Assembly (NCBI GenBank): GCA_946965045.2
Contig: OX337235.1
Span: 124,001-188,000, forward strand
Direction: 5' to 3'
From: Epithemia pelagica
Lineage: Eukaryota > Protista > Bacillariophyta
DNA: 64,000 bases
The translations under genes were made by a program, and so were the position numbers. Numbering within the stretch: the stretch's first letter is position 1; each line of letters begins with the position of its first letter. The notes beneath the pieces were generated by a model that did not search any database, was not told where the DNA came from, and saw only the letters and a program-made list of their open reading frames with translations. Positions 1 through 64,000 of this stretch are shown in pieces.

Positions 1-1122
1 CGGTGGAATTTCGTCGGCGGCGGTCTTCCCATCCAGATCGAAGTCAAACTTGCGAGGCTCTGCTTCGTCCGTTTGTTGGGTTGCTGCGTCCGGCGTTGCC
101 TCTGTCGTCGGTTTTGGTATGGCCTGGTGCCATTGTTGGGCTTGGATTGGGTAGGTTGTTTCGTCGTTCTCTCCCTCGTCATCGGATATCACCATTGACG
201 GCATGGCTTGATGCTGTAATAATGGGTCTTTGTCGTAGTCGCGGTCGCGCTCAGTCCCACATTCTTTACAGTAGGCATGGTACTGTTTGTACCCACTCGC
301 GAGATGGAACGTAGCCACATTATTGCCGTGTGTATCTATTTGGATCGTCCTTCGTGACTGACGGTCGTTCCAGAATAGTACTACTTCTGTGCCTGTGGTC
401 ATTTCGCCCGCCCCTCCGCGCTTTTCACTACTTTTCCGAGTCTGCGCCCAGTGTTGCGGGCTCAGTAGTCGGACCTTACCTTCTGGGACATAGTACGAGT
501 TGGGAATCACCATCGTATGGATCTTCCCTTGGTCATCCTCCCAGTCCCAGTGAATGGTGCCCGTCCACACTTCATAAGTTTTCGCACCTCCAAAACCTTT
601 GATTGCTTTGTTGCACTGCTTCAAGGCTCCAGGTATGTCGCTTCGAACGTGGGTGATGCATCCCGAACACCTGTTGTCGATGCCAATCATCGTTGAGTCT
701 GAGTCGAATGGGTGGCAGTTGGTTGCCGCGGCGCATCTGGCTGCCATGGCCATGATTGCAGCGCTGCATATCATCTTTCGCGCCCTTCTTCTTCGCCATG
801 GTCTCACTTTCTTCCTTTGCTTCGTGTCTAGGAATTTCGTGTCTACCCAGTTTGCTGTGCTTTCGACTGTCTCATTGGTCATCGTGATGGCGTGGTGCAT
901 CCAATCCTTCTTGTTCGTCGTCGACTCGTGTTCCTCCCCCTGGTGGAGAACGACTATGATGAGCTTTATCGCTGCTTCTATCATGGTTGTCGTTCGTTTT
1001 AGGAATTGGACAAGAGTCCATAACCACAGGTAAGTGATTATTTCTTCGAGGGAGAGAGTGGTGTACATGTACAAGATCAGAGTTACTAACGTTGTTACTG
1101 TTTTCCACCCTCTCCATAAGAG
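1..1122 (-). CDS. Retrotransposon Pol, N-terminal part with aspartic protease (not in the ORF track; open to the window edge)
   Basis: Hand translation from 1122 down to 1 gives 374 stop-free codons. It includes PFDSDSTMIGIDNRCSGCITH...IKGFGG...WEDDQGKIHTMVIPNSYYVPEGKVRLLSPQHWAQ, typical of diatom copia protease regions. Confidence 0.88.
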
Positions 1123-2517
1123 TCACGATTCGTAATCAGAGTCCTCCTGCTCGTCCTCCATGCTCTCGACCAGTGTCTCATGCGCCACTGCCATCTTCAG
1201 AGCTTCTTTCTTCTTCTTTTCTTCTTTTGCGTCCGTTTTCGGTGCTGGTTTCGCATACCCTTTACAATCCGCCGGCTTGTGGGTCCTCCACTTGCCACCA
1301 CATTTGCCGCCTGTGGCTTCATCGCACCAGTACCACTTGGTACCATTCCATGTGCGGTACTTTGTCAGGCTTTCTTGTTTTGGCTTCGTGTGGTCCTTGA
1401 GCCAACCTGGTTGCTCGGGTTTTTGCTTGGTGTTCTCCGGTTTTGCTTTGGTGCCTTTCTTGTGGACTCCCTCTTTTCCTTTTGCCTTGTCCGCGTTGTT
1501 CTTGCTGGACTGCTTTTTGAGGTGGAGTACCTCGGCCTGGAGGGCTAATACCTCCTTTTGGTGCTGGGTTGGTTGCTCCCATTCGTCGCGCGTCACTTGT
1601 TTCTTGTAGAAGTTGACGGCGCGAACCATCAATTCGTTTGCGCTCGTGATGACATTTGAACCGTCTTCATGGCCGTCTTCAATCTTTTGGATATAATCCT
1701 GAAAACGGTCGTCCTTGACGGCTTTGTAGCCTTTAAACAAGTTAACGATTAGGTCTAGTGATGTATGTCCTCTGGATGCCAATCCGTCAACTTGACTCTG
1801 CACGTAGGCGTTGAATGCGACGATATCAGACCCGTTCGTCTCGATGTAGCGATCGAGGTTTGTTAGGTTCAGTCGCAACGTAGTGGCAGTCGCGTTAGAG
1901 TCAAGGTAACTCTCGCGAATCACGACCTTGAAGAGGCATCCTCCTGCATCTTCCCCATTCACCTTGGTATCATTCGTCCAAATTTGGATACGTTGAATAC
2001 CGGTTGGTGAGAGTGAGTTCATGATTAAGTCATGAAGCATCTTGGAGTTCTGCGAGTTCCTGGTGTTCTGTCCGATGAATGTCGTTTCGTAGGCCTTGAT
2101 TTCCTCCAACGTCAAGCGTCCATAATCCGTGATCATGTTGACAGCTGGCGGTGCGACTCCGCCTGGAGGTGCCGGAACTGTTACCATGCAGTTGGCTCCG
2201 TTCTCGAGCATTCCGAGGTCGCGAGCCCGCGTATGGAGTAGGTTCACGAATAGTTGGAACCTGCCTGGCTCTACATCAAACTTCTCGTCGGTCGAGAATA
2301 AGGATCTCGTTGCCTGTTCGTAGTACTTCCTGCCTTCTTTCGTGCCAAAATCCAGGGTGTTTGCAATCCCAGCTCGTAAGGAAGTACGGAGGAATGGTCC
2401 TGCAGCTGGTGCTCCTGGCCCGGCAGCTGCTTGCGCTATTGCGTTCTGGATCGCAGCGGATGCATTGTTCAGGGCTTGAACGAGTGCTTGGACGTCTACT
2501 CCAGCTGCGTCTCCCAT
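1123..2517 (-). CDS. Retrotransposon Gag
   Basis: Long ORF, first ATG at 2517 (MGDAAGV...). C-terminal WNGTKWYWC...CGGKWRTH...C knuckle-like motif is characteristic of diatom copia Gag. Confidence 0.85.
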   Translation of the reverse strand: MGDAAGVDVQALVQALNNASAAIQNAIAQAAAGPGAPAAGPFLRTSLRAGIANTLDFGTKEGRKYYEQATRSLFSTDEKFDVEPGRFQLFVNLLHTRARDLGMLENGANCMVTVPAPPGGVAPPAVNMITDYGRLTLEEIKAYETTFIGQNTRNSQNSKMLHDLIMNSLSPTGIQRIQIWTNDTKVNGEDAGGCLFKVVIRESYLDSNATATTLRLNLTNLDRYIETNGSDIVAFNAYVQSQVDGLASRGHTSLDLIVNLFKGYKAVKDDRFQDYIQKIEDGHEDGSNVITSANELMVRAVNFYKKQVTRDEWEQPTQHQKEVLALQAEVLHLKKQSSKNNADKAKGKEGVHKKGTKAKPENTKQKPEQPGWLKDHTKPKQESLTKYRTWNGTKWYWCDEATGGKCGGKWRTHKPADCKGYAKPAPKTDAKEEKKKKEALKMAVAHETLVESMEDEQEDSDYES

Positions 2518-2569
2518 GTTCTCTTGCTCTCCTGAAAGTAGTTCACGGCACAAATCGGTGAGTTTTTCT

Positions 2570-2838
2570 TATGAAAGGTCACAGTTATCGCGCAGAGGAA
2601 GCGTGTTGTTTTAACCGTGATCACTGCCGATTAAAAGGGCCAACTAGTTTCGTAAAAGGGGATTGAGTAAATTATAGGTATGGTCATGTTACGCTATGGG
2701 TGCAAATGGTGCTGACGTATGAGGGTCGTCAGTGAATAGTGTCCAGTGGTGACGTGGGTCATGGGGGAAGCCCTTACGCACGGGAGATGTCCCCCCCTGG
2801 TTCCGAATGCGCCAGGCGGCGAAGGGGATCTTTCAACA
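2570..2838 (-). repeat. Putative 5' LTR (~270 bp)
   Basis: Minus strand begins TGTTGAAAGATC and ends ...GACCTTTCA(TA), an imperfect terminal inverted repeat, just upstream of gag. The second LTR is outside the window and no canonical TGG PBS was seen. Confidence 0.4.
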
Positions 2839-3231
2839 AGTAGGAGAGAAGAGCATGGACCATGACGGTAATCCTCCTCTACAACCAAGTCCTGATGCGA
2901 TTCACCATGTCTCGTAAAACCTAGAGTGGTCCACTACGCAAATGGTTTTCCGGGAAAGCAGGTCATTGTAACCAAAAGCTAGTAGAGACACGGACAACCC
3001 CAACATGACCACCACCATGAGACAGCCGCCACGAAACAAATCATAATGATCCGAGAAGGGCGTCGTGTCAGTGCGATTCGATATGCGAGACAGAGGATTG
3101 GCGCCAACCACTACTCCATAGCAAGGAGGAGGAGGAGGAGGATTCTCAGTGTGGCGGTTTGTTCGAGGTTCTCCATCCCCAAAGCTCACGATTTTAGGGT
3201 CGCAGTCGTTCGACCATGAGACTCTTCCCCT

Positions 3232-6061
3232 TTGGTAAAGAACGCGACCGGAGCCGAAATTACCCATGCCGATTTGAATGGTACGTGTTTCTATTATACT
3301 CTAGCTTGGTGGTGGTTGCTGTTGCTGTGGTGGACGAACAAGGAGTTTCTCACCCATTATTGTGTGTGTGACTCTTTCCTTCCAGGCACGTCGTGGGTCA
3401 ATCCCGGCGAGACGAATTGTTTTGATGGCGTGGACGATGATGGCAATGGGTACGTGGACGATTGTCACGGGTACAATTTTGTCGAGCGCAGTGGCAATGT
3501 GGCCAATGGCGATGGGAGTCATGGAACGCATGTGGCCGGAACCATTGCGGCCAAGATCAACAATGGCGTGGGCGTGGCCGGAGTGGCCGGTGGCAATTGG
3601 CAAGCCGGCTTGCCCGGAGTCTCCCTCATGCATGGAGTCGTCTTTGGGGTCGATTCCAGTGGGACCCCGAGTCAAGCCGGCTTTGCCGAATCCCTCGTCT
3701 ATGCGGCCAACAATGGAGCGCACATTAGTTCCAATTCCTGGGGCAAAAATACTCACAACATTTTTGATTTGCCCGTGTTGGATGCCATTGATTATTGCAA
3801 ACACATGGGCATGATTGTCGTGTTTGCCGCGGGCAATTCCGATACCGAAGAGCCGTCCTATCCCGGCTTTTATCCACCCACCATTGCCGTGGGCGCCACC
3901 GACAGTCGCAAGGAGGCCACCTCCTTTACCAATTACGGTACCTGGCTCGATATTTCGGCACCAGGAGCCAACATTTCGTCGACCGTCCTCAATGGTGCCT
4001 ATGCCAAATATTCCGGAACCAGCATGGCCTGTCCCCAAGTTTCGGCCGTCTTGGCCTTGGGATGGGCCATGAAACCTCATGCGATGGCCGACGAACTCCA
4101 ATCCTGTCTGTATCAAACGGCCGACCGGTTGGACAAGTATCAAAATATACGCAAGGCCAAGGTCAAGGGCAAATTGGGAGCCGGGTTGGTGGATGCCTAT
4201 GAATTTTTAAAATGTGTCTCGTACCCCGAAGGAACGTGTGGCAATGGCAAACTCGACAATGACGCCTTGGAAGAATGCGATGACAATGATTTTGCCGTCA
4301 ATGATACGTGTCAAACACGCGGATATTTCCATGGCGGCAACTTGACCTGTCGGTCGGACTGTACCGTGAGTACCTACCATTGTTTCAAAAAGGTGGACAC
4401 GACGGGATGGTTGAGTTTGGGTCAAAATGAAATTTCGCAATGAAGGAGAGTTTGTCGTGGATTGGCCGGCCAATGTCGTCTACTTTGAATTAACGTCCTT
4501 GCAAGGCGATGCCGATTTGTTTGTCCATCGCGATACCGTCGCGCCCGATCGAGGGACAGATGTTCGACCGGCTCTGGGCCTGAACGATTGCGATTCGCGT
4601 CGGGCCCGAACGTCGGAAGAAGTGTGCACGTTTTATCAACAAAATGCCATGGGGACCTACCAGTATTTGATTCATGGATGGACCCGCGCCAACAATCAAG
4701 TCGATCGAGCCGAATTGGCCGTCTTGACCAATGGCAATCCACCCAACGTCTTGACGGACCCCATTACCAAAACCTTGACACCGGGTCCGACCCCGACCCC
4801 CGTGTGTGGAGATGGCAAAGTGCAAGGATCGGAACTCTGCGATGGCAAGGATTTTGGGAGTTTGACCTGTGCCAGTTATCAATTTCCCACCTCCTTGGAT
4901 GGATCGTCGTTGCGGGGTGATTTGACGTGTGATTCCTCCTGTTCCATTGACAGTGCCCATACCGGTTGTCTCAAATCCTTGCTCCGACTCATCAACTTTT
5001 CCATCACCAACGGGCAATCCCACAGCGAAACGGTCACGGCCAATTTCGGGGGAATGACCGTCCTTCGATTCGAAACGCGAGGAGGATCGCATGGGAGCAT
5101 TGGCGACGTGGATTTATACGTCAAGCAAGGCAGTGCTCCCACATTGACCGATTATGACTGCAAGTCGACCGGCCGTGGCAACAATGAAGCCTGTACCTTT
5201 CATGAATCGGGCACATACCACATTTTGTTGTACGCCGCGGGAAATATAGATGTGGCGGGTTTGGACGTGTTGGTCCTGACCGATGGCACTCCCCCGGCCG
5301 GAACACCCACCTTGGCACCCGTCACGCCACCCACACCCACACCGGAACCCACCATGGCACGCGTGTGTGGCGATGGGATTCTGCAACCAGATGTGGGAGA
5401 AGTGTGCGATACCAAATCCTTTGCCACGACGTGCGAAAATCAAGGCTACCTGTTTGGAGGACAGTTGCAATGTGCCTCCGATTGCCTGAGCTTTGATACC
5501 TTTAACTGTCTCAAAGTGTTGCACCAAGTCTCGTTCCAATGGGCAACGGCGGGCACAAGTATTACGGGAAGTTACCCGTTGGATCACGCGGCAGATGTCG
5601 TGGAGGTGCGAATCATTGGGGGGTTGGGCGATGCCGATTTGTATGTGCAATGGGGCAACACTCCACTGACCCTGACCACCTACGATTGCATGTCGGATTC
5701 CGCGTCGAATTTTGAAACCTGTACCTTTTACAAGCCCCCGGTAGGGGAGACGGTGTATTTCATGATGTACGCGTACGCTACCTTCAAAGGGGCGAGTCTG
5801 GTCGTATTGGGCGACGGCGATGCCCCCACTCCGGCTCCCACCATTTCTCCGACATCACTGCCAACGATCGAAGCCACTACACCACGTCCGACCGACAGTC
5901 CGACCAAAAGCAACAATGGAAAGGATGATGGAAAGAACAAAATTCGACGAAACTTGCGCGCCACGGCGTACCGACGAGGATCTGCGCCACTCAGTGCTCC
6001 TGTATCTGCTCCGGGCCGACTGGCTCTCAAAGGACAGACATTGAACCAACAGAGTAGATAG
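3232..6061 (+). pseudogene. S8 subtilisin-like protease with three Cys-rich (CGDG..E.CD) + PPC modules; 5'-incomplete and frameshifted near 4440
   Basis: HGTHVAGTIAA (His), VVFAAGN (oxyanion) and GTSMACPQV (Ser) motifs. Intron 3281-3385 (gtacgt...tccag). Three GDADL(F/Y)V / GDVDLYV...DC...E.CTF PPC-like repeats. No signal peptide, prodomain or intact DTG upstream. The frame changes between ORFs 3232-4443 and 4427-6061. Confidence 0.75.
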
Positions 6062-6737
6062 CAGTGACCAAAAAGTCATAAACCCGTTAGAAAGAAAGCT
6101 TAGATGAAATTGATGCATAATCGTACGTTCAGGATGAGTCAACCGAAAAGATGGGTGTAGCATCTACTTGCATAGGCAATCTCCGCTTGTGTTGGGTGGA
6201 TGAATCAAAAGAATAGATTCTAAACCTTCCTTCTATCCACTTGATGTGATTGGATCTTTGATCTCGACATCCTGGGCATTTTTCGCGATTCCCTCTTGTA
6301 GAGATTTTGTTTGTTGTGACCGAGTCTCCAATTTCGAAGGAAATGGTGGATCGCCTGGCGCACGGGGCGTCACACTCGACTTTTGAACTGGTGCGAGTCT
6401 GCCAGACATGAGCGCCCGGCGAGTGACGTGTTCTGGAGCTCAATGTCAGTCGCACACATGCAATAAGCTACCTAGGAGTCTAGATGTACTCCTAGCAGTA
6501 TGTCTGATGCAGGTTGGTATGCCTAGAAACAAAAAAAAAGCTCCATGTTTTATTGTCCACAGTATCTATTCTTTGGTTCAGGACTTTTGTGTGATTTATG
6601 ATAGAGGATTTATGATATAGGAAGTGTCTTCCAATGTGTGTCAGTCTTTATAGTGTGTGTAGGGTGTGTGTGGTTTCTTTGGTGTGTGTGTGTGGGACGA
6701 TCCGTTTGTGACTCCCGGCTTTGGGGGGAAGTCCTCA

Positions 6738-9208
<2,471 letters not shown>

Positions 9209-9889
9209 GGTTTCTCGTTATGTGTGGATTCCTCCCTTTTTTTTATTATTATTATATGATTATGATTTGTGGAGATTCCTCCAAGGATGGTTGGCCCGAG
9301 GTTGATTCCTCTCTTGCTTTGCTGTGTTGCTGTCGTCGTCGGGAAATTGCAAAATGTGATGACACACGACCATCACACCCAAAACTCAAAAAAGCCGATC
9401 CTGCACGTGATTGAAGATTTGATCTTGATGTGGGTATATGGTATATGTGGCGGAAGATTTCTCACTGTTGATGGATATGGATGGCACGAGACCCACGACA
9501 CGGGATGCGAGACACCAAACACATGTCCCATCACCGATCCACCAATCACAATCGGGTCATTGAGGTGAGATCACACCGTTGAACAATGACATAGATAGGA
9601 CATGTCATGCGACGACATTGAATCTTGGGACGTGGTCGCCATCATCCCAGGCTTCGACCTATCCGCGACTCTAAAGCGAATAAGAAATCGACTGATTAAG
9701 GACAGACGAGACTACCCAAACAAGTCAATCGCCATCCGCCTAGAATCGAAGTCGCAAAACGCGCTAGTTCCGGAATACGACGATTCCTTGGTCCTTGGTG
9801 TCATTGTCTATATACTATATATAGGTATGTTATGTTTAGGTATCCATCCAGTGGAGAGAAACGACCATTCAGAGTCGAGTCTCTGTTTA

Positions 9890-12800
9890 TTAGGCCGCCG
9901 TTTCGTCTTGTTGCTGTTGTTGTTGCTGTTCCGCTTCTTGCAATTGGGCAAAATGTTGCGCCACCCAGGCCAATTTTTGCACCGCCACGGCATCTTGGGC
10001 CACGACACGACTGGATTCTTGCAAATACTGCGACAGTGCATCACAGCCCAAGGCAATGCGCACAATGGCATGCGACTCGGCCACATTGACCGGTTGACCC
10101 AAATTCACGGGAGCTCGCAACATGTCGTTCAAGGCCGTCGTGTCGTCGTCATTCGACGACAAGGAGGCATAGGGGGACAAGTCGAGACTCATGTATCGGT
10201 ACACGGTCCGCAATTCCGACATGTTCAACCACTCGTCCGAATTGCCAGGACGATGCAATCGAATACTAATAATACTGCCATTGACGGCCCAGGCCTGCAA
10301 CCACGGCGCTTGGTCGTCAATCAGGCCTGTCACGGTCGTGGCCCACGAAGAAATGGCGTCTTGTCGGACGGCATCGTCGGAGGCCACCTCCCGCAAGTGT
10401 TCCAATTCGGCCAAGCCCGCCTCCCAACGCAAGGCCAACCCGACATTGTTGCTTTGATACATGGTATCGGCATCGGCATCGTCGTCGTACGAACGAATCA
10501 ACAAGGGTTTCCAACACGACAAGCAGTCGGGCAATTCCTTGTCCGTGACAAAGCCACCCAACCCAAAGGGACTCAACATGGTTTCGGCCTCCCACGGAGC
10601 CATGTTCACCTTCCGCAACTTGGCGGCCAAACCCTTGGGAAGAATCACGGCACCGCAAACTGACCAAATACCAAACAGAAGAACAAAAGAACAAAATAAC
10701 AACAACAACAAGAAAACGAAACAAGTGTCAGGACCTGCATGTCAGTGTGACACACACCAACACTACACAGTTGCCCCTCCTCTCACACGTACAGGGCGGT
10801 GCTTGATAAAACTTGCTCCCGGTAAACAAGACAAGGGATTCTTGCTCCAGCCACGAATGCAATTCCTCCAACGAAAAACGTCCTTGACAGGCATCCACAA
10901 CACCCAGGACGGGACCATGTTCCTCGTCCAACGTACTCCCAGGCATGACGGCATCGCACAATCCCGTCTTGCCCCCAAAGACACCATGAACAATCCACGT
11001 CGTTGTGTTCTTGTCCTTGTTGTTGTTGGCATGTTCTTGCATGTGTTGCATCGTGACTTTGTGGGCATCAATGGGCGTTCCCGATGGATCGCGTGCGGGG
11101 ATTTCAATCCGTTGCACGTTCAATTCGGGGATGTCCCCAAACCCTTGCAATGTCTTGCTGCTTCCAGTCGTTTCCAATTGGCCTCGCAGGGGGGCATGGG
11201 TCGAAAAGTATTCGCCCTTGGCGGCGGGGGACGAACCCGCCCCAATTTCGTGGAGTTGGGTCACGACATTGACAATGTTTTGCGAGGCTTGGGGAAACAA
11301 GGTTCGGGCAATCACCAAGGGAACATATTCGGCATCGGAACCAGATGGTACCAAGACAATTTCCGTTCCGGCGGGCAATTCCAAGGCCTGGGCCAACCGA
11401 GTACGTTGCTCTTCAAAAATCAATCCCAATTCATGGGCGACCGAAGCATGGGACACTTCGGAACTGGCCCTGTCGGGATCCACGAGCATTTGGTTGGAAT
11501 CCTCGTTCGTATCATTGTTGTCCAATTTTAGAATGCGCTGCAAGAGTTGATGGGCCGCGTGATAGCCTCGTTTCGTGGGGGCATTGCAGGTACAACTCCC
11601 GCGAAAAATGGCATGGTCCGCCACGGGTTGGGGCCGAATGTGATACTTGTTGGTTTTCGTCGTGGCATGAATCCGGCATCGATCGTCGCCTCCGGCCGTC
11701 AAGGTGGCCTCCAAGGGTGTGTAGCCACAATCGAGGGCTTGTTGAATGGCCTCGTCGCGCATCAAGTGACTCGCGTCCATGGGGGAAGGCGCCGCGGTAA
11801 AAAAGGAACGACGATTCCTGTGTGGATCCACGGCTGTTCGGGTCGTCGAACGGTGCAGTGCCGCGCGGGTCGAAAAGGACCGTTTGGTCGTTGTCGAGTT
11901 GGTGGCGTCTGTCGTCGATTGAGTCCAGGTGGAAAAGGCCGCCGCTGGCGTGGACGACTTTTTTTGAAAGGCATGGGTCAAGAGATTCGTATTGCCCAAT
12001 CCGGTACGGGTATAGGCTTGACTTTCCCAGGCGGCACCACCGGCACGACATCCACCATCCCAGGGATTCACAACATGACTCATGTTGGGATAAAAGTCGT
12101 CAAACAATTTGCGATAATAGACTTCTTCCTTGGTTTGGGGTGGATTCAAGGGATAGGTCGTAGCCGCCTGTTCCAATTCGGCGTCCGTCACCAAACTCGA
12201 CACTTGCGTTTGCAACTGTGAGACCCAATCTTCTCCGACACCTTCGCATTGCATGGCCTTGGCGCGCCACAGAACGGCCGACGGAATGGAATGCCCATTG
12301 GCATTGGGATCTTGAAACAATTGACGGAGCATGGTTTTTTCCCGTCCCGGTGCATTGTTGGCCACAGCCTCGCGATGCACCATTTTGCGCGCGGGATCGA
12401 CACTCATGGCGAGTGCGGTAAAGGCGGTATCCAAAAAGGGCACGCGGGCTTCCAATCCATGCGCCATGGTCATGCGATCGGTCCGATGCAAATTAATATC
12501 ACCGAGTTTGGCATAAATGCGCTTCAATTCCGTCTGCACTTGCTCTGGCGTCGTGGCATCCATAAAATACAAGTATCCGGCAAACAATTCATCGGCGCCT
12601 TCGCCTGTCAAGACCATCTTGACATCGGCCCCGGCGCGTTCGGCCAGCAGCCAATTGGGAATGGAACTGCGAATCAATTCGGCTTCGTACGTTTCCATGT
12701 GATAGATAATTTTGGGAATCAAATCAAACACTTCCTGACCGGTAAAAATGCGCGGACGATGATCGACATGCTTGGATCCGCCCAAGGCCTGGACCATGGC

Positions 12801-13868
12801 CTTGGCCGCCATTAAATCGGGCGAATCTTCCATGCCGACAGTAAAACAGGGAATGGGTCGATCGTCGCCCGTCGCCTGTCGATACAAGGGCATCAAGGCG
12901 TGACTCACAATGCAAGAATCGACGCCGCCCGAGAGAAAAAAGCCATAGTCGACATCGGCCATCATGCGTTTTTGAATCGCCTTGGAAAAGGCGGTGCGCA
13001 ATTCGTCGTCCGTAGGTTGCGGAACGGCTGGTTGATACGTGTCGTCCAACAACCAGGCCGGTTCATAATAGCGTTGCAAGCCGTGGTCCGGCGACCAGTA
13101 ATGACCGGCTGGCAAGGCCGTGACAGTCTCGGCTTGGACATGACCGACCAAGGCCTTGAGTTCGGACGCAAAGACATGAGCTTGTCCATTGGGTGTCGTG
13201 CCATAGTACAAGGGTTTGATGCCGACCGGATCGCGGGCACAAAACAAGCGAGCCGTTGGTGGTGCTTGTGTTGTTGCCGATTGTTGGACCATTAATACGG
13301 TAAAGGCAAACATGCCATCGAGCATGCGCGTGGCCTGTTCCGGTCCGACACAGGCACAAGCATGGGCAATGACTTCACAATCCGAGTGCGATTGACGGGG
13401 ATACGTCCATCCATGATCTTGAACCAATTGGTCGTAGACGGCCTCGTGATTGTAAATTTCGCCATTGGCCACGAGACGGACCGTTGTATCACCAAAGGTC
13501 AAGACAAACGGCATGTCGGCTTGGGCATTGGTCGGATCCACAATGGCCAAGCGTTGATGGCCCATGGCCCATTGTGCAGTGCTGGTCGTCGACGTAAAGA
13601 TGGAACCTCGGGCCGTGTGACGGCCATCCGGTCCCCGATGATACAATTTGGCCGTCGTTTGATCCAACGTGCTTTCATCGATCAAGAGGGGAATGCCACT
13701 ACTCGTATTGGTCGATGAATTGGTCGTGGTCCAAATGTTATCGACAGCGGCCACAAAGCCACATCGTCGCTTGGCAATGCCCGACAAGAGGGGATTCTTG
13801 GATCGAGCCAACGATACTGTCGATGACGACAAGAAGGATCGAGGACGGTTCCAACAACGACTCCACAT
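9890..13868 (-). CDS. asnB: Glutamine-hydrolysing asparagine synthetase fused to a C-terminal PLP-dependent transferase-like domain; exons 13868-10793 and 10659-9890
   Basis: GATase-II motifs CGF...HRGPD, HQRLAIVD, NGEIYNH, RDPVGIKPLY. Synthetase motifs FLSGGVDS, LTGEGADELFAGY, DRMTMAHGLEARVPFLD. Then PSGSDAE, VVDACQGRF and FTGSKFYQAPP|FCGAV. Intron 10792-10660. Confidence 0.9.
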
Positions 13869-14959
13869 GATGATGATGATACTGATTCTTCAATTCCTTT
13901 CTCTAGAGCTAGAGGTAGATTTTCAGTATCTAGAGAGGCAGTCGTTCGTGGAGCTTTTCGATATAGAAGAAAAGACAGAGAGAGAGAGAGAGAGACAGAG
14001 AGAGACAGAGAGAGAGTCTCAAGTCTCTTCTTCCTTCTCCTGCGTTGGTCCAGTAGTGGGTGGAATACACAAAAGTCCACACACCAACACAAGACAATCA
14101 AAAAGAGTTGACGTTTGTCGATTTGTGTGAGGGCAACTTGACAGGATGGATCGGCGGCACACTCGAATCTTCTCTTGGTCTTGGACGGTCTCGTCTGTCC
14201 GTATCCGGTCGCTGGAATCTTTCCCACTGCAGTTGCAACACGGCAGTACGTCATTTCTCTGGATCGGACGTCAGGGTCCTTGTGGTGCTCCATAGTATGT
14301 CTGATACATGTCTCTGCGACAATTATCCGACATATCAAAACTTGGGGGAAGACTTCACCTCTTGGGGAAGATTTGCTTCCGAATGGCAAGCACGCGCGGA
14401 AAGTCGCACAAGGTAGGTCGGTGTCATCAATCGTCAAGACAACACAAGCATAATCAATGGGGACCGAGATACACGACGTCTGCCATTCTTTGCTCCTCTC
14501 GTGTTCCTCCACCATTCCTCCTTGAGCAGCGTCTGATCCCGAGGACTTGTGTCCACAGCGATCGGCCGGGTTCTTTGGAAACTTGCGCGTGTTGGAACAC
14601 TCCACCGACCACACGACAATCGTTGTACCTCCAACTCTACGCAGCTGAAGCATCCGCAACAGAAAGCACAAGAGAGAGGCCCATCCTTGATCTCGTAGAT
14701 ACGGCGTCATTGCAAGATATCTCACCGCCATCTCACTACCGCGGTAGACCTCAGAAACGACCCATTTGACCGACCACACAATGTCCTCATTCACAGGCCA
14801 AGTCGGAGTGGCAAACACCAATAAGGAGACTCTGTGCTTTTTGCAGTATGATCACGAAAAAGATACGAGGCGCATGTCATGTAGTTTATGTGCGATCAAC
14901 GTACGGACGACAGACACGCTACCATTCGTCGTTTGGTCTGTGTTCACCAAAAAGGGTGA

Positions 14960-15050
14960 ATGACCATGACGCTGCAAGAACAAAAGCATCGCAGTCGGGC
15001 CTTGTCCTTTTGGAAGAGACAACACAATGGAATCAAAATGACTGGCCTCC
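14960..15050 (+). pseudogene. 5' fragment of a Kelch-family gene (frameshifted, truncated)
   Basis: atgaccatgacgctgcaagaacaaaagcatcgcagtcgggccttgtccttttggaagagaca matches the start of 15833 with a 2-nt insertion; similarity stops after about 90 nt. Confidence 0.8.
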
Positions 15051-15832
15051 TAAAATGGCTGAAAATGGATGAAGGAATGACGACACTGACAGTAATCAGT
15101 GCAGTGCAGTAATGGGCATCCACCAAACTCCATATACAAAAGCTTTGTCCTACGGTTCAAGTGCCTCGAGATGGTCTGCCCAACGACCCCACAGTGCCCG
15201 TGGGAAATCACTGTTTGTGATGATGAGACTCTCTCGATCGACCAACTGGCCCCTGCAGCTTAGCGCCAGATGAGCAACAAAAGAACAGGAGGTATCTCCA
15301 TCGGGCCAAAACAAGTGTGGTGGAAGCAAATCCTCTTCTGATGAACCGCATTCGTCTTCAAAGTTTGGAAAGGTACGCAATGATGGGTACGTGGAATCTC
15401 TTGTTTCGTGTACATAACATCACCATCCCATGGGTCCCTCTGTATAAGAAGAAGAGTAGTTGTGGTTATCGAAAGCACAGAGACTCGAATTGCAAAGAGA
15501 TCCTCTAGAGTCATGAGCTTCCACAGAGAACTGGATAGGAGCCATAATACATATCAGTGGTTGTCTGTCTCGCCATGAGGTTTAGTTCGATATCCAAAAA
15601 CTGTCATGGAACTCCAAACAAGAATGCGTGATGATCTTCTTCCTTGCGTGGCTACGGTCACGATTTGTCTCGTGACGAAAGCGACTCATCTTTTTGGTCC
15701 ATCCATTTCGTCCAGTCAGTCGTGCTTCCCAGTCCGCACCCATCCGAATCACAGGAGCAAAGCAAACCTACGTGCCTCTTACAAGACAGAGTGTCTCGAT
15801 CCTCCTAAAATCTGCAGTAAAACGTTTGGAAC

Positions 15833-16939
15833 ATGAGCATGACGCTGCCAGAACAAGCATGGCAGTCGGGCCTTGTCCTTTTGGAAGAGACAGCACAATG
15901 GAACTTCGAGGAATGGCCTCCTCTTGTGGGTGGATGGCGTGACGCACATGCTACGGTCGTACTAAATCATCTCGGTACTACGGACAAGGATATCCACAAA
16001 CCGAGACAAACGGTCGTTGTGTTGGGAGGATATCAGCGAGGCCAGAATTCCACCAATTCCGTTCTTGTTCTTAATCTGGCAGACGCAGACAAGCAGTGGC
16101 GCGAAGGGCCACCCATGAACAAGACACGTCATGGACATGCCGCTGTTGTATGCAATGGCAGCATCTACGTGATGGGAGGGTTCGGTTCAACAACTTTGGA
16201 TTGTATCGAACGCATTGATGTCAATGATTTGTTACAATCCTCCTTAACAACGACCACCACACAGGACGGTCATTGGACGACGTTGAAATGTCGATTATCA
16301 ATGCGGCGACTAGGGTGTTGTGCTGTTGCGGTTCACAATCGATACATTGTGCTAATAGGTGGAAGGATCTACAACATGGGTTGTGTGTCGTCGGTTGAGA
16401 TTATTGATACCAGGAACCACACTGTCACTCCAGGACCAAGCATGAACATTCCTCGAATATTTTGTTCCAGTGCGGTCATTGGGCATCGCATCTTTGTCGT
16501 TGGAGGCTGGAACGACCATGGCTATCTTGACTCGGTAGAGTCCATTGACTTTGCAAGGCCATGTGACAATGAGGGGACAAAAAAGGAGACTGGTTCCTCT
16601 GTCATTTTCTTCTCGTCCGCTTGGATCACTCATTCTGATTTGGTGCTGTCCAATGCACGAAGTTCTGGTGCAGTGGTTGCCGTGGGATCTTGTCTCGTGG
16701 TGGCGGGAGGATATGGTCATACCGCGGAAATCTTGGATACGCACCGCAACCTCGTGTGGAATCTCCCTCCATTTGGAAATGAACGCGAAGGCTGTACTAT
16801 GGCGACTGTTGCCAATCAAGTTGCCGTGATTGGTGGATATCGCAACCCTTCCTGTGCGACATTACCACTCATGGACAAGAATACGTGGTGTTTTCGTCGA
16901 CTCTGTGAGCAGCAGCCCAACGGATGGAACCATTTATAG
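15833..16939 (+). CDS. Kelch-repeat beta-propeller protein
   Basis: Repeated GG-Y/W Kelch motifs (WREGPPMNKTRHGHAAVVCNGSIYVMGG; PSMNIPRIFCSSAVIGHRIFVVGG); intronless 368 aa ORF. Confidence 0.92.
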   Translation: MSMTLPEQAWQSGLVLLEETAQWNFEEWPPLVGGWRDAHATVVLNHLGTTDKDIHKPRQTVVVLGGYQRGQNSTNSVLVLNLADADKQWREGPPMNKTRHGHAAVVCNGSIYVMGGFGSTTLDCIERIDVNDLLQSSLTTTTTQDGHWTTLKCRLSMRRLGCCAVAVHNRYIVLIGGRIYNMGCVSSVEIIDTRNHTVTPGPSMNIPRIFCSSAVIGHRIFVVGGWNDHGYLDSVESIDFARPCDNEGTKKETGSSVIFFSSAWITHSDLVLSNARSSGAVVAVGSCLVVAGGYGHTAEILDTHRNLVWNLPPFGNEREGCTMATVANQVAVIGGYRNPSCATLPLMDKNTWCFRRLCEQQPNGWNHL

Positions 16940-18979
16940 GAAGGAATGGGTATCGGAGATGTCAATGCTGCAACCCATACCTGCCGCGGTAAAGGGAGGG
17001 ATGACACTTGTTTGTATTGTTCGTTATTGTAATGGAATTGGGCTTTTGACCCAAACTATAGTGATCGATTGACCTGATAGAAGGTGAAGCTATACTCTAG
17101 GATTGACATGATCTCCATAGGAAGCAGCATGTTGTAGAAAACAAGCCATCCGTTCAAGGACTAGGACACAGACGTTCTGAATTGAGTGGCCTGTCTCTCT
17201 GCTCTTGTTTGCAGAATCGCCCTTTCCCCATTAGTTCCGTTAGCTCTGCGTCGAATCAACGGCAAAGTTCCTGCGACTGGTTTCTCATGAGAAAAAGCAA
17301 AGCTATATACATTACAAGAAGTTCCACAAGATCCGAAACTCTCCACCTACTGTTTTTATTCTAGTGTCTTGGTGTGTTGCTTCGTCCACCACAACAGGGC
17401 GTCGACTCTTTCGCGGCAATTCAGGGACCTTGTACAAAGGCAAAGCTCACGGTACGTACGATCCAGCCCTTTGAGCCCTTTGTGGACACGCTTGTATTCA
17501 CAATTGGTAATTCAGTGCCTTTGCTGGTTGACATTGCCGATTCCAGAATCACACAACAAACGTCCACCGACAGTGCAGGTTAATCGCCGCTGCTCTACTG
17601 GAGTCGCCGTGGTGGAGAACAAAATTTGGATGGTCGATACCTGTACCAACAATTTGGTAACGAGTTTGGAATTTTATGCGACACCGTTTGGGAAGCATTT
17701 TGTAGCCCACACCACAGCACTGGTTGATTGATTGATCGGGGAGACTCATTCGCAGATGCACCCGTCCTCAATTGGCTTTGTTCATTCTCGAGCCTTTTTC
17801 TTGGCTTTTTTAGGTTGCGGGTCGTTTCGACATAGCATGACCCTGGAAACACTTGTTTCATTCTCGATGCACAAAAACGACATGTTCTCTTCTGATTCTT
17901 TGTCGATGGCTTTTGTGGAACGTCGTCCTGGTGTTGTAGGCGGATGGAACAACAATGATGTAAGAATTGACTGCATTGCTTTCTTTCGTATTAGCATCGT
18001 GACGACGAGTGAAGGGAGCAGTCATTACACCCTTGCCTGATGAGGCAACGGCAAAACCGTGATCCATACTGGTGGAGGATTTCTTGTTGTAGTCTCGTTT
18101 CAAGGAGCAACGGGATGGGAATGCAGTAGTGGAGCCCTCACATTGATTCTGGAACAGCAGGGGCGGGGAGCAGCCACCATGGTGTCGTCTCTTTCTTCAA
18201 CACTCCTCAACACTCTCTAGTACAGACAGAATGGCTGTTCTCGGTCGGTGCGAGCATGCTTCTGCTTTGAAATCCTTGGAGGAGGGCATTTGCGTGCGTA
18301 GTATGCGAGCCCATATGTGCGATACTATCCTGCTCACAGTTTGTTTTGGTGAACTCGAACACAGGTTGACACAAGACTTGGCCCGATGCAACGACCATGG
18401 TGCAGACAGGAGGTGAAACCAACACTGGCAGCAGCTTGCGGTCCAGACGACACCACTATAATCTCTTCATGATGCATGCCTGAATTTCTCGACGCATGTT
18501 CCATGTACATGTGCATGTTCCCTCGTGACCATTGACCGTCTCTCACTGCTTATTCTGCGTCTCTTGACAAGACCACCTGAGCCATTGGCTGTCAAAGAGC
18601 TGCGGGACGTTCCGAGGACCTTGATTTCGCAGATGCAAGAGTTGCGACAGTCTGCAATGCCTCCAATTCACACACTCGTCAACTGTCCGGGTCCCCAAAA
18701 TTGTGTAAAGCTCCATTCACAGAAGAACACCACTGCACCACGTCCCAGAGCTCGACTTCGGTCCACTTGCTGCTAGTCAAAGAGGACAAAACAGGATGAT
18801 GCGCTCTTGTTGATGGTGTCCATCGCTGTCATGAAGTCTATGTGCGATATCGTACGTACGACAGACACTCTGGCTCCAAAGCTTCCACGCGTAATAGTCT
18901 CCATCCAGACACATCAGTCCGCACCCATCAAACGCCCAATCTTCCCGATCCATGTAGCACTCAAAACGTTTGGACAACC

Positions 18980-20074
18980 ATGTCGACGACATTGCAAGAA
19001 CAAGCATGGCAATCGGGCCTTGTCCTGTTGGACGAAGAATGGAATCAAAATGCCTGGCCTCCTCTTGAGGGTGGATATCGTTATGATCATGCTTCGGTCG
19101 CACTTGACCACCCCGAAAACGACGACAACAACAACAACAAGGGGCAGACGGTTGTCGTGTTGGGAGGATACGATGAAGATGGGAATGTTACCCATTCCGT
19201 TCTGGTATTGAATCTTGCAGAGCCAGACAAGCAATGGCGAGAAGGGCCGCCCATGAACAAGAGACGCCGCGCACATGCCGCTGTTGTGTGCAATGGTGGA
19301 GTTTACGTCATGGGAGGAGACACTGGATTTTCAGGTCTTGATTGCATCGAACGGATGGAATCCCACGAAGTGGTACAATCCTCTTTCGCAACAGACAGTA
19401 CTCCTACGTATGATGAGAGCCCTTGGACGACATTAACTTGTCGATTATCAACGAGAAAATATGGATGTTGTGCTGTTGCAGTTCGAAACCGATACCTTGT
19501 AGTAAAGGGTGGATGGGACGAAAGGGAAGAATTTTCGTCGGTGGATATTATTGATACCAGCAATCATTCTGTCACTGCAGGTCCATCTTTGAACGTTCCT
19601 CGATCATGGTGTGCCAGTGCGGTCATTGGTCACCGCATCTTTGTCGTGGGAGGCCAAAACTATGACGACCCACTTGACTCGGTGGAGTATTTGGAATTTT
19701 CCAAAGACGACTTTTCGACTACAGCCAGTTCCTTCCCGTTTAAAACTTGGGTGACTCACTCTGATTTGGTGCTTTCCGACCCACTAGCTAATTGTGCAGT
19801 GGTTGCCGTGGGATCTTGTTTGGTTGTGGCCGGAGAACACCGTCGTACCGTGCATGTCTTGGATACGCACCGCAACCGCGTGTGGAATCTCCCACCCTTT
19901 GGAGCTCGCCTTCAAAGCTGCAGTATGGTAACGGTTTCCAATCAAGTTGCCGTGATTGGTGGGATTCGGAATCCTACCAGGGCGACATTTCGACTAGTGG
20001 ACAAGAATTCGTGGTGCTTTTGTCGACTCTGTGAACAGGATACCACTCATTTTCGGAAGCAATGGGTTTCCTAG
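18980..20074 (+). CDS. Kelch-repeat beta-propeller protein (paralog of 15833)
   Basis: Same N-terminus (TLQEQAWQSGLVLL), same Kelch repeats and same WCF.RLCEQ end; ATG at 18980. Confidence 0.92.
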   Translation: MSTTLQEQAWQSGLVLLDEEWNQNAWPPLEGGYRYDHASVALDHPENDDNNNNKGQTVVVLGGYDEDGNVTHSVLVLNLAEPDKQWREGPPMNKRRRAHAAVVCNGGVYVMGGDTGFSGLDCIERMESHEVVQSSFATDSTPTYDESPWTTLTCRLSTRKYGCCAVAVRNRYLVVKGGWDEREEFSSVDIIDTSNHSVTAGPSLNVPRSWCASAVIGHRIFVVGGQNYDDPLDSVEYLEFSKDDFSTTASSFPFKTWVTHSDLVLSDPLANCAVVAVGSCLVVAGEHRRTVHVLDTHRNRVWNLPPFGARLQSCSMVTVSNQVAVIGGIRNPTRATFRLVDKNSWCFCRLCEQDTTHFRKQWVS

Positions 20075-21850
20075 ATGCTGATATTTCTCCCGCCTTCACC
20101 ACCTCGCCATTGAAATCTGAATTTGCGTCAGCGAATTCGCGACGTGGTACTTAAGGGAACGAACACACTTGGATATCGTGACAGTTTTGTCAGTTCCAAC
20201 AACCCTCCATCCAATGCTCTGACGGTCCTGACAGCCCTGCCACCCTCCACGACCACGGGGGACAGTCCTCCCGACGAAGGTATTCTGCATCACTGTCACA
20301 AAACCACAACAATGGCACGCCACTCTCCAGCACGCATCGCAGTGTATCGTCGTTTGGAGATTCCAAGCCCATGTTTTTTGTGTTCGATTAGCCAAGCATG
20401 AAAAGAAGTACATTCTAGACTATCCTTGATCCATTATATAGCTGTTGCACTTGTTGTGATGTATGACCCACTAGAACTTGTGTGTACTGAGCAAATAATG
20501 ACGTGTTTGGATGACCCGATTCTTTTGTGCAAAGAAATATACTCTCTGCTCGAGGAAGAGATGGCGGAAGCAATGCGATGTACAAGTGGAAACGTTTGAT
20601 GAAAAAAGGGGCTCAACAAGTTGGCGATGACAAGAACGTGAGGAACAAAGACTTTGCGCACTTTATCGAACACGTGTCATGAGATGACCTTAGCGCAGAG
20701 GCAGAGGCAGAGAGACAATCCTACTACAGCGTATGGAAGGTGTGAACTTACGTTGTCGTTTCGTTTGTGCTTTAGGTTGATCGACTATGGACTATGATTA
20801 GTAGGAGTAACCTTTAGGAGTAATACTCCCACAGCTAGGTTTACCTTCAACTCCTTCATATTCCTAGTTGTTTCCCGTTTGTGGCCGTTGGTACGAATCA
20901 TTTGAATCGATGCCGGCCAAACAAGACCCATCTCCTCCGCCGGCCGAACCAACAAACACAAAAGCCGTCTCATGCAACGAGCACTGGAACAACAGGAACC
21001 AAAACCAACCACGAGGAGGGGAAAGTGCAGCCAATCGACAGTATCAATGCAATCACCATGGCACAGAGTGCCAGGATTTCTTCTCGTTGTTGGAACAGAA
21101 CACGGGCCGTGGTGAAACGTGCCTTGAAGCTCTCTGAACAACAACAACAAGAAACAAGAACAAGAAGGAAAACGATTGGCTCGACAAACAAAAGACACCC
21201 AAAGGAAGGATTCCCACAATCCCACGTGAACGGCTTCCAAACCCATTTTCGCTCGATTTTTCAGTCTTGTCTCCGTCTCCTCCACCGTGGAATCCTTTCT
21301 GTTCTGCAACGACTTCGAGACTCTCCAACAGGACGACCCTCACCAAAGCGTACGTCCAAAATCGTGTTGTTCTGTTGGAACTACGCTGGATGAACGGAAT
21401 ACTGTCGACACTCAACAGTTTTGTGTTCGTATCATCCATGACACAACAGCCAAACGACGCCTCATCTTTTAGGTGAAACGTGGGAGCTCGAACAGCAGGA
21501 GAAACACAGACCAGCCACAGAAAAAGCAAAACAACTCTTTGACGTGAGAAACAACAACAACAACCTTGTGCCAAAGGTCTTTTGCGTTGTTGTTGGTGGT
21601 GATGGTGTTTTGTGTCACGTGATTGTGATTGGACCGATTGATTCCTTCCTAAACCGGTGGAATTCCTACCCAAGAGGTGCAAGAGTGGAGTGGAAATCCT
21701 TTCTTCCTCTCTCCTACAGAAAAACAACCCATTCTTCATTCTCTCGCACCTCTCTTGCCCAACGAGCAGCAGCAGCGACTCGAACAACAAGAAGAAACAC
21801 CCTCCTCCTCCAATCTCCCTTTTTTCCATTTCCATCCAAACAGTATCATC

Positions 21851-23115
21851 ATGGACAGCAAAAGCCAACGCAATGGAGTCCAAGACGAACTCAAACGCTT
21901 GCGGGAATAGCACTTGGCCAAGAATCAGCGAGAAAAACTCAGAGAACGTACGTCCATAAAATATACCATTGCTCCCAGACTGTGTGTCGAATGGAGGCAT
22001 GCCCTTTTCCTCGATCCAACACCTGGTGTGCCCAAGTTGTGTAGGTTCTCATGGTCTGTTGTGCGTCGACATGTGTGTCTCACATTCTGTGTTGCATTGT
22101 TGTGCTTGGAACGGTGCTTTGGGTCCATGCTTCACCCTTGTATTGCTTGTTGTGTGTTCCAATTCTACTTATACACTTTTGCATGCGGCACTCCAATCTC
22201 TCTCTTACTCGGTCCATTATTATTATCATCATTCTTCACATTCTTCCAGTTTCCATGGCGCCCTTGACGACGCCCGAAGAGGCACAAGCCTTTTTGGCCA
22301 CCATGCGGGAAGCGCAACACACGCGTGAACGCTCCCATCAACCCCCCAGTAACTTGTCGGTCGATGGTATGGATGTCTGGTTTTTGCGACAACGCAAGGA
22401 AGAACAGGAATTGCGCAATGGACGACGCGAGGCGGAAACCATTTTGATCAATTATCGCAGTGGCAATCAAAATGGCAGCAATAATAACAACAACGGCAAT
22501 GGCAACAGCCGTGCCAGTTGGGACAACAAATCGTCGTCCACACCTCGTCATTCCTATGCCGGATCCGAACATGGCAATGATACACCCACCGATCCCAACG
22601 ATGACACGGAAAGCCACATTGCAGCTGACTATGCCGGTACTACGGCGGCTCTGTTTGCGACGCAACCCAAAACCACCAAGGGTTCAAGTCGTAGTAGTGG
22701 TTTGCCCGATCAAGAAGAAAAGAAGGAAAGCATGGAACCCTCCTCCCCATCACAGCGTCGATTTGGGGGAACCACACAACTGCCCTTGTCGGCCGTTCCC
22801 CTGTCGGTCGAACCCACGCCTCCCTTGACAACTCCGGCAGCGGTTGTGGAAGAAACCATTTGGAGGGACCTTGTCAGTTCTGCACCAGGTGTGCCAAGTT
22901 TCCACCTCAGGCGGGTTGGTATCACTTGTTTTGTTCCTATGCCTGTCCCGGATCGCATCGGGCCTTGATTGTGCGAGCCCTCAAGGGATTGCAATCTGTC
23001 ATTTCCGTCACCAATGACAAACATCGAGGCTGGGTCTTTGGACGACCTGGCGGAGATCCCTTTGTCAATACCATTCACAAAGGCGGGCCCTTCCCGGCGG
23101 CCTATTCCCTGGCCC
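21851..23115 (+). pseudogene. Glutathionyl-hydroquinone reductase (GST omega/Xi-like, YqjG/ECM4 family) pseudogene with long N-terminal extension
   Basis: Exon 21851-21947 carries an in-frame TAG at 21908. Phase-1 intron 21948-22249 joins in frame to ...SMAPLTTPEE. A 2-nt GT duplication at ~22891 shifts the frame before AKFPPQAGWYHLFCSYACPGSHRALIVRALKGLQSVISVT...GGPFPAAY. The gene is truncated at ~23115. Confidence 0.8.
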
Positions 23116-23126
23116 GGGTGGCCCGG

Positions 23127-23405
23127 CAATCTCCTCGTTACCACCGGAACCCTCACACTGGTTTGGTACAGCAATACGCAACCACCAGCACAACAACCGA
23201 AACAACAACCACCAAAACAACCACAATCACCGCCACCACATCACACTCAAACGAAAAAAAATGACGACCCCTATCCGCACTACCAACGACAACGACATGG
23301 ACCACACACCACCAAGAACAAGAAGAAAAAGAGAGGGTGAATCTTGAAGAAGAAGAACGACGACGACCACCACAGTTTCCTCGCGACGATCGAGCCGTAG
23401 TACTT
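23127..23405 (+). repeat. Dispersed ~280-300 bp repeat, copy A
   Basis: caatctcct...ggaaccctcacactgg..tggtacagcaatacgcaaccacca...gaatcttgaagaa...cgagccgtagtact is shared with 24928-25223. Confidence 0.85.
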
Positions 23406-24832
23406 CGAATAGCAACCAGAGGAGAAATCATTGCACCACCACATCTCTCCGTGGCGACGACCGAGCCGTATAATGATAACACTGAGGATTGCGACCTTGG
23501 AATCACACGACCTCTACAACGACGACGACGCGTCACGGGATCCTTTGGCGGCGGCTGTGGCAGAACATTCCAGAGATAGTGAAGAAGAATAAGAGCATGA
23601 CAACGTGGAAGGGAATGAAGAGTATCATGATTGGGAGAGGACATGGCGATCATGGTGCGCTAAGAATCGTTCGCCCAAGAAATGGTGGTACGGTCCATTC
23701 CATGATTTTGCTTTTGTTGTGTTGGATTGTTGCGTGTTGTTGTTGTTGTTGTTGTTGGCGTTTCGTGTTGTTCAGCGATCGGAGTCGAGGAGGTGCGAGG
23801 CAGCGGGGTCGGTTTATATCAACGCAACAATCCACCGTCGGGGCGGTCGAGGGCAGCAACCCACAGCGCAACAATCCACCGTCGGGCGTACCTCGAGGGC
23901 AGCGGAGCACACGAAAAGGACCACAACAAAAGAACGACGCATCCTTGGAACGGCAACGATTCCAAGACAACAAGAAGAATGGCAGTATCGCAATGGCTCG
24001 TTCTGTTTCAATTGCTTACTATTGCTCTTCTATGGAGTTGGAACAGTCCATTCTTCCTACAGGAACACGACAAAAGAGCAACAACAACAACTACTACAAC
24101 AAGGGAAGATACACACATGTGCGCAAGTCGTCGCATGAGGACATACAGTCGTGGAATTGGCCATTTCGTGTTTCTCTCTCATTCCTGAAACTCTCCTCGT
24201 CGTTATACTCGTACCACAACAACGCAAGCACAAGAACCACAACTCCATGTTGTCGGCCAATGAAAATTTGCAATGAGTGCGGCAACACAAGCGCCGCGTT
24301 GTCAACAAGGTAGAATCGTGCATGCCAATCGAAATTGTCGAGATTCGTTACTACGAGATACGGATGACGAATCCTTCTTGTTTGTGGTCACGGCGATCCA
24401 CAAACCATCGAAAAGCTTGTCCCTCCATCTCCCGTGCCAGTGGGATGACAACGACCAGAACTCTCCCACGAACGAAATGGTGGAAACCCAGCAATGCCTG
24501 CAACGATTGCAACGCCGTTGCTGGTGAGACGGAACAATGGATGGACATGCCAGGAGGAACTCGAGCATTTACTGCGGTTCTCGTTGCCTGGCTTTGGTCG
24601 GACCTCTCGGATGCTGCGAAAAAGGCGCGCAGAGGTGTTTGCGACAAAGGATGACCTTGCTTTGTCGGTAGCAAAAGTCGAATCATCGTAAAGAGACGCT
24701 GCTCGTTTCCTTGTGTGTGTGTGTTCTGGGAATTGACACAAGGCACTGCTGGAGCAACATAACGGGACAAAGGTCACGGATAAAAAGTTGTACAATGCCA
24801 ACGACTTGCAACTGACAGTCAAACTGCATCTC

Positions 24833-24923
24833 CGATCCCCTCGTCATGCCGTCGTCGCTTTCATGGAACCCGTCGTGGCCAAAGTCTTGGCCAGTCTGGC
24901 CCATTTGAGTCCCTCCGGATGGA
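24833..24923 (+). pseudogene. ~90 bp fragment of an EamA-transporter exon
   Basis: ccctcgtcat..ccgtcg..gct.tcatggaacc.gtcgtggcc.aa.tcttggcc.gtct aligns by eye with the sense strand of 32431-32525 (..LVISVAALMEPVVAELLACL..). Confidence 0.75.
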
Positions 24924-24927
24924 CCGA

Positions 24928-25223
24928 CAATCTCCTGGTCACTCTACGGGAACCCTCACACTGGTCTGGTACAGCAATACGCAACCACCACCATCATCAT
25001 CATCATCATCATCACAACCATTACAACCACAAAAAAACAACACTCATCACCACCGCCACACCACACTCAAACATAGAAAACGGACGACCACTATCCACAC
25101 GAAAAACGACAACGACATGGACCACACACACCACCAAGAACAAGAAGAAGAAGAGAGGATGAATCTTGAAGAACGACGACGACCACCACCACATTTTGCT
25201 CGCAACGACCGAGCCGTAGTACT
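24928..25223 (+). repeat. Dispersed ~280-300 bp repeat, copy B
   Basis: Homologous to 23127-23405. Confidence 0.85.
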
Positions 25224-26056
25224 ACTTATACCGGCAGCTTCCTCCCCAACGACAAGGACAAGAACACAAGAAGCAACAACCCTCGAACAACCACTATCAA
25301 CCAACCAACTAATCATTTTGGGTGGTTCCCAAGCCAACGCGCCAAGGCAAGGCCCTTTGGGACACAATACAAGAAGAAGAAGAAGAAGAACGAAACACTC
25401 GTGTCGTTCTTTGTGTGTGGACGGATCGATCCAAACGAAACCACACAACACTCAATTCTCTTGCTGTGGCGGATAAACCACAACCACGCCCACGGGTTGT
25501 TCCAGGACAACACTGTGATTGTTTGTCGTATTGACTTGTGTGTGTGTGTGTGCACGCGAACGCGGACAGTTGGATAGATAGAGTGTTGAGTAAGTATACC
25601 CATTAGTAGACTGGATGCAGTCCTAGAGATTCGGTAGTCTCTAGTAATAGATATGGAATGTTCTCTGCTGTTGTTGGTTCGGAGTAGTAGTTTCACCGGT
25701 ACCACCACCCGAGAGAGAGAAGAGATGGAACTCTTGTGTGTGTGTGTCGTGAGGCACGAAATCACGCGGCAAGAGCCACAAAACGACAAATACCGTTCCA
25801 TCCGGAGAGAGGCGGCTCTCGATTCTTTTATTCCACCCAATACAAAAGGTCTTGTGGCTACTACCTAGGTAGACACTCATGAATCTAAGTAGTGTTGTTA
25901 TTATCCAATACTTTTACTATACAAGCTCTCAAAAACAATAAGAATGATAAGAGTCATTGGGTTCGCATACATCCGCCAGTGGCCAATAGATAAAGATGTA
26001 GGATAGCAGCGTGGAACACCAGCCAGATATAGGTTCCCCGTGTTGTTTGTGGCTGG

Positions 26057-26572
26057 TTAGGCCGTAATGCTCAAACTTTGTCGCAGGGATTCGTGTCGTT
26101 GTCGATCGGCTTGCCACAATCGTCGTCGTCGTCGTCCCCACGGTCGTTGTGGTTTGTGGTTCGGCGAAGCTTGTGAGGATTGTGAATTGGAGAGTGGTGA
26201 CCCACTCAAACTGCTGCTGCCTCGTGGCGATAGTGGACTGGTCGTTCGGGTTCCACTGTGGCTGCTGCTCGACGTCGAGGTTGTGGAGGAGGACGACCCA
26301 CTCATGGAACTATTGCCATGGGACAACATGCAGGGCAAATAGCCATGACTGTCGCAATGGGTCAAGATGCGTTCGTTTTGACAGGAATAATGAAAGGCTT
26401 CGGAATGATGCCGACTGTGAAAATCCGACCAATTTTCGGCATGCAATCGTCTCTTGTGGTTGGTCGTTGTCGTCCTTTTGTTGCAAGGCGCCGCATACAA
26501 GCAATGACTGGACGGAGCCAAGACACTCAAACTACGGCTGCTGCTGGTGGCGGTGTATCGAGGAGGCGGCAT
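26057..26572 (-). CDS. Hypothetical Ser-rich protein (171 aa)
   Basis: ATG-initiated ORF MPPPRYTATS...RRRLWQADRQRHESLRQSLSITA; no recognised domain. Confidence 0.35.
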   Translation of the reverse strand: MPPPRYTATSSSRSLSVLAPSSHCLYAAPCNKRTTTTNHKRRLHAENWSDFHSRHHSEAFHYSCQNERILTHCDSHGYLPCMLSHGNSSMSGSSSSTTSTSSSSHSGTRTTSPLSPRGSSSLSGSPLSNSQSSQASPNHKPQRPWGRRRRRLWQADRQRHESLRQSLSITA

Positions 26573-29303
26573 GGTCACAACAACTTCAATGGGGGAGAAG
26601 ATGATGAATGATGCAAGCGAACCGTGCAATGTAGCAACGTGCTCGGAGAATAGGAGAAGATGTTTGATGGAACTAGCCGTTGCGGACTTGAAAGTAGCAG
26701 TATATCACGTCCTCCTTGAGTTTTATGGTCGTTCAATGACTCTCTTCTTCGTTGTCTCTTGTCCACACTACTTGTTTCGTTACTGCGCAAGAACCGCGAG
26801 AAAAGAAGACCCAGAAACTGAACGAAAACGTTCGATAATGTCGACAAACCGTAGCAAAAACTCGCTCGATGCAGACCACAAAAAGTGAGAAAGAAAATTT
26901 AATGTGTCCGCGGATTGCAGATGGCTTTTCGATTGTCGTCACACAGATTACCACGTCCACTGGCAAAACTGTTGGGTATCGAGTCGTGACAACGACGGTC
27001 GAGTTTGTCCCGGTCTCCTAAGTATCTGTCGAAACGACAGTTGGAGTCTCTAACCAGGCACGCAGTTCGCCAGATTTGTCGCTCCGTAGTGTGGAACGAA
27101 GTCCCTAAGTACTCTCGGAGTGGGAGTCAAACCGACCATTACTATGGATTCATCTCTACTGAGCCGGTCGGATCACGACTGGAACAGCGTGTCAATCATC
27201 CAATATCCGGCGTGCATCGCGCGTGGCGGCGAACCCAACCATTCCGGACCTGCCTTTACTTCATATTGTATCGAATGCGATTCTTGCCAAGAATCACAAT
27301 TTCGGCCAGTTGCACTTCTACAAGATCCACTCGATACTGGTCCTCTGTTTCTTCCAGGGGGCAGAAGCAACAAGACCGAAACTTTCCGTAAAGGAAAGCA
27401 AAACTATAAGGACGAAATCTCTTGTCCAAATTCGAGGTCCTTTTCTTACAGGACTCGCGGGGCAGAAACCACGCGCTTCCTTCTCTCGGTGGGGTTGCCC
27501 TTCTCAAACCAAGACGGAACCCTTCTCAAAGAGGCTCTGTTCCTTGACACGACCCGCATCCAACACCACCAAACACCAAACCAAAACAAAAAACCGCCAC
27601 AACAATTTTGTGTGTCTGCAATGCAACAACTGGAGTATTCGTGGCCATGCTGGTTGGTTGTTGGTTTGTTGCGACCGCCATGACAGAGTTGAGTTCTCGT
27701 CATCCAAACGTGACTCACAGGTCTTCCTCCTCCTCCTCCTCCTCCTTGTCGGCGCATGACGACAAGGGCCAAACAAAAAAGAGAGATTTCACAGCAGGGT
27801 CACGACACGGGCAACAACAACAACAATGACAGCCATCCGGAGAGGACAATCGTTGGAACGAGTGAAGCGAATCCTTATTGTCGGATCCATCGGAACCAAT
27901 GACGTTGGGGCGGATCCAAGAAAGACTTGTTTCCCAATTCAAGTCATGCAAGAACGCAACCACCATGTGGGGTTGCCAACAAACGTAAAGGATAGAGAGA
28001 GAGACCTTTGGGTGGATTGGACTCTAGGGGACCACCACCATTACAACAAAGAAAGAATTGGAATTTCGCGACACCATGACCGTGCTATTCGTTCCGACAC
28101 ACACATTGACACACACACACAAGAGAGGGATCCGACCACCACAAGGGTATATGTGGTGGAACGAACCGTAGCGTTCAATTCCGACGTGTTGTTGTTGGTG
28201 TTGGTAGAGCAGGCGGCGATGCGCGAACCCACCCAAACTTGTGTTGGAACTGTGTGTTGCCATTTTTGGTGTCGGAACGACATGAATGGGTCGAGTTCCA
28301 AGTTTCACAGTCGTACACTGTACCAATGAGAAGAATGGAACAACCAACGAACCAACCAATCATCTCTATTCTGTTCTGTTCTATTTGGCGGAGAAGAAAC
28401 GAGTGTTGTTCCTTTCAAACTCGATGGATATTTCTCTCCTTCTGTGAGACTCTGGCGTGTGTACAAGTGTGTGTGTGGGTTTGTATCCCAGGATGTGACA
28501 ACAGACGACCGCCTCCCCATTTCATTTGTCCTCATTCGAATACTACTAGAGTAGGAAGCAAAAAAGGGCTGGAATTTTCTAGTGTATGTATTGCTCGTAC
28601 AAATACTCTCCGTTGTGGCACAACACCTAGTTGACACAAACAGAGAGAAAGACGACTGACTGTGCGAAACGGTGGGTGGCTCTTTTTTTTCCTCCACCAA
28701 TCTGGAAATTACAACCATGGTCGGTGACGATTGGTTTGGAGCAAGCCTAACAGCAGTAGGGTTACGACGTGATGGGACTCTATGATACGATAGGAGGGGA
28801 GAGCGTCGAATCATACCCATATAGATTCCGACAATCCGACCGTGACTCCAATTGCATTGCCCATGATCCGTCTGTCCTTCGACCGGAAACAATCCCAAAG
28901 TACGTCAGACACGCACAGCCACTGTCACCGAGGTTCTCTTTGTAGATACTGTTGTGGATCCAACACATCTCATCCAACACATCAGTCACCAACACAACAC
29001 ATTCTCCAACAGAGACTCTAATGTTGTGTGCGTGTGAGCATCATCATCATCATCCGAGGGAAGAGATATTGAGATTTCTTGGATCCATTCGCGTGCACCG
29101 AAAGCAGTCCAACTAACCAAAACACTATTCTTGTTGTGAGGCTGGTGGAGAGGACTCTCTTGTGAGAACCGCGATTGTATCGATTCGGATCAAGGCACAA
29201 TCTTTTGTGAGCCGCCACCACCACCACAACAATCATCATCCACCAGTAGTTGTACCAAGCACGACACAGTTATCTTTCCTTTCTTTCATTCATTCCACTA
29301 CAC

Positions 29304-31631
29304 ATGAGTGCCTTGGCTTGGCCGATACGAAGCATCCTCCTCCTCTTGATGACCATGACGACGACGGTTTGGAGGACCACCTGTCGCCGGTCGTCATGGG
29401 CTCACGCCTTTGGTCCTTCCGTCAGGGTCCATCCTCATTCGTTGGTGGCGAGGAGGAGACTGGCGGTTGGGACGACAAGTCGAATACAGTCACCCGGCTT
29501 GTCGTCATGGTCGCGGAGCACGTGGAGGGCCGCAAGCAGTCTCCCCGAAACCACGACGACCACTACTACCCAAGCCACAACCACCACAACGGCGTCGCCG
29601 CGAACCTCGACTTCGTTTGACGATGGCGTCCGGCCCTTTCAAATTACCACCCCGATTTATTATGTCAATGACAAACCACACATTGGCCATGCCTATACCT
29701 CGGTTGGTACGTTGTACTTATCTATGTGTGTATATCGGTTCAACTACGGCGAGTCGGGACTCGGCCCTGGAGTGGTTCTCCGTGTGTTTTGGTGGAGGGG
29801 ATTGTGTGTGTTTTAGGAATTGTGGGCCTCAACCGTTTGTTTGGTCTTTTGTGGTTGTTGTTGTTGCTCTGGGGGTATTTGGTAAATCTTTCTCGCGTGT
29901 ATGTGTTGTTTGTGTCTTGTTTCGTTGTGTGCATGTTGGTTGTGTGACATTGCTCGTTCAACACACAGCCTGCGACGTCTTGGCTCGCTTTTGGCGGTTG
30001 GACGGCCGTCCCGTCTTTTTTGTGTCGGGGACGGACGAACATGGTCAAAAGGTGCAACAATCGGCGTACAATCGTCACATTCCACCCCAAGCCTTTTGCG
30101 ACGAAATTTCCCAATTATTCCAAGACTTGTTGCAACGCCTCAACATTTCCAATGACGTCTTTATGCGAACGACCCAAGACCATCACAAACGGGCCGCCCA
30201 ACACTTGTGGACCGTTTTGCAAGACAAGGGTTTTATTTATTTGGATACCTACAGTGGATGGTATTCCGTCCGCGACGAATGTTTTTATACCGAATCGGAA
30301 TTGGTGGATGGCAAGGCTCCGACGGGAGCCGAAGTGGAATGGGTGGCCAAGGAAGAAAGTTACTTTTTTCGACTGTCCGCCTTTCAACAACCCCTCCTCG
30401 ACTTTTACGAGGCCAATCCCGACTTTATGGCCCCCGAATCGCGACGCAACGAAGTGGTGAATTTTGTCTCGAGTGGATTGCGCGATTTGTCCATTAGTCG
30501 CACCTCCTTTGAATGGGGCGTCCCCGTCCCCAATCAACCACAAAGCGACGACGATGATGGCAGCAAACCCCATCACGTCATGTACGTGTGGATGGATGCC
30601 TTGACCAATTACTTGTCCGCCTTGGGATATCCCGACGATGCCGACGGAAAACTGGCCGAATTTTGGCCCGCGGCCTTGCATGTCGTGGGCAAGGATATTT
30701 TGCGCTTTCATGCCGTCTATTGGCCCGCCTTTTTAATGGCCGCGGACTTGCCCCTACCCAAACGACTCTTTGCCCATGGATGGTGGACCAAGGAGGGACA
30801 AAAAATCTCCAAATCACTTGGCAATGTCATTGATCCCCTCGAATTGTGTGACAAGGTATGTTGTGACTCGGGAAAACCACCGCGCGCCTCATCACTTGTG
30901 TATGTGTATGTCGGGAATGAGTTGTGCATGTCTCATATGGTTCCGGTTGCTCCTTTTTGTTTTGTTGGTGTTGCTTTTGGAATACACAGTACGGAGTCGA
31001 CCAAACCCGGTTCTTCCTCATGTCGGAAGTGGGCTTTGGCAGTGACGGAGACTTTTCGGATCAAAACATGGTATATCGGGTAAATAGCAACTTGGCCAAT
31101 GAATTGGGCAACTTGTGTCAACGCGTCCTGTCCATGATTTACAAAAACTGCCAACAGGCGGTTCCGGAACCCCTCCCCCAACTCTCGGACCAAGACGAGG
31201 CTCTATTGGCGTCGGCCGCGTCCTGTTATGGACGATGCAAGGAATTTATCTTGGAACAATCCATTCACAACCACGTCCAAGTTTTGGTCCAATTGATTCG
31301 GGATGCCAACAAATACATTGATGAACAAGCGCCCTGGTCGCTCCGAAAAACCGACCCCGCCCGAGCCGATACCGTCTTGTTTGTCTTGCTCCAAGTTTTG
31401 CGACAGGCGGCCATTTTGTATCAACCCGTCTTGACTACCTTGGCCGGACAAATGTTGGATCAATTAAAAGTTCCCGCCGACGAACGAACCTTTGACCATT
31501 TGGACCTAGACGAGTATCAAATTCAACCGGGGACACCCATTGACAAACCACAAGGGATTTTCCCCCGGTTGGAGCTTCCAACGACCACCGAGGATGACGG
31601 CGACACGAGCAAAAAAGCCAAGAAAAACTAA
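29304..31631 (+). CDS. metG: Methionyl-tRNA synthetase, organellar type; exons 29304-29706, 29969-30855, 30990-31631
   Basis: ITTPIYYVNDKPHIGHAY (HIGH), GTDEHGQK, YVWMDALTNY, VVGKDILRFH, KISKSLGN (KMSKS-like) and NELGNL motifs. Two GT-AG introns give in-frame joins. N-terminal targeting-like extension. Confidence 0.95.
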
Positions 31632-32082
31632 GCCATGATTTCTCAAGAGTATCCGCAGAAAGTGAGAATCCTCTTGTCCAGACAGATGACAAAAATAAAG
31701 GAGATCTTTCTCCCACACACACCTTTTTGGACGGGTGGTGTTTACAGGTCGCAATGCCTCACACTGATATATCTACACTCGTTCCTCTTGAGACATGTGT
31801 GTGTTGTATCATAGAAAATCTTACATTCTAGCCTATAGCAAAACAATATCCATTTCCAACCGGCGTGATGCCTCTTGTTTCGTTCTCTCCCATGAACTAG
31901 TTCGAGATTTGTGGGTCATTTCATTGCGCAGAAACGGCCTAGGAAAACAAATAGAGAGGTCCATTGTGTGGTATATGTATATCTAATAGTGTAGCTTTAT
32001 CTTGTCTTGTTGATCTTGATCTTCTTCTTTCATGTTGTTAGTATTCCAAACTGGTTTATTCTTGGCATCCCATTGTACAAAA

Positions 32083-32087
<5 letters not shown>

Positions 32088-32129
<42 letters not shown>

Positions 32130-32137
32130 TCTCTCTC
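32088..32137 (+). repeat. (CT)n microsatellite
   Basis: About 25 CT units with one interruption. Confidence 0.95.
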
Positions 32138-32248
32138 GTGGGAGCATATTAAACTCTCTCTTGCCGATTTCTGGTGTATCAGGCTAACACACGTCTTGTT
32201 GTCGTTGGCGTTGTTGTTGTCGTGTCTGTGTCTGTGTTGTTGTTGTTC

Positions 32249-34957
32249 TTATTCTTGAATGGGCTCCACTCCCAACTCGTTTGGGTGGGACCCCTTGTCC
32301 TTGCCGTTGTGTTGTGGTGGTGGTTGTGGGAGCAAGGGTTGAGACTCGGACGACACGGGATTGGCTGTCGTGGGTTTGTACACGACGGCAAAGGTTCCGA
32401 CAATGACGAGGGCATTGCCCATCCATCCCATCCATCCGGGCAAGGCACTCACGCCCATGAGACAGGCCAAGAGTTCGGCCACGACAGGTTCCATGAGAGC
32501 CGCGACGGAAATGACGAGGGCATCAAAATATTGCATGGCTCGGACATAACCCATGGCCCCCAAGACATTGCAGACCACGACCAAAACGACTTCAAGGGGA
32601 AACCGATCCCAGGCTTGGATATGCAACCACCCAAAGGCACCGTGATTGATATGACGATCGAGGGTAATGCGGGTTCCCGAAAACCAATAGGCCATGAGGA
32701 GGGAATAAATGGCTGTTTGAAACATGTTGAGAAACATGAAGACATAGACATTCATTTGACTTCGAACACTCTTGGCCGAAACAATGTAAACGGCACCACC
32801 CAAGGCGGACAAGAGGGCCAAGCCATCGCCCATGAGGGTCGAGTAATTACTGGAGGAGGACGATGTGTCGTCGTCGGTCGCATTGGATTCGGACGAATCC
32901 TTGGAACAACACAGGGCGCCCAAAAAGGCAATGAGAGCACCGAGTGTTTCCAGGGGTGTCACGGCATGACCCACGACAAATTTACCCACCAACAAGAGTA
33001 GGGATTGAGAATTGCCCAAAATGACGGCATTGCCGACCGTCGTATAGTCCAAGGCCAAGCCAAAACACACGACAAAAATGGTATACGTAAAGGCGGTCAC
33101 ACCCAAACGAATGGCCTGTTGCAACCACTGCAACCACCAAGCATCATCATCCTTAGTTTCTTGTTTGTCGTCGTCTGGTCCAGTAGGATTGGTCTTGTTG
33201 TTCTTCTTCTTCTTTTGTGACTGTTCTGGTTCTGGTTGTTGTGGAGAGGAACCCCAGAGTCCATGATAGAGAGCAAAGGGGAACAAAAAGAGGGCCGTCC
33301 CGGCCGCCTTCCAGGAAACCTTGAGAATGGCGGGCACATCGTGTTGCAATTGCAACAAGGGTCCGACGGCCGATAAACTCAAGACGGCCGACAGCAACAA
33401 CAAGTAGGCCGACACTGGAATACCGTCATTGTCAATGTGGGCCCCCCACAAGGACGAATCGTTGGAATCCAAACTCGAGGCATCCTCCTCATCATCCTCA
33501 TCATGGGAGGCAGGTGGTTCCGCCGTGTCGTTGGAAGGCATTTCATGCGAATCGGTCCACCGAATGGACGAGGGCGTTCCGGCCGTAAAATACTCGTATA
33601 CGGAGGAGGGTGGTGGCGGAATATTGGTGGAACCTTGGTCCTCCTCGTCTTGAGTCGTGTTGGTAAAAATCAAGGAAGCGGACGACGCTTGTCGTTGCGT
33701 TGCACCCAATCGAAAGGGAGACCATTGCCAGGGCGATTCGGGTGGTGGTGGTGGTGGTACTGGTGCTTGTTGTGGCTGAGAGAGTGTTGTTGTGATGGCA
33801 GCAGCAGGCGATGCACTTTTGACGGAGGAACTACTGCGACGATGATGAATACGACGGTTGGATCGTCTTCTCCAACTGGTATTGGCCCACGACAAGGGGG
33901 AATTCATCAGAGACGGACGTTGTGATTGGTGGTGCTTTCCCGTCGTCAGGAGGGGCGTTTGACTGGTGCGACTGCGTCGATGATGATGATGCTGTTGGTG
34001 TTGTGCGGCGACACTGGGTCGATGCGTCGTGGCCCAACCACCAGCAGCACCACTGGTACTGACAACGCTCATGCTATGACTGTGGCGATGATGAGCATGA
34101 CGATGTGCCGGATGTGGTAGTGGACTGGCTGCTGCCGCAGCGGCATCGACGACATCGCCCGGCAAAATGGACAGGTTGCGGGCCAGACCCATTTCCAAAA
34201 ACAAGAACGGAGTATTCGTCTCGGCGGCTGGTTCTTCTGGTGGTTGCGTCAGGGGTGGTGGGTAATGATGATGAGCAGAGGAGGATCCCACGGAGGAGGG
34301 AGCTGGACTATTACTGTTGCTACTGTGGGGAATACTCGTAGGATCTTCTTCTTGTTGTTGTTGTAGTGGTGCTTCGGGGACGGTCGTGGCCGCCGCGGCC
34401 TGTTGCAATTCTTCGACCAAGCCATGATGCAAGGTTTCCACTTCTTGAACGACAGCATGAGACACACCCCGTGCCACATCCACGACAATCGATGACAGCG
34501 ATACCGTATGACGATGTCGATGACGACCACCAGGATTATTGTTATTATTGGTGTGGTTGGCAGTATTGTTGGTCAAGGGTGGTACCACGGACGACGCCAT
34601 GGTACTCGTACTAGAAGAAGTCGTCGTAGCATTTCGACTGCTGGCACTCTTGGCACCCAAGGGAGGACGACGTCCCGGTCCCGTGGAGGAAAAGGATTGG
34701 AGACTCCGCATGGACGTAAACAACAATCCCAAAGTGGTGGACGACGACGACGAGGCAACCGTATCCCGTCGAGGAGGCATGCCCCGTCGTGAGGTGGTGT
34801 CGTTGTCGTCCGTAGTGGTGCCTCCATAATGATTAGTATTCGAGGAGGTAGAATTGGCGGTCTCCATCAAGGGCTCTTGTTCCGAACCAACAGCCTCTTC
34901 CACATCATTTCCCTTTGTTTGAGATCCATTCGTTGCGTCAGCCGGTGGCGACGACAT
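32249..34957 (-). CDS. EamA/DMT-family transporter with long low-complexity N-terminus
   Basis: About ten hydrophobic helices in the C-terminal ~380 aa (ALDYTTVGNAVILGNSQ; SVAALMEPVVA). Ser/Thr/His/Pro-rich N-terminus. Probable ATG at 34957. Confidence 0.85.
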   Translation of the reverse strand: MSSPPADATNGSQTKGNDVEEAVGSEQEPLMETANSTSSNTNHYGGTTTDDNDTTSRRGMPPRRDTVASSSSSTTLGLLFTSMRSLQSFSSTGPGRRPPLGAKSASSRNATTTSSSTSTMASSVVPPLTNNTANHTNNNNNPGGRHRHRHTVSLSSIVVDVARGVSHAVVQEVETLHHGLVEELQQAAAATTVPEAPLQQQQEEDPTSIPHSSNSNSPAPSSVGSSSAHHHYPPPLTQPPEEPAAETNTPFLFLEMGLARNLSILPGDVVDAAAAAASPLPHPAHRHAHHRHSHSMSVVSTSGAAGGWATTHRPSVAAQHQQHHHHRRSRTSQTPLLTTGKHHQSQRPSLMNSPLSWANTSWRRRSNRRIHHRRSSSSVKSASPAAAITTTLSQPQQAPVPPPPPPESPWQWSPFRLGATQRQASSASLIFTNTTQDEEDQGSTNIPPPPSSVYEYFTAGTPSSIRWTDSHEMPSNDTAEPPASHDEDDEEDASSLDSNDSSLWGAHIDNDGIPVSAYLLLLSAVLSLSAVGPLLQLQHDVPAILKVSWKAAGTALFLFPFALYHGLWGSSPQQPEPEQSQKKKKNNKTNPTGPDDDKQETKDDDAWWLQWLQQAIRLGVTAFTYTIFVVCFGLALDYTTVGNAVILGNSQSLLLLVGKFVVGHAVTPLETLGALIAFLGALCCSKDSSESNATDDDTSSSSSNYSTLMGDGLALLSALGGAVYIVSAKSVRSQMNVYVFMFLNMFQTAIYSLLMAYWFSGTRITLDRHINHGAFGWLHIQAWDRFPLEVVLVVVCNVLGAMGYVRAMQYFDALVISVAALMEPVVAELLACLMGVSALPGWMGWMGNALVIVGTFAVVYKPTTANPVSSESQPLLPQPPPQHNGKDKGSHPNELGVEPIQE

Positions 34958-35964
34958 GTTGATGATAGGGACAATCGAGGAGCCACAGAATCGGACTCGT
35001 TCTACTATAGAGGAGAAAAAGCAATCCAAGAAAGCACACTCGGCTCGGTGAGAACCAAGGAACGATAACTCCTACAAGCAAACAAGCGAGCACCGCAACC
35101 AAACAACAAAGGAACGTACGGAATGGAAGGGGTGTTGCTAGAGCTTGTTTTCTCGATCGATCGATCCAAACCAAACAAACACAAAAGTGTATCTGGTCGT
35201 CCCGTAAACTCTTCTTTTTTGTCTCTGTCCTCTCTTTTTCTTTTCTTTGTTGTGTGTGCTCACCTCTCTCTCGAGACAATCCAAAACGAATCGATGGCTT
35301 CTCTCAACGCATGAAAAAGACAAAAAACAGAATGAAGAATGGGCAGATCGTCAACTCCGACGACGACACAAATAAATCATGCTATTGTAGTAGTAGGAAA
35401 AGATCCATCCGGGGGCTGCGATTTTTTTGCTGCCGACAAAGAACTACTGTCAATCCCTGACTTTTTATGGTCGCTCTTAAGTCACATAATAATAGTACGT
35501 AAAAATATATTCAAGTTTCATGTCTCTCTGCGATTCACAAGTATAGTACCGATGGGAGGTACTCAATGAGAGTGGATCGACTTGACGTCGCCCTTTGTTG
35601 GGGGCTTCCGATTCACAAGCACGGGACTCTCCGGGACCACGACTTGAGTGGATCTGTGATGGGAGAATTGCAAGGCTCTATTTCTCCCCCCAAGAAAAAC
35701 CACACTCGCCCAAAAAAATTCGATGCCCCCCCAAATGACCCCCCCAAAAGATTCTCCCTCGTCTCTCGTCTCCGCCGAAAAATCTTTTGCAACTCTGTAA
35801 TACGATCATAGAAAAGATACACAACGAGAGCGTTGACGTCGAGTGGTTCTCGTTTCATAATACATACTGTTGGGGAGTTGTTGACAGAGTGTGAACAGTG
35901 GAAAGAGAGAACTCAAGAGAGAGACAAGCCAGACTCTAAGCACGGTGCAATCCTCCACAGCATC

Positions 35965-38900
35965 ATGCCTACCGACAAAAGCAACAATAAGGACAACCCA
36001 CAAGAATCGCTCCAGGAGGACAAGGATGAGTCGTCCTATTGGCAAGCCTCGTCCGTATCGTCGTGGAAGCATGTGACATGTGTCTGTTTGGGAACGGGTC
36101 GTTTTTTGCGATCCGTCTTGGTTCCCATTGTAATGAAAGCGGCGCAACTGGAACAACAACACGACAATGACAACGACAGCGACAAATCTCCCGGCAGCGT
36201 GGTCTTGATTCAACCGCGCGGACGATCCTTTGTCGATTTCATGAAACAACAACACTCACAATCGCAACAATCGCAACAATCGCCAGAACATGCCGATTGT
36301 TACCCCGTCGAAACCGTCCTGTCGCCCACGGCAGATTCGTCCTCACAACCCGCTGTTCATACGGATTGGGTTCCCCTGGCCGGTGTGTTTCCGTGTTCGT
36401 CCCAGTTTTTTCAAACCTGCCTCGTTGAGTGTTGGCAGTCGTTGCAAATCATTGGTGTTGGCGTCACGGAAGCCGGGTTGGCCTCGCCACAAACGGCCGC
36501 CATGCAATTCTTGTTTCAATTGCTGTACCACCTGTATCAATGGGATACGACTACGCCACAACAAACAGCCACCAAACCCAAGAAATGGATGGTGATCAAT
36601 ACCGACAATGTACCACACAATGGAACTGTCTTGCAAGGACACATGATGGAATTGGCGCGACAATATCAACTAAAACAACAACAACCAGAGCAAGAGTCAT
36701 CCGAGCAGTCGCTGCTCGACTTTGTACAACATCGAATCGTCTTTCTAAACAGCATGGTGGATCGCATTGTCAGTGCGCATCCCGACCATCCGCACGTTCC
36801 TCGGGCCGAACCCATTCCGGCCAAGGCTCTGGTGGTCTTGGATCCGCAAAACGACTTGCCCCCCTCGTGGCCGACCCTGGCGGCCCTTGCCAACCACTTG
36901 GGCTTGGTGATTCGACACGACCCGCGCCAGTTGCAAGCCGATGTCGCCTTGAAATTGCGCATTGCCAATGGTACCCATACCGCCGTGGCGTATGCCTTGG
37001 CCCTGAGTGGCATTACCAATACGACCGCCTTGTCATCCAGTGCCATGGCCGATTGTATGACGTATCTCGACGCCTTGGTCCACCATCAAATTGTTCCGGC
37101 CATCTTGGCCGATCCATCCCTGTCGTCTGTCGTGACCCGTGACAGTGCCGTGGCCGTCTGGGAGGATTGGCGGCGTCGCTTGTGCCATGCCAGCTTTGGC
37201 ATTTCCACCTTGTTTATTACCCAAAATGGACCCACCAAGGGTGGCCTTCGATTTGGTCCCACGTTGGAACAACTTGTACAAAGGTCGTCGTTGCACCCAA
37301 AACAAGAGGAATCCCCCACGCTCCAAGTCAGTTTGGCCTTTGCCGTGGCCGTCTTGTTGCACTGGTTGACGCCCGATGTGTCGTCGTTGAGTAGTACCGA
37401 GCAAGAGGACGTGCCGGAACAAGCCGTGTATCGGGGCAAATTGGTACCCTTTCAGGAAAACGACAACAACCAGGACGACAACAACCAGGACAATGACGAG
37501 AACAACGAAGATACGACTGTCACCTATGCCGATGGATTGCGTTACAATCTACGTCAAGGCTGGTACGAATACAAATGTCAGGGGTGTACTATTACTCTGA
37601 AAGGCGACGACAGTCGTGCCTTGATTCAAGTCTTGCTGGATGTGGCTCGTCACGAACAACAACAACGTACCCGGCGCCAGGCCTCGGCCTATACCGACCT
37701 GGTGAAGGCCTATGTCACGAGTCATGTCTTTCCTTCCTCCTTGCAGAGTCGTAACAGGAATGCTTGGCAACAACGAGCACTCGACGACTTTTGTCAGGCC
37801 GTGGCAACCTTGTATGCTCGGTTCCGAGCCGGAGACCAGCCACTCCACGTTTTGCACGAAATGGTCCATCCTCCCACACCAAATACGACGACAAGTGTCT
37901 TTGGGTCCCTCCAATGTCAAACGCCCTGTCATGCCTTGGTCGATGATCCTACCCATGGCAAGGCCCTTTCCTCCTTGTCAATTCGGCCCTTGTACTATCG
38001 TCCCACGGCAATTCCCAATGACAGTGCCTTGATGCACAGTCCCATTGTCACGGCCGAGGAACTCGCCCATGTCGTGGTCGCCGAAGTAGCCTCGGTCCAA
38101 GTCATTGATTTGCATACGCACTTGTTGCCCCCAGAACATGGTCCATTGTGTTTGTGGGGCATTGACGAACTTCTCACCTACCATTACCTCGTGGCGGAAT
38201 ATTTCATGACCGCCCCACCGTCCGTGACACCCGACACCTTTTTCAATACTTGGACCAAGATGCAACAAGCCGATTGCATTTGGCAAGCACTCTTTGTCGA
38301 TCGCTTACCCTTGTCCGAAGCCTGTCGTGGTGTCTTGACCACCTTGCTGGGTCTTGGATTGCAGCAAGCCGTACACGACCGGGATTTATCCGCCATTCGA
38401 GCCTTTTATCAAACCTTTCGACGCGATGGAGTAGAAGGAGCGCAACGATTTAGCAATCTCATTTTTGACACGGCCGGTGTCCAATACAATGTCATGACCA
38501 ATATTCCCTTTGAGGCCAAGGAGGCACAGTATTGGCACAACAAGACAGTCCATGACACGCAACATTACAAGTCGGCCGTCCGTGTCGACCCCTTGCTGCA
38601 GGGCGATGCAACTCTGGTCCAAGCGGCACTGTCCGCCGCTGGATATCCCACAACCTTGGAAGGAGCGCGACAGTATTTGCGGGATTGGTGTGACGTTATG
38701 AAACCGGATTATGTCATAGCTTCGACACCCCATGACTTTGTCTTGCCCGACGCGGACCAAGACCCAGCAACTGCGAGGAACAGTGGCACGAGTTCCACCA
38801 CCACCGTCAAGCGCACCAAGGCCAGTATCAATCCATCGGCCTTGCAAGAACCAGGAGCCTTTGCCCGGGCTATTTTGGAAACCACCACGGCTGTGTCGGC

Positions 38901-39525
38901 CTGTACCAGTAGTGCCGATGGGACGACTGCCGATGACGAAGTGCCCAGTGTCATTAACGAAACCAGTGATTACTTTACCGAGGTACTCATGAAAGTTTGT
39001 CAAGAACGTGACTTGCCCTTGGCCCTCAAGATTGGAGCCCATCGCGCCGTGAACCCGGACCTACAACAGGCGGGCGATGGAGTCGTGGCCTTTTGTGATA
39101 CGGCCGTCTTGCGTCGATTGTGCACCAAATTTCCCAAGGTACGCTTTTTGGCCACCTTCTTGTCCCGCAACAATCAACACGAAGCCTGTGTCCTGGCGAC
39201 CAAGTTTCGTAATTTGCATTTGTATGGGTGCTGGTGGTTCTGTAACAATCCCAGTATCGTTCGGGAAATAACGCAAATGCGCGTGGAACTTTTGGGAACT
39301 GCCTTTACCAGTCAACACTCGGATGCACGGGTATTGGATCAATTGGTGTACAAGTGGGCGCATTCCCGTGCCGTGATTGCCCAGGTCCTCGTGACGGAAT
39401 ACCAAAAGTTGCTCGGTGGTGACGATGGAATTGGTTGGAGGCCCACACGACGAGAAATTCGTCGTGATGTACAGCGCTTGTTTGGTGGCAGCTACCAAGA
39501 ATTCATGGCCAAATCGTTCTTGTAA
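35965..39525 (+). CDS. Fusion of a mannitol-dehydrogenase-family (UxaB/UxuB-like) oxidoreductase and uronate isomerase (UxaC-like)
   Basis: N-half: LGTGRFLRS, GVTEAG, NSMVDRIV, KLRIANGTH. C-half: IDLHTHL, ELLTYHYLVAE, LYGCWWFCNNPS, QHSDARVLDQLVYKW. Single intronless ORF; first plausible ATG at 35965. Confidence 0.88.
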   Translation: MPTDKSNNKDNPQESLQEDKDESSYWQASSVSSWKHVTCVCLGTGRFLRSVLVPIVMKAAQLEQQHDNDNDSDKSPGSVVLIQPRGRSFVDFMKQQHSQSQQSQQSPEHADCYPVETVLSPTADSSSQPAVHTDWVPLAGVFPCSSQFFQTCLVECWQSLQIIGVGVTEAGLASPQTAAMQFLFQLLYHLYQWDTTTPQQTATKPKKWMVINTDNVPHNGTVLQGHMMELARQYQLKQQQPEQESSEQSLLDFVQHRIVFLNSMVDRIVSAHPDHPHVPRAEPIPAKALVVLDPQNDLPPSWPTLAALANHLGLVIRHDPRQLQADVALKLRIANGTHTAVAYALALSGITNTTALSSSAMADCMTYLDALVHHQIVPAILADPSLSSVVTRDSAVAVWEDWRRRLCHASFGISTLFITQNGPTKGGLRFGPTLEQLVQRSSLHPKQEESPTLQVSLAFAVAVLLHWLTPDVSSLSSTEQEDVPEQAVYRGKLVPFQENDNNQDDNNQDNDENNEDTTVTYADGLRYNLRQGWYEYKCQGCTITLKGDDSRALIQVLLDVARHEQQQRTRRQASAYTDLVKAYVTSHVFPSSLQSRNRNAWQQRALDDFCQAVATLYARFRAGDQPLHVLHEMVHPPTPNTTTSVFGSLQCQTPCHALVDDPTHGKALSSLSIRPLYYRPTAIPNDSALMHSPIVTAEELAHVVVAEVASVQVIDLHTHLLPPEHGPLCLWGIDELLTYHYLVAEYFMTAPPSVTPDTFFNTWTKMQQADCIWQALFVDRLPLSEACRGVLTTLLGLGLQQAVHDRDLSAIRAFYQTFRRDGVEGAQRFSNLIFDTAGVQYNVMTNIPFEAKEAQYWHNKTVHDTQHYKSAVRVDPLLQGDATLVQAALSAAGYPTTLEGARQYLRDWCDVMKPDYVIASTPHDFVLPDADQDPATARNSGTSSTTTVKRTKASINPSALQEPGAFARAILETTTAVSACTSSADGTTADDEVPSVINETSDYFTEVLMKVCQERDLPLALKIGAHRAVNPDLQQAGDGVVAFCDTAVLRRLCTKFPKVRFLATFLSRNNQHEACVLATKFRNLHLYGCWWFCNNPSIVREITQMRVELLGTAFTSQHSDARVLDQLVYKWAHSRAVIAQVLVTEYQKLLGGDDGIGWRPTRREIRRDVQRLFGGSYQEFMAKSFL

Positions 39526-40826
39526 TACAATACTAGGGGACCCGAAACCGGCTGACGAGAAGTGGCAATCAGTACTTTTCTATTAGTTTCAAACCGAACG
39601 ACAAATTTGGTCCTCCTTTCATCAAGCATGATGCGTTCGTCTGATTGATACAAATGTCTTCCGATATACTTCCTAGGTAGCTTGCATCTGTGTGCGTATA
39701 CCTGAGGTTGTCGCTCGTTTTATGCAAATCCAGACTGATGTTGAGACCTAGTAGAGGTAGTTTTGCGTCCATCCATCTAATAATTACTTGCCATGAATAG
39801 CACATCAAGACTGGATGGATCATTATGCGAATGCTGTTTTCTCACATCCATTCATTTGGGCCTTCTCGTTTTGCTAGCCTTGTAGATGCGGATCAGGGAA
39901 ACGACGCACTTTGTACTCGTAGTCTTCGTGTTGGTGATGGGTGAGGCTAGGACAGCCATTCATTTTCGTAAAAACACTGGCTGGACGAGAGTGGCAACAA
40001 CCACAACAAGTTCGGAAAAGAGAATGGGAATGGGCTCCAACCCGAACGACAACAGCTGGTAGTGTTCGCAAGTTACGGATATGGAAGAGAGCGGAGATTG
40101 AGTTCCGAGAAATTCGCTTTTACGATCCCAATCTTTCATCAGCTATTGTATTAGGATGAAGAGAAGAGTATCGTTCCGCACATCTAAATCCGGAAAGATC
40201 GCGGGACAACAAGAAGTAAAAACATAAAGCCGATGGTTGTGCCACGGAAAGTTCTGTCAGGCAATAGTTCATACGTTCCGAAACATGGCAACTCGAAGGG
40301 ACCCTAGCTCGTGTTCCGATGTGTAGAGTGGCTCAAGGAATATAGCGTCTAGTTTCATCCTGCATGTTGTCCCGACTTATATTCGTGGAAAGCCGCTCTC
40401 TTCTTGTCTAGCAATGTCCCGATCGTGGGTTGGGATGACAGGTAACGGTTGGACAACGTGCAAGAGAAAAGGATCTCCTACGATCTCCCAATCGTCCAAC
40501 TTCCTGAAGCTACTCTCGTGTGTTCGGATTGAATCCCATAGAGGTTTGAATGGTGGACATTGGCTTCTGCTCATGGTAGGGTCCGTAGTCCGTACCCCGG
40601 CCATAATGCGAACCAGTGGCCGATTCGGTTGACAACCCATGACACCCGCCTTGGATATCGGATGTAAGTTAGACTTCCCGATAGTTCTACTCTACCACAA
40701 GGAGTACAAACAACTCTGTGAGACTGTTCTATTCCTCCAAACGAGTTTTCCCTGGAACAAGATCCAACATACAACGAATCTTGGCCGGTTCCTATGCCTG
40801 CAATGTGAAACATGCTCTAATGCGAG

Positions 40827-40900
40827 ACGTGCGCAAACCTGCGCCTCAGACATGCGCAGACCTGCACCTCGAACATGCGCAGACCTGCACTTCAGACATG
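40827..40900 (+). repeat. 23-bp tandem repeat x3
   Basis: acgtgcgcaaacctgcgcctcag / acatgcgcagacctgcacctcga / acatgcgcagacctgcacttcag / acatg. Confidence 0.9.
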
Positions 40901-41741
40901 ACCTTCATCAGATTCTGTGCTCTTCACAATAACACGAAACACCAATATACATCACACATCACACACACAGACCATTCATTCTTGATTCTTGCATGCCGAT
41001 TGCCGATAGACTATCATCGATTATGGAAAAAGGAAAACTCCAAGTAGCAAGACCCAAGCCTCCGTGCTTCATGCGTTCGGAATCCATCCGAAGAGAATGA
41101 CCCACGTGGATCAACTTCTCTGCAGTTCGAACACTGACGTTTTGACATTCTCTCCTGCGTCAGGACAATTCGACCAATCGGGCTTTCCATCGAGCACATG
41201 CCATCGCAATCAAGAGTCACGTTCTGTCGTAGAGCCTGTTCGGAACGGAAGGCCATTCAAAGGGCTGAGAAACACTCTATGAGATTCCTCCACGGAACAC
41301 TCCGATTGGCTCCCAGAGGAAGACTCGGCCTGTTCCCCCATTAAGTAAGAAAAAGCCTAATGTGAAGGAGCCTCTTCCACACGACGGCACGGTTGTCAGA
41401 AAAGGCTTCAGAAGCGGCTGAATATCTTCTCCAATGAGGAATAGTCCTGAATGTATTCTTGACACTGGAATTCATAGGATTCGTTAACTGTGACACTCAT
41501 TGATATAAATCTGACTCAGTTCTGTTAATTGGTGATGACACGGAGACAGAAAGAGGGTAATTGACTTCATATCTGCAAAAACACTTGATTAAATCAGATG
41601 TCATACCGATGATTACAATTGTAGGTCCACCTTCCCTCGTGGCCCGCGTGTCCGGCCCGCAGACGGCGAGGGGCGAAGTGTCTTTTGCATCTTCTCGCCT
41701 ACTTTTGATTTTGTGAGGTCGCAAAGCGACCTCCTGCTGGA

Positions 41742-44030
41742 AAACGAACAGGTGTTCACCATTCATCTCCACACGCAAAGCAATCGCCGCCACACAATCA
41801 ACTTTCCCAAACCGCCCCCATCAACTTTTTCCAACAACACAAGAAGTCATTATCAGAAACCATTGATTACATCTCTGGATTGATTGCAGCTCGCCTTTGC
41901 TATATTCCATCACTTTGTCCATCTTCCTTCTTATTGGTGACCAGGAACAACCGTTTCTATTGACATCGTTCTCTCATTTCCACATACATCGAATCAGCAT
42001 CTTCCGATTTTGATTCCTCGAGCACATCAAGTCTTGCAATAGTCTTTGAGCCTTCTCATCCAAACACTCCTCACCATCTCATAACACTCATTTATCCACA
42101 ATGCATCCCGTTGTTTCCTCTCTTACCAATGCCATGCCATCGGCTTCTACCACTCCCACTCGAAGCATTCCGATTCGAACTGCGGCCACCACAACCAATC
42201 ACGCGGTCAGCGAGAGTATTGCACTCAAACGGACCTCTTCGGAACTGAGATTGTTGGAAGAAGAACAACAAGCTGATCTTCGCGATTACATTTTCTTTAC
42301 ACGGCTCGTTCAAGGCATTGCCAATCGCGAATCACCCGTCCAAGAGGAACCTCAAGATTCACCACTGGAGCCATCACAAGCTCAAGATCGTTCAAGACTA
42401 ACGCCTTCGTTGGGACCCTTTTCTCATGATAGGGATGATGAAAGTCTGCAAGAACGACGCAGAAGGCGTTGTAGTCCATGGCTGCAACGACAGAATGAAA
42501 TGTGTCTGGCACACATTATTCGAACACGTAACGGCTATCAGGATGGAGACCATCGCTCTTCCATGATCAACAATGGGCCTCCGTCAACGCCCATGACTCC
42601 CATGTACCCCGCTTCTCGGACCAATGGCAGTGTCGGATATCACAACCTGGTTCAGTATAACTACCAGGACCACTTTGCACCACAACAACCCTTCTACTCC
42701 GCTGAGCCAACAACGGCTTCTTCTTCTTCCACGTATGCTCCACAAGAAGACATTTTCGACATGGATTGGTAAAGAACACCCTTTCACCTTGATTTGCTGG
42801 ACTTTCACCTATCTACTACTACTACTGCTGGGAGAGAACTCGCGCTATTACTACTATACTTATCATTATGATTATTATTAGATAGATCAGATTTTGATGC
42901 GCTACAACTTGCGACGATCCTTAGAAATGTACTGATTCTATCTCCTAATCCATTTCAAAGCGCTTGAGCAAGATGGAGGTGACAGAAAAACTTGTAGACG
43001 CTGACTGACTGTTTTTCCCCGACTATCTACGATAGACATCATATTTAGCCTTTTCAACCTTGAGAGCTCTAATGTTACATGCTTCAGTGATTGTCCTGGT
43101 GCGGAGGACCAAAGGGCCGACCGTGCTTCCCACTCTGTCCATTCTAATGGATACCATGTGCCAATCAACCTGTTTGTTGATGGGCCAAGCATCAAACACC
43201 CACCAATGAGAAGATTCGGTTTTGGGTGGGACCATCCGAATCCCGACTGCTTTGAAGCGAATCTCTCGAAGGATGTCAAACGTCAACAACGACTCGGCTA
43301 CCCCTGTCGAAGAGAGATGCTCGGGTAGCTAGATCATGACTGAGTAGTCGGCAGTCCTGCCTTGTCTGTCGATAATAGTCTTGAACTTTGGTCGCATTCC
43401 AGTCCATCATCTCAACTTTTTTTGGACCGACAGAGCAAGCGGAACGATCCAAACCATGGCGAACAAGGAGCCTTGCCTTTCCTACACTCCTGCCAAAATT
43501 TAGAGCGCACTGCCGCTCTACTACTCCTACAAAAGAAACGACACAGGGACCGACTAATTTTGGGTGGTGCCTGACAACACTTCCATACCGGCTCACGCAC
43601 CCCACCAAGCGGTATCTTTTTGCCCCACCGACTCAAATCTTTTGTCTCGATTTCGCACATTGCCACCGATATCTTGGGCGATAACCTAAATTCCGGGCGA
43701 ATGTTGACATTGATACATCGCTCCGTCAGGCTCACAAAAAGGAAGTCCTGGTACCCTATCTCAACTATGAATCATGTGTCTGTTCGTGCCACTGGGCAGC
43801 TACCCTCCCTGCGTGTAAATTCTTGTCAAATGTCGACAATGATGCATCGCTCCGTGAGTCTAACCAAAAGTAAATCCTGGTACCCTCTCAACGCCTAAGC
43901 TGCATGTGTCAACCATGAACCATCGCTCTGTTCAAGCCTCTGAGCAGCTATCCACGATGCAATGAGAGAATTACCCCGAGGAGCGAGCATTTCTCTTTTT
44001 GCCCTCTGCAAAAGGCTCATAAATTTGCCT
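41742..44030 (+). repeat. Segmental duplication, copy 1 (~2.3 kb)
   Basis: Colinear and highly similar to 61630-63998 from aaacgaacaggtgttcacc to ggctcataaatttgcct. Confidence 0.95.
42101..42772 (+). CDS. Hypothetical protein, 223 aa (copy 1)
   Basis: Intact ORF in both duplicate copies with frame-preserving indels; motifs DLRDYIFFTRLVQGI, CLAHIIRTR, EDIFDMDW. Confidence 0.75.
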   Translation: MHPVVSSLTNAMPSASTTPTRSIPIRTAATTTNHAVSESIALKRTSSELRLLEEEQQADLRDYIFFTRLVQGIANRESPVQEEPQDSPLEPSQAQDRSRLTPSLGPFSHDRDDESLQERRRRRCSPWLQRQNEMCLAHIIRTRNGYQDGDHRSSMINNGPPSTPMTPMYPASRTNGSVGYHNLVQYNYQDHFAPQQPFYSAEPTTASSSSTYAPQEDIFDMDW

Positions 44031-44094
44031 GGACAAGTTCTGGAAACCTCTATCAGAAATCCCAAAGTTCGTTATCACCATTTCCTTTATCAAC

Positions 44095-44679
44095 ATGTTG
44101 AGCAAATTCGCAATCGCCTTGTCCGTGATTCTGTCTCTCACCATGGTCTGGATGCCTACGGCAGCTGCTCAGCGTGGATACCATGGCACCGTCAACAAGA
44201 ATCTGTCACCTGTTGACCACGCCAAGCCTCGTCGTGTCAAGAAGAACGACGACGAAGAGGAATCGTTTGATGTCGTCCTTAATGTTACAGTTGCGAGTGG
44301 TGTACCAGACGCTCAGACCAACGCGGGCAGTCTTGGAGTGGTGTTGCGCAGTGGAAACCAAGAATACTACGGCGGAATTGATGGTTCTTTTGCGCAGGGC
44401 GCTACTGTCTCGGTTACCCTGAGTGATGTTCCGTTTTCGGCCATTGACTCTCTTCGACTCTATACCCTTGCTAGCAATGGAGTCAATCTTGTGGGTGGCA
44501 CCCTTGAAGTCGTCGGGGTCTTGGACGCTGTCTTACTCAAGTTCTCTGCTTGGGGCTTCGATGGAGTCGGTATTTGGCTCGACAATCCTGTCCAAGAGAT
44601 TGCCACTGATGCTGGTCGCGTCTCCACTTGTTGGGAGGTCTGTGTCGACGAACCTGCAAAGTTTTGCAATCTCCCGTAG
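44095..44679 (+). CDS. Secreted hypothetical protein (possible PLAT/LH2-like beta domain)
   Basis: Signal peptide MLSKFAIALSVILSLTMVWMPTAAA. Beta-rich body (GSFAQGATVSVTLSDV..IDSLRL) only loosely PLAT-like. Confidence 0.65.
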   Translation: MLSKFAIALSVILSLTMVWMPTAAAQRGYHGTVNKNLSPVDHAKPRRVKKNDDEEESFDVVLNVTVASGVPDAQTNAGSLGVVLRSGNQEYYGGIDGSFAQGATVSVTLSDVPFSAIDSLRLYTLASNGVNLVGGTLEVVGVLDAVLLKFSAWGFDGVGIWLDNPVQEIATDAGRVSTCWEVCVDEPAKFCNLP

Positions 44680-45649
44680 TTTTTCGTATCATTCCAGCGA
44701 CAAACCAGTTTCATGTTTCACTCACAATACAAACGACGAAAAGTTCCATAATACACAAATAGTGATGTCTCGGTGACTATAACTACTGCTCCTAGCTTAT
44801 CGTAGTCGTCAAGGTTATTCAATCTCTCGCTAGATGCCATACGTGAACAACGACTCGGCTGCCCTTATCATTGAATGATGCACCAGGTAGCTCATGGCTG
44901 TGATGTCGGTAAACATGTCCTTGCCGTCGGTAATAATCTAAAAAGACATAGTATTATCCTGCCATGTCCGCAGAATGTTATTTGATCGCTTTCCAGTCTT
45001 ACGTTTAAGGCCCTGCGTCCAGGGAATGTGTTTTCGAGGTCTGAAATCGAGTTTCGAGTTTTGAGGTGGGGCCCTGTCCCTTCCTTGAAACAACGATCTG
45101 GATGTACGTGTCCAGGTAAAAACTGTATTTTCGAGTTTCGAGGTTCGAGTTTTATTTTTCAATACTCGTGCACTCCCATACTTCCCCCCCTACCGGCGCA
45201 TGAACGAGCACAACGGCAATTGACAATGACGACAAACAAATGTCGCTTGAGTACTCCTAATTCCTAATATCACATTGCATAACGGGAGAAGGTAGAATAT
45301 TTGTAGAGCCCGTCCATGGAGCAGGATGCGGGCTTTGTTCCGTAACCATGTCATCTATGGAGAGATGAGAACTATTTGCTTTTGACCATTGACAGTGGTT
45401 GTGACCATTACTTCCATGGCAGCGACAGGTTAATAATACTTGCTTATTTTCTAGAGAAGCTCCTACTTATATCACATCAATCATTGTGCTACTATTGTCT
45501 ATGATGGACAAGAGAGATTGCCTCGTTGTTGTTGTCGGAGAGATGGAAATGAGAGACAGAGAGCCCGGCGGCTGAAAGGTGGGTTTTGTAGGAGCGCGTG
45601 GGGCTCTTTGCAAACCTCGAAACTCGAAACTCGATTTCAGAATCTTGGC

Positions 45650-46410
45650 AAGGTGGGCTCCTTCATGCGGGTGGCGGAGGCGCGGCGAGAATCCCGCAAT
45701 AGGCTTAAGGCGCCCATGGCGCGCAGGGCTCTGTGCTCTTGCTACGCCGCTGTATCGCTGACAGGTAGATATGGCCCGTAGGGACAGTGCGCGTGGCTCT
45801 TCTGGAGCCCGCTGTGTCTTAGTAGGAGCGCTCCGCAGTGGCGCGAGCATGGATGCGCCGCCGCGCGCAGAGGCATTCTCCCCTGCTTTGGTGAGTGCGC
45901 ATGCTGGCTTGTGTAGGTTGCAGCTGCGCTTCTTGCTCTCCTTCTGTTTGGCAGGCGTCTGTCCGGCTGTTTTGGCGACTGCTTTTGGGGATGGATGGCG
46001 TGTCTTGGCCAGGCATTCTAGCGCGCTAGCAGCTTCCCAGGGCGCGCGCCTAGCCTAGCTCGCAGCGCAGAAGCCCTGCGCGCAGCTTGGTACTCAAAAT
46101 TGCTTTAGCATTGGGTATCGCGCACTCTTTCAAGATTTTCAGTCACGAGGATTATTGGGGGGATCGATGCACAGGCAGGTAGCAGCGCAGCGCCCGCCCT
46201 GTGCTAGCGGAGTGCCCGGCCTCCGCGCTGCTGGCGCGCGGCCCTTTATAAATGAAACTTAATCTTCTTCTTCTTTTGGAGCGTGGGCACTCCCATGCCA
46301 AGCCATCCTCCTATGTCATAAAAGTAACGCTGTGTGCTTGGACTAGCACCAAGCGGTCATTGGTGGCCACACGAGCGGCAAAAGGAGCATTGGGGGGGGG
46401 GGGGGGCACT
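45650..46410. other. GpC-rich, ApC/GpT-poor decayed sequence block
   Basis: 46021-46080 has about 16 GC and no AC or GT dinucleotides; origin not identified. Confidence 0.6.
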
Positions 46411-46909
46411 CTGCAGCTAGTAGCTAGCAGGAAAGTACAATCACAGTTGGTAGCGCGCCAAAAAAATTCTCGCGGGTTTCGCTTTGTTTTTTTGGCAATT
46501 TCGCGACCGAATCCGGGTTTGGGCATTTCTGGATCTGTACAGTAAGAAATGATACTGGCGATTTCAATTCATCGGAGGAAGATAAATGATTTTCTCGGGC
46601 AGAAACGGTATTGAATCCATCCTGATATGCCGTTGTTGAGAAAGATCGCGAAAACCGTTGTGAGGTAGCGTTAAGTGTGTCTGAAGTGTGTCTGAGGCTG
46701 GAGGCGGGATCGCACAAGAAGTTCCTACTAGAGAAATGCCATTTTCGCTGTTCGCGATTGATACCGCCCGAATCATCTTCGATCATACTGTAAAACAGCT
46801 GCTCGTTCTCACTCACTTTTTCCCCCGTAGCCATTATTCCAAAAAACGGAACGGTACTGATTGGCAGAGAGCGAGCTTGTGCCGCTACCAGTTGTATCCA
46901 CGCGAGATT

Positions 46910-46994
46910 GATTCGATTCTTCGAAGCAGATGTTCCGCCTGCTGCAACGCGGGAGATTCGATTCTTCGAAGCAGATGGCCTGACAGCTGCAACG
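46910..46994 (+). repeat. 45-bp tandem duplication
   Basis: gattcgattcttcgaagcagatg...gctgcaacg occurs twice. Confidence 0.85.
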
Positions 46995-47072
46995 AACAAA
47001 GATTCGTTGTCGCTACTACGTCGCATCAACCGTTGGATGTTAATAATTAAGGTCCTTGATACCGCATACGGC

Positions 47073-50000
47073 TATAGCTATCAAACTTAGGTACTCAGAT
47101 TTTTAGTGTAGTTTCTAAAGAAGTTTAGGTGAAACTTAGGTTTTGAAGTTTAGGTAGTTTAGGTAGCTATGAAATACGGCTCCTTCCCTCATTTTTTCGT
47201 AAGACGTAATAAAGACCAACAACACAACAGGTCCTCGTCTATATCAAAGGTAAACCATTGATTGACTTACACAGATCCAAAGAGATCACAATCAAGGTAT
47301 TGCTCATGGGTTGCTTGGCGGATAGTTGACCGCACGTTCAGCAGATACCGTAGGTTGAGCCCAACCCTGAGGCAAACCTCAGCCTTGTCCTGGCCAAGCG
47401 ATGCACGAAGTTTATTCCAAATATTATTTTTCAGAGGTTTAGCAACTCTCTCGACACAAATTGACCCTGTTGCCCTGACAGATAGGAGTGGTTCAATCAG
47501 CAATGGAAACACCTTTGTGGACGGTGCTATGCTGAAGAACTCCATCCGTCCTTGATACCATCCCGTGTCTTCGAGCCATTTGGCAACCATTTCAATGGTC
47601 AGCTGACACTCTTCTGCATTCTTGTCCATAGATGGCCGTGCCTTTTCTTTGTGGAACAGGTCAATCCAGTCTCCAGAACGACCTAGGTACGACCGAAGCT
47701 CCCTGTCGACAACAGTCTTGTTGCTCTGTGATGGTTCCAATTCTCGCTCAATTTCACGGATTGCTTGTTGGACCTCAGCAATATCTTCATCCCCATAGTC
47801 ATAGTTTGGGTTGTATTGAGGTGGACCTGGAGCTGGAGGAGGAGTTGCTGAGTTTGTTGGAGTTGCTGAGCCATCCTCGTGGACAAAGAAGTCGATTGCT
47901 TCTCGGACAGAACGAGCAAGGGAGGGAAGCAACGGACGGAATGGGATCATTGGGCGGAATGGGTCAACAATATACGCCCACACATGGTACTTGTCAAGTA
48001 GCCCAACTTTCCTTCCATTGGGTTGGACACCAGCGAAGTTGAAGCGGACATCAATACTGTCGAAAATTGATTCTTTTGCCCCAGGCACTGCAAACAGAGA
48101 ATCAAAAGATCGTGTTCCACTACTGTTCTTCATGACTTGGTGAATCTCGTTCCTCATTGCCACAACCAGTGGGTAGTATGCTGACAGTGGGAATTTCTCA
48201 CTTGATACCAGCTTCGTTCCATGTTCAATGACTTGGAATAGTTGAGTTAGGACATGAAGCTTCGCCCAGAAATCGCGATTGACCAATCGGAGAGCAGCAT
48301 CAAGCTTCTCCTGACGCTTCTTGTTCCTCGTATTGTAGTACTGCATGAACATAGGTGGATTGTTACAGCACCACTCGTAGAACTGCCTCTGTTTGGTTAT
48401 AGACATGAGTGTCATGCCGACTTTGTTGAATCTGGTGTCGGAGTAATTGGTCACATGACCACAAGACCGAGGGAGCTCTCCAGTTTGCACAAGCTCGTGC
48501 CGGATGCCATCGATGTTGTCTGTTGTGGAAAACTCCATGAGTAACTGAGCATCGGTCAGGACTGACTCAATGCATGGAACCTTTGCCAGATCTTTGGCCA
48601 CCAGGTCAATGCAGTGTGCACAGTCTCGGTTATGGAGAATACTAGGTTCTGATTTGTTGCGTTCTCTGTACTTCTCACATGCTCCTTTAACAATATTGTT
48701 GGCTGCGTTGTCACAAGCAACACAAACCACTGATGTATCAAAGTCGCGACGTGCTGTCTCCATAAAATCCACCATGTCCTCCACCTCTGCATCAGCCACA
48801 TGTGCTTCGTTTCGAAGTCTCGTGGCTCTACAAAACATAGTGACTGGACCCTTGGAGACTGTGTACAGAATGGTACTCGTACCATTTGCTGTCACACCGT
48901 CAGCAGCAATGGTAAGTCCACCCTGAATCTTGTGCAACATTTGCTTCAGCTCCTCACGACAGTTTCTATCAATGGGGAGAACAAATCGCTTGTATACAGT
49001 ATCGTGATGGTTGGGAAGGTGTCGAAGAATAGCCTTTCCCCAACGTGACACCATCTCGTCCTGGAAGAATGGGTCACTAACCCTGTTGAGTGGTTCGAAA
49101 CGTGCCAGCATCGTTTCGACGGACTTTGTGATTGCCTTGTTTGCAGTCACTTCGTTGACAATGTGGCCAAACTGCAGCATGGATGATTGCTGTGACGAAG
49201 ACTGTTTCTTGGTGGTGGTGATGGTGGATGGAGCCTTACGGGAACTACTACCATTGCTGACAACATTCTCACCACTGCCACTGCTGTTGCTGACAGAAGC
49301 CGACGACTCTTGACTCAATGGACCACCAACAATCAACCCGAGTTGCTTCTTGGCCCGCTTTGAAGCTTGTGTCGCGTCTTCACAACTGTCTTTGATGGTT
49401 GCAGGAACTTTACGACACTTGTGGATAATGTGGTTGGAGGCAACACTCGCGTTGAATGTTTTCCAGGATCGGAACTCTTTACAATGCACGCATACAACGG
49501 CCAGATACCCCTGTCGGTTGGGGTCTGGCCCGATCTTGAATTGATCTCGGACAAGTTGATTGGCCTTCTTTTTGGGAGGATTGACCTTTCGCTTTGCTCC
49601 CACCAGCACTTGCACTTCTGCCACTTCTTCGACATCCTCTGCAACCACCTCGTTGACATCGTTTTGGTTCGTCTGCGCCTCCAACATCTGCTGTTGGTCG
49701 TCTGTCAATGGAGATATATTGGCAAATGACGGGGAGGTACCAACGTCCTGCTCAACCTCCGTAAGGTTGTCCATGATGGTTATCAATGCTCGTCAGTGAT
49801 CACCACAGCAGCAATCACGACTTTTGTTTGGTTGTTGGATGAAGATGGAGGCGGGTACATGGTACATGGTTCCTGTCGATTCGAGACGGCAGATCATGTT
49901 TGGTTGGCAGAATGGACATCCACACGAAAGACCACTCGGAAGATATGGACGTTGACACCAACGTTCACAGACAGGATTCAATACATAGGCTAAATATTTA

Positions 50001-50111
50001 AAGGGCCACCCGAAACTTAGGTAAGGCCAAAGCAGCGTCATGAAACTTCGGAGAAACTTAGGTGCCGAAGTTTAGGCGGAGAAACTTCGGCGATGAAACT
50101 TGATACCTATA
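47073..50111 (-). mobile_element. Intact autonomous hAT DNA transposon (3039 bp)
   Basis: Perfect 8-bp TSD CATACGGC (47065-47072, 50112-50119). TIRs TATAG(C/G)TATCAA. Subterminal AACTTAGG/AAGTTTAGG repeats at both ends. Confidence 0.95.
47267..49774 (-). CDS. hAT transposase (BED finger, DUF659-like core, dimerization domain)
   Basis: CVHC...NHIIHKC BED-like finger; IAADG, CDNAAN, DCAHCIDL, TRF and CVERV motifs; uninterrupted ORF. Confidence 0.9.
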   Translation of the reverse strand: MDNLTEVEQDVGTSPSFANISPLTDDQQQMLEAQTNQNDVNEVVAEDVEEVAEVQVLVGAKRKVNPPKKKANQLVRDQFKIGPDPNRQGYLAVVCVHCKEFRSWKTFNASVASNHIIHKCRKVPATIKDSCEDATQASKRAKKQLGLIVGGPLSQESSASVSNSSGSGENVVSNGSSSRKAPSTITTTKKQSSSQQSSMLQFGHIVNEVTANKAITKSVETMLARFEPLNRVSDPFFQDEMVSRWGKAILRHLPNHHDTVYKRFVLPIDRNCREELKQMLHKIQGGLTIAADGVTANGTSTILYTVSKGPVTMFCRATRLRNEAHVADAEVEDMVDFMETARRDFDTSVVCVACDNAANNIVKGACEKYRERNKSEPSILHNRDCAHCIDLVAKDLAKVPCIESVLTDAQLLMEFSTTDNIDGIRHELVQTGELPRSCGHVTNYSDTRFNKVGMTLMSITKQRQFYEWCCNNPPMFMQYYNTRNKKRQEKLDAALRLVNRDFWAKLHVLTQLFQVIEHGTKLVSSEKFPLSAYYPLVVAMRNEIHQVMKNSSGTRSFDSLFAVPGAKESIFDSIDVRFNFAGVQPNGRKVGLLDKYHVWAYIVDPFRPMIPFRPLLPSLARSVREAIDFFVHEDGSATPTNSATPPPAPGPPQYNPNYDYGDEDIAEVQQAIREIERELEPSQSNKTVVDRELRSYLGRSGDWIDLFHKEKARPSMDKNAEECQLTIEMVAKWLEDTGWYQGRMEFFSIAPSTKVFPLLIEPLLSVRATGSICVERVAKPLKNNIWNKLRASLGQDKAEVCLRVGLNLRYLLNVRSTIRQATHEQYLDCDLFGSV

Positions 50112-50268
50112 CATACGGCGGTACCAAAAGTCGCAAACATGAGAAACAGCGACAGAAGTATGATATCATTCTCTCGTCATAAAATTTTGCATTTGTCATA
50201 ATTTTGCACAATCGAATCGATACGCATTCGTAAACTTCTTACAACGTATTCTCCATCAAAAGAAGATA

Positions 50269-51637
50269 ATGTTCATCAATCCACGTTCCGTCGTCGCAAC
50301 AACCACCGCAACCGCTTTGTTAGCAAACGGTTTTGGTGGCTTCTTGTCGATGATTCCCGCCTGCCAAGCCCAAGGAGCCAACGAGCCGTACGTTTGGGAT
50401 TTTGGTTTCTCGGAAAACATCCATGTCGATGGGGATTGTAATTACAGGTTGGAATTTACGCTGAAGCACAACGAGGACTTGCCGATCGGATGGACTCCAT
50501 CGAATTCGGAGATTGGAGCCTTGGAAAACTGCTACGTTTACAACGAAACCGGAGATTTCGTCGGCTTCTCGAACGCAACGGCCGAAATCGATGGAGTATC
50601 CTACCTGTTTCCCCGTCAAGATTACTATGAGTTCTCCGCCGAGGTGACGGCCGCGACCGGGCTTTTTGGCATTAACATCGACTTTAGTCCTTGCGGCCAT
50701 ATTCCCTTGGAAGCGTACGGCAGAGCGCACTACAACTATCATATTTACTATGTCGATCAAGTGTATCGTACAGGCACCATGAACTGTGATGGTGCTCCGC
50801 TATTCTGCGTGCCCCTAGAGGATCAAACGACACCCGAGGGAAAAGGTACGTAGTCAAGGCGAACCATTCTTGTTGATGTTGCTGCTGCTGCTGTTTCTTT
50901 TACTCCGTGGAATGAATAGTGTTGTCTCTATCAATACTAGTCTTACATTGTTTTGCTATCATCTAATCATCTGTTTGCTTGTATTTTCGTTCCCTTCGAA
51001 TCAAACCGAATTCATTTCATTCATTCATTACCATGCTGCAGCGTTCTACGAAATTGATTACACCGACGGAGAAGGATCAACAATTCGTAACATGCCCGAG
51101 GGTTTCGTTGTCGACCCTCGCACCGCATTCCCCAATATGGGAATCCATGCGTGGAAAGTATCCGACGACCCTGATGATGTGTCGACCTGGTCTGAACCCA
51201 GGTTGTGGATGGGCTCGTACGACAAGGACATCGCGTATCTCGAACCTATGTTCCCCCTGGAATTCGTGACGGGTGACGAAGACAACACGTGGGAAATCAC
51301 GCCAACGTACGTCGAACAAACGATCCCGTCGCTTCCCTCGAAGATCGGCATGTACTACAATGCCGAGACCGGGATTCTAACGAACTATCTAGAAGGGAAA
51401 AGCGAGGTTTGCATCATCGGAACTATCGACTGCGATAGCATTGATACCAAGAATGAATGCAACAAAAAATTTGGTTGTTTGTGGCAGCGGAAGAAGAATA
51501 AGAATAACTGCGGTCATGCCAAGACCAATACCGAATGCAAGAAGTATCGCAACAAAGAAAAGTGCAAGAAACGTGGTTGCGTCTGGAACAAGAAGGCGGA
51601 TGATGATAAGTGCAAGAGTCGTTGGGAAAAGCTTTAA
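50269..51637 (+). CDS. Secreted DUF5602/TTHB210-like protein with C-terminal Cys/Lys repeats; exons 50269-50845, 51042-51637
   Basis: Signal-like N-terminus; FSPCGH.P..AYG.AHYNYHIY and NMGIHAW motifs. GT-AG intron 50846-51041 joins in frame (EGK|AFYE). Two C..(6-7)C....C.W repeats. Confidence 0.75.
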
Positions 51638-51789
51638 CACCTCAATTCAAGAAGAAACATTGTCGTGTGGTGCGTGCAACAACTCGAACAAACAAACAAG
51701 ATCTGCAGTATGATGATAACAATTATTACATAAAAATAACCAAAGTAGCATTGTGCATGGAAAATTCACATAAGAGAAATAATAATAAT

Positions 51790-52860
51790 TCAGTTTGTTA
51801 ACATGCAGCAGAACCAAAGCCACATACAGATTAGATTTCCAGCTTCCGTGCTTCCTTCCTTTGCTTGCCTGCTTCGCTCAGGACTGTGCCCTGCTATGGC
51901 AGCCCGCTGGCTGCACTTGGAGGTGCTGCGCCTTATTGGGCTGCATCGATCCAATGCTCCCTCCGGCTGCGCCTTCCTAGTGGTGGCCCTTTTCTGCTTA
52001 GTATTATTCGGATTTTGCTATTCTGAATACTAATATGCTGCAGCTACCTACATGGGTGGCGGCCACCATGCGCCCATGGGTACTGGCCGCTGCCACTCTA
52101 GCGCATTGCTAGCTCATCCATCTAGCCTGGCTCCACAGCTCGGGGATTTTAAAATCATGCCATGCCTATGGAGTCCCATGGCTGATAGCCCATGGGATCA
52201 GCCAGCCTAGTAGCTTTGTAGCTTAGTGTAATCTAATATTGTGAGCTTAAGGGGGGGGGGGCCTGCAGCGCGGTATGGGAGAGCGCGGCTGCAAAGGGGT
52301 GCCCCCCAAGTGCCATTCCGCGGCATGCTTCCACCATTGCATTCATTGCCTTACACAATTCCAGCTGCTCCTGCGCCTCCTTGCAAGCTTTGCGCTGCGC
52401 TACTGCCGCCTCCTCCGCCATTGGCGGCGGCGGCTTGCTCTTGCTTACTTTTACTTGCTGGGCCGGCGCTGGTGCCCTGCTGCTGAGGCTACCAATGCGG
52501 CGGCGCTTCGCCACTCCACCGCTGAGCGCGGCTCGCCGGCGCTTGCCATTGCCACTGTGCCTTACTCTAGGCCTGGCTGGCTCCCATGAAGCCTCGCCAC
52601 GCTTGCTGCGCTTCGCTCCCAGCCTGCTTAGCGCACCTGCTGCATCATTATCTTTGCCAGCAGCATGCACAAGCTTTGGATGAAGCTCCTCCAGCAATAG
52701 CCTCCATCTAGTAAGCCTTTGGGAAGGCAGCTTCTTGCAGAGCAAGCTGAGATGGCCAGCACGCGCTGCAGCACCCACCCTAAGCAATGCTCCCTCAGAG
52801 GCCTTGCGCCCCCCGGCTATGCCTAGCATTTCCCGCTCGCCGGCGTTGGGGGATTGCCAA
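51790..52860 (-). mobile_element. Hypermutated Ty3/gypsy remnant (RNase H region ~52610-52850)
   Basis: GEREMLGI...AGHLSLLCKKLPSQRLTRWRLLLEELHPKLVHAAGKDNDAAGALSRL matches gypsy RNase H (E.ELL...TDH.NL.Y...SQR..RWRLLLEEF...H.AGKDN..ADALSR). Catalytic residues are lost. Confidence 0.85.
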
Positions 52861-54016
52861 GATTTGGGGGATTCGAGGTTGTGTTTTCGAGTTTTCAAGG
52901 GGACCATAACCTATTGGCTCAACCTCGAAACTCGAAACTCGATTTCAGAACTCAAAAACACATTCCCTGGACACAGGCCCTAAAGACGACATAGCTACCG
53001 GCACCAGGAATCCCTTGTCCCAAAATTTGGAGGTCGGCACTCGGCACGGGAGAACCGAGACAGTGACCGGAAAAAGATTAATAGGAGTATTACGGATTAC
53101 GGCAACAGAAGCCTGCGAACAAACTATCCATGGTCACTGAATTATTCAGCGGCTGAATACAATAACTTCCTTACCGGGAACACGCGAAACTATGTCGGCT
53201 ATGACCTCACGCGCCCTATGCTAGCAGACAAGGCAGCATTTTAGCTTAGTACTAGCTAAACAGCTCTAGTGCCTCGTCTCGGGTTGTGCCCATTTCGCCC
53301 TAGAAACACCCTTTGGGCACATAGTTTCAACTAGATAGAACATGATCAATATTAGGCCTACGACAACATGTGGATGCTCAAAGTTTTTCTTAAAGACATC
53401 CTCTGTCAACATTTGACCTTCCATTAGACCGGTATATTGCATATCTAGGTCATATGAGCACCTCCTTGGGGGGTGTTGTGCTCGATTTTTGGCTTGTGGG
53501 CACATGTGGGGACATGTGGGCACATGTGGGCACATTGTTTTGGAGAGTCGTACGACAGTCCTATGACCATGGTTGGATGTCGAAATCTTTAAGACATTCA
53601 GCAGACGACTTTAAAGCTTTTTTTTGTGCCATGGTCGACCTTAGGTCGACTTTCCAAACCTGTCCCGGACGGGTGTGGGATGCGCGATGCGCACTTTGGC
53701 GCGTCAATTCGGAACCCCGCGGCACGAAAAATCAAAAAATCTTGCGTGTTCGGCCCGTCCACTCTCATTCAACAATCCAACACCCAATTCTACAATGGTG
53801 TCGGACTTTTGAATAGTCCCCATCGGGACTGTTGCTTCATTTGATTGCAAGTCCGATGCACTCAAGAAATTGAAGCTTTGGGAAATGATCATTTCCAGAA
53901 GCTTCCATTTCTTGAGTGTAGCGGCAAAGACGACGTGGACAAGAACAACGCACAACGACGACAACATTCTTGGTGACAAGAACACAACATAAAGAACAGC
54001 AGCACCAGTGAGGACA

Positions 54017-57000
54017 ATGCCACCAGTATCAAGTCGCCTCTGTCCAGGATCCAGGGCATTCATCAAGGGAACAAGCCTGGAGCCGGTGATCATTGTACGA
54101 GCCCTCGGAAGCAGATCGTGGGAAGTCGAACGGCTCAGGAGCGACGGAACAAGAACGGGCGAGCTGCTGAAGAAGACATCCTACCAGCTGAAGAAGCCAC
54201 AACAAGGTGGAGAACAAGGGTTTCCAGCAGCTAACTCCTCGAGGAGTGGCTCCTCGTCCACAAACAACAATCGCAGCATTCCTCAACAACAACAAAGAGG
54301 AGGAGAACAACAACAAGAACAACAACAGGACGAGATTGTTGTCCAAGAAGCAAGTGATGGGAATGACGAAGTGGAAGTTGTGGCCAACACTGGTGGGATT
54401 CAAGAGCAGGATCATCCTCAAGAGCAAGTGCAGCAGGAACAACAAGGCGAGGAGGTGCTCGTCAATGTTAGTGAAGAAAGCAATGAACAAGTTGAGGTGG
54501 TCCGTCAGTCAAACAACAACGAACAGCAGGAGCAAGCAGCAACCCAACAACCTAATCAACCACCACCTACAACCACTCTGCAACGAGCAGCTGCGCAGAT
54601 TTCTCAGGCGCTGATGCGAGAAAACAGCAGCAGTAGCTTGACAAGTTCCAGCACTTGTGATCCTGTTCAGATCGAGGAGTCAAAGGAAGAGGAAGGAGAT
54701 CAAAACAATGCCCCTCCACAGATTCCTCCTGGTTCCATCCGTGTTGCTGATGACGATGTCTTGTCTGAGGTTTCATTGGATGATTATTTCGTTGGGATGG
54801 AGGATTTTCCATTCTTTGTTGCGGATGAGGAGGACGCAATTGACCCAAACAGTGCTGCGCTTGCTCGTGAGATTGAGAGCAGAGACGTGTACCGGGTCAA
54901 GCACCAACGATATGTGGCGCGAAAAAAGCAACTTGTCGACGAGAACTGGACAATCAACATCGAAGCTCCCAAAAGAAATGGGATCGAAATCGGCGACTTG
55001 GTTTTCGACCGCCACAACCGAGCACGTTTGGGCATTGTCGTTTCGAAACACCCAGATAGCATTCCTGGTAACCCTTTCTGGAACGTGCAGTTTTATGGTG
55101 AAAGCGATGTTGTAGAAAGACTCGCAGGGGGCAACCAAATTCGGTTGATTCACGACCACCGCACGTTTTCCTGGAGGATCGTCGATGGGGACTCTAAGCC
55201 CAACGATCCAGTGGAGGAGTTCAACGAAGTTGGAGTAATTGGATTCGATTTTCAGAAGTCCTTTTCAACGGCAAACCTGTCAATCGACAACCAGAACTAT
55301 GACTTCCCGTTTCTCAGGCTTTTGATGCACTTGTGGCCTGGTAAGTGTCTGATTGCTGAGTGGTGGTGTGTTACAGATTGCATTGTTGTGTGTTGTGTTC
55401 TTGTTGACTAACGGCTTGTCTTTGTTGAAAGGGAATTGGCGACAACAACTCAGCAAAATGAATACAACAATTGAAAAGCGAAATGAGGGTAGGACGAGGA
55501 GCCGCCACGTCCGACAGGTGACGGAACACGAGTGGTGGGTGTTTTGGGGCATTATCATCGGAGCATGCCCGTGCCATAAAGGGGACATCAATCTTTTTGA
55601 AGATGCCCCAGCATATCGCAAGTTCTCCCCCTCCATCAACGTCAGCAAAGGGGGAATGGACGTGATTTCAAAGACTCGCTTCTATGAAATCAAAGAAGTT
55701 ATGCATCACGCATTTGAAGGCAACAACCCGAGCAATCTGTGGAACAAGATCCAACCGTTGATGGACGGATTCAACAAGAATCGCCATCAAACGGTTGCGA
55801 CTTCGTCTACGGTCACGTTAGACGAGATTATGAGTCCTTTCCAACCAAGGACCACTCAAACGTCGACCTTGCCCCACCTCTCCTATATCCAACGAAAACC
55901 CAAACCGCTGGGCACGGAAATGAAGGTAAGTTACTTTCTTGCTCTGCCCAATTGTTGGTGCCTCGATCTAATCAAGTTGATTGCTGTTTGTACGTTGTGT
56001 GCACATCTACAACACAGGCGTCTGCTGACACAAAGACGGGGTGTCTGGTCTTCCTTGAAATACAGGAGGGGCAGATACCAATGCGGTTCAAGAAATACGT
56101 GGCAACCGTGGGAAACACAGCGGGCACGTCAGTTCGGTTGGTGGAAGGAGTCCAATTTTCTGGGCCGGCGATCATGGAGCGTGTCCAAGCCCAGCATGAG
56201 GGCAACATGCGATCGCTTATTTGTGCGGATTCCTGGTTTGGTAGTGTCAAAATGGTCGAGGCTATACAATGCCTGCACCAAAAACCAAGGACTCCAACAG
56301 CTCGTGACCGTCGACCCTACTATTTGGAGGTTGACAAAGAGCTTGGCCAAAACAGCAATGCACCGGATGTTATCTGTGCGATCAAAACCAACACAGGTTG
56401 GTTTCCGCACGAGCAGCTTCAGAAAGAGATGGAAGGGTATCCATCTGGAGCCTACCTCGTGATGGAATATAAGGCCCCAGGTACCAACGTTGACCTGGTG
56501 GCCATTGGCTACAAATACAATTCACGGAAGACGCTTACGTTTGCTATGTCAAAGAATGCGGAGACAACGGAACCTGGCTACCCCTACATCGCCAGGTTCC
56601 CCGACGAGCACGGAAACGTGCGGGAGCGACGTGTGCTCCGTCCAAAATGCCTCTCAGTGTACTTTGGAGTGTCCAACATCATAGACATCCACAACCATTT
56701 TCGACAAGGCATTCTTCGCCTTGAGATGTTCTGGAGGACGCCGAATCCGTGGTTCCGAATCGTCACAACAATCATCGGTTGCACTGTGGTTGATTGCTAC
56801 ATGGCAACGAAGTTCCACTTGGGGAGGCAGTTTGCCAGCTCATGCGGAGTCGAACGTTTTGCGGATTGCCTTGCATGGGATCTCGTAAACAACAAATTTA
56901 GCAATCAAGTCAATCCACAGGGCACCATCCGCCCCAACATTGTACCAAATTTCACGGGGGACCTCAACATTGCTGGAGCCAACAATGGTAGCATCACCGA

Positions 57001-57517
57001 GTTGATGCAGCAACTTTTGGCACAGATGGGTTCTGCTGCAGTCGGTCCAACCACGTTCCCCCACACAATTAGCCTTGTTTCCCCTGCAGAGTCTTTGTTG
57101 ACCGGCAGCACAAGCACGTCCGCAGCAGAGGACGATGCGAGCACCTCAACTGCTGGAGCATTCTCTTCTTGGTGTCTTCCAACGAACCAATCAACAACAC
57201 CATGGACATGTCCTCCAGTCACTGAGCATCGGCCAATCCCCAACCCGGAGAAGAGCATCGAGAATGGGAAATTACGGCCGATTGGTCGTCGGTGCGTCAT
57301 CTGTAAGATCAACAAGACAAGGTTTGTTTGTGGACATCCGTCCTGCATGAAGCAACAAAAGATTCGTAAAAAGAAAGGATCGGAAGAGATGTATACGATA
57401 TGTGGAGTTGCAGTTTGTCGCGAGAACGTGTTGCGCGATGGAATGAGTAGTACATGTGCTCAACTGCATCGACTCCAGATCCAACAAGAAGAAGCACGAC
57501 AGCAAAACGCGAATTGA
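54017..57517 (+). CDS. piggyBac-like transposase; exons 54017-55340, 55432-55925, 56018-57517
   Basis: TLDE, YIQRKPKPLGTEMK, ADSWFGSV and IIDIHNHFRQ (DDD triad) motifs; C-terminal RRCVIC...C..C...C..H Cys-rich domain. Two GT-AG introns give in-frame joins. Confidence 0.9.
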
Positions 57518-57634
57518 CACAAGAACTTGTTTATGATATGCATGGAATCTACATATGATTAGGAAACAACAGAACATAGTTATAAGAGACTGATTCTACT
57601 AAAGTTCTTACATTTTACGACCTGTTCAGTAGCT

Positions 57635-58219
57635 CTATGACAGCTTTTGCACTATGGCGTTGATGGCTTGCTCCTTTTTCTTTGGGTCGTCGCCTTCTAC
57701 TCCACAAAGCTTTTTGTTGACGAGTGACAACAGCGTGGTAGCTCCAACCACACTCATCTTAAGAGTGATGACCATTGGCCCCATGGTCATGACCGTATTA
57801 AGCGAATGTGTTGTCTCAATAACAATCTTGGTTTTCACAACTTTCCCACTGCTGGAGCGTAGGATTGAACCACTAAGTTGATTGTTCTTTATGTATGTGA
57901 TTGGAATCACGACATCCGGGAGAGAATCGTCCATCTTTTCACGGTCGAACATGCGAATTGAAAATAGGGTTTGGTTCTCAGACACATATGACCGCTGCAA
58001 GAGCACAACACCACGGTCAACAATCAACCGCCCGTCAGTTGTTGCGTCTTGATTGGGTGCCGACTTCACGTAGACGTTGACACCAGCTTCTCCAAACATT
58101 GTGACGGTTTCTCCAACTATGTCAAGCTCTTGACCGCCATCACAGACTACCACGAATCCATTCGCTAACTTCATCGTCTCAAACCTCTTGCTGCGCCCTC
58201 CATGTTTATTTTGCCCCAT
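57635..58219 (-). CDS. Hypothetical protein inside piggyBac-like element (194 aa)
   Basis: ATG-initiated, complex globular-looking beta-rich ORF convergent on the transposase; no domain recognised. Confidence 0.6.
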   Translation of the reverse strand: MGQNKHGGRSKRFETMKLANGFVVVCDGGQELDIVGETVTMFGEAGVNVYVKSAPNQDATTDGRLIVDRGVVLLQRSYVSENQTLFSIRMFDREKMDDSLPDVVIPITYIKNNQLSGSILRSSSGKVVKTKIVIETTHSLNTVMTMGPMVITLKMSVVGATTLLSLVNKKLCGVEGDDPKKKEQAINAIVQKLS

Positions 58220-58587
58220 CTTTGCCTGGATACAGTAGAACCAAGTACAACTTTTAGAAAATGCTCACAATCAAGATCAATCAACAGTCAGCTCAGTACG
58301 TACCAAATGTCCAGTGACAAGTCTCGAAAGGGGACCAGTAGATCTACGGGGACTGTTGTTCTTTTGCTTAGTCGGTGTTGGGTTGTTTTGTGTTTCTTTT
58401 CCGTTTTGTGAGAACACAGAACACGCTGGATTCGGGATCAGATCTTCGCGCCATCCGTTGCGCGGCGCGCACCAATTTTTGCCTAAGAAATTTCAATGGC
58501 CGGCGCATATTCGGAACCTATTTCCCGACACGACACACGAGCCCCATACCTCATTCTTCTGGACAACGGCTAAGATCAACAAGCAAC

Positions 58588-59190
58588 ATGTCGACAATGA
58601 TCAATGGGCGCCGCATCAGTTTGCGGAACCAACAGCGCAAAAAGATCTCGGATGGTGGGTTGTCAACGTCAATCACCATCCCCACTACTTTGGCATCCAA
58701 CCCCTCACCAACAGATGCACACATGTCCTCGTCGTTGTCCTCCAAACGCCACACAATCAAAGAAGAAGTTGCGGCCACGGCAACGTCCAAGAAGATGGTG
58801 CCAAGCAAGCGCCAGGTGAAAACCAACAAAGCACCCAGGTCGGTCAAGAAAAGCAAGAACAAGAAGCAAGCTCTGAAGGAGAGCACGAAGGCGGTCCATG
58901 TGGTGGAGGAGGAGATGAACAAGATGACTGTCGAAGCACCTGATAACAAGTTTGACATAATGATGACACTTCATTTCAACAACAAGGAAAACAGCAATCT
59001 ACCAAAGAATCAGTCAATGGGAGGATTGCCGAGTGACGATAAGATGTCTGGCGGTGGAAATGTTGCTTCCAAGGACGAGACGAGTGGACGAAATACGAAT
59101 CGCAACTCATCCGTCAGCGTGGATAGTAACCTCTCATTTGAGTTTGCCGAGACTCAAGAACCTTGTGTTTCCTACAAGTTTGAGTACTAG
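58588..59190 (+). CDS. Hypothetical Lys/Ser-rich protein inside piggyBac-like element (200 aa)
   Basis: ATG at 58588; basic low-complexity ORF divergent from 58219. Confidence 0.45.
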   Translation: MSTMINGRRISLRNQQRKKISDGGLSTSITIPTTLASNPSPTDAHMSSSLSSKRHTIKEEVAATATSKKMVPSKRQVKTNKAPRSVKKSKNKKQALKESTKAVHVVEEEMNKMTVEAPDNKFDIMMTLHFNNKENSNLPKNQSMGGLPSDDKMSGGGNVASKDETSGRNTNRNSSVSVDSNLSFEFAETQEPCVSYKFEY

Positions 59191-60086
59191 AGAGATAACA
59201 TATCCTTTATAGGTCTTCTTGTTTGTTACGATGTTTTCTTGCCATGAGACTGACAACTTCGTAGGAATTCTGCTGTGCACATCCCTGAAACAGACCTGTA
59301 GCTCGTCTTGATAGGACTCATACCAGGTAACGACGCGTCAATTTCATCAACAGCATACCAACTGTTGATTGAACAGCGCCATGGTGCCCAATCATTGCCA
59401 CCAGTGATTCTCTATCGGGGTGGGCACATTGGGCCAAAGTGTGCCCACATGCCTAAAATTGAGCACAACCCCCCAAAGGAGGTGCTCATATGACCTAGAT
59501 ATGCAATATACCGGTCTAATGGAAGGTCAAATGTTGACAGAGGATGTCTTAAAGAAAAACTTTGAGCATCCACATGTTGTCGTAGGCCTAATATTGATCA
59601 TGTTCTATCTAGTTGAAACTATGTGCCCAAAGGGTGTTTCTAGGCCGAAATGGGCACAACCCGAGACGAGGCACTAGTCCTTGTCGTTTTGGCGATTGTC
59701 TCTTGTTCAAAAGACCGGGGCAATAAAAACGGTGCACCCGGTATTAAGCCTCATGACACACACATGATGAAATTTTTGTCTTGTAATGTCCTACTTATCA
59801 ATCATTAGCATAGCCCGACGAATAATGTTGTGTAGACTACATAACTTCTCAGTCTTGTGACTTGTGAGCCATCGGTAAATAAGCTCAACGGCAAGGACTA
59901 AGCTGCTCGCAACAATAGGCTATAATATTCTTGAGCAGCCCAATTACCATTATTTGGTCTATTTAACAGTACATCCAGTACCTCTGTAGTACAACATTAC
60001 TGCAGAAGTACGAGTCGTGCTTCTATTATTTTGTCACGGTGCTCCCAGCTCCCACGGGATGGTTCTCGCAAACCTCACAAAATGAA

Positions 60087-60218
60087 GCGGACAAGACGAC
60101 AAGCGGACAAGATGAAGCGGACAAGACGACAAGCGGACAAGCGGACAAGCGGACAAGCGGACAAGACGATAAGCCGACAAGACGACAAGCCGACAAGCGG
60201 ACAAGACGACAAGCGGAC
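60087..60218 (+). repeat. Array of 8-mer variants (GCGGACAA/GACGACAA/GCCGACAA)
   Basis: About 16 consecutive units sharing GACAA, with one GATGAA interruption. Confidence 0.9.
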
Positions 60219-60881
60219 CGGCATGGTTTTTGTCGTGTTATTCTGGTTGCTATTTGTCGATGTATTCGGGCTATTGTTTTTAGTGTCTGGGCTATTGTTG
60301 AAATTATTGTTTTGTTCGATTATTTCTTTTTTGGACGTCATTTTTTCTGTTTATTGATTTTTGATGAGCTAGAAAATGTTAAATAATAGTGGAAATTCCT
60401 CTCGTCCAGAGTCCAGAGTCCAGAGTTGTGGTTATCCCCCTCCCTTACCAATCGGGTGGCGATATCAGGACTTAGCGCGAACCGCCTGACCCACAAACAA
60501 AGGACCAGCTAACTAAGATATAATGGTATCTGACAAGGTAACTCGTCACCGTAGGTAGTGTGATGAAAAGAATTTCTACTTATGTCGCGTCACCGCCTAA
60601 GGGCAGCTGGACGTAATGCAACAGTGTACCGATTTAACACTCCAAGGGGCACAAACCAGCACTAATTCTAAGGCTACAATATATGAAATATATCTCCCTT
60701 AGACCTTAGCAATACCACCGAACCAAAACTCACGGTTATCCTTCCTCCAAACTGTGCCCCAAGTTTCAGCCAGATATATCAGAGTTAGCGTGGATACTAA
60801 CTGAATTTGCTAGAAGCAAATGTAGTCTTCAACGCGTTTTCCGAATAAAGGAAATTATGAAGAGATCATGTATGAAACTAT

Positions 60882-61186
60882 TAGAGGTTGGACCAGCGAG
60901 CTCAAATCGATGCGGGTAGTTTACCCGCGCATCCCGGCCTTTGCGGTTCCAAGTACCCGCGTGTTCCGCAGTTCCGCACTACTATAGGATTTTATGTACT
61001 CTGCACAAATGTGACGTACGGGCGGTCAGACCTAGAGAGGACCAAATCGCTGCACCCCGCCTTTACTGTGCGTAGGTGCGAGTAGTGCGGATCGGAACCG
61101 CCAGTCTCTTTCGTTGCGGTGCCAGGGATCAGCACCGCGGATCCGCGGATCCGATCCGCAGCACCGCGGTGCGGGTCCAACCTCTA
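60882..61186. mobile_element. hAT-family MITE (305 bp)
   Basis: 13-bp perfect TIR TAGAGGTTGGACC; perfect 8-bp TSD GAAACTAT (60874-60881, 61187-61194); subterminal ATCCGCGG repeats. Confidence 0.95.
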
Positions 61187-61464
61187 GAAACTATGCAATG
61201 TGAAATCCATTGCTAGCGATCGGCTAGGATTCTCGCTAATGATTAGCGAGAATTTAGCGACGAAACAGCAAAATATTGGAAAAAATTAGAAATGCTAAGT
61301 AGACGTTCTCCTGTGGCATATACATCGGTAAAAATAGAAATATTTCGACGAGAAATCAAGACTAAAGGCAATATTCTCTTTATCATGTGTTGATATTATG
61401 CCAAATGTTCGGAGTTGGTTGGGATCATACTTATAGTATTGTATCTAGATAGTTTTCCCGAATG

Positions 61465-61702
61465 ACTGTCAAAAAGCTACCTGAAACTCCGAATGTCTGT
61501 CAAAAAGCTACCTGAAAATCCGAATGTCTGTCAAACAAACGAACAGGTGTTCACCATTCATCTCCACACGCAAAGCAACCGCCGCCACACAATCAACTTT
61601 CCCAAACCAAAATCCGAATGTCTGTCAAACAAACGAACAGGTGTTCACCATTCATCTCCACACGCAAAGCAACCGCCGCCACACAATCAACTTTCCCAAA
61701 CC
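61465..61702 (+). repeat. Nested tandem duplications (~31-bp x2 and ~93-bp x2) at the left edge of duplication copy 2
   Basis: ctgtcaaaaagctacctgaaa.tccgaatgt occurs twice; aaatccgaatgtctgtcaaacaaacgaacagg...cccaaacc occurs twice. Confidence 0.9.
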
Positions 61703-63998
61703 GCAGCCCCATCAACTTTTTCCAACAACACAAGTAGTCATTATCAGGAACCATTGATTACATCTCTGGATTGATTGCAGCTCGCCTTTGCTATATTCCA
61801 TCACTTTGTCCATCTTCCTTCTTATTGGTGACCAGGAACAACCGTTTCTATTGACATCGTTCTCTCATTTCCACATACATCGAATCAGCATCTTCCGATT
61901 TTGATTCCTCGAGCACATCAAGTCTTGCAATAGTCTTTGAGCCTTCTCATCCAAACACTCCTCACCATCTCATAACACTCATTTATCCACAATGCATCCC
62001 GTTGTTTCCTCTCCTACCAATGCCATGCCATCGGCTTCTACCACTCCCACTCGAAGCATTCCGATTCGAACGGCGGCCACCACAACCAATCACGCGGTCA
62101 GCGAGAGTATTGCACTCAAACGGACCTCTTCGGAACTGAGATTGTTGGAAGAAGAACAACAAGCTGATCTTCGCGATTACATTTTCTTTACACGGCTCGT
62201 TCAAGGCATTGCCAATCGCGAATCACCCGTCCAAGAGGAACCTCAAGATTCACCACTGGAGCCATCACAAGCTCAAGATCGTTCAAGACTAACGCCTTCG
62301 TTGGGACCCTTTTCTCATGATAGGGATGACGAAAGTCTTCAAGAGCGACGCAGAAGGCGTTGTAGTCCATGGCTGCAACGACAGAATGAAATATGTTTGG
62401 CACACATTATTCGAACACGAAACGGCTATCAGGATGGAGACCATCGCTCTTCCATGATCACCAATGGGCCTCCATCAACGCCCATGACTCCCATGTACCC
62501 TGCTTCTCGGAACAATGGCAGTGTCGGATATCACAACCGGGTTCAGTATAACTACCAGGACCACTATGGCTCCCTGCCACAACAACCATTCTATTCCGCT
62601 GAGCCACCAACGGCTTCTTCTCCGTATGCTCCACAAGAAGACATTTTCGACATGGATTGGTAAAGAACACCCTTTCACCTTGATTTGCTGGACTTTCACC
62701 TATCTACTACTACTTCTGCTGCTGCTTGACATTTATGGGAGAGAACTCGCGCTTTTAATCCACACTATACTTATCATTATTATTATTAGATAGATCAGAT
62801 TTTGATGCGCTGCAACTTGCGACAATCCTTAGAAATGCACGTCTTCTATTCCCTAATCTATTTCAAAGCGCTTTTGAGCAAGGTAGAGTTAACAGGAAAA
62901 CTTGTAGATGCTGACTGGCTGTTGCCTTTTCGACTAGAGCTACGATAATCATACTTAGCCTTTTCCACCCTGAGAGCTCTCAAGTTACATGCTTCAGTGA
63001 TTGTCCTGGTACCTGGTGCGAAGGACCAAAGGGCCGCTTCCCACTCTGTCCATTCGACTCGATAGCATGTGCCAATCAACCGCTGTTTGATTTTGATGGG
63101 CCAACCATCAAACACCCAATGAGAAGATTCGGTTTTGGGTTGGACCATCCGAATCCCGACTGTTTTGAAGCGAATCTCTCGAAGGATGTCAAACGTCAAC
63201 AACGACTCGGCTACCCCTATCGTAGAGGGATGCTCTGGTAGCTAGATCATGACTGAGTTGTCGGCAGTCATTTCAACTCTGTCGGTAATAGTCTTGAATC
63301 CATGCCCGTTGATACAGCTTTGGTCGCATTCCAGTCCATCATCTCAAATCTCAGAACTCTTTTTTCAAGCGGAACGATCCAAACCATGTCGAATAAGGAG
63401 CCTTTCCTTTCCTACTCCTGCCAAAATGTAGAGCGCACTGCCGCTATACTACTCCTACAAAAGAAAAGACAGAGGGACCGACTAATTTTGGGCGTTGCCT
63501 GAGACAACACTTCCATACCGGCTCCTCACCGAGTACCACACCCCACCAAGCGGTATCTTTTTGCCCCAACCAAATATTTTGTCTCGATTTCGCCCACATT
63601 GCCACCGATCTCTTGGACCAAAACCTCCCTGCGTGTAAATTCCTGTCGAATGTCGGCAATGATGCATCGCTCCGTCAGCCTCACAAAAAGGAAGTCCCGG
63701 TACCCTATCAACGGTTCAGCTCCACATGTCAACCATAAACCATCGTCTGTTCATGCTACTGGGCAGCTACCCTCCCTGCGTGTAAATTACTTTCAAATGT
63801 CGACAATGATATATCGCTCCGTGAGTCTAACAACAAGTAAATCCTGGCACCCTCTCAACGCCTAAGCTGCATATGTCAACCATGAACCATCGCTCTGTTC
63901 AAGCCTCTGAGCAGCTATCCACGATGCAATGAGAGAATTACCCCTGAGGAGCGAGCATTTCTCTTTTTGCCCTCAGCACAAGGCTCATAAATTTGCCT
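61630..63998 (+). repeat. Segmental duplication, copy 2 (may continue past the window)
   Basis: Colinear with 41742-44030. Confidence 0.95.
61992..62663 (+). CDS. Hypothetical protein, 223 aa (copy 2)
   Basis: Near-identical to 42101-42772; compensating in-frame indels near the C-terminus. Confidence 0.75.
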   Translation: MHPVVSSPTNAMPSASTTPTRSIPIRTAATTTNHAVSESIALKRTSSELRLLEEEQQADLRDYIFFTRLVQGIANRESPVQEEPQDSPLEPSQAQDRSRLTPSLGPFSHDRDDESLQERRRRRCSPWLQRQNEICLAHIIRTRNGYQDGDHRSSMITNGPPSTPMTPMYPASRNNGSVGYHNRVQYNYQDHYGSLPQQPFYSAEPPTASSPYAPQEDIFDMDW

Positions 63999-64000
63999 CG

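What the first reader, a model, noticed from the sequence alone, without database searches (positions are those of the whole stretch)
51790..52860. Directional A>G / T>C (ApC/GpT to GpC) hypermutation of a gypsy remnant: candidate reverse-RIP-like genome defence
Seen: the gypsy RNase H is recognisable, but conserved residues differ by AT>GC transitions relative to the family consensus. TDH.N..Y reads GCT GGC CAT...AGC...TGC (T>A, D>G, N>S, Y>C, all AC>GC). Other changes are V>A (GT>GC), EF>EL (GAG TTT>GAG CTT), and Leu codons after G being CTN rather than TTR. A minority are in ApG/ApT context (Q>R, E>G, D>G). Hand count over 52681-52800: 17 GC versus 4 AC+GT dinucleotides. Both strands appear affected. 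Known: 5mC decay and fungal RIP give C>T, the opposite direction. Inference: a context-biased, TE-targeted mutational process such as adenine modification/deamination or biased repair. I do not know of a described system of this kind. The nearby intact hAT element, piggyBac-like element and host genes show no such skew.
Basis: partly seen in the sequence, partly recalled or inferred. Interest (0 to 1): 0.88.

Follow-up and report, generated by a model that had tools for sequence, protein, structure and literature searches.

The report
A:T-to-G:C hypermutated retrotransposon relic
A 1-kb stretch holding a dead gypsy retrotransposon fragment has had almost every A before C (and T after G) turned into G or C on both strands, a mutation pattern opposite to the known transposon-killing processes and not found described in the papers I could search.

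Summary
Window 51813-52843 has GpC at 1.75x expectation and ApC/GpT at 0.38x. Only 2 RAC/GTY trinucleotides remain where composition predicts 62. A second block (45650-46440) shows the same skew.

Polarised against normal-composition relatives from marine metagenomes, 24 of 28 changes at invariant sites are A>G or T>C. Both strands are hit equally, and NAC/GTN and RAT contexts are preferred. These changes ignore codon position; the other differences sit mostly at third positions.

Two metagenome contigs from other sources carry relics with the same signature, one with a sharp edge against a host gene. Public read assemblies reproduce the sequence exactly.

The "genome defence" reading is only partly supported:
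- Young multi-copy gypsy families in this genome decay by C>T, without the ApC bias.
- Such blocks look rare here.
- Only about 280 bp of the block is demonstrably gypsy.
- The adjoining MITE halves are untouched, so the mutation predates the present junctions.

The most likely cause is an enzyme-like, DNA-level conversion of adenine (or of its paired thymine) on particular TE-derived DNA. Polymerase error and regional bias remain rivals.

The scan had already noted the second block in this window. No other window of this genome was flagged.

The parts
51813..52843 (.). Block B2: GpC-saturated, RAC/GTY-free stretch (the finding)
   Evidence: GC O/E is 1.75 and AC/GT 0.38. There are 2 RAC/GTY against 62 expected. 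The last flank motif is at 51812 and the first on the other side at 52845.
52563..52843 (-). C-terminal part of a Ty3/gypsy RNase H domain plus about 25 residues of linker, hypermutated. TDH reads AGH and ADALSRL reads AGALSRL.
   Evidence: phmmer against 1.84 billion proteins gave 140 hits. The best normal relatives are 50-59% identical and carry PF17917/PF17919. An alignment that ignores transitions (bases collapsed to purine/pyrimidine) scores 133 against 38 +/- 4 for shuffles.
51813..52562 (.). Rest of B2: same composition, origin unidentified. No integrase or other gypsy similarity was detected.
   Evidence: tblastx and purine/pyrimidine-collapsed alignment to the P0004-type element L036 are not above shuffles. 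The stretch is single-copy in the genome.
52233..52907 (-). 224-aa open frame across the relic and into the MITE. It is probably spurious.
   Evidence: A>G and T>C changes cannot create stop codons, so long open frames appear in several frames. Pfam finds no domain. No RNA contig covers it.
45650..46440 (.). Block B1: second block with the same signature, weaker. Single-copy, no recognisable coding similarity.
   Evidence: GC O/E is 1.61 and AC/GT 0.58. There are 16 RAC/GTY against 48 expected. It is single-copy. It shows no similarity to B2, L035 or L036.
45002..45649 (.). Left part of a roughly 770-bp MITE-like TIR element, unmutated
   Evidence: 97% identical to a contiguous canonical copy in L020. 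The junction reads AAGGT|GGGCTCC.
52844..52990 (.). Right part of the same MITE-like element, unmutated. It directly abuts B2.
   Evidence: 139 of 139 bases are identical to L020. In L020 the two parts are joined (AAGGT-CGTTGG). No target-site duplication is visible. It is high-copy: contig depth 3000-16000 against about 120.
47072..50112 (-). Young nested hAT element (839-aa ORF with DUF659), normal composition
   Evidence: Two 100% identical copies lie on C11.
50870..51803 (+). Single-copy expressed gene between B1 and B2. Its poly(A) site at 51803 lies 10 bp before B2.
   Evidence: A metatranscriptome contig covers 51395-51803 and ends in a poly(A) run. The gene is single-copy. Its dinucleotide profile is host-like.

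Best explanation
B2, and probably B1, is TE-derived DNA that underwent near-saturating, strand-symmetric A:T>G:C transition hypermutation. B2 holds a fragment of a Ty3/gypsy element from a lineage that has no intact member in this genome.

Target preference (shown): A followed by C is hit most (RAC 83%, YAC 62%), then R-A-T (55%), then R-A-G (38%). Y-A-D sits at about 10%. The same preference appears on the opposite strand as T after G. The outcome is loss of ApC/GpT and GpA/TpC and gain of GpC and ApG/CpT.

Also shown:
- the direction of change;
- its indifference to codon position;
- the sharp edges;
- recurrence in two unrelated metagenome contigs.

Timing (inferred): the conversion happened before the segment was joined to the MITE sequences that now flank it. 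Those sequences are untouched to the base.

Mechanism (inferred): a sequence-preferring enzymatic base conversion on DNA. The simplest version is adenine deamination to hypoxanthine, which pairs with C. Conversion of the paired thymine to a G-pairing derivative would look the same. It acted on both strands of particular DNA molecules or repeated copies. That could have been extrachromosomal retroelement DNA before integration, or a homology-dependent (RIP-like) process at an earlier locus that spared the unique gene lying between the two blocks.

It is an episodic, copy-specific event. It is not a standing mutational regime of the genome.
For: Spectrum at invariant sites: 24 of 28 changes are A>G or T>C.

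Pairwise against the closest normal relative, L053: 45 A>G/T>C against 11 G>A/C>T. By context: RAC 10/12, YAC 8/13, RAT 12/22, RAG 6/16, RAA 4/20, YAD 4/41.

Strand symmetry on the coding strand: A>G at 35 of 88 A, T>C at 20 of 53 T.

Codon position: A>G/T>C fall 8/16/21 on positions 1/2/3. Other changes fall 15/7/26. This fits family divergence under selection followed by unselected hypermutation.

Saturation: 2 RAC/GTY in 1032 bp against 62 expected.

Edges: the MITE half is 139/139 identical to a canonical copy right at the junction. L035 switches from block to a host LRR gene within about 20 bp.

Independent cases: L035 (GC O/E 1.83, AC 0.37) and L049 (1.61, 0.44). L035 has no counterpart in this genome.

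Protein level: seven of 134 RNase H relatives show an excess of AT>GC-type replacements at conserved columns. The rest run 69 against 271 the other way.

All-or-none distribution: none of 80 further metagenome loci (306 kb) with relatives has such a block.

The resident families lack the signature.
Against: - No enzyme is identified. The genome has two A_deamin-domain genes, but these are ordinary tRNA/RNA-type deaminase domains with no extra domain. No Tet_JBP or MT-A70 match was found, in searches whose controls also found nothing.
- To my knowledge no natural DNA adenine deaminase is known in eukaryotes.
- About 70% of the block DNA has no identified ancestor, so its 'before' state is unknown.
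- FRAG (the RNase H relic in B2) and L035 share 34 AT>GC changes against 18 and 12 private ones. That is more sharing than simple independence predicts. Part of the mutated state could therefore be inherited from a common, already mutated ancestor, and the three cases may not be three independent events.
- The geometry is unexplained: two blocks at the two ends of a 7.2-kb insert in a MITE, with a normal gene in between.
- Rarity in this genome was judged from a crude probe only.
Confidence: 0.45

Rival explanations
1. Polymerase error rather than base conversion. Reverse transcription, or another error-prone synthesis, ran with a skewed dNTP pool (dGTP/dCTP high). It repeatedly placed G opposite template T where the next template base is G. 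Minus-strand synthesis then gives U>C at GpU. Plus-strand synthesis gives A>G at ApC. One kind of mispair would explain both directions, the symmetry and the restriction to a retroelement.
For: - Both A>G and T>C appear on the coding strand at equal rates, with reverse-complementary contexts.
- The block holds a retroelement fragment.
- The event predates the present junctions.
- Hypermutagenesis by reverse transcriptase under biased dNTP pools is an established in vitro phenomenon. It is cited as reference 68 in PMC3511177. I could not read the paper itself, so its details rest on my own knowledge.
- A-to-G retroviral hypermutants have occasionally been reported (PMC4496919).
Against: - About 97% loss of one trinucleotide class, with Y-A-D sites at about 10%, is a steeper and more complete context dependence than misincorporation is known to give.
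- Most of the block is not recognisably retroelement, and the expected adjoining integrase is absent.
- A dead copy would need repeated rounds in trans to reach saturation.
Confidence: 0.15
2. A long-acting local process in place. Candidates are a chromatin- or modification-dependent mutation bias, or biased T:G mismatch repair of the very-short-patch kind linked to GpC methylation. Either would slowly drive silenced DNA to a GpC-rich equilibrium, while selection protected the gene between the blocks.
For: - The two blocks flank a normal-composition expressed gene.
- CpG is depleted and TpG/CpA raised inside the blocks, as expected for methylated DNA.
- B1 is less complete than B2, as in a gradual process.
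Against: - The MITE halves adjoining both blocks are unmutated to the base. The non-coding stretches 46441-47071 and 50113-50870 are normal.
- Silenced young gypsy copies show C>T and no ApC>GpC.
- Intergenic background has GC O/E 0.85.
- A process in place would have to stop exactly at junctions that are younger than the block.
Confidence: 0.13
3. No hypermutation. The blocks are foreign or lineage-specific DNA whose native composition is GpC-rich and RAC-poor, and the gypsy fragment merely belongs to such a lineage.
For: - The lineage (P0004/L053-like) has no intact member in this genome.
- The three GpC-type copies resemble each other more than they resemble normal relatives, and share many changes.
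- TpA is not depleted in the blocks, unlike in the host.
Against: - Each replacement is exactly one A>G or T>C step.
- The changes ignore codon position, whereas the remaining differences are mainly at third positions.
- Neither 140 protein hits nor 80 loci include a functional relative with this composition.
Confidence: 0.08
4. ADAR-type A-to-I hyperediting of double-stranded retroelement RNA, fixed in the genome by reverse transcription and integration.
For: The A>G direction fits. The genome encodes A_deamin-domain proteins. A retroelement fragment is present.
Against: - Only the packaged sense RNA is copied, so A>G should appear on the sense strand alone. Here T>C is equally frequent on that strand.
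- A 5' purine, including G, is favoured and a 3' C is strongly favoured. ADARs disfavour a 5' G (established knowledge).
- No dsRNA-binding domain sits in the deaminase gene that I examined.
Confidence: 0.04
5. An assembly or base-calling artefact at heavily modified DNA.
For: Modified bases can cause systematic A>G-type miscalls in some long-read assemblies (general knowledge).
Against: Contigs from two public runs, and from an independent metagenome study, match with zero differences. The same signature sits in short-read metagenome assemblies from other projects.
Confidence: 0.02

Closest known systems
Repeat-induced point mutation (RIP) of Neurospora and other fungi
   Same: Transitions at the DNA level on both strands. 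A dinucleotide context. It can approach saturation. It is confined to repeated or TE DNA with fairly sharp limits, and unique genes next to it are spared.
   Different: The direction is opposite: C:G>T:A at CpA in RIP, A:T>G:C at ApC/GpT here. The result is GC-rich rather than AT-rich. Multi-copy, near-identical resident families in this genome are untouched. Dependence on duplication is not shown. No RID-like enzyme is implicated.
APOBEC3-type hypermutation of retroviruses and LTR retrotransposons, preserved as genomic fossils (PMC4866542)
   Same: All-or-none hypermutation of single retroelement copies. Sequence-context preference. Dead relics are left in the genome.
   Different: APOBEC3 deaminates cytosine on minus-strand cDNA, which gives G>A on the plus strand only. 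Here adenine or thymine positions change, and they change symmetrically.
ADAR hyperediting and A-to-G retroviral hypermutants (mentioned in PMC4496919)
   Same: Clusters of A>G.
   Different: ADAR editing is strand-specific after retrotransposition, and its neighbour preferences differ (a 5' G is disfavoured). The pattern here is symmetric with an R-A-C optimum.
Reverse-transcriptase hypermutagenesis with biased dNTP pools (Martinez et al. 1994, cited in PMC3511177; details from my own knowledge)
   Same: It can give transition hypermutants of either direction, with next-nucleotide context effects. It would affect both strands of the cDNA.
   Different: Known mainly in vitro and for G>A in vivo. 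Near-complete conversion of one trinucleotide class has not been described.
Engineered adenine base editors derived from tRNA deaminase TadA (e.g. PMC12060317)
   Same: A:T>G:C conversion in DNA through deoxyinosine. TadA itself acts on an A followed by C.
   Different: These are laboratory-evolved enzymes. The natural enzyme acts on tRNA and prefers a 5' pyrimidine (U-A-C). Here a 5' purine is at least as good.

Membership tests
Ty3/gypsy RNase H (Pfam RT_RNaseH PF17917 / RT_RNaseH_2 PF17919) | Significant sequence similarity to the domain | tested here: met
   phmmer E = 9e-17 to 5e-16 to relatives that carry PF17917/PF17919 and that continue into integrase in P0004. Pfam itself does not recognise the mutated ORF.
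Ty3/gypsy RNase H (Pfam RT_RNaseH PF17917 / RT_RNaseH_2 PF17919) | Conserved TDH and ADALSRL motifs intact, and adjoining RT and integrase present | tested here: not met
   TDH reads AGH and ADALSRL reads AGALSRL. No RT or integrase similarity lies on either side. It is a dead fragment, not an element.
Fungal-type RIP | C:G>T:A transitions, mainly at CpA/TpG | tested here: not met
   The changes are A:T>G:C: 24 of 28 at invariant sites, with G>A plus C>T = 1.
Fungal-type RIP | Both strands affected; confined to the repeated segment | tested here: met
   A>G and T>C rates are equal on the coding strand. The edges are sharp.
Fungal-type RIP | Triggered by sequence duplication in the same genome | tested here: inconclusive
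   The blocks are now single-copy. Present-day multi-copy families are not affected. The state at the time of the event is unknown.
APOBEC-type cDNA editing | G>A on the plus strand only | tested here: not met
   G>A plus C>T account for 1 of 28 changes, and the pattern is symmetric.
ADAR hyperediting fixed by retrotransposition | A>G confined to the sense strand | tested here: not met
   T>C occurs at 38% of T against A>G at 40% of A on the coding strand.
ADAR hyperediting fixed by retrotransposition | 5' neighbour U/A preferred and G disfavoured | tested here: not met
   A 5' purine, G included, is preferred: GAC is at 0.05-0.07 of expectation. R-A-D is converted at 35% against Y-A-D at 19%.
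Adenine deamination on DNA (hypothetical natural counterpart of base editors) | A deaminase acting on DNA adenine, and inosine in the DNA | not testable with these tools
   Only candidate domains could be listed. No biochemical or modification data exist here.

The most novel reading that the evidence does not exclude
Some marine protists have, or had, a natural DNA-level pathway that inactivates retroelement-derived DNA by converting A:T to G:C at R-A-Y/N-A-C sites on both strands. It would be a mirror image of RIP and APOBEC editing. It would imply a natural DNA adenine deaminase, or a thymine-modifying enzyme with the same outcome.
Probability: 0.3. Interest if true: 0.9.

Novelty: new variant of a known kind. 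Interest (0 to 1): 0.7.

Why it matters
All described TE or retrovirus hypermutation systems remove G:C pairs (RIP, APOBEC, 5mC decay), or act on one RNA strand (ADAR). A strand-symmetric, context-specific, near-saturating A:T>G:C conversion confined to TE-derived DNA would be a new entry in that list.

If it is enzymatic, it would point to a natural activity on DNA adenine or thymine. So far such an activity has had to be evolved in the laboratory for base editing.

There is also a practical point. Because the process destroys stop codons, such relics produce long spurious ORFs that gene callers annotate as proteins. Here that is a 219-aa database entry.

Even the modest readings are of interest. 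A polymerase-error hypermutant would be the first genomic fossil of that kind in this direction.

Tried and rejected
- Pattern probes for GpC-dense DNA were tried.
  - GCNGCNNGCNNGC gave 761 genome hits. In the roughly 8.6 Mb listed there were no clusters. This suggests rarity, but it is crude.
  - The CTAGC-based probe was unspecific.
- Comparison with the in-genome gypsy families gave only 46% nucleotide identity with many transversions. It is not a usable reference.
- Pfam on the ORF found nothing relevant. Rfam on 44900-53300 found nothing.
- tblastx and purine/pyrimidine-collapsed alignments were run for B1, the rest of B2 and the upstream part of L035, against L036, against resident gypsy loci and against each other. 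None showed real similarity. Two apparent z = 3-5 scores turned out to be 37%-identity noise.
- Terminal inverted or direct repeats between B1 and B2: none beyond a G-run + CTGCAGC motif.
- An orthologue of the L035 LRR gene in this genome: not found with this query.
- Scan notes elsewhere in this genome mentioning GpC: none.
- Literature: five searches found no description. The two original hypermutagenesis papers are not held.
- Eighty further metagenome loci with relatives: none has a GpC-type block.
- The strand-coordinated ssDNA (resected-end) model is rejected, because both strands are hit within each block.

Full report
**What is there**

Window 51813-52843 (block B2) is compositionally unlike everything around it.
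- GpC is at 1.75-1.77 times expectation.
- ApC/GpT is at 0.33-0.53, GpA/TpC at about 0.6 and CpG at 0.58.
- ApG/CpT and CpA/TpG are raised.

At the trinucleotide level the loss is concentrated in R-A-C/G-T-Y. AAC is at 0.03 and GAC at 0.05 of the window's frequency. AGC, GGC, CGC and TGC are 2.4 to 4.4 times enriched.

Only 2 RAC/GTY trinucleotides remain in 1032 bp. Shuffles of the block's own bases give 62 +/- 6. The flanks carry about one per 13 bp, right up to 51812 and from 52845 on.

A second block, 45650-46440 (B1), has the same signature in weaker form. Nothing else in the 64 kb does.

**The sequence is real**

Logan contigs of two runs of the organism cover 51000-52869 at depth about 120 without a single difference. 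A contig from an unrelated biofilm metagenome covers 52474-52692, also without difference.

**What the block is made of**

On the minus strand, 52563-52843 encodes the C-terminal part of a Ty3/gypsy RNase H.

The resident gypsy families of this genome are poor references. They are 39-42% identical at the protein level and 46% at the nucleotide level. They use different synonymous codons for conserved residues and differ by many transversions.

An exhaustive protein search found the true relatives in marine and other metagenomes:
- P0004, an RT-RNase H-integrase protein on contig L036;
- P0002, P0003, P0008 and P0012;
- later L053, at 57% identity.

All have ordinary composition. This lineage has no intact member in the genome.

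The rest of B2 (51813-52562) and all of B1 match nothing. They match neither the integrase that should follow, nor L036, nor each other. This holds even when purines and pyrimidines are collapsed so that transitions become invisible. The RNase H piece scores 133 against 38 +/- 4 in the same test.

So about 280 bp is demonstrably gypsy. The remainder shares the signature, but its ancestry is unknown.

**Direction and context of the changes**

I compared copies site by site. Per-column majority states of five relatives were used only in memory, over about 300 nt, to polarise counts.

At 101 sites invariant in at least three normal relatives, the fragment differs at 28: 14 A>G, 10 T>C and 4 others. 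Each normal relative treated the same way shows no bias (Fisher p = 1.6e-5).

On the coding strand 40% of A and 38% of T are converted, so both strands were hit equally.

Against the closest relative, L053, there are 45 A>G/T>C changes against 11 G>A/C>T. By the unmutated neighbours:

| Context | Converted |
|---|---|
| RAC | 10/12 |
| YAC | 8/13 |
| RAT | 12/22 |
| RAG | 6/16 |
| RAA | 4/20 |
| YAA + YAG + YAT | 4/41 |

The pooled estimate from two mutated copies agrees.

The A>G/T>C changes fall 8/16/21 on codon positions 1/2/3. The other differences fall 15/7/26. This is what one expects from ordinary family divergence under selection, followed by a burst of unselected mutation.

One process explains the whole dinucleotide profile: A to G with a 3' C (or T) and a 5' purine preference, plus CpG decay.

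Because such changes cannot create stop codons, the block is full of long open frames. One is the 224-aa ORF that a database lists as a protein.

**Recurrence elsewhere**

*L035.* Contig L035 (protein P0005) is a 2.9-kb short-read metagenome contig. It carries a block of at least 1.6 kb with the same profile: GC 1.83, AC 0.37, and four RAC/GTY in 1360 bp. Within about 20 bp this switches to a host-like LRR gene of normal composition. It has no counterpart in this genome.

*L049.* The Tara contig L049 (P0078) shows the signature too.

*Protein level.* Seven of 134 relatives show an excess of AT>GC-type replacements at conserved columns. The rest run 69 against 271 in the other direction. My query was itself mutated, which favours finding such copies.

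*Further loci.* None of 80 further loci (306 kb) with relatives has a block.

The distribution is therefore all-or-none: single copies converted to saturation, most copies untouched.

One caveat applies. The window's fragment and L035 share 34 AT>GC changes against 18 and 12 private ones. Some of the mutated state may be inherited rather than parallel.

**Not a standing TE defence here**

The resident gypsy loci, broken ones included, have GC/(AC+GT) of about 0.5.

Private changes were counted among 11 and 8 copies of two young families. There are 77 and 88 C>T, enriched at CpG, against 39 and 43 A>G. Only 5 and 10 of those A>G lie before C.

A probe that hits B1 and B2 three times each finds 761 sites in the 60.5-Mb genome. 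In the roughly 8.6 Mb that the tool listed there were no clusters. A proper genome-wide scan could not be run.

**Timing and setting**

A canonical copy of a roughly 770-bp MITE-like element (locus L020) is contiguous across AAGGT-CGTTGG. In the window the same two parts (45002-45649 and 52844-52990) are separated by 7.2 kb. That insert begins with B1 and ends with B2, and shows no target-site duplication.

The MITE parts are 97% and 100% identical to L020 right up to the junctions. The conversion therefore did not happen in the present context.

Inside the insert:
- 47072-50112 is a hAT element with 100% identical copies elsewhere. It is a recent nested insertion.
- The remaining 2.3 kb is single-copy, has a host-like composition and holds an expressed gene. 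Its poly(A) site at 51803 lies 10 bp before B2.

I cannot explain why two converted blocks bracket a normal gene. A homology-dependent process that spared unique DNA at an earlier locus would fit. So would later insertion of the gene segment.

**Mechanism**

Shown:
- the direction of change;
- strand symmetry;
- the context hierarchy;
- saturation;
- sharp limits;
- absence from the flanks and from resident families.

Inferred: an enzyme-like conversion on DNA, most simply adenine deamination to hypoxanthine. An equivalent change of the paired thymine cannot be told apart from it by sequence.

How the alternatives fare:
- The steep hierarchy, with near-complete loss of the best motif, looks like a sequence-preferring enzyme at high dose or over repeated rounds. 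It looks less like misincorporation.
- A single G:T mispair at template 5'-GT during both steps of reverse transcription would still explain the symmetry neatly. It remains the main rival.
- ADAR editing is contradicted by the symmetry and by the preference for a 5' G.
- A process in place is contradicted by the untouched MITE junctions.
- A native composition is contradicted by one-step replacements of residues that are invariant in functional relatives, and by the indifference to codon position.

Candidate genes are only a list. There are two A_deamin-domain genes without extra domains. No Tet_JBP or MT-A70 match was found, in searches whose controls were silent too.

**Comparison with what is known**

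The pattern works most like RIP: DNA level, both strands, dinucleotide context, TE-limited, saturating. It fails RIP's defining direction and spares today's repeats.

It resembles APOBEC fossils in being copy-specific, but it is symmetric and affects A:T pairs.

Five full-text searches found no description of ApC/GpT>GpC hypermutation of TEs.

**Verdict**

I rate it a new variant of a known kind, TE hypermutation, with interest 0.7.

Noticed in passing
window 45002-45649 and 52844-52990; L020:1426-2196: One copy of a roughly 770-bp MITE-like TIR element is split by a 7.2-kb insert exactly between AAGGT and CGTTGG. No target-site duplication is visible. The insert's two ends are the two GpC blocks. 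How a segment holding a single-copy expressed gene came to lie inside a MITE is unexplained (DSB-repair capture or a Pack-type element?).
   Followed up: partly
window 47072-50112: A hAT element (839-aa ORF with DUF659) has two 100% identical copies on C11 and copies of 93-99% identity elsewhere. It is evidently a currently or very recently active family.
   Followed up: partly
window 50870-51803: A single-copy gene encodes a protein with a Cys/Lys-rich C-terminus and no Pfam domain. A marine metatranscriptome contig matches 51395-51803, ends in poly(A) at 51803 and carries a 15-nt insertion after 51488, probably an allele.
   Followed up: no
L047, L048, L050, L051 (metagenome contigs): There is a second, different kind of AT>GC-looking gypsy relic. 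TpA O/E is 0.06-0.13, CpA/TpG is 1.3-1.7 and CpG is 0.3-0.9. Replacements of Y>C, H>R and L>P type occur at conserved positions. This could be TpA>CpA/TpG conversion, the literal reverse of RIP, or simply the composition of that host.
   Followed up: partly
window 46395-46417 and 52250-52268: Both blocks contain, in the same orientation, a run of 11-15 G followed by (CACT)CTGCAGC. This is the only similarity between B1 and B2. It resembles a polypurine tract, but its orientation does not fit the RNase H fragment.
   Followed up: partly
window 52233-52907 (-): The 224-aa ORF, a 219-aa entry in the protein collection, runs from MITE sequence through the mutated RNase H relic into unidentified DNA. 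It is very likely a gene-calling artefact favoured by the loss of stop codons under A>G/T>C mutation.
   Followed up: partly
G000:C6:2910141-2911598 (L052:509-2527, -) and G000:C1:5816609-5817799: Two genes carry an adenosine-deaminase (editase) domain. The C6 one is a 672-aa ORF with long insertions and no other Pfam domain.
   Followed up: partly
L035:1-50: The first roughly 45 nt of the metagenome contig match a short repeat present at many sites of this genome at 88-97% identity, although the rest of the contig has no counterpart here.
   Followed up: no
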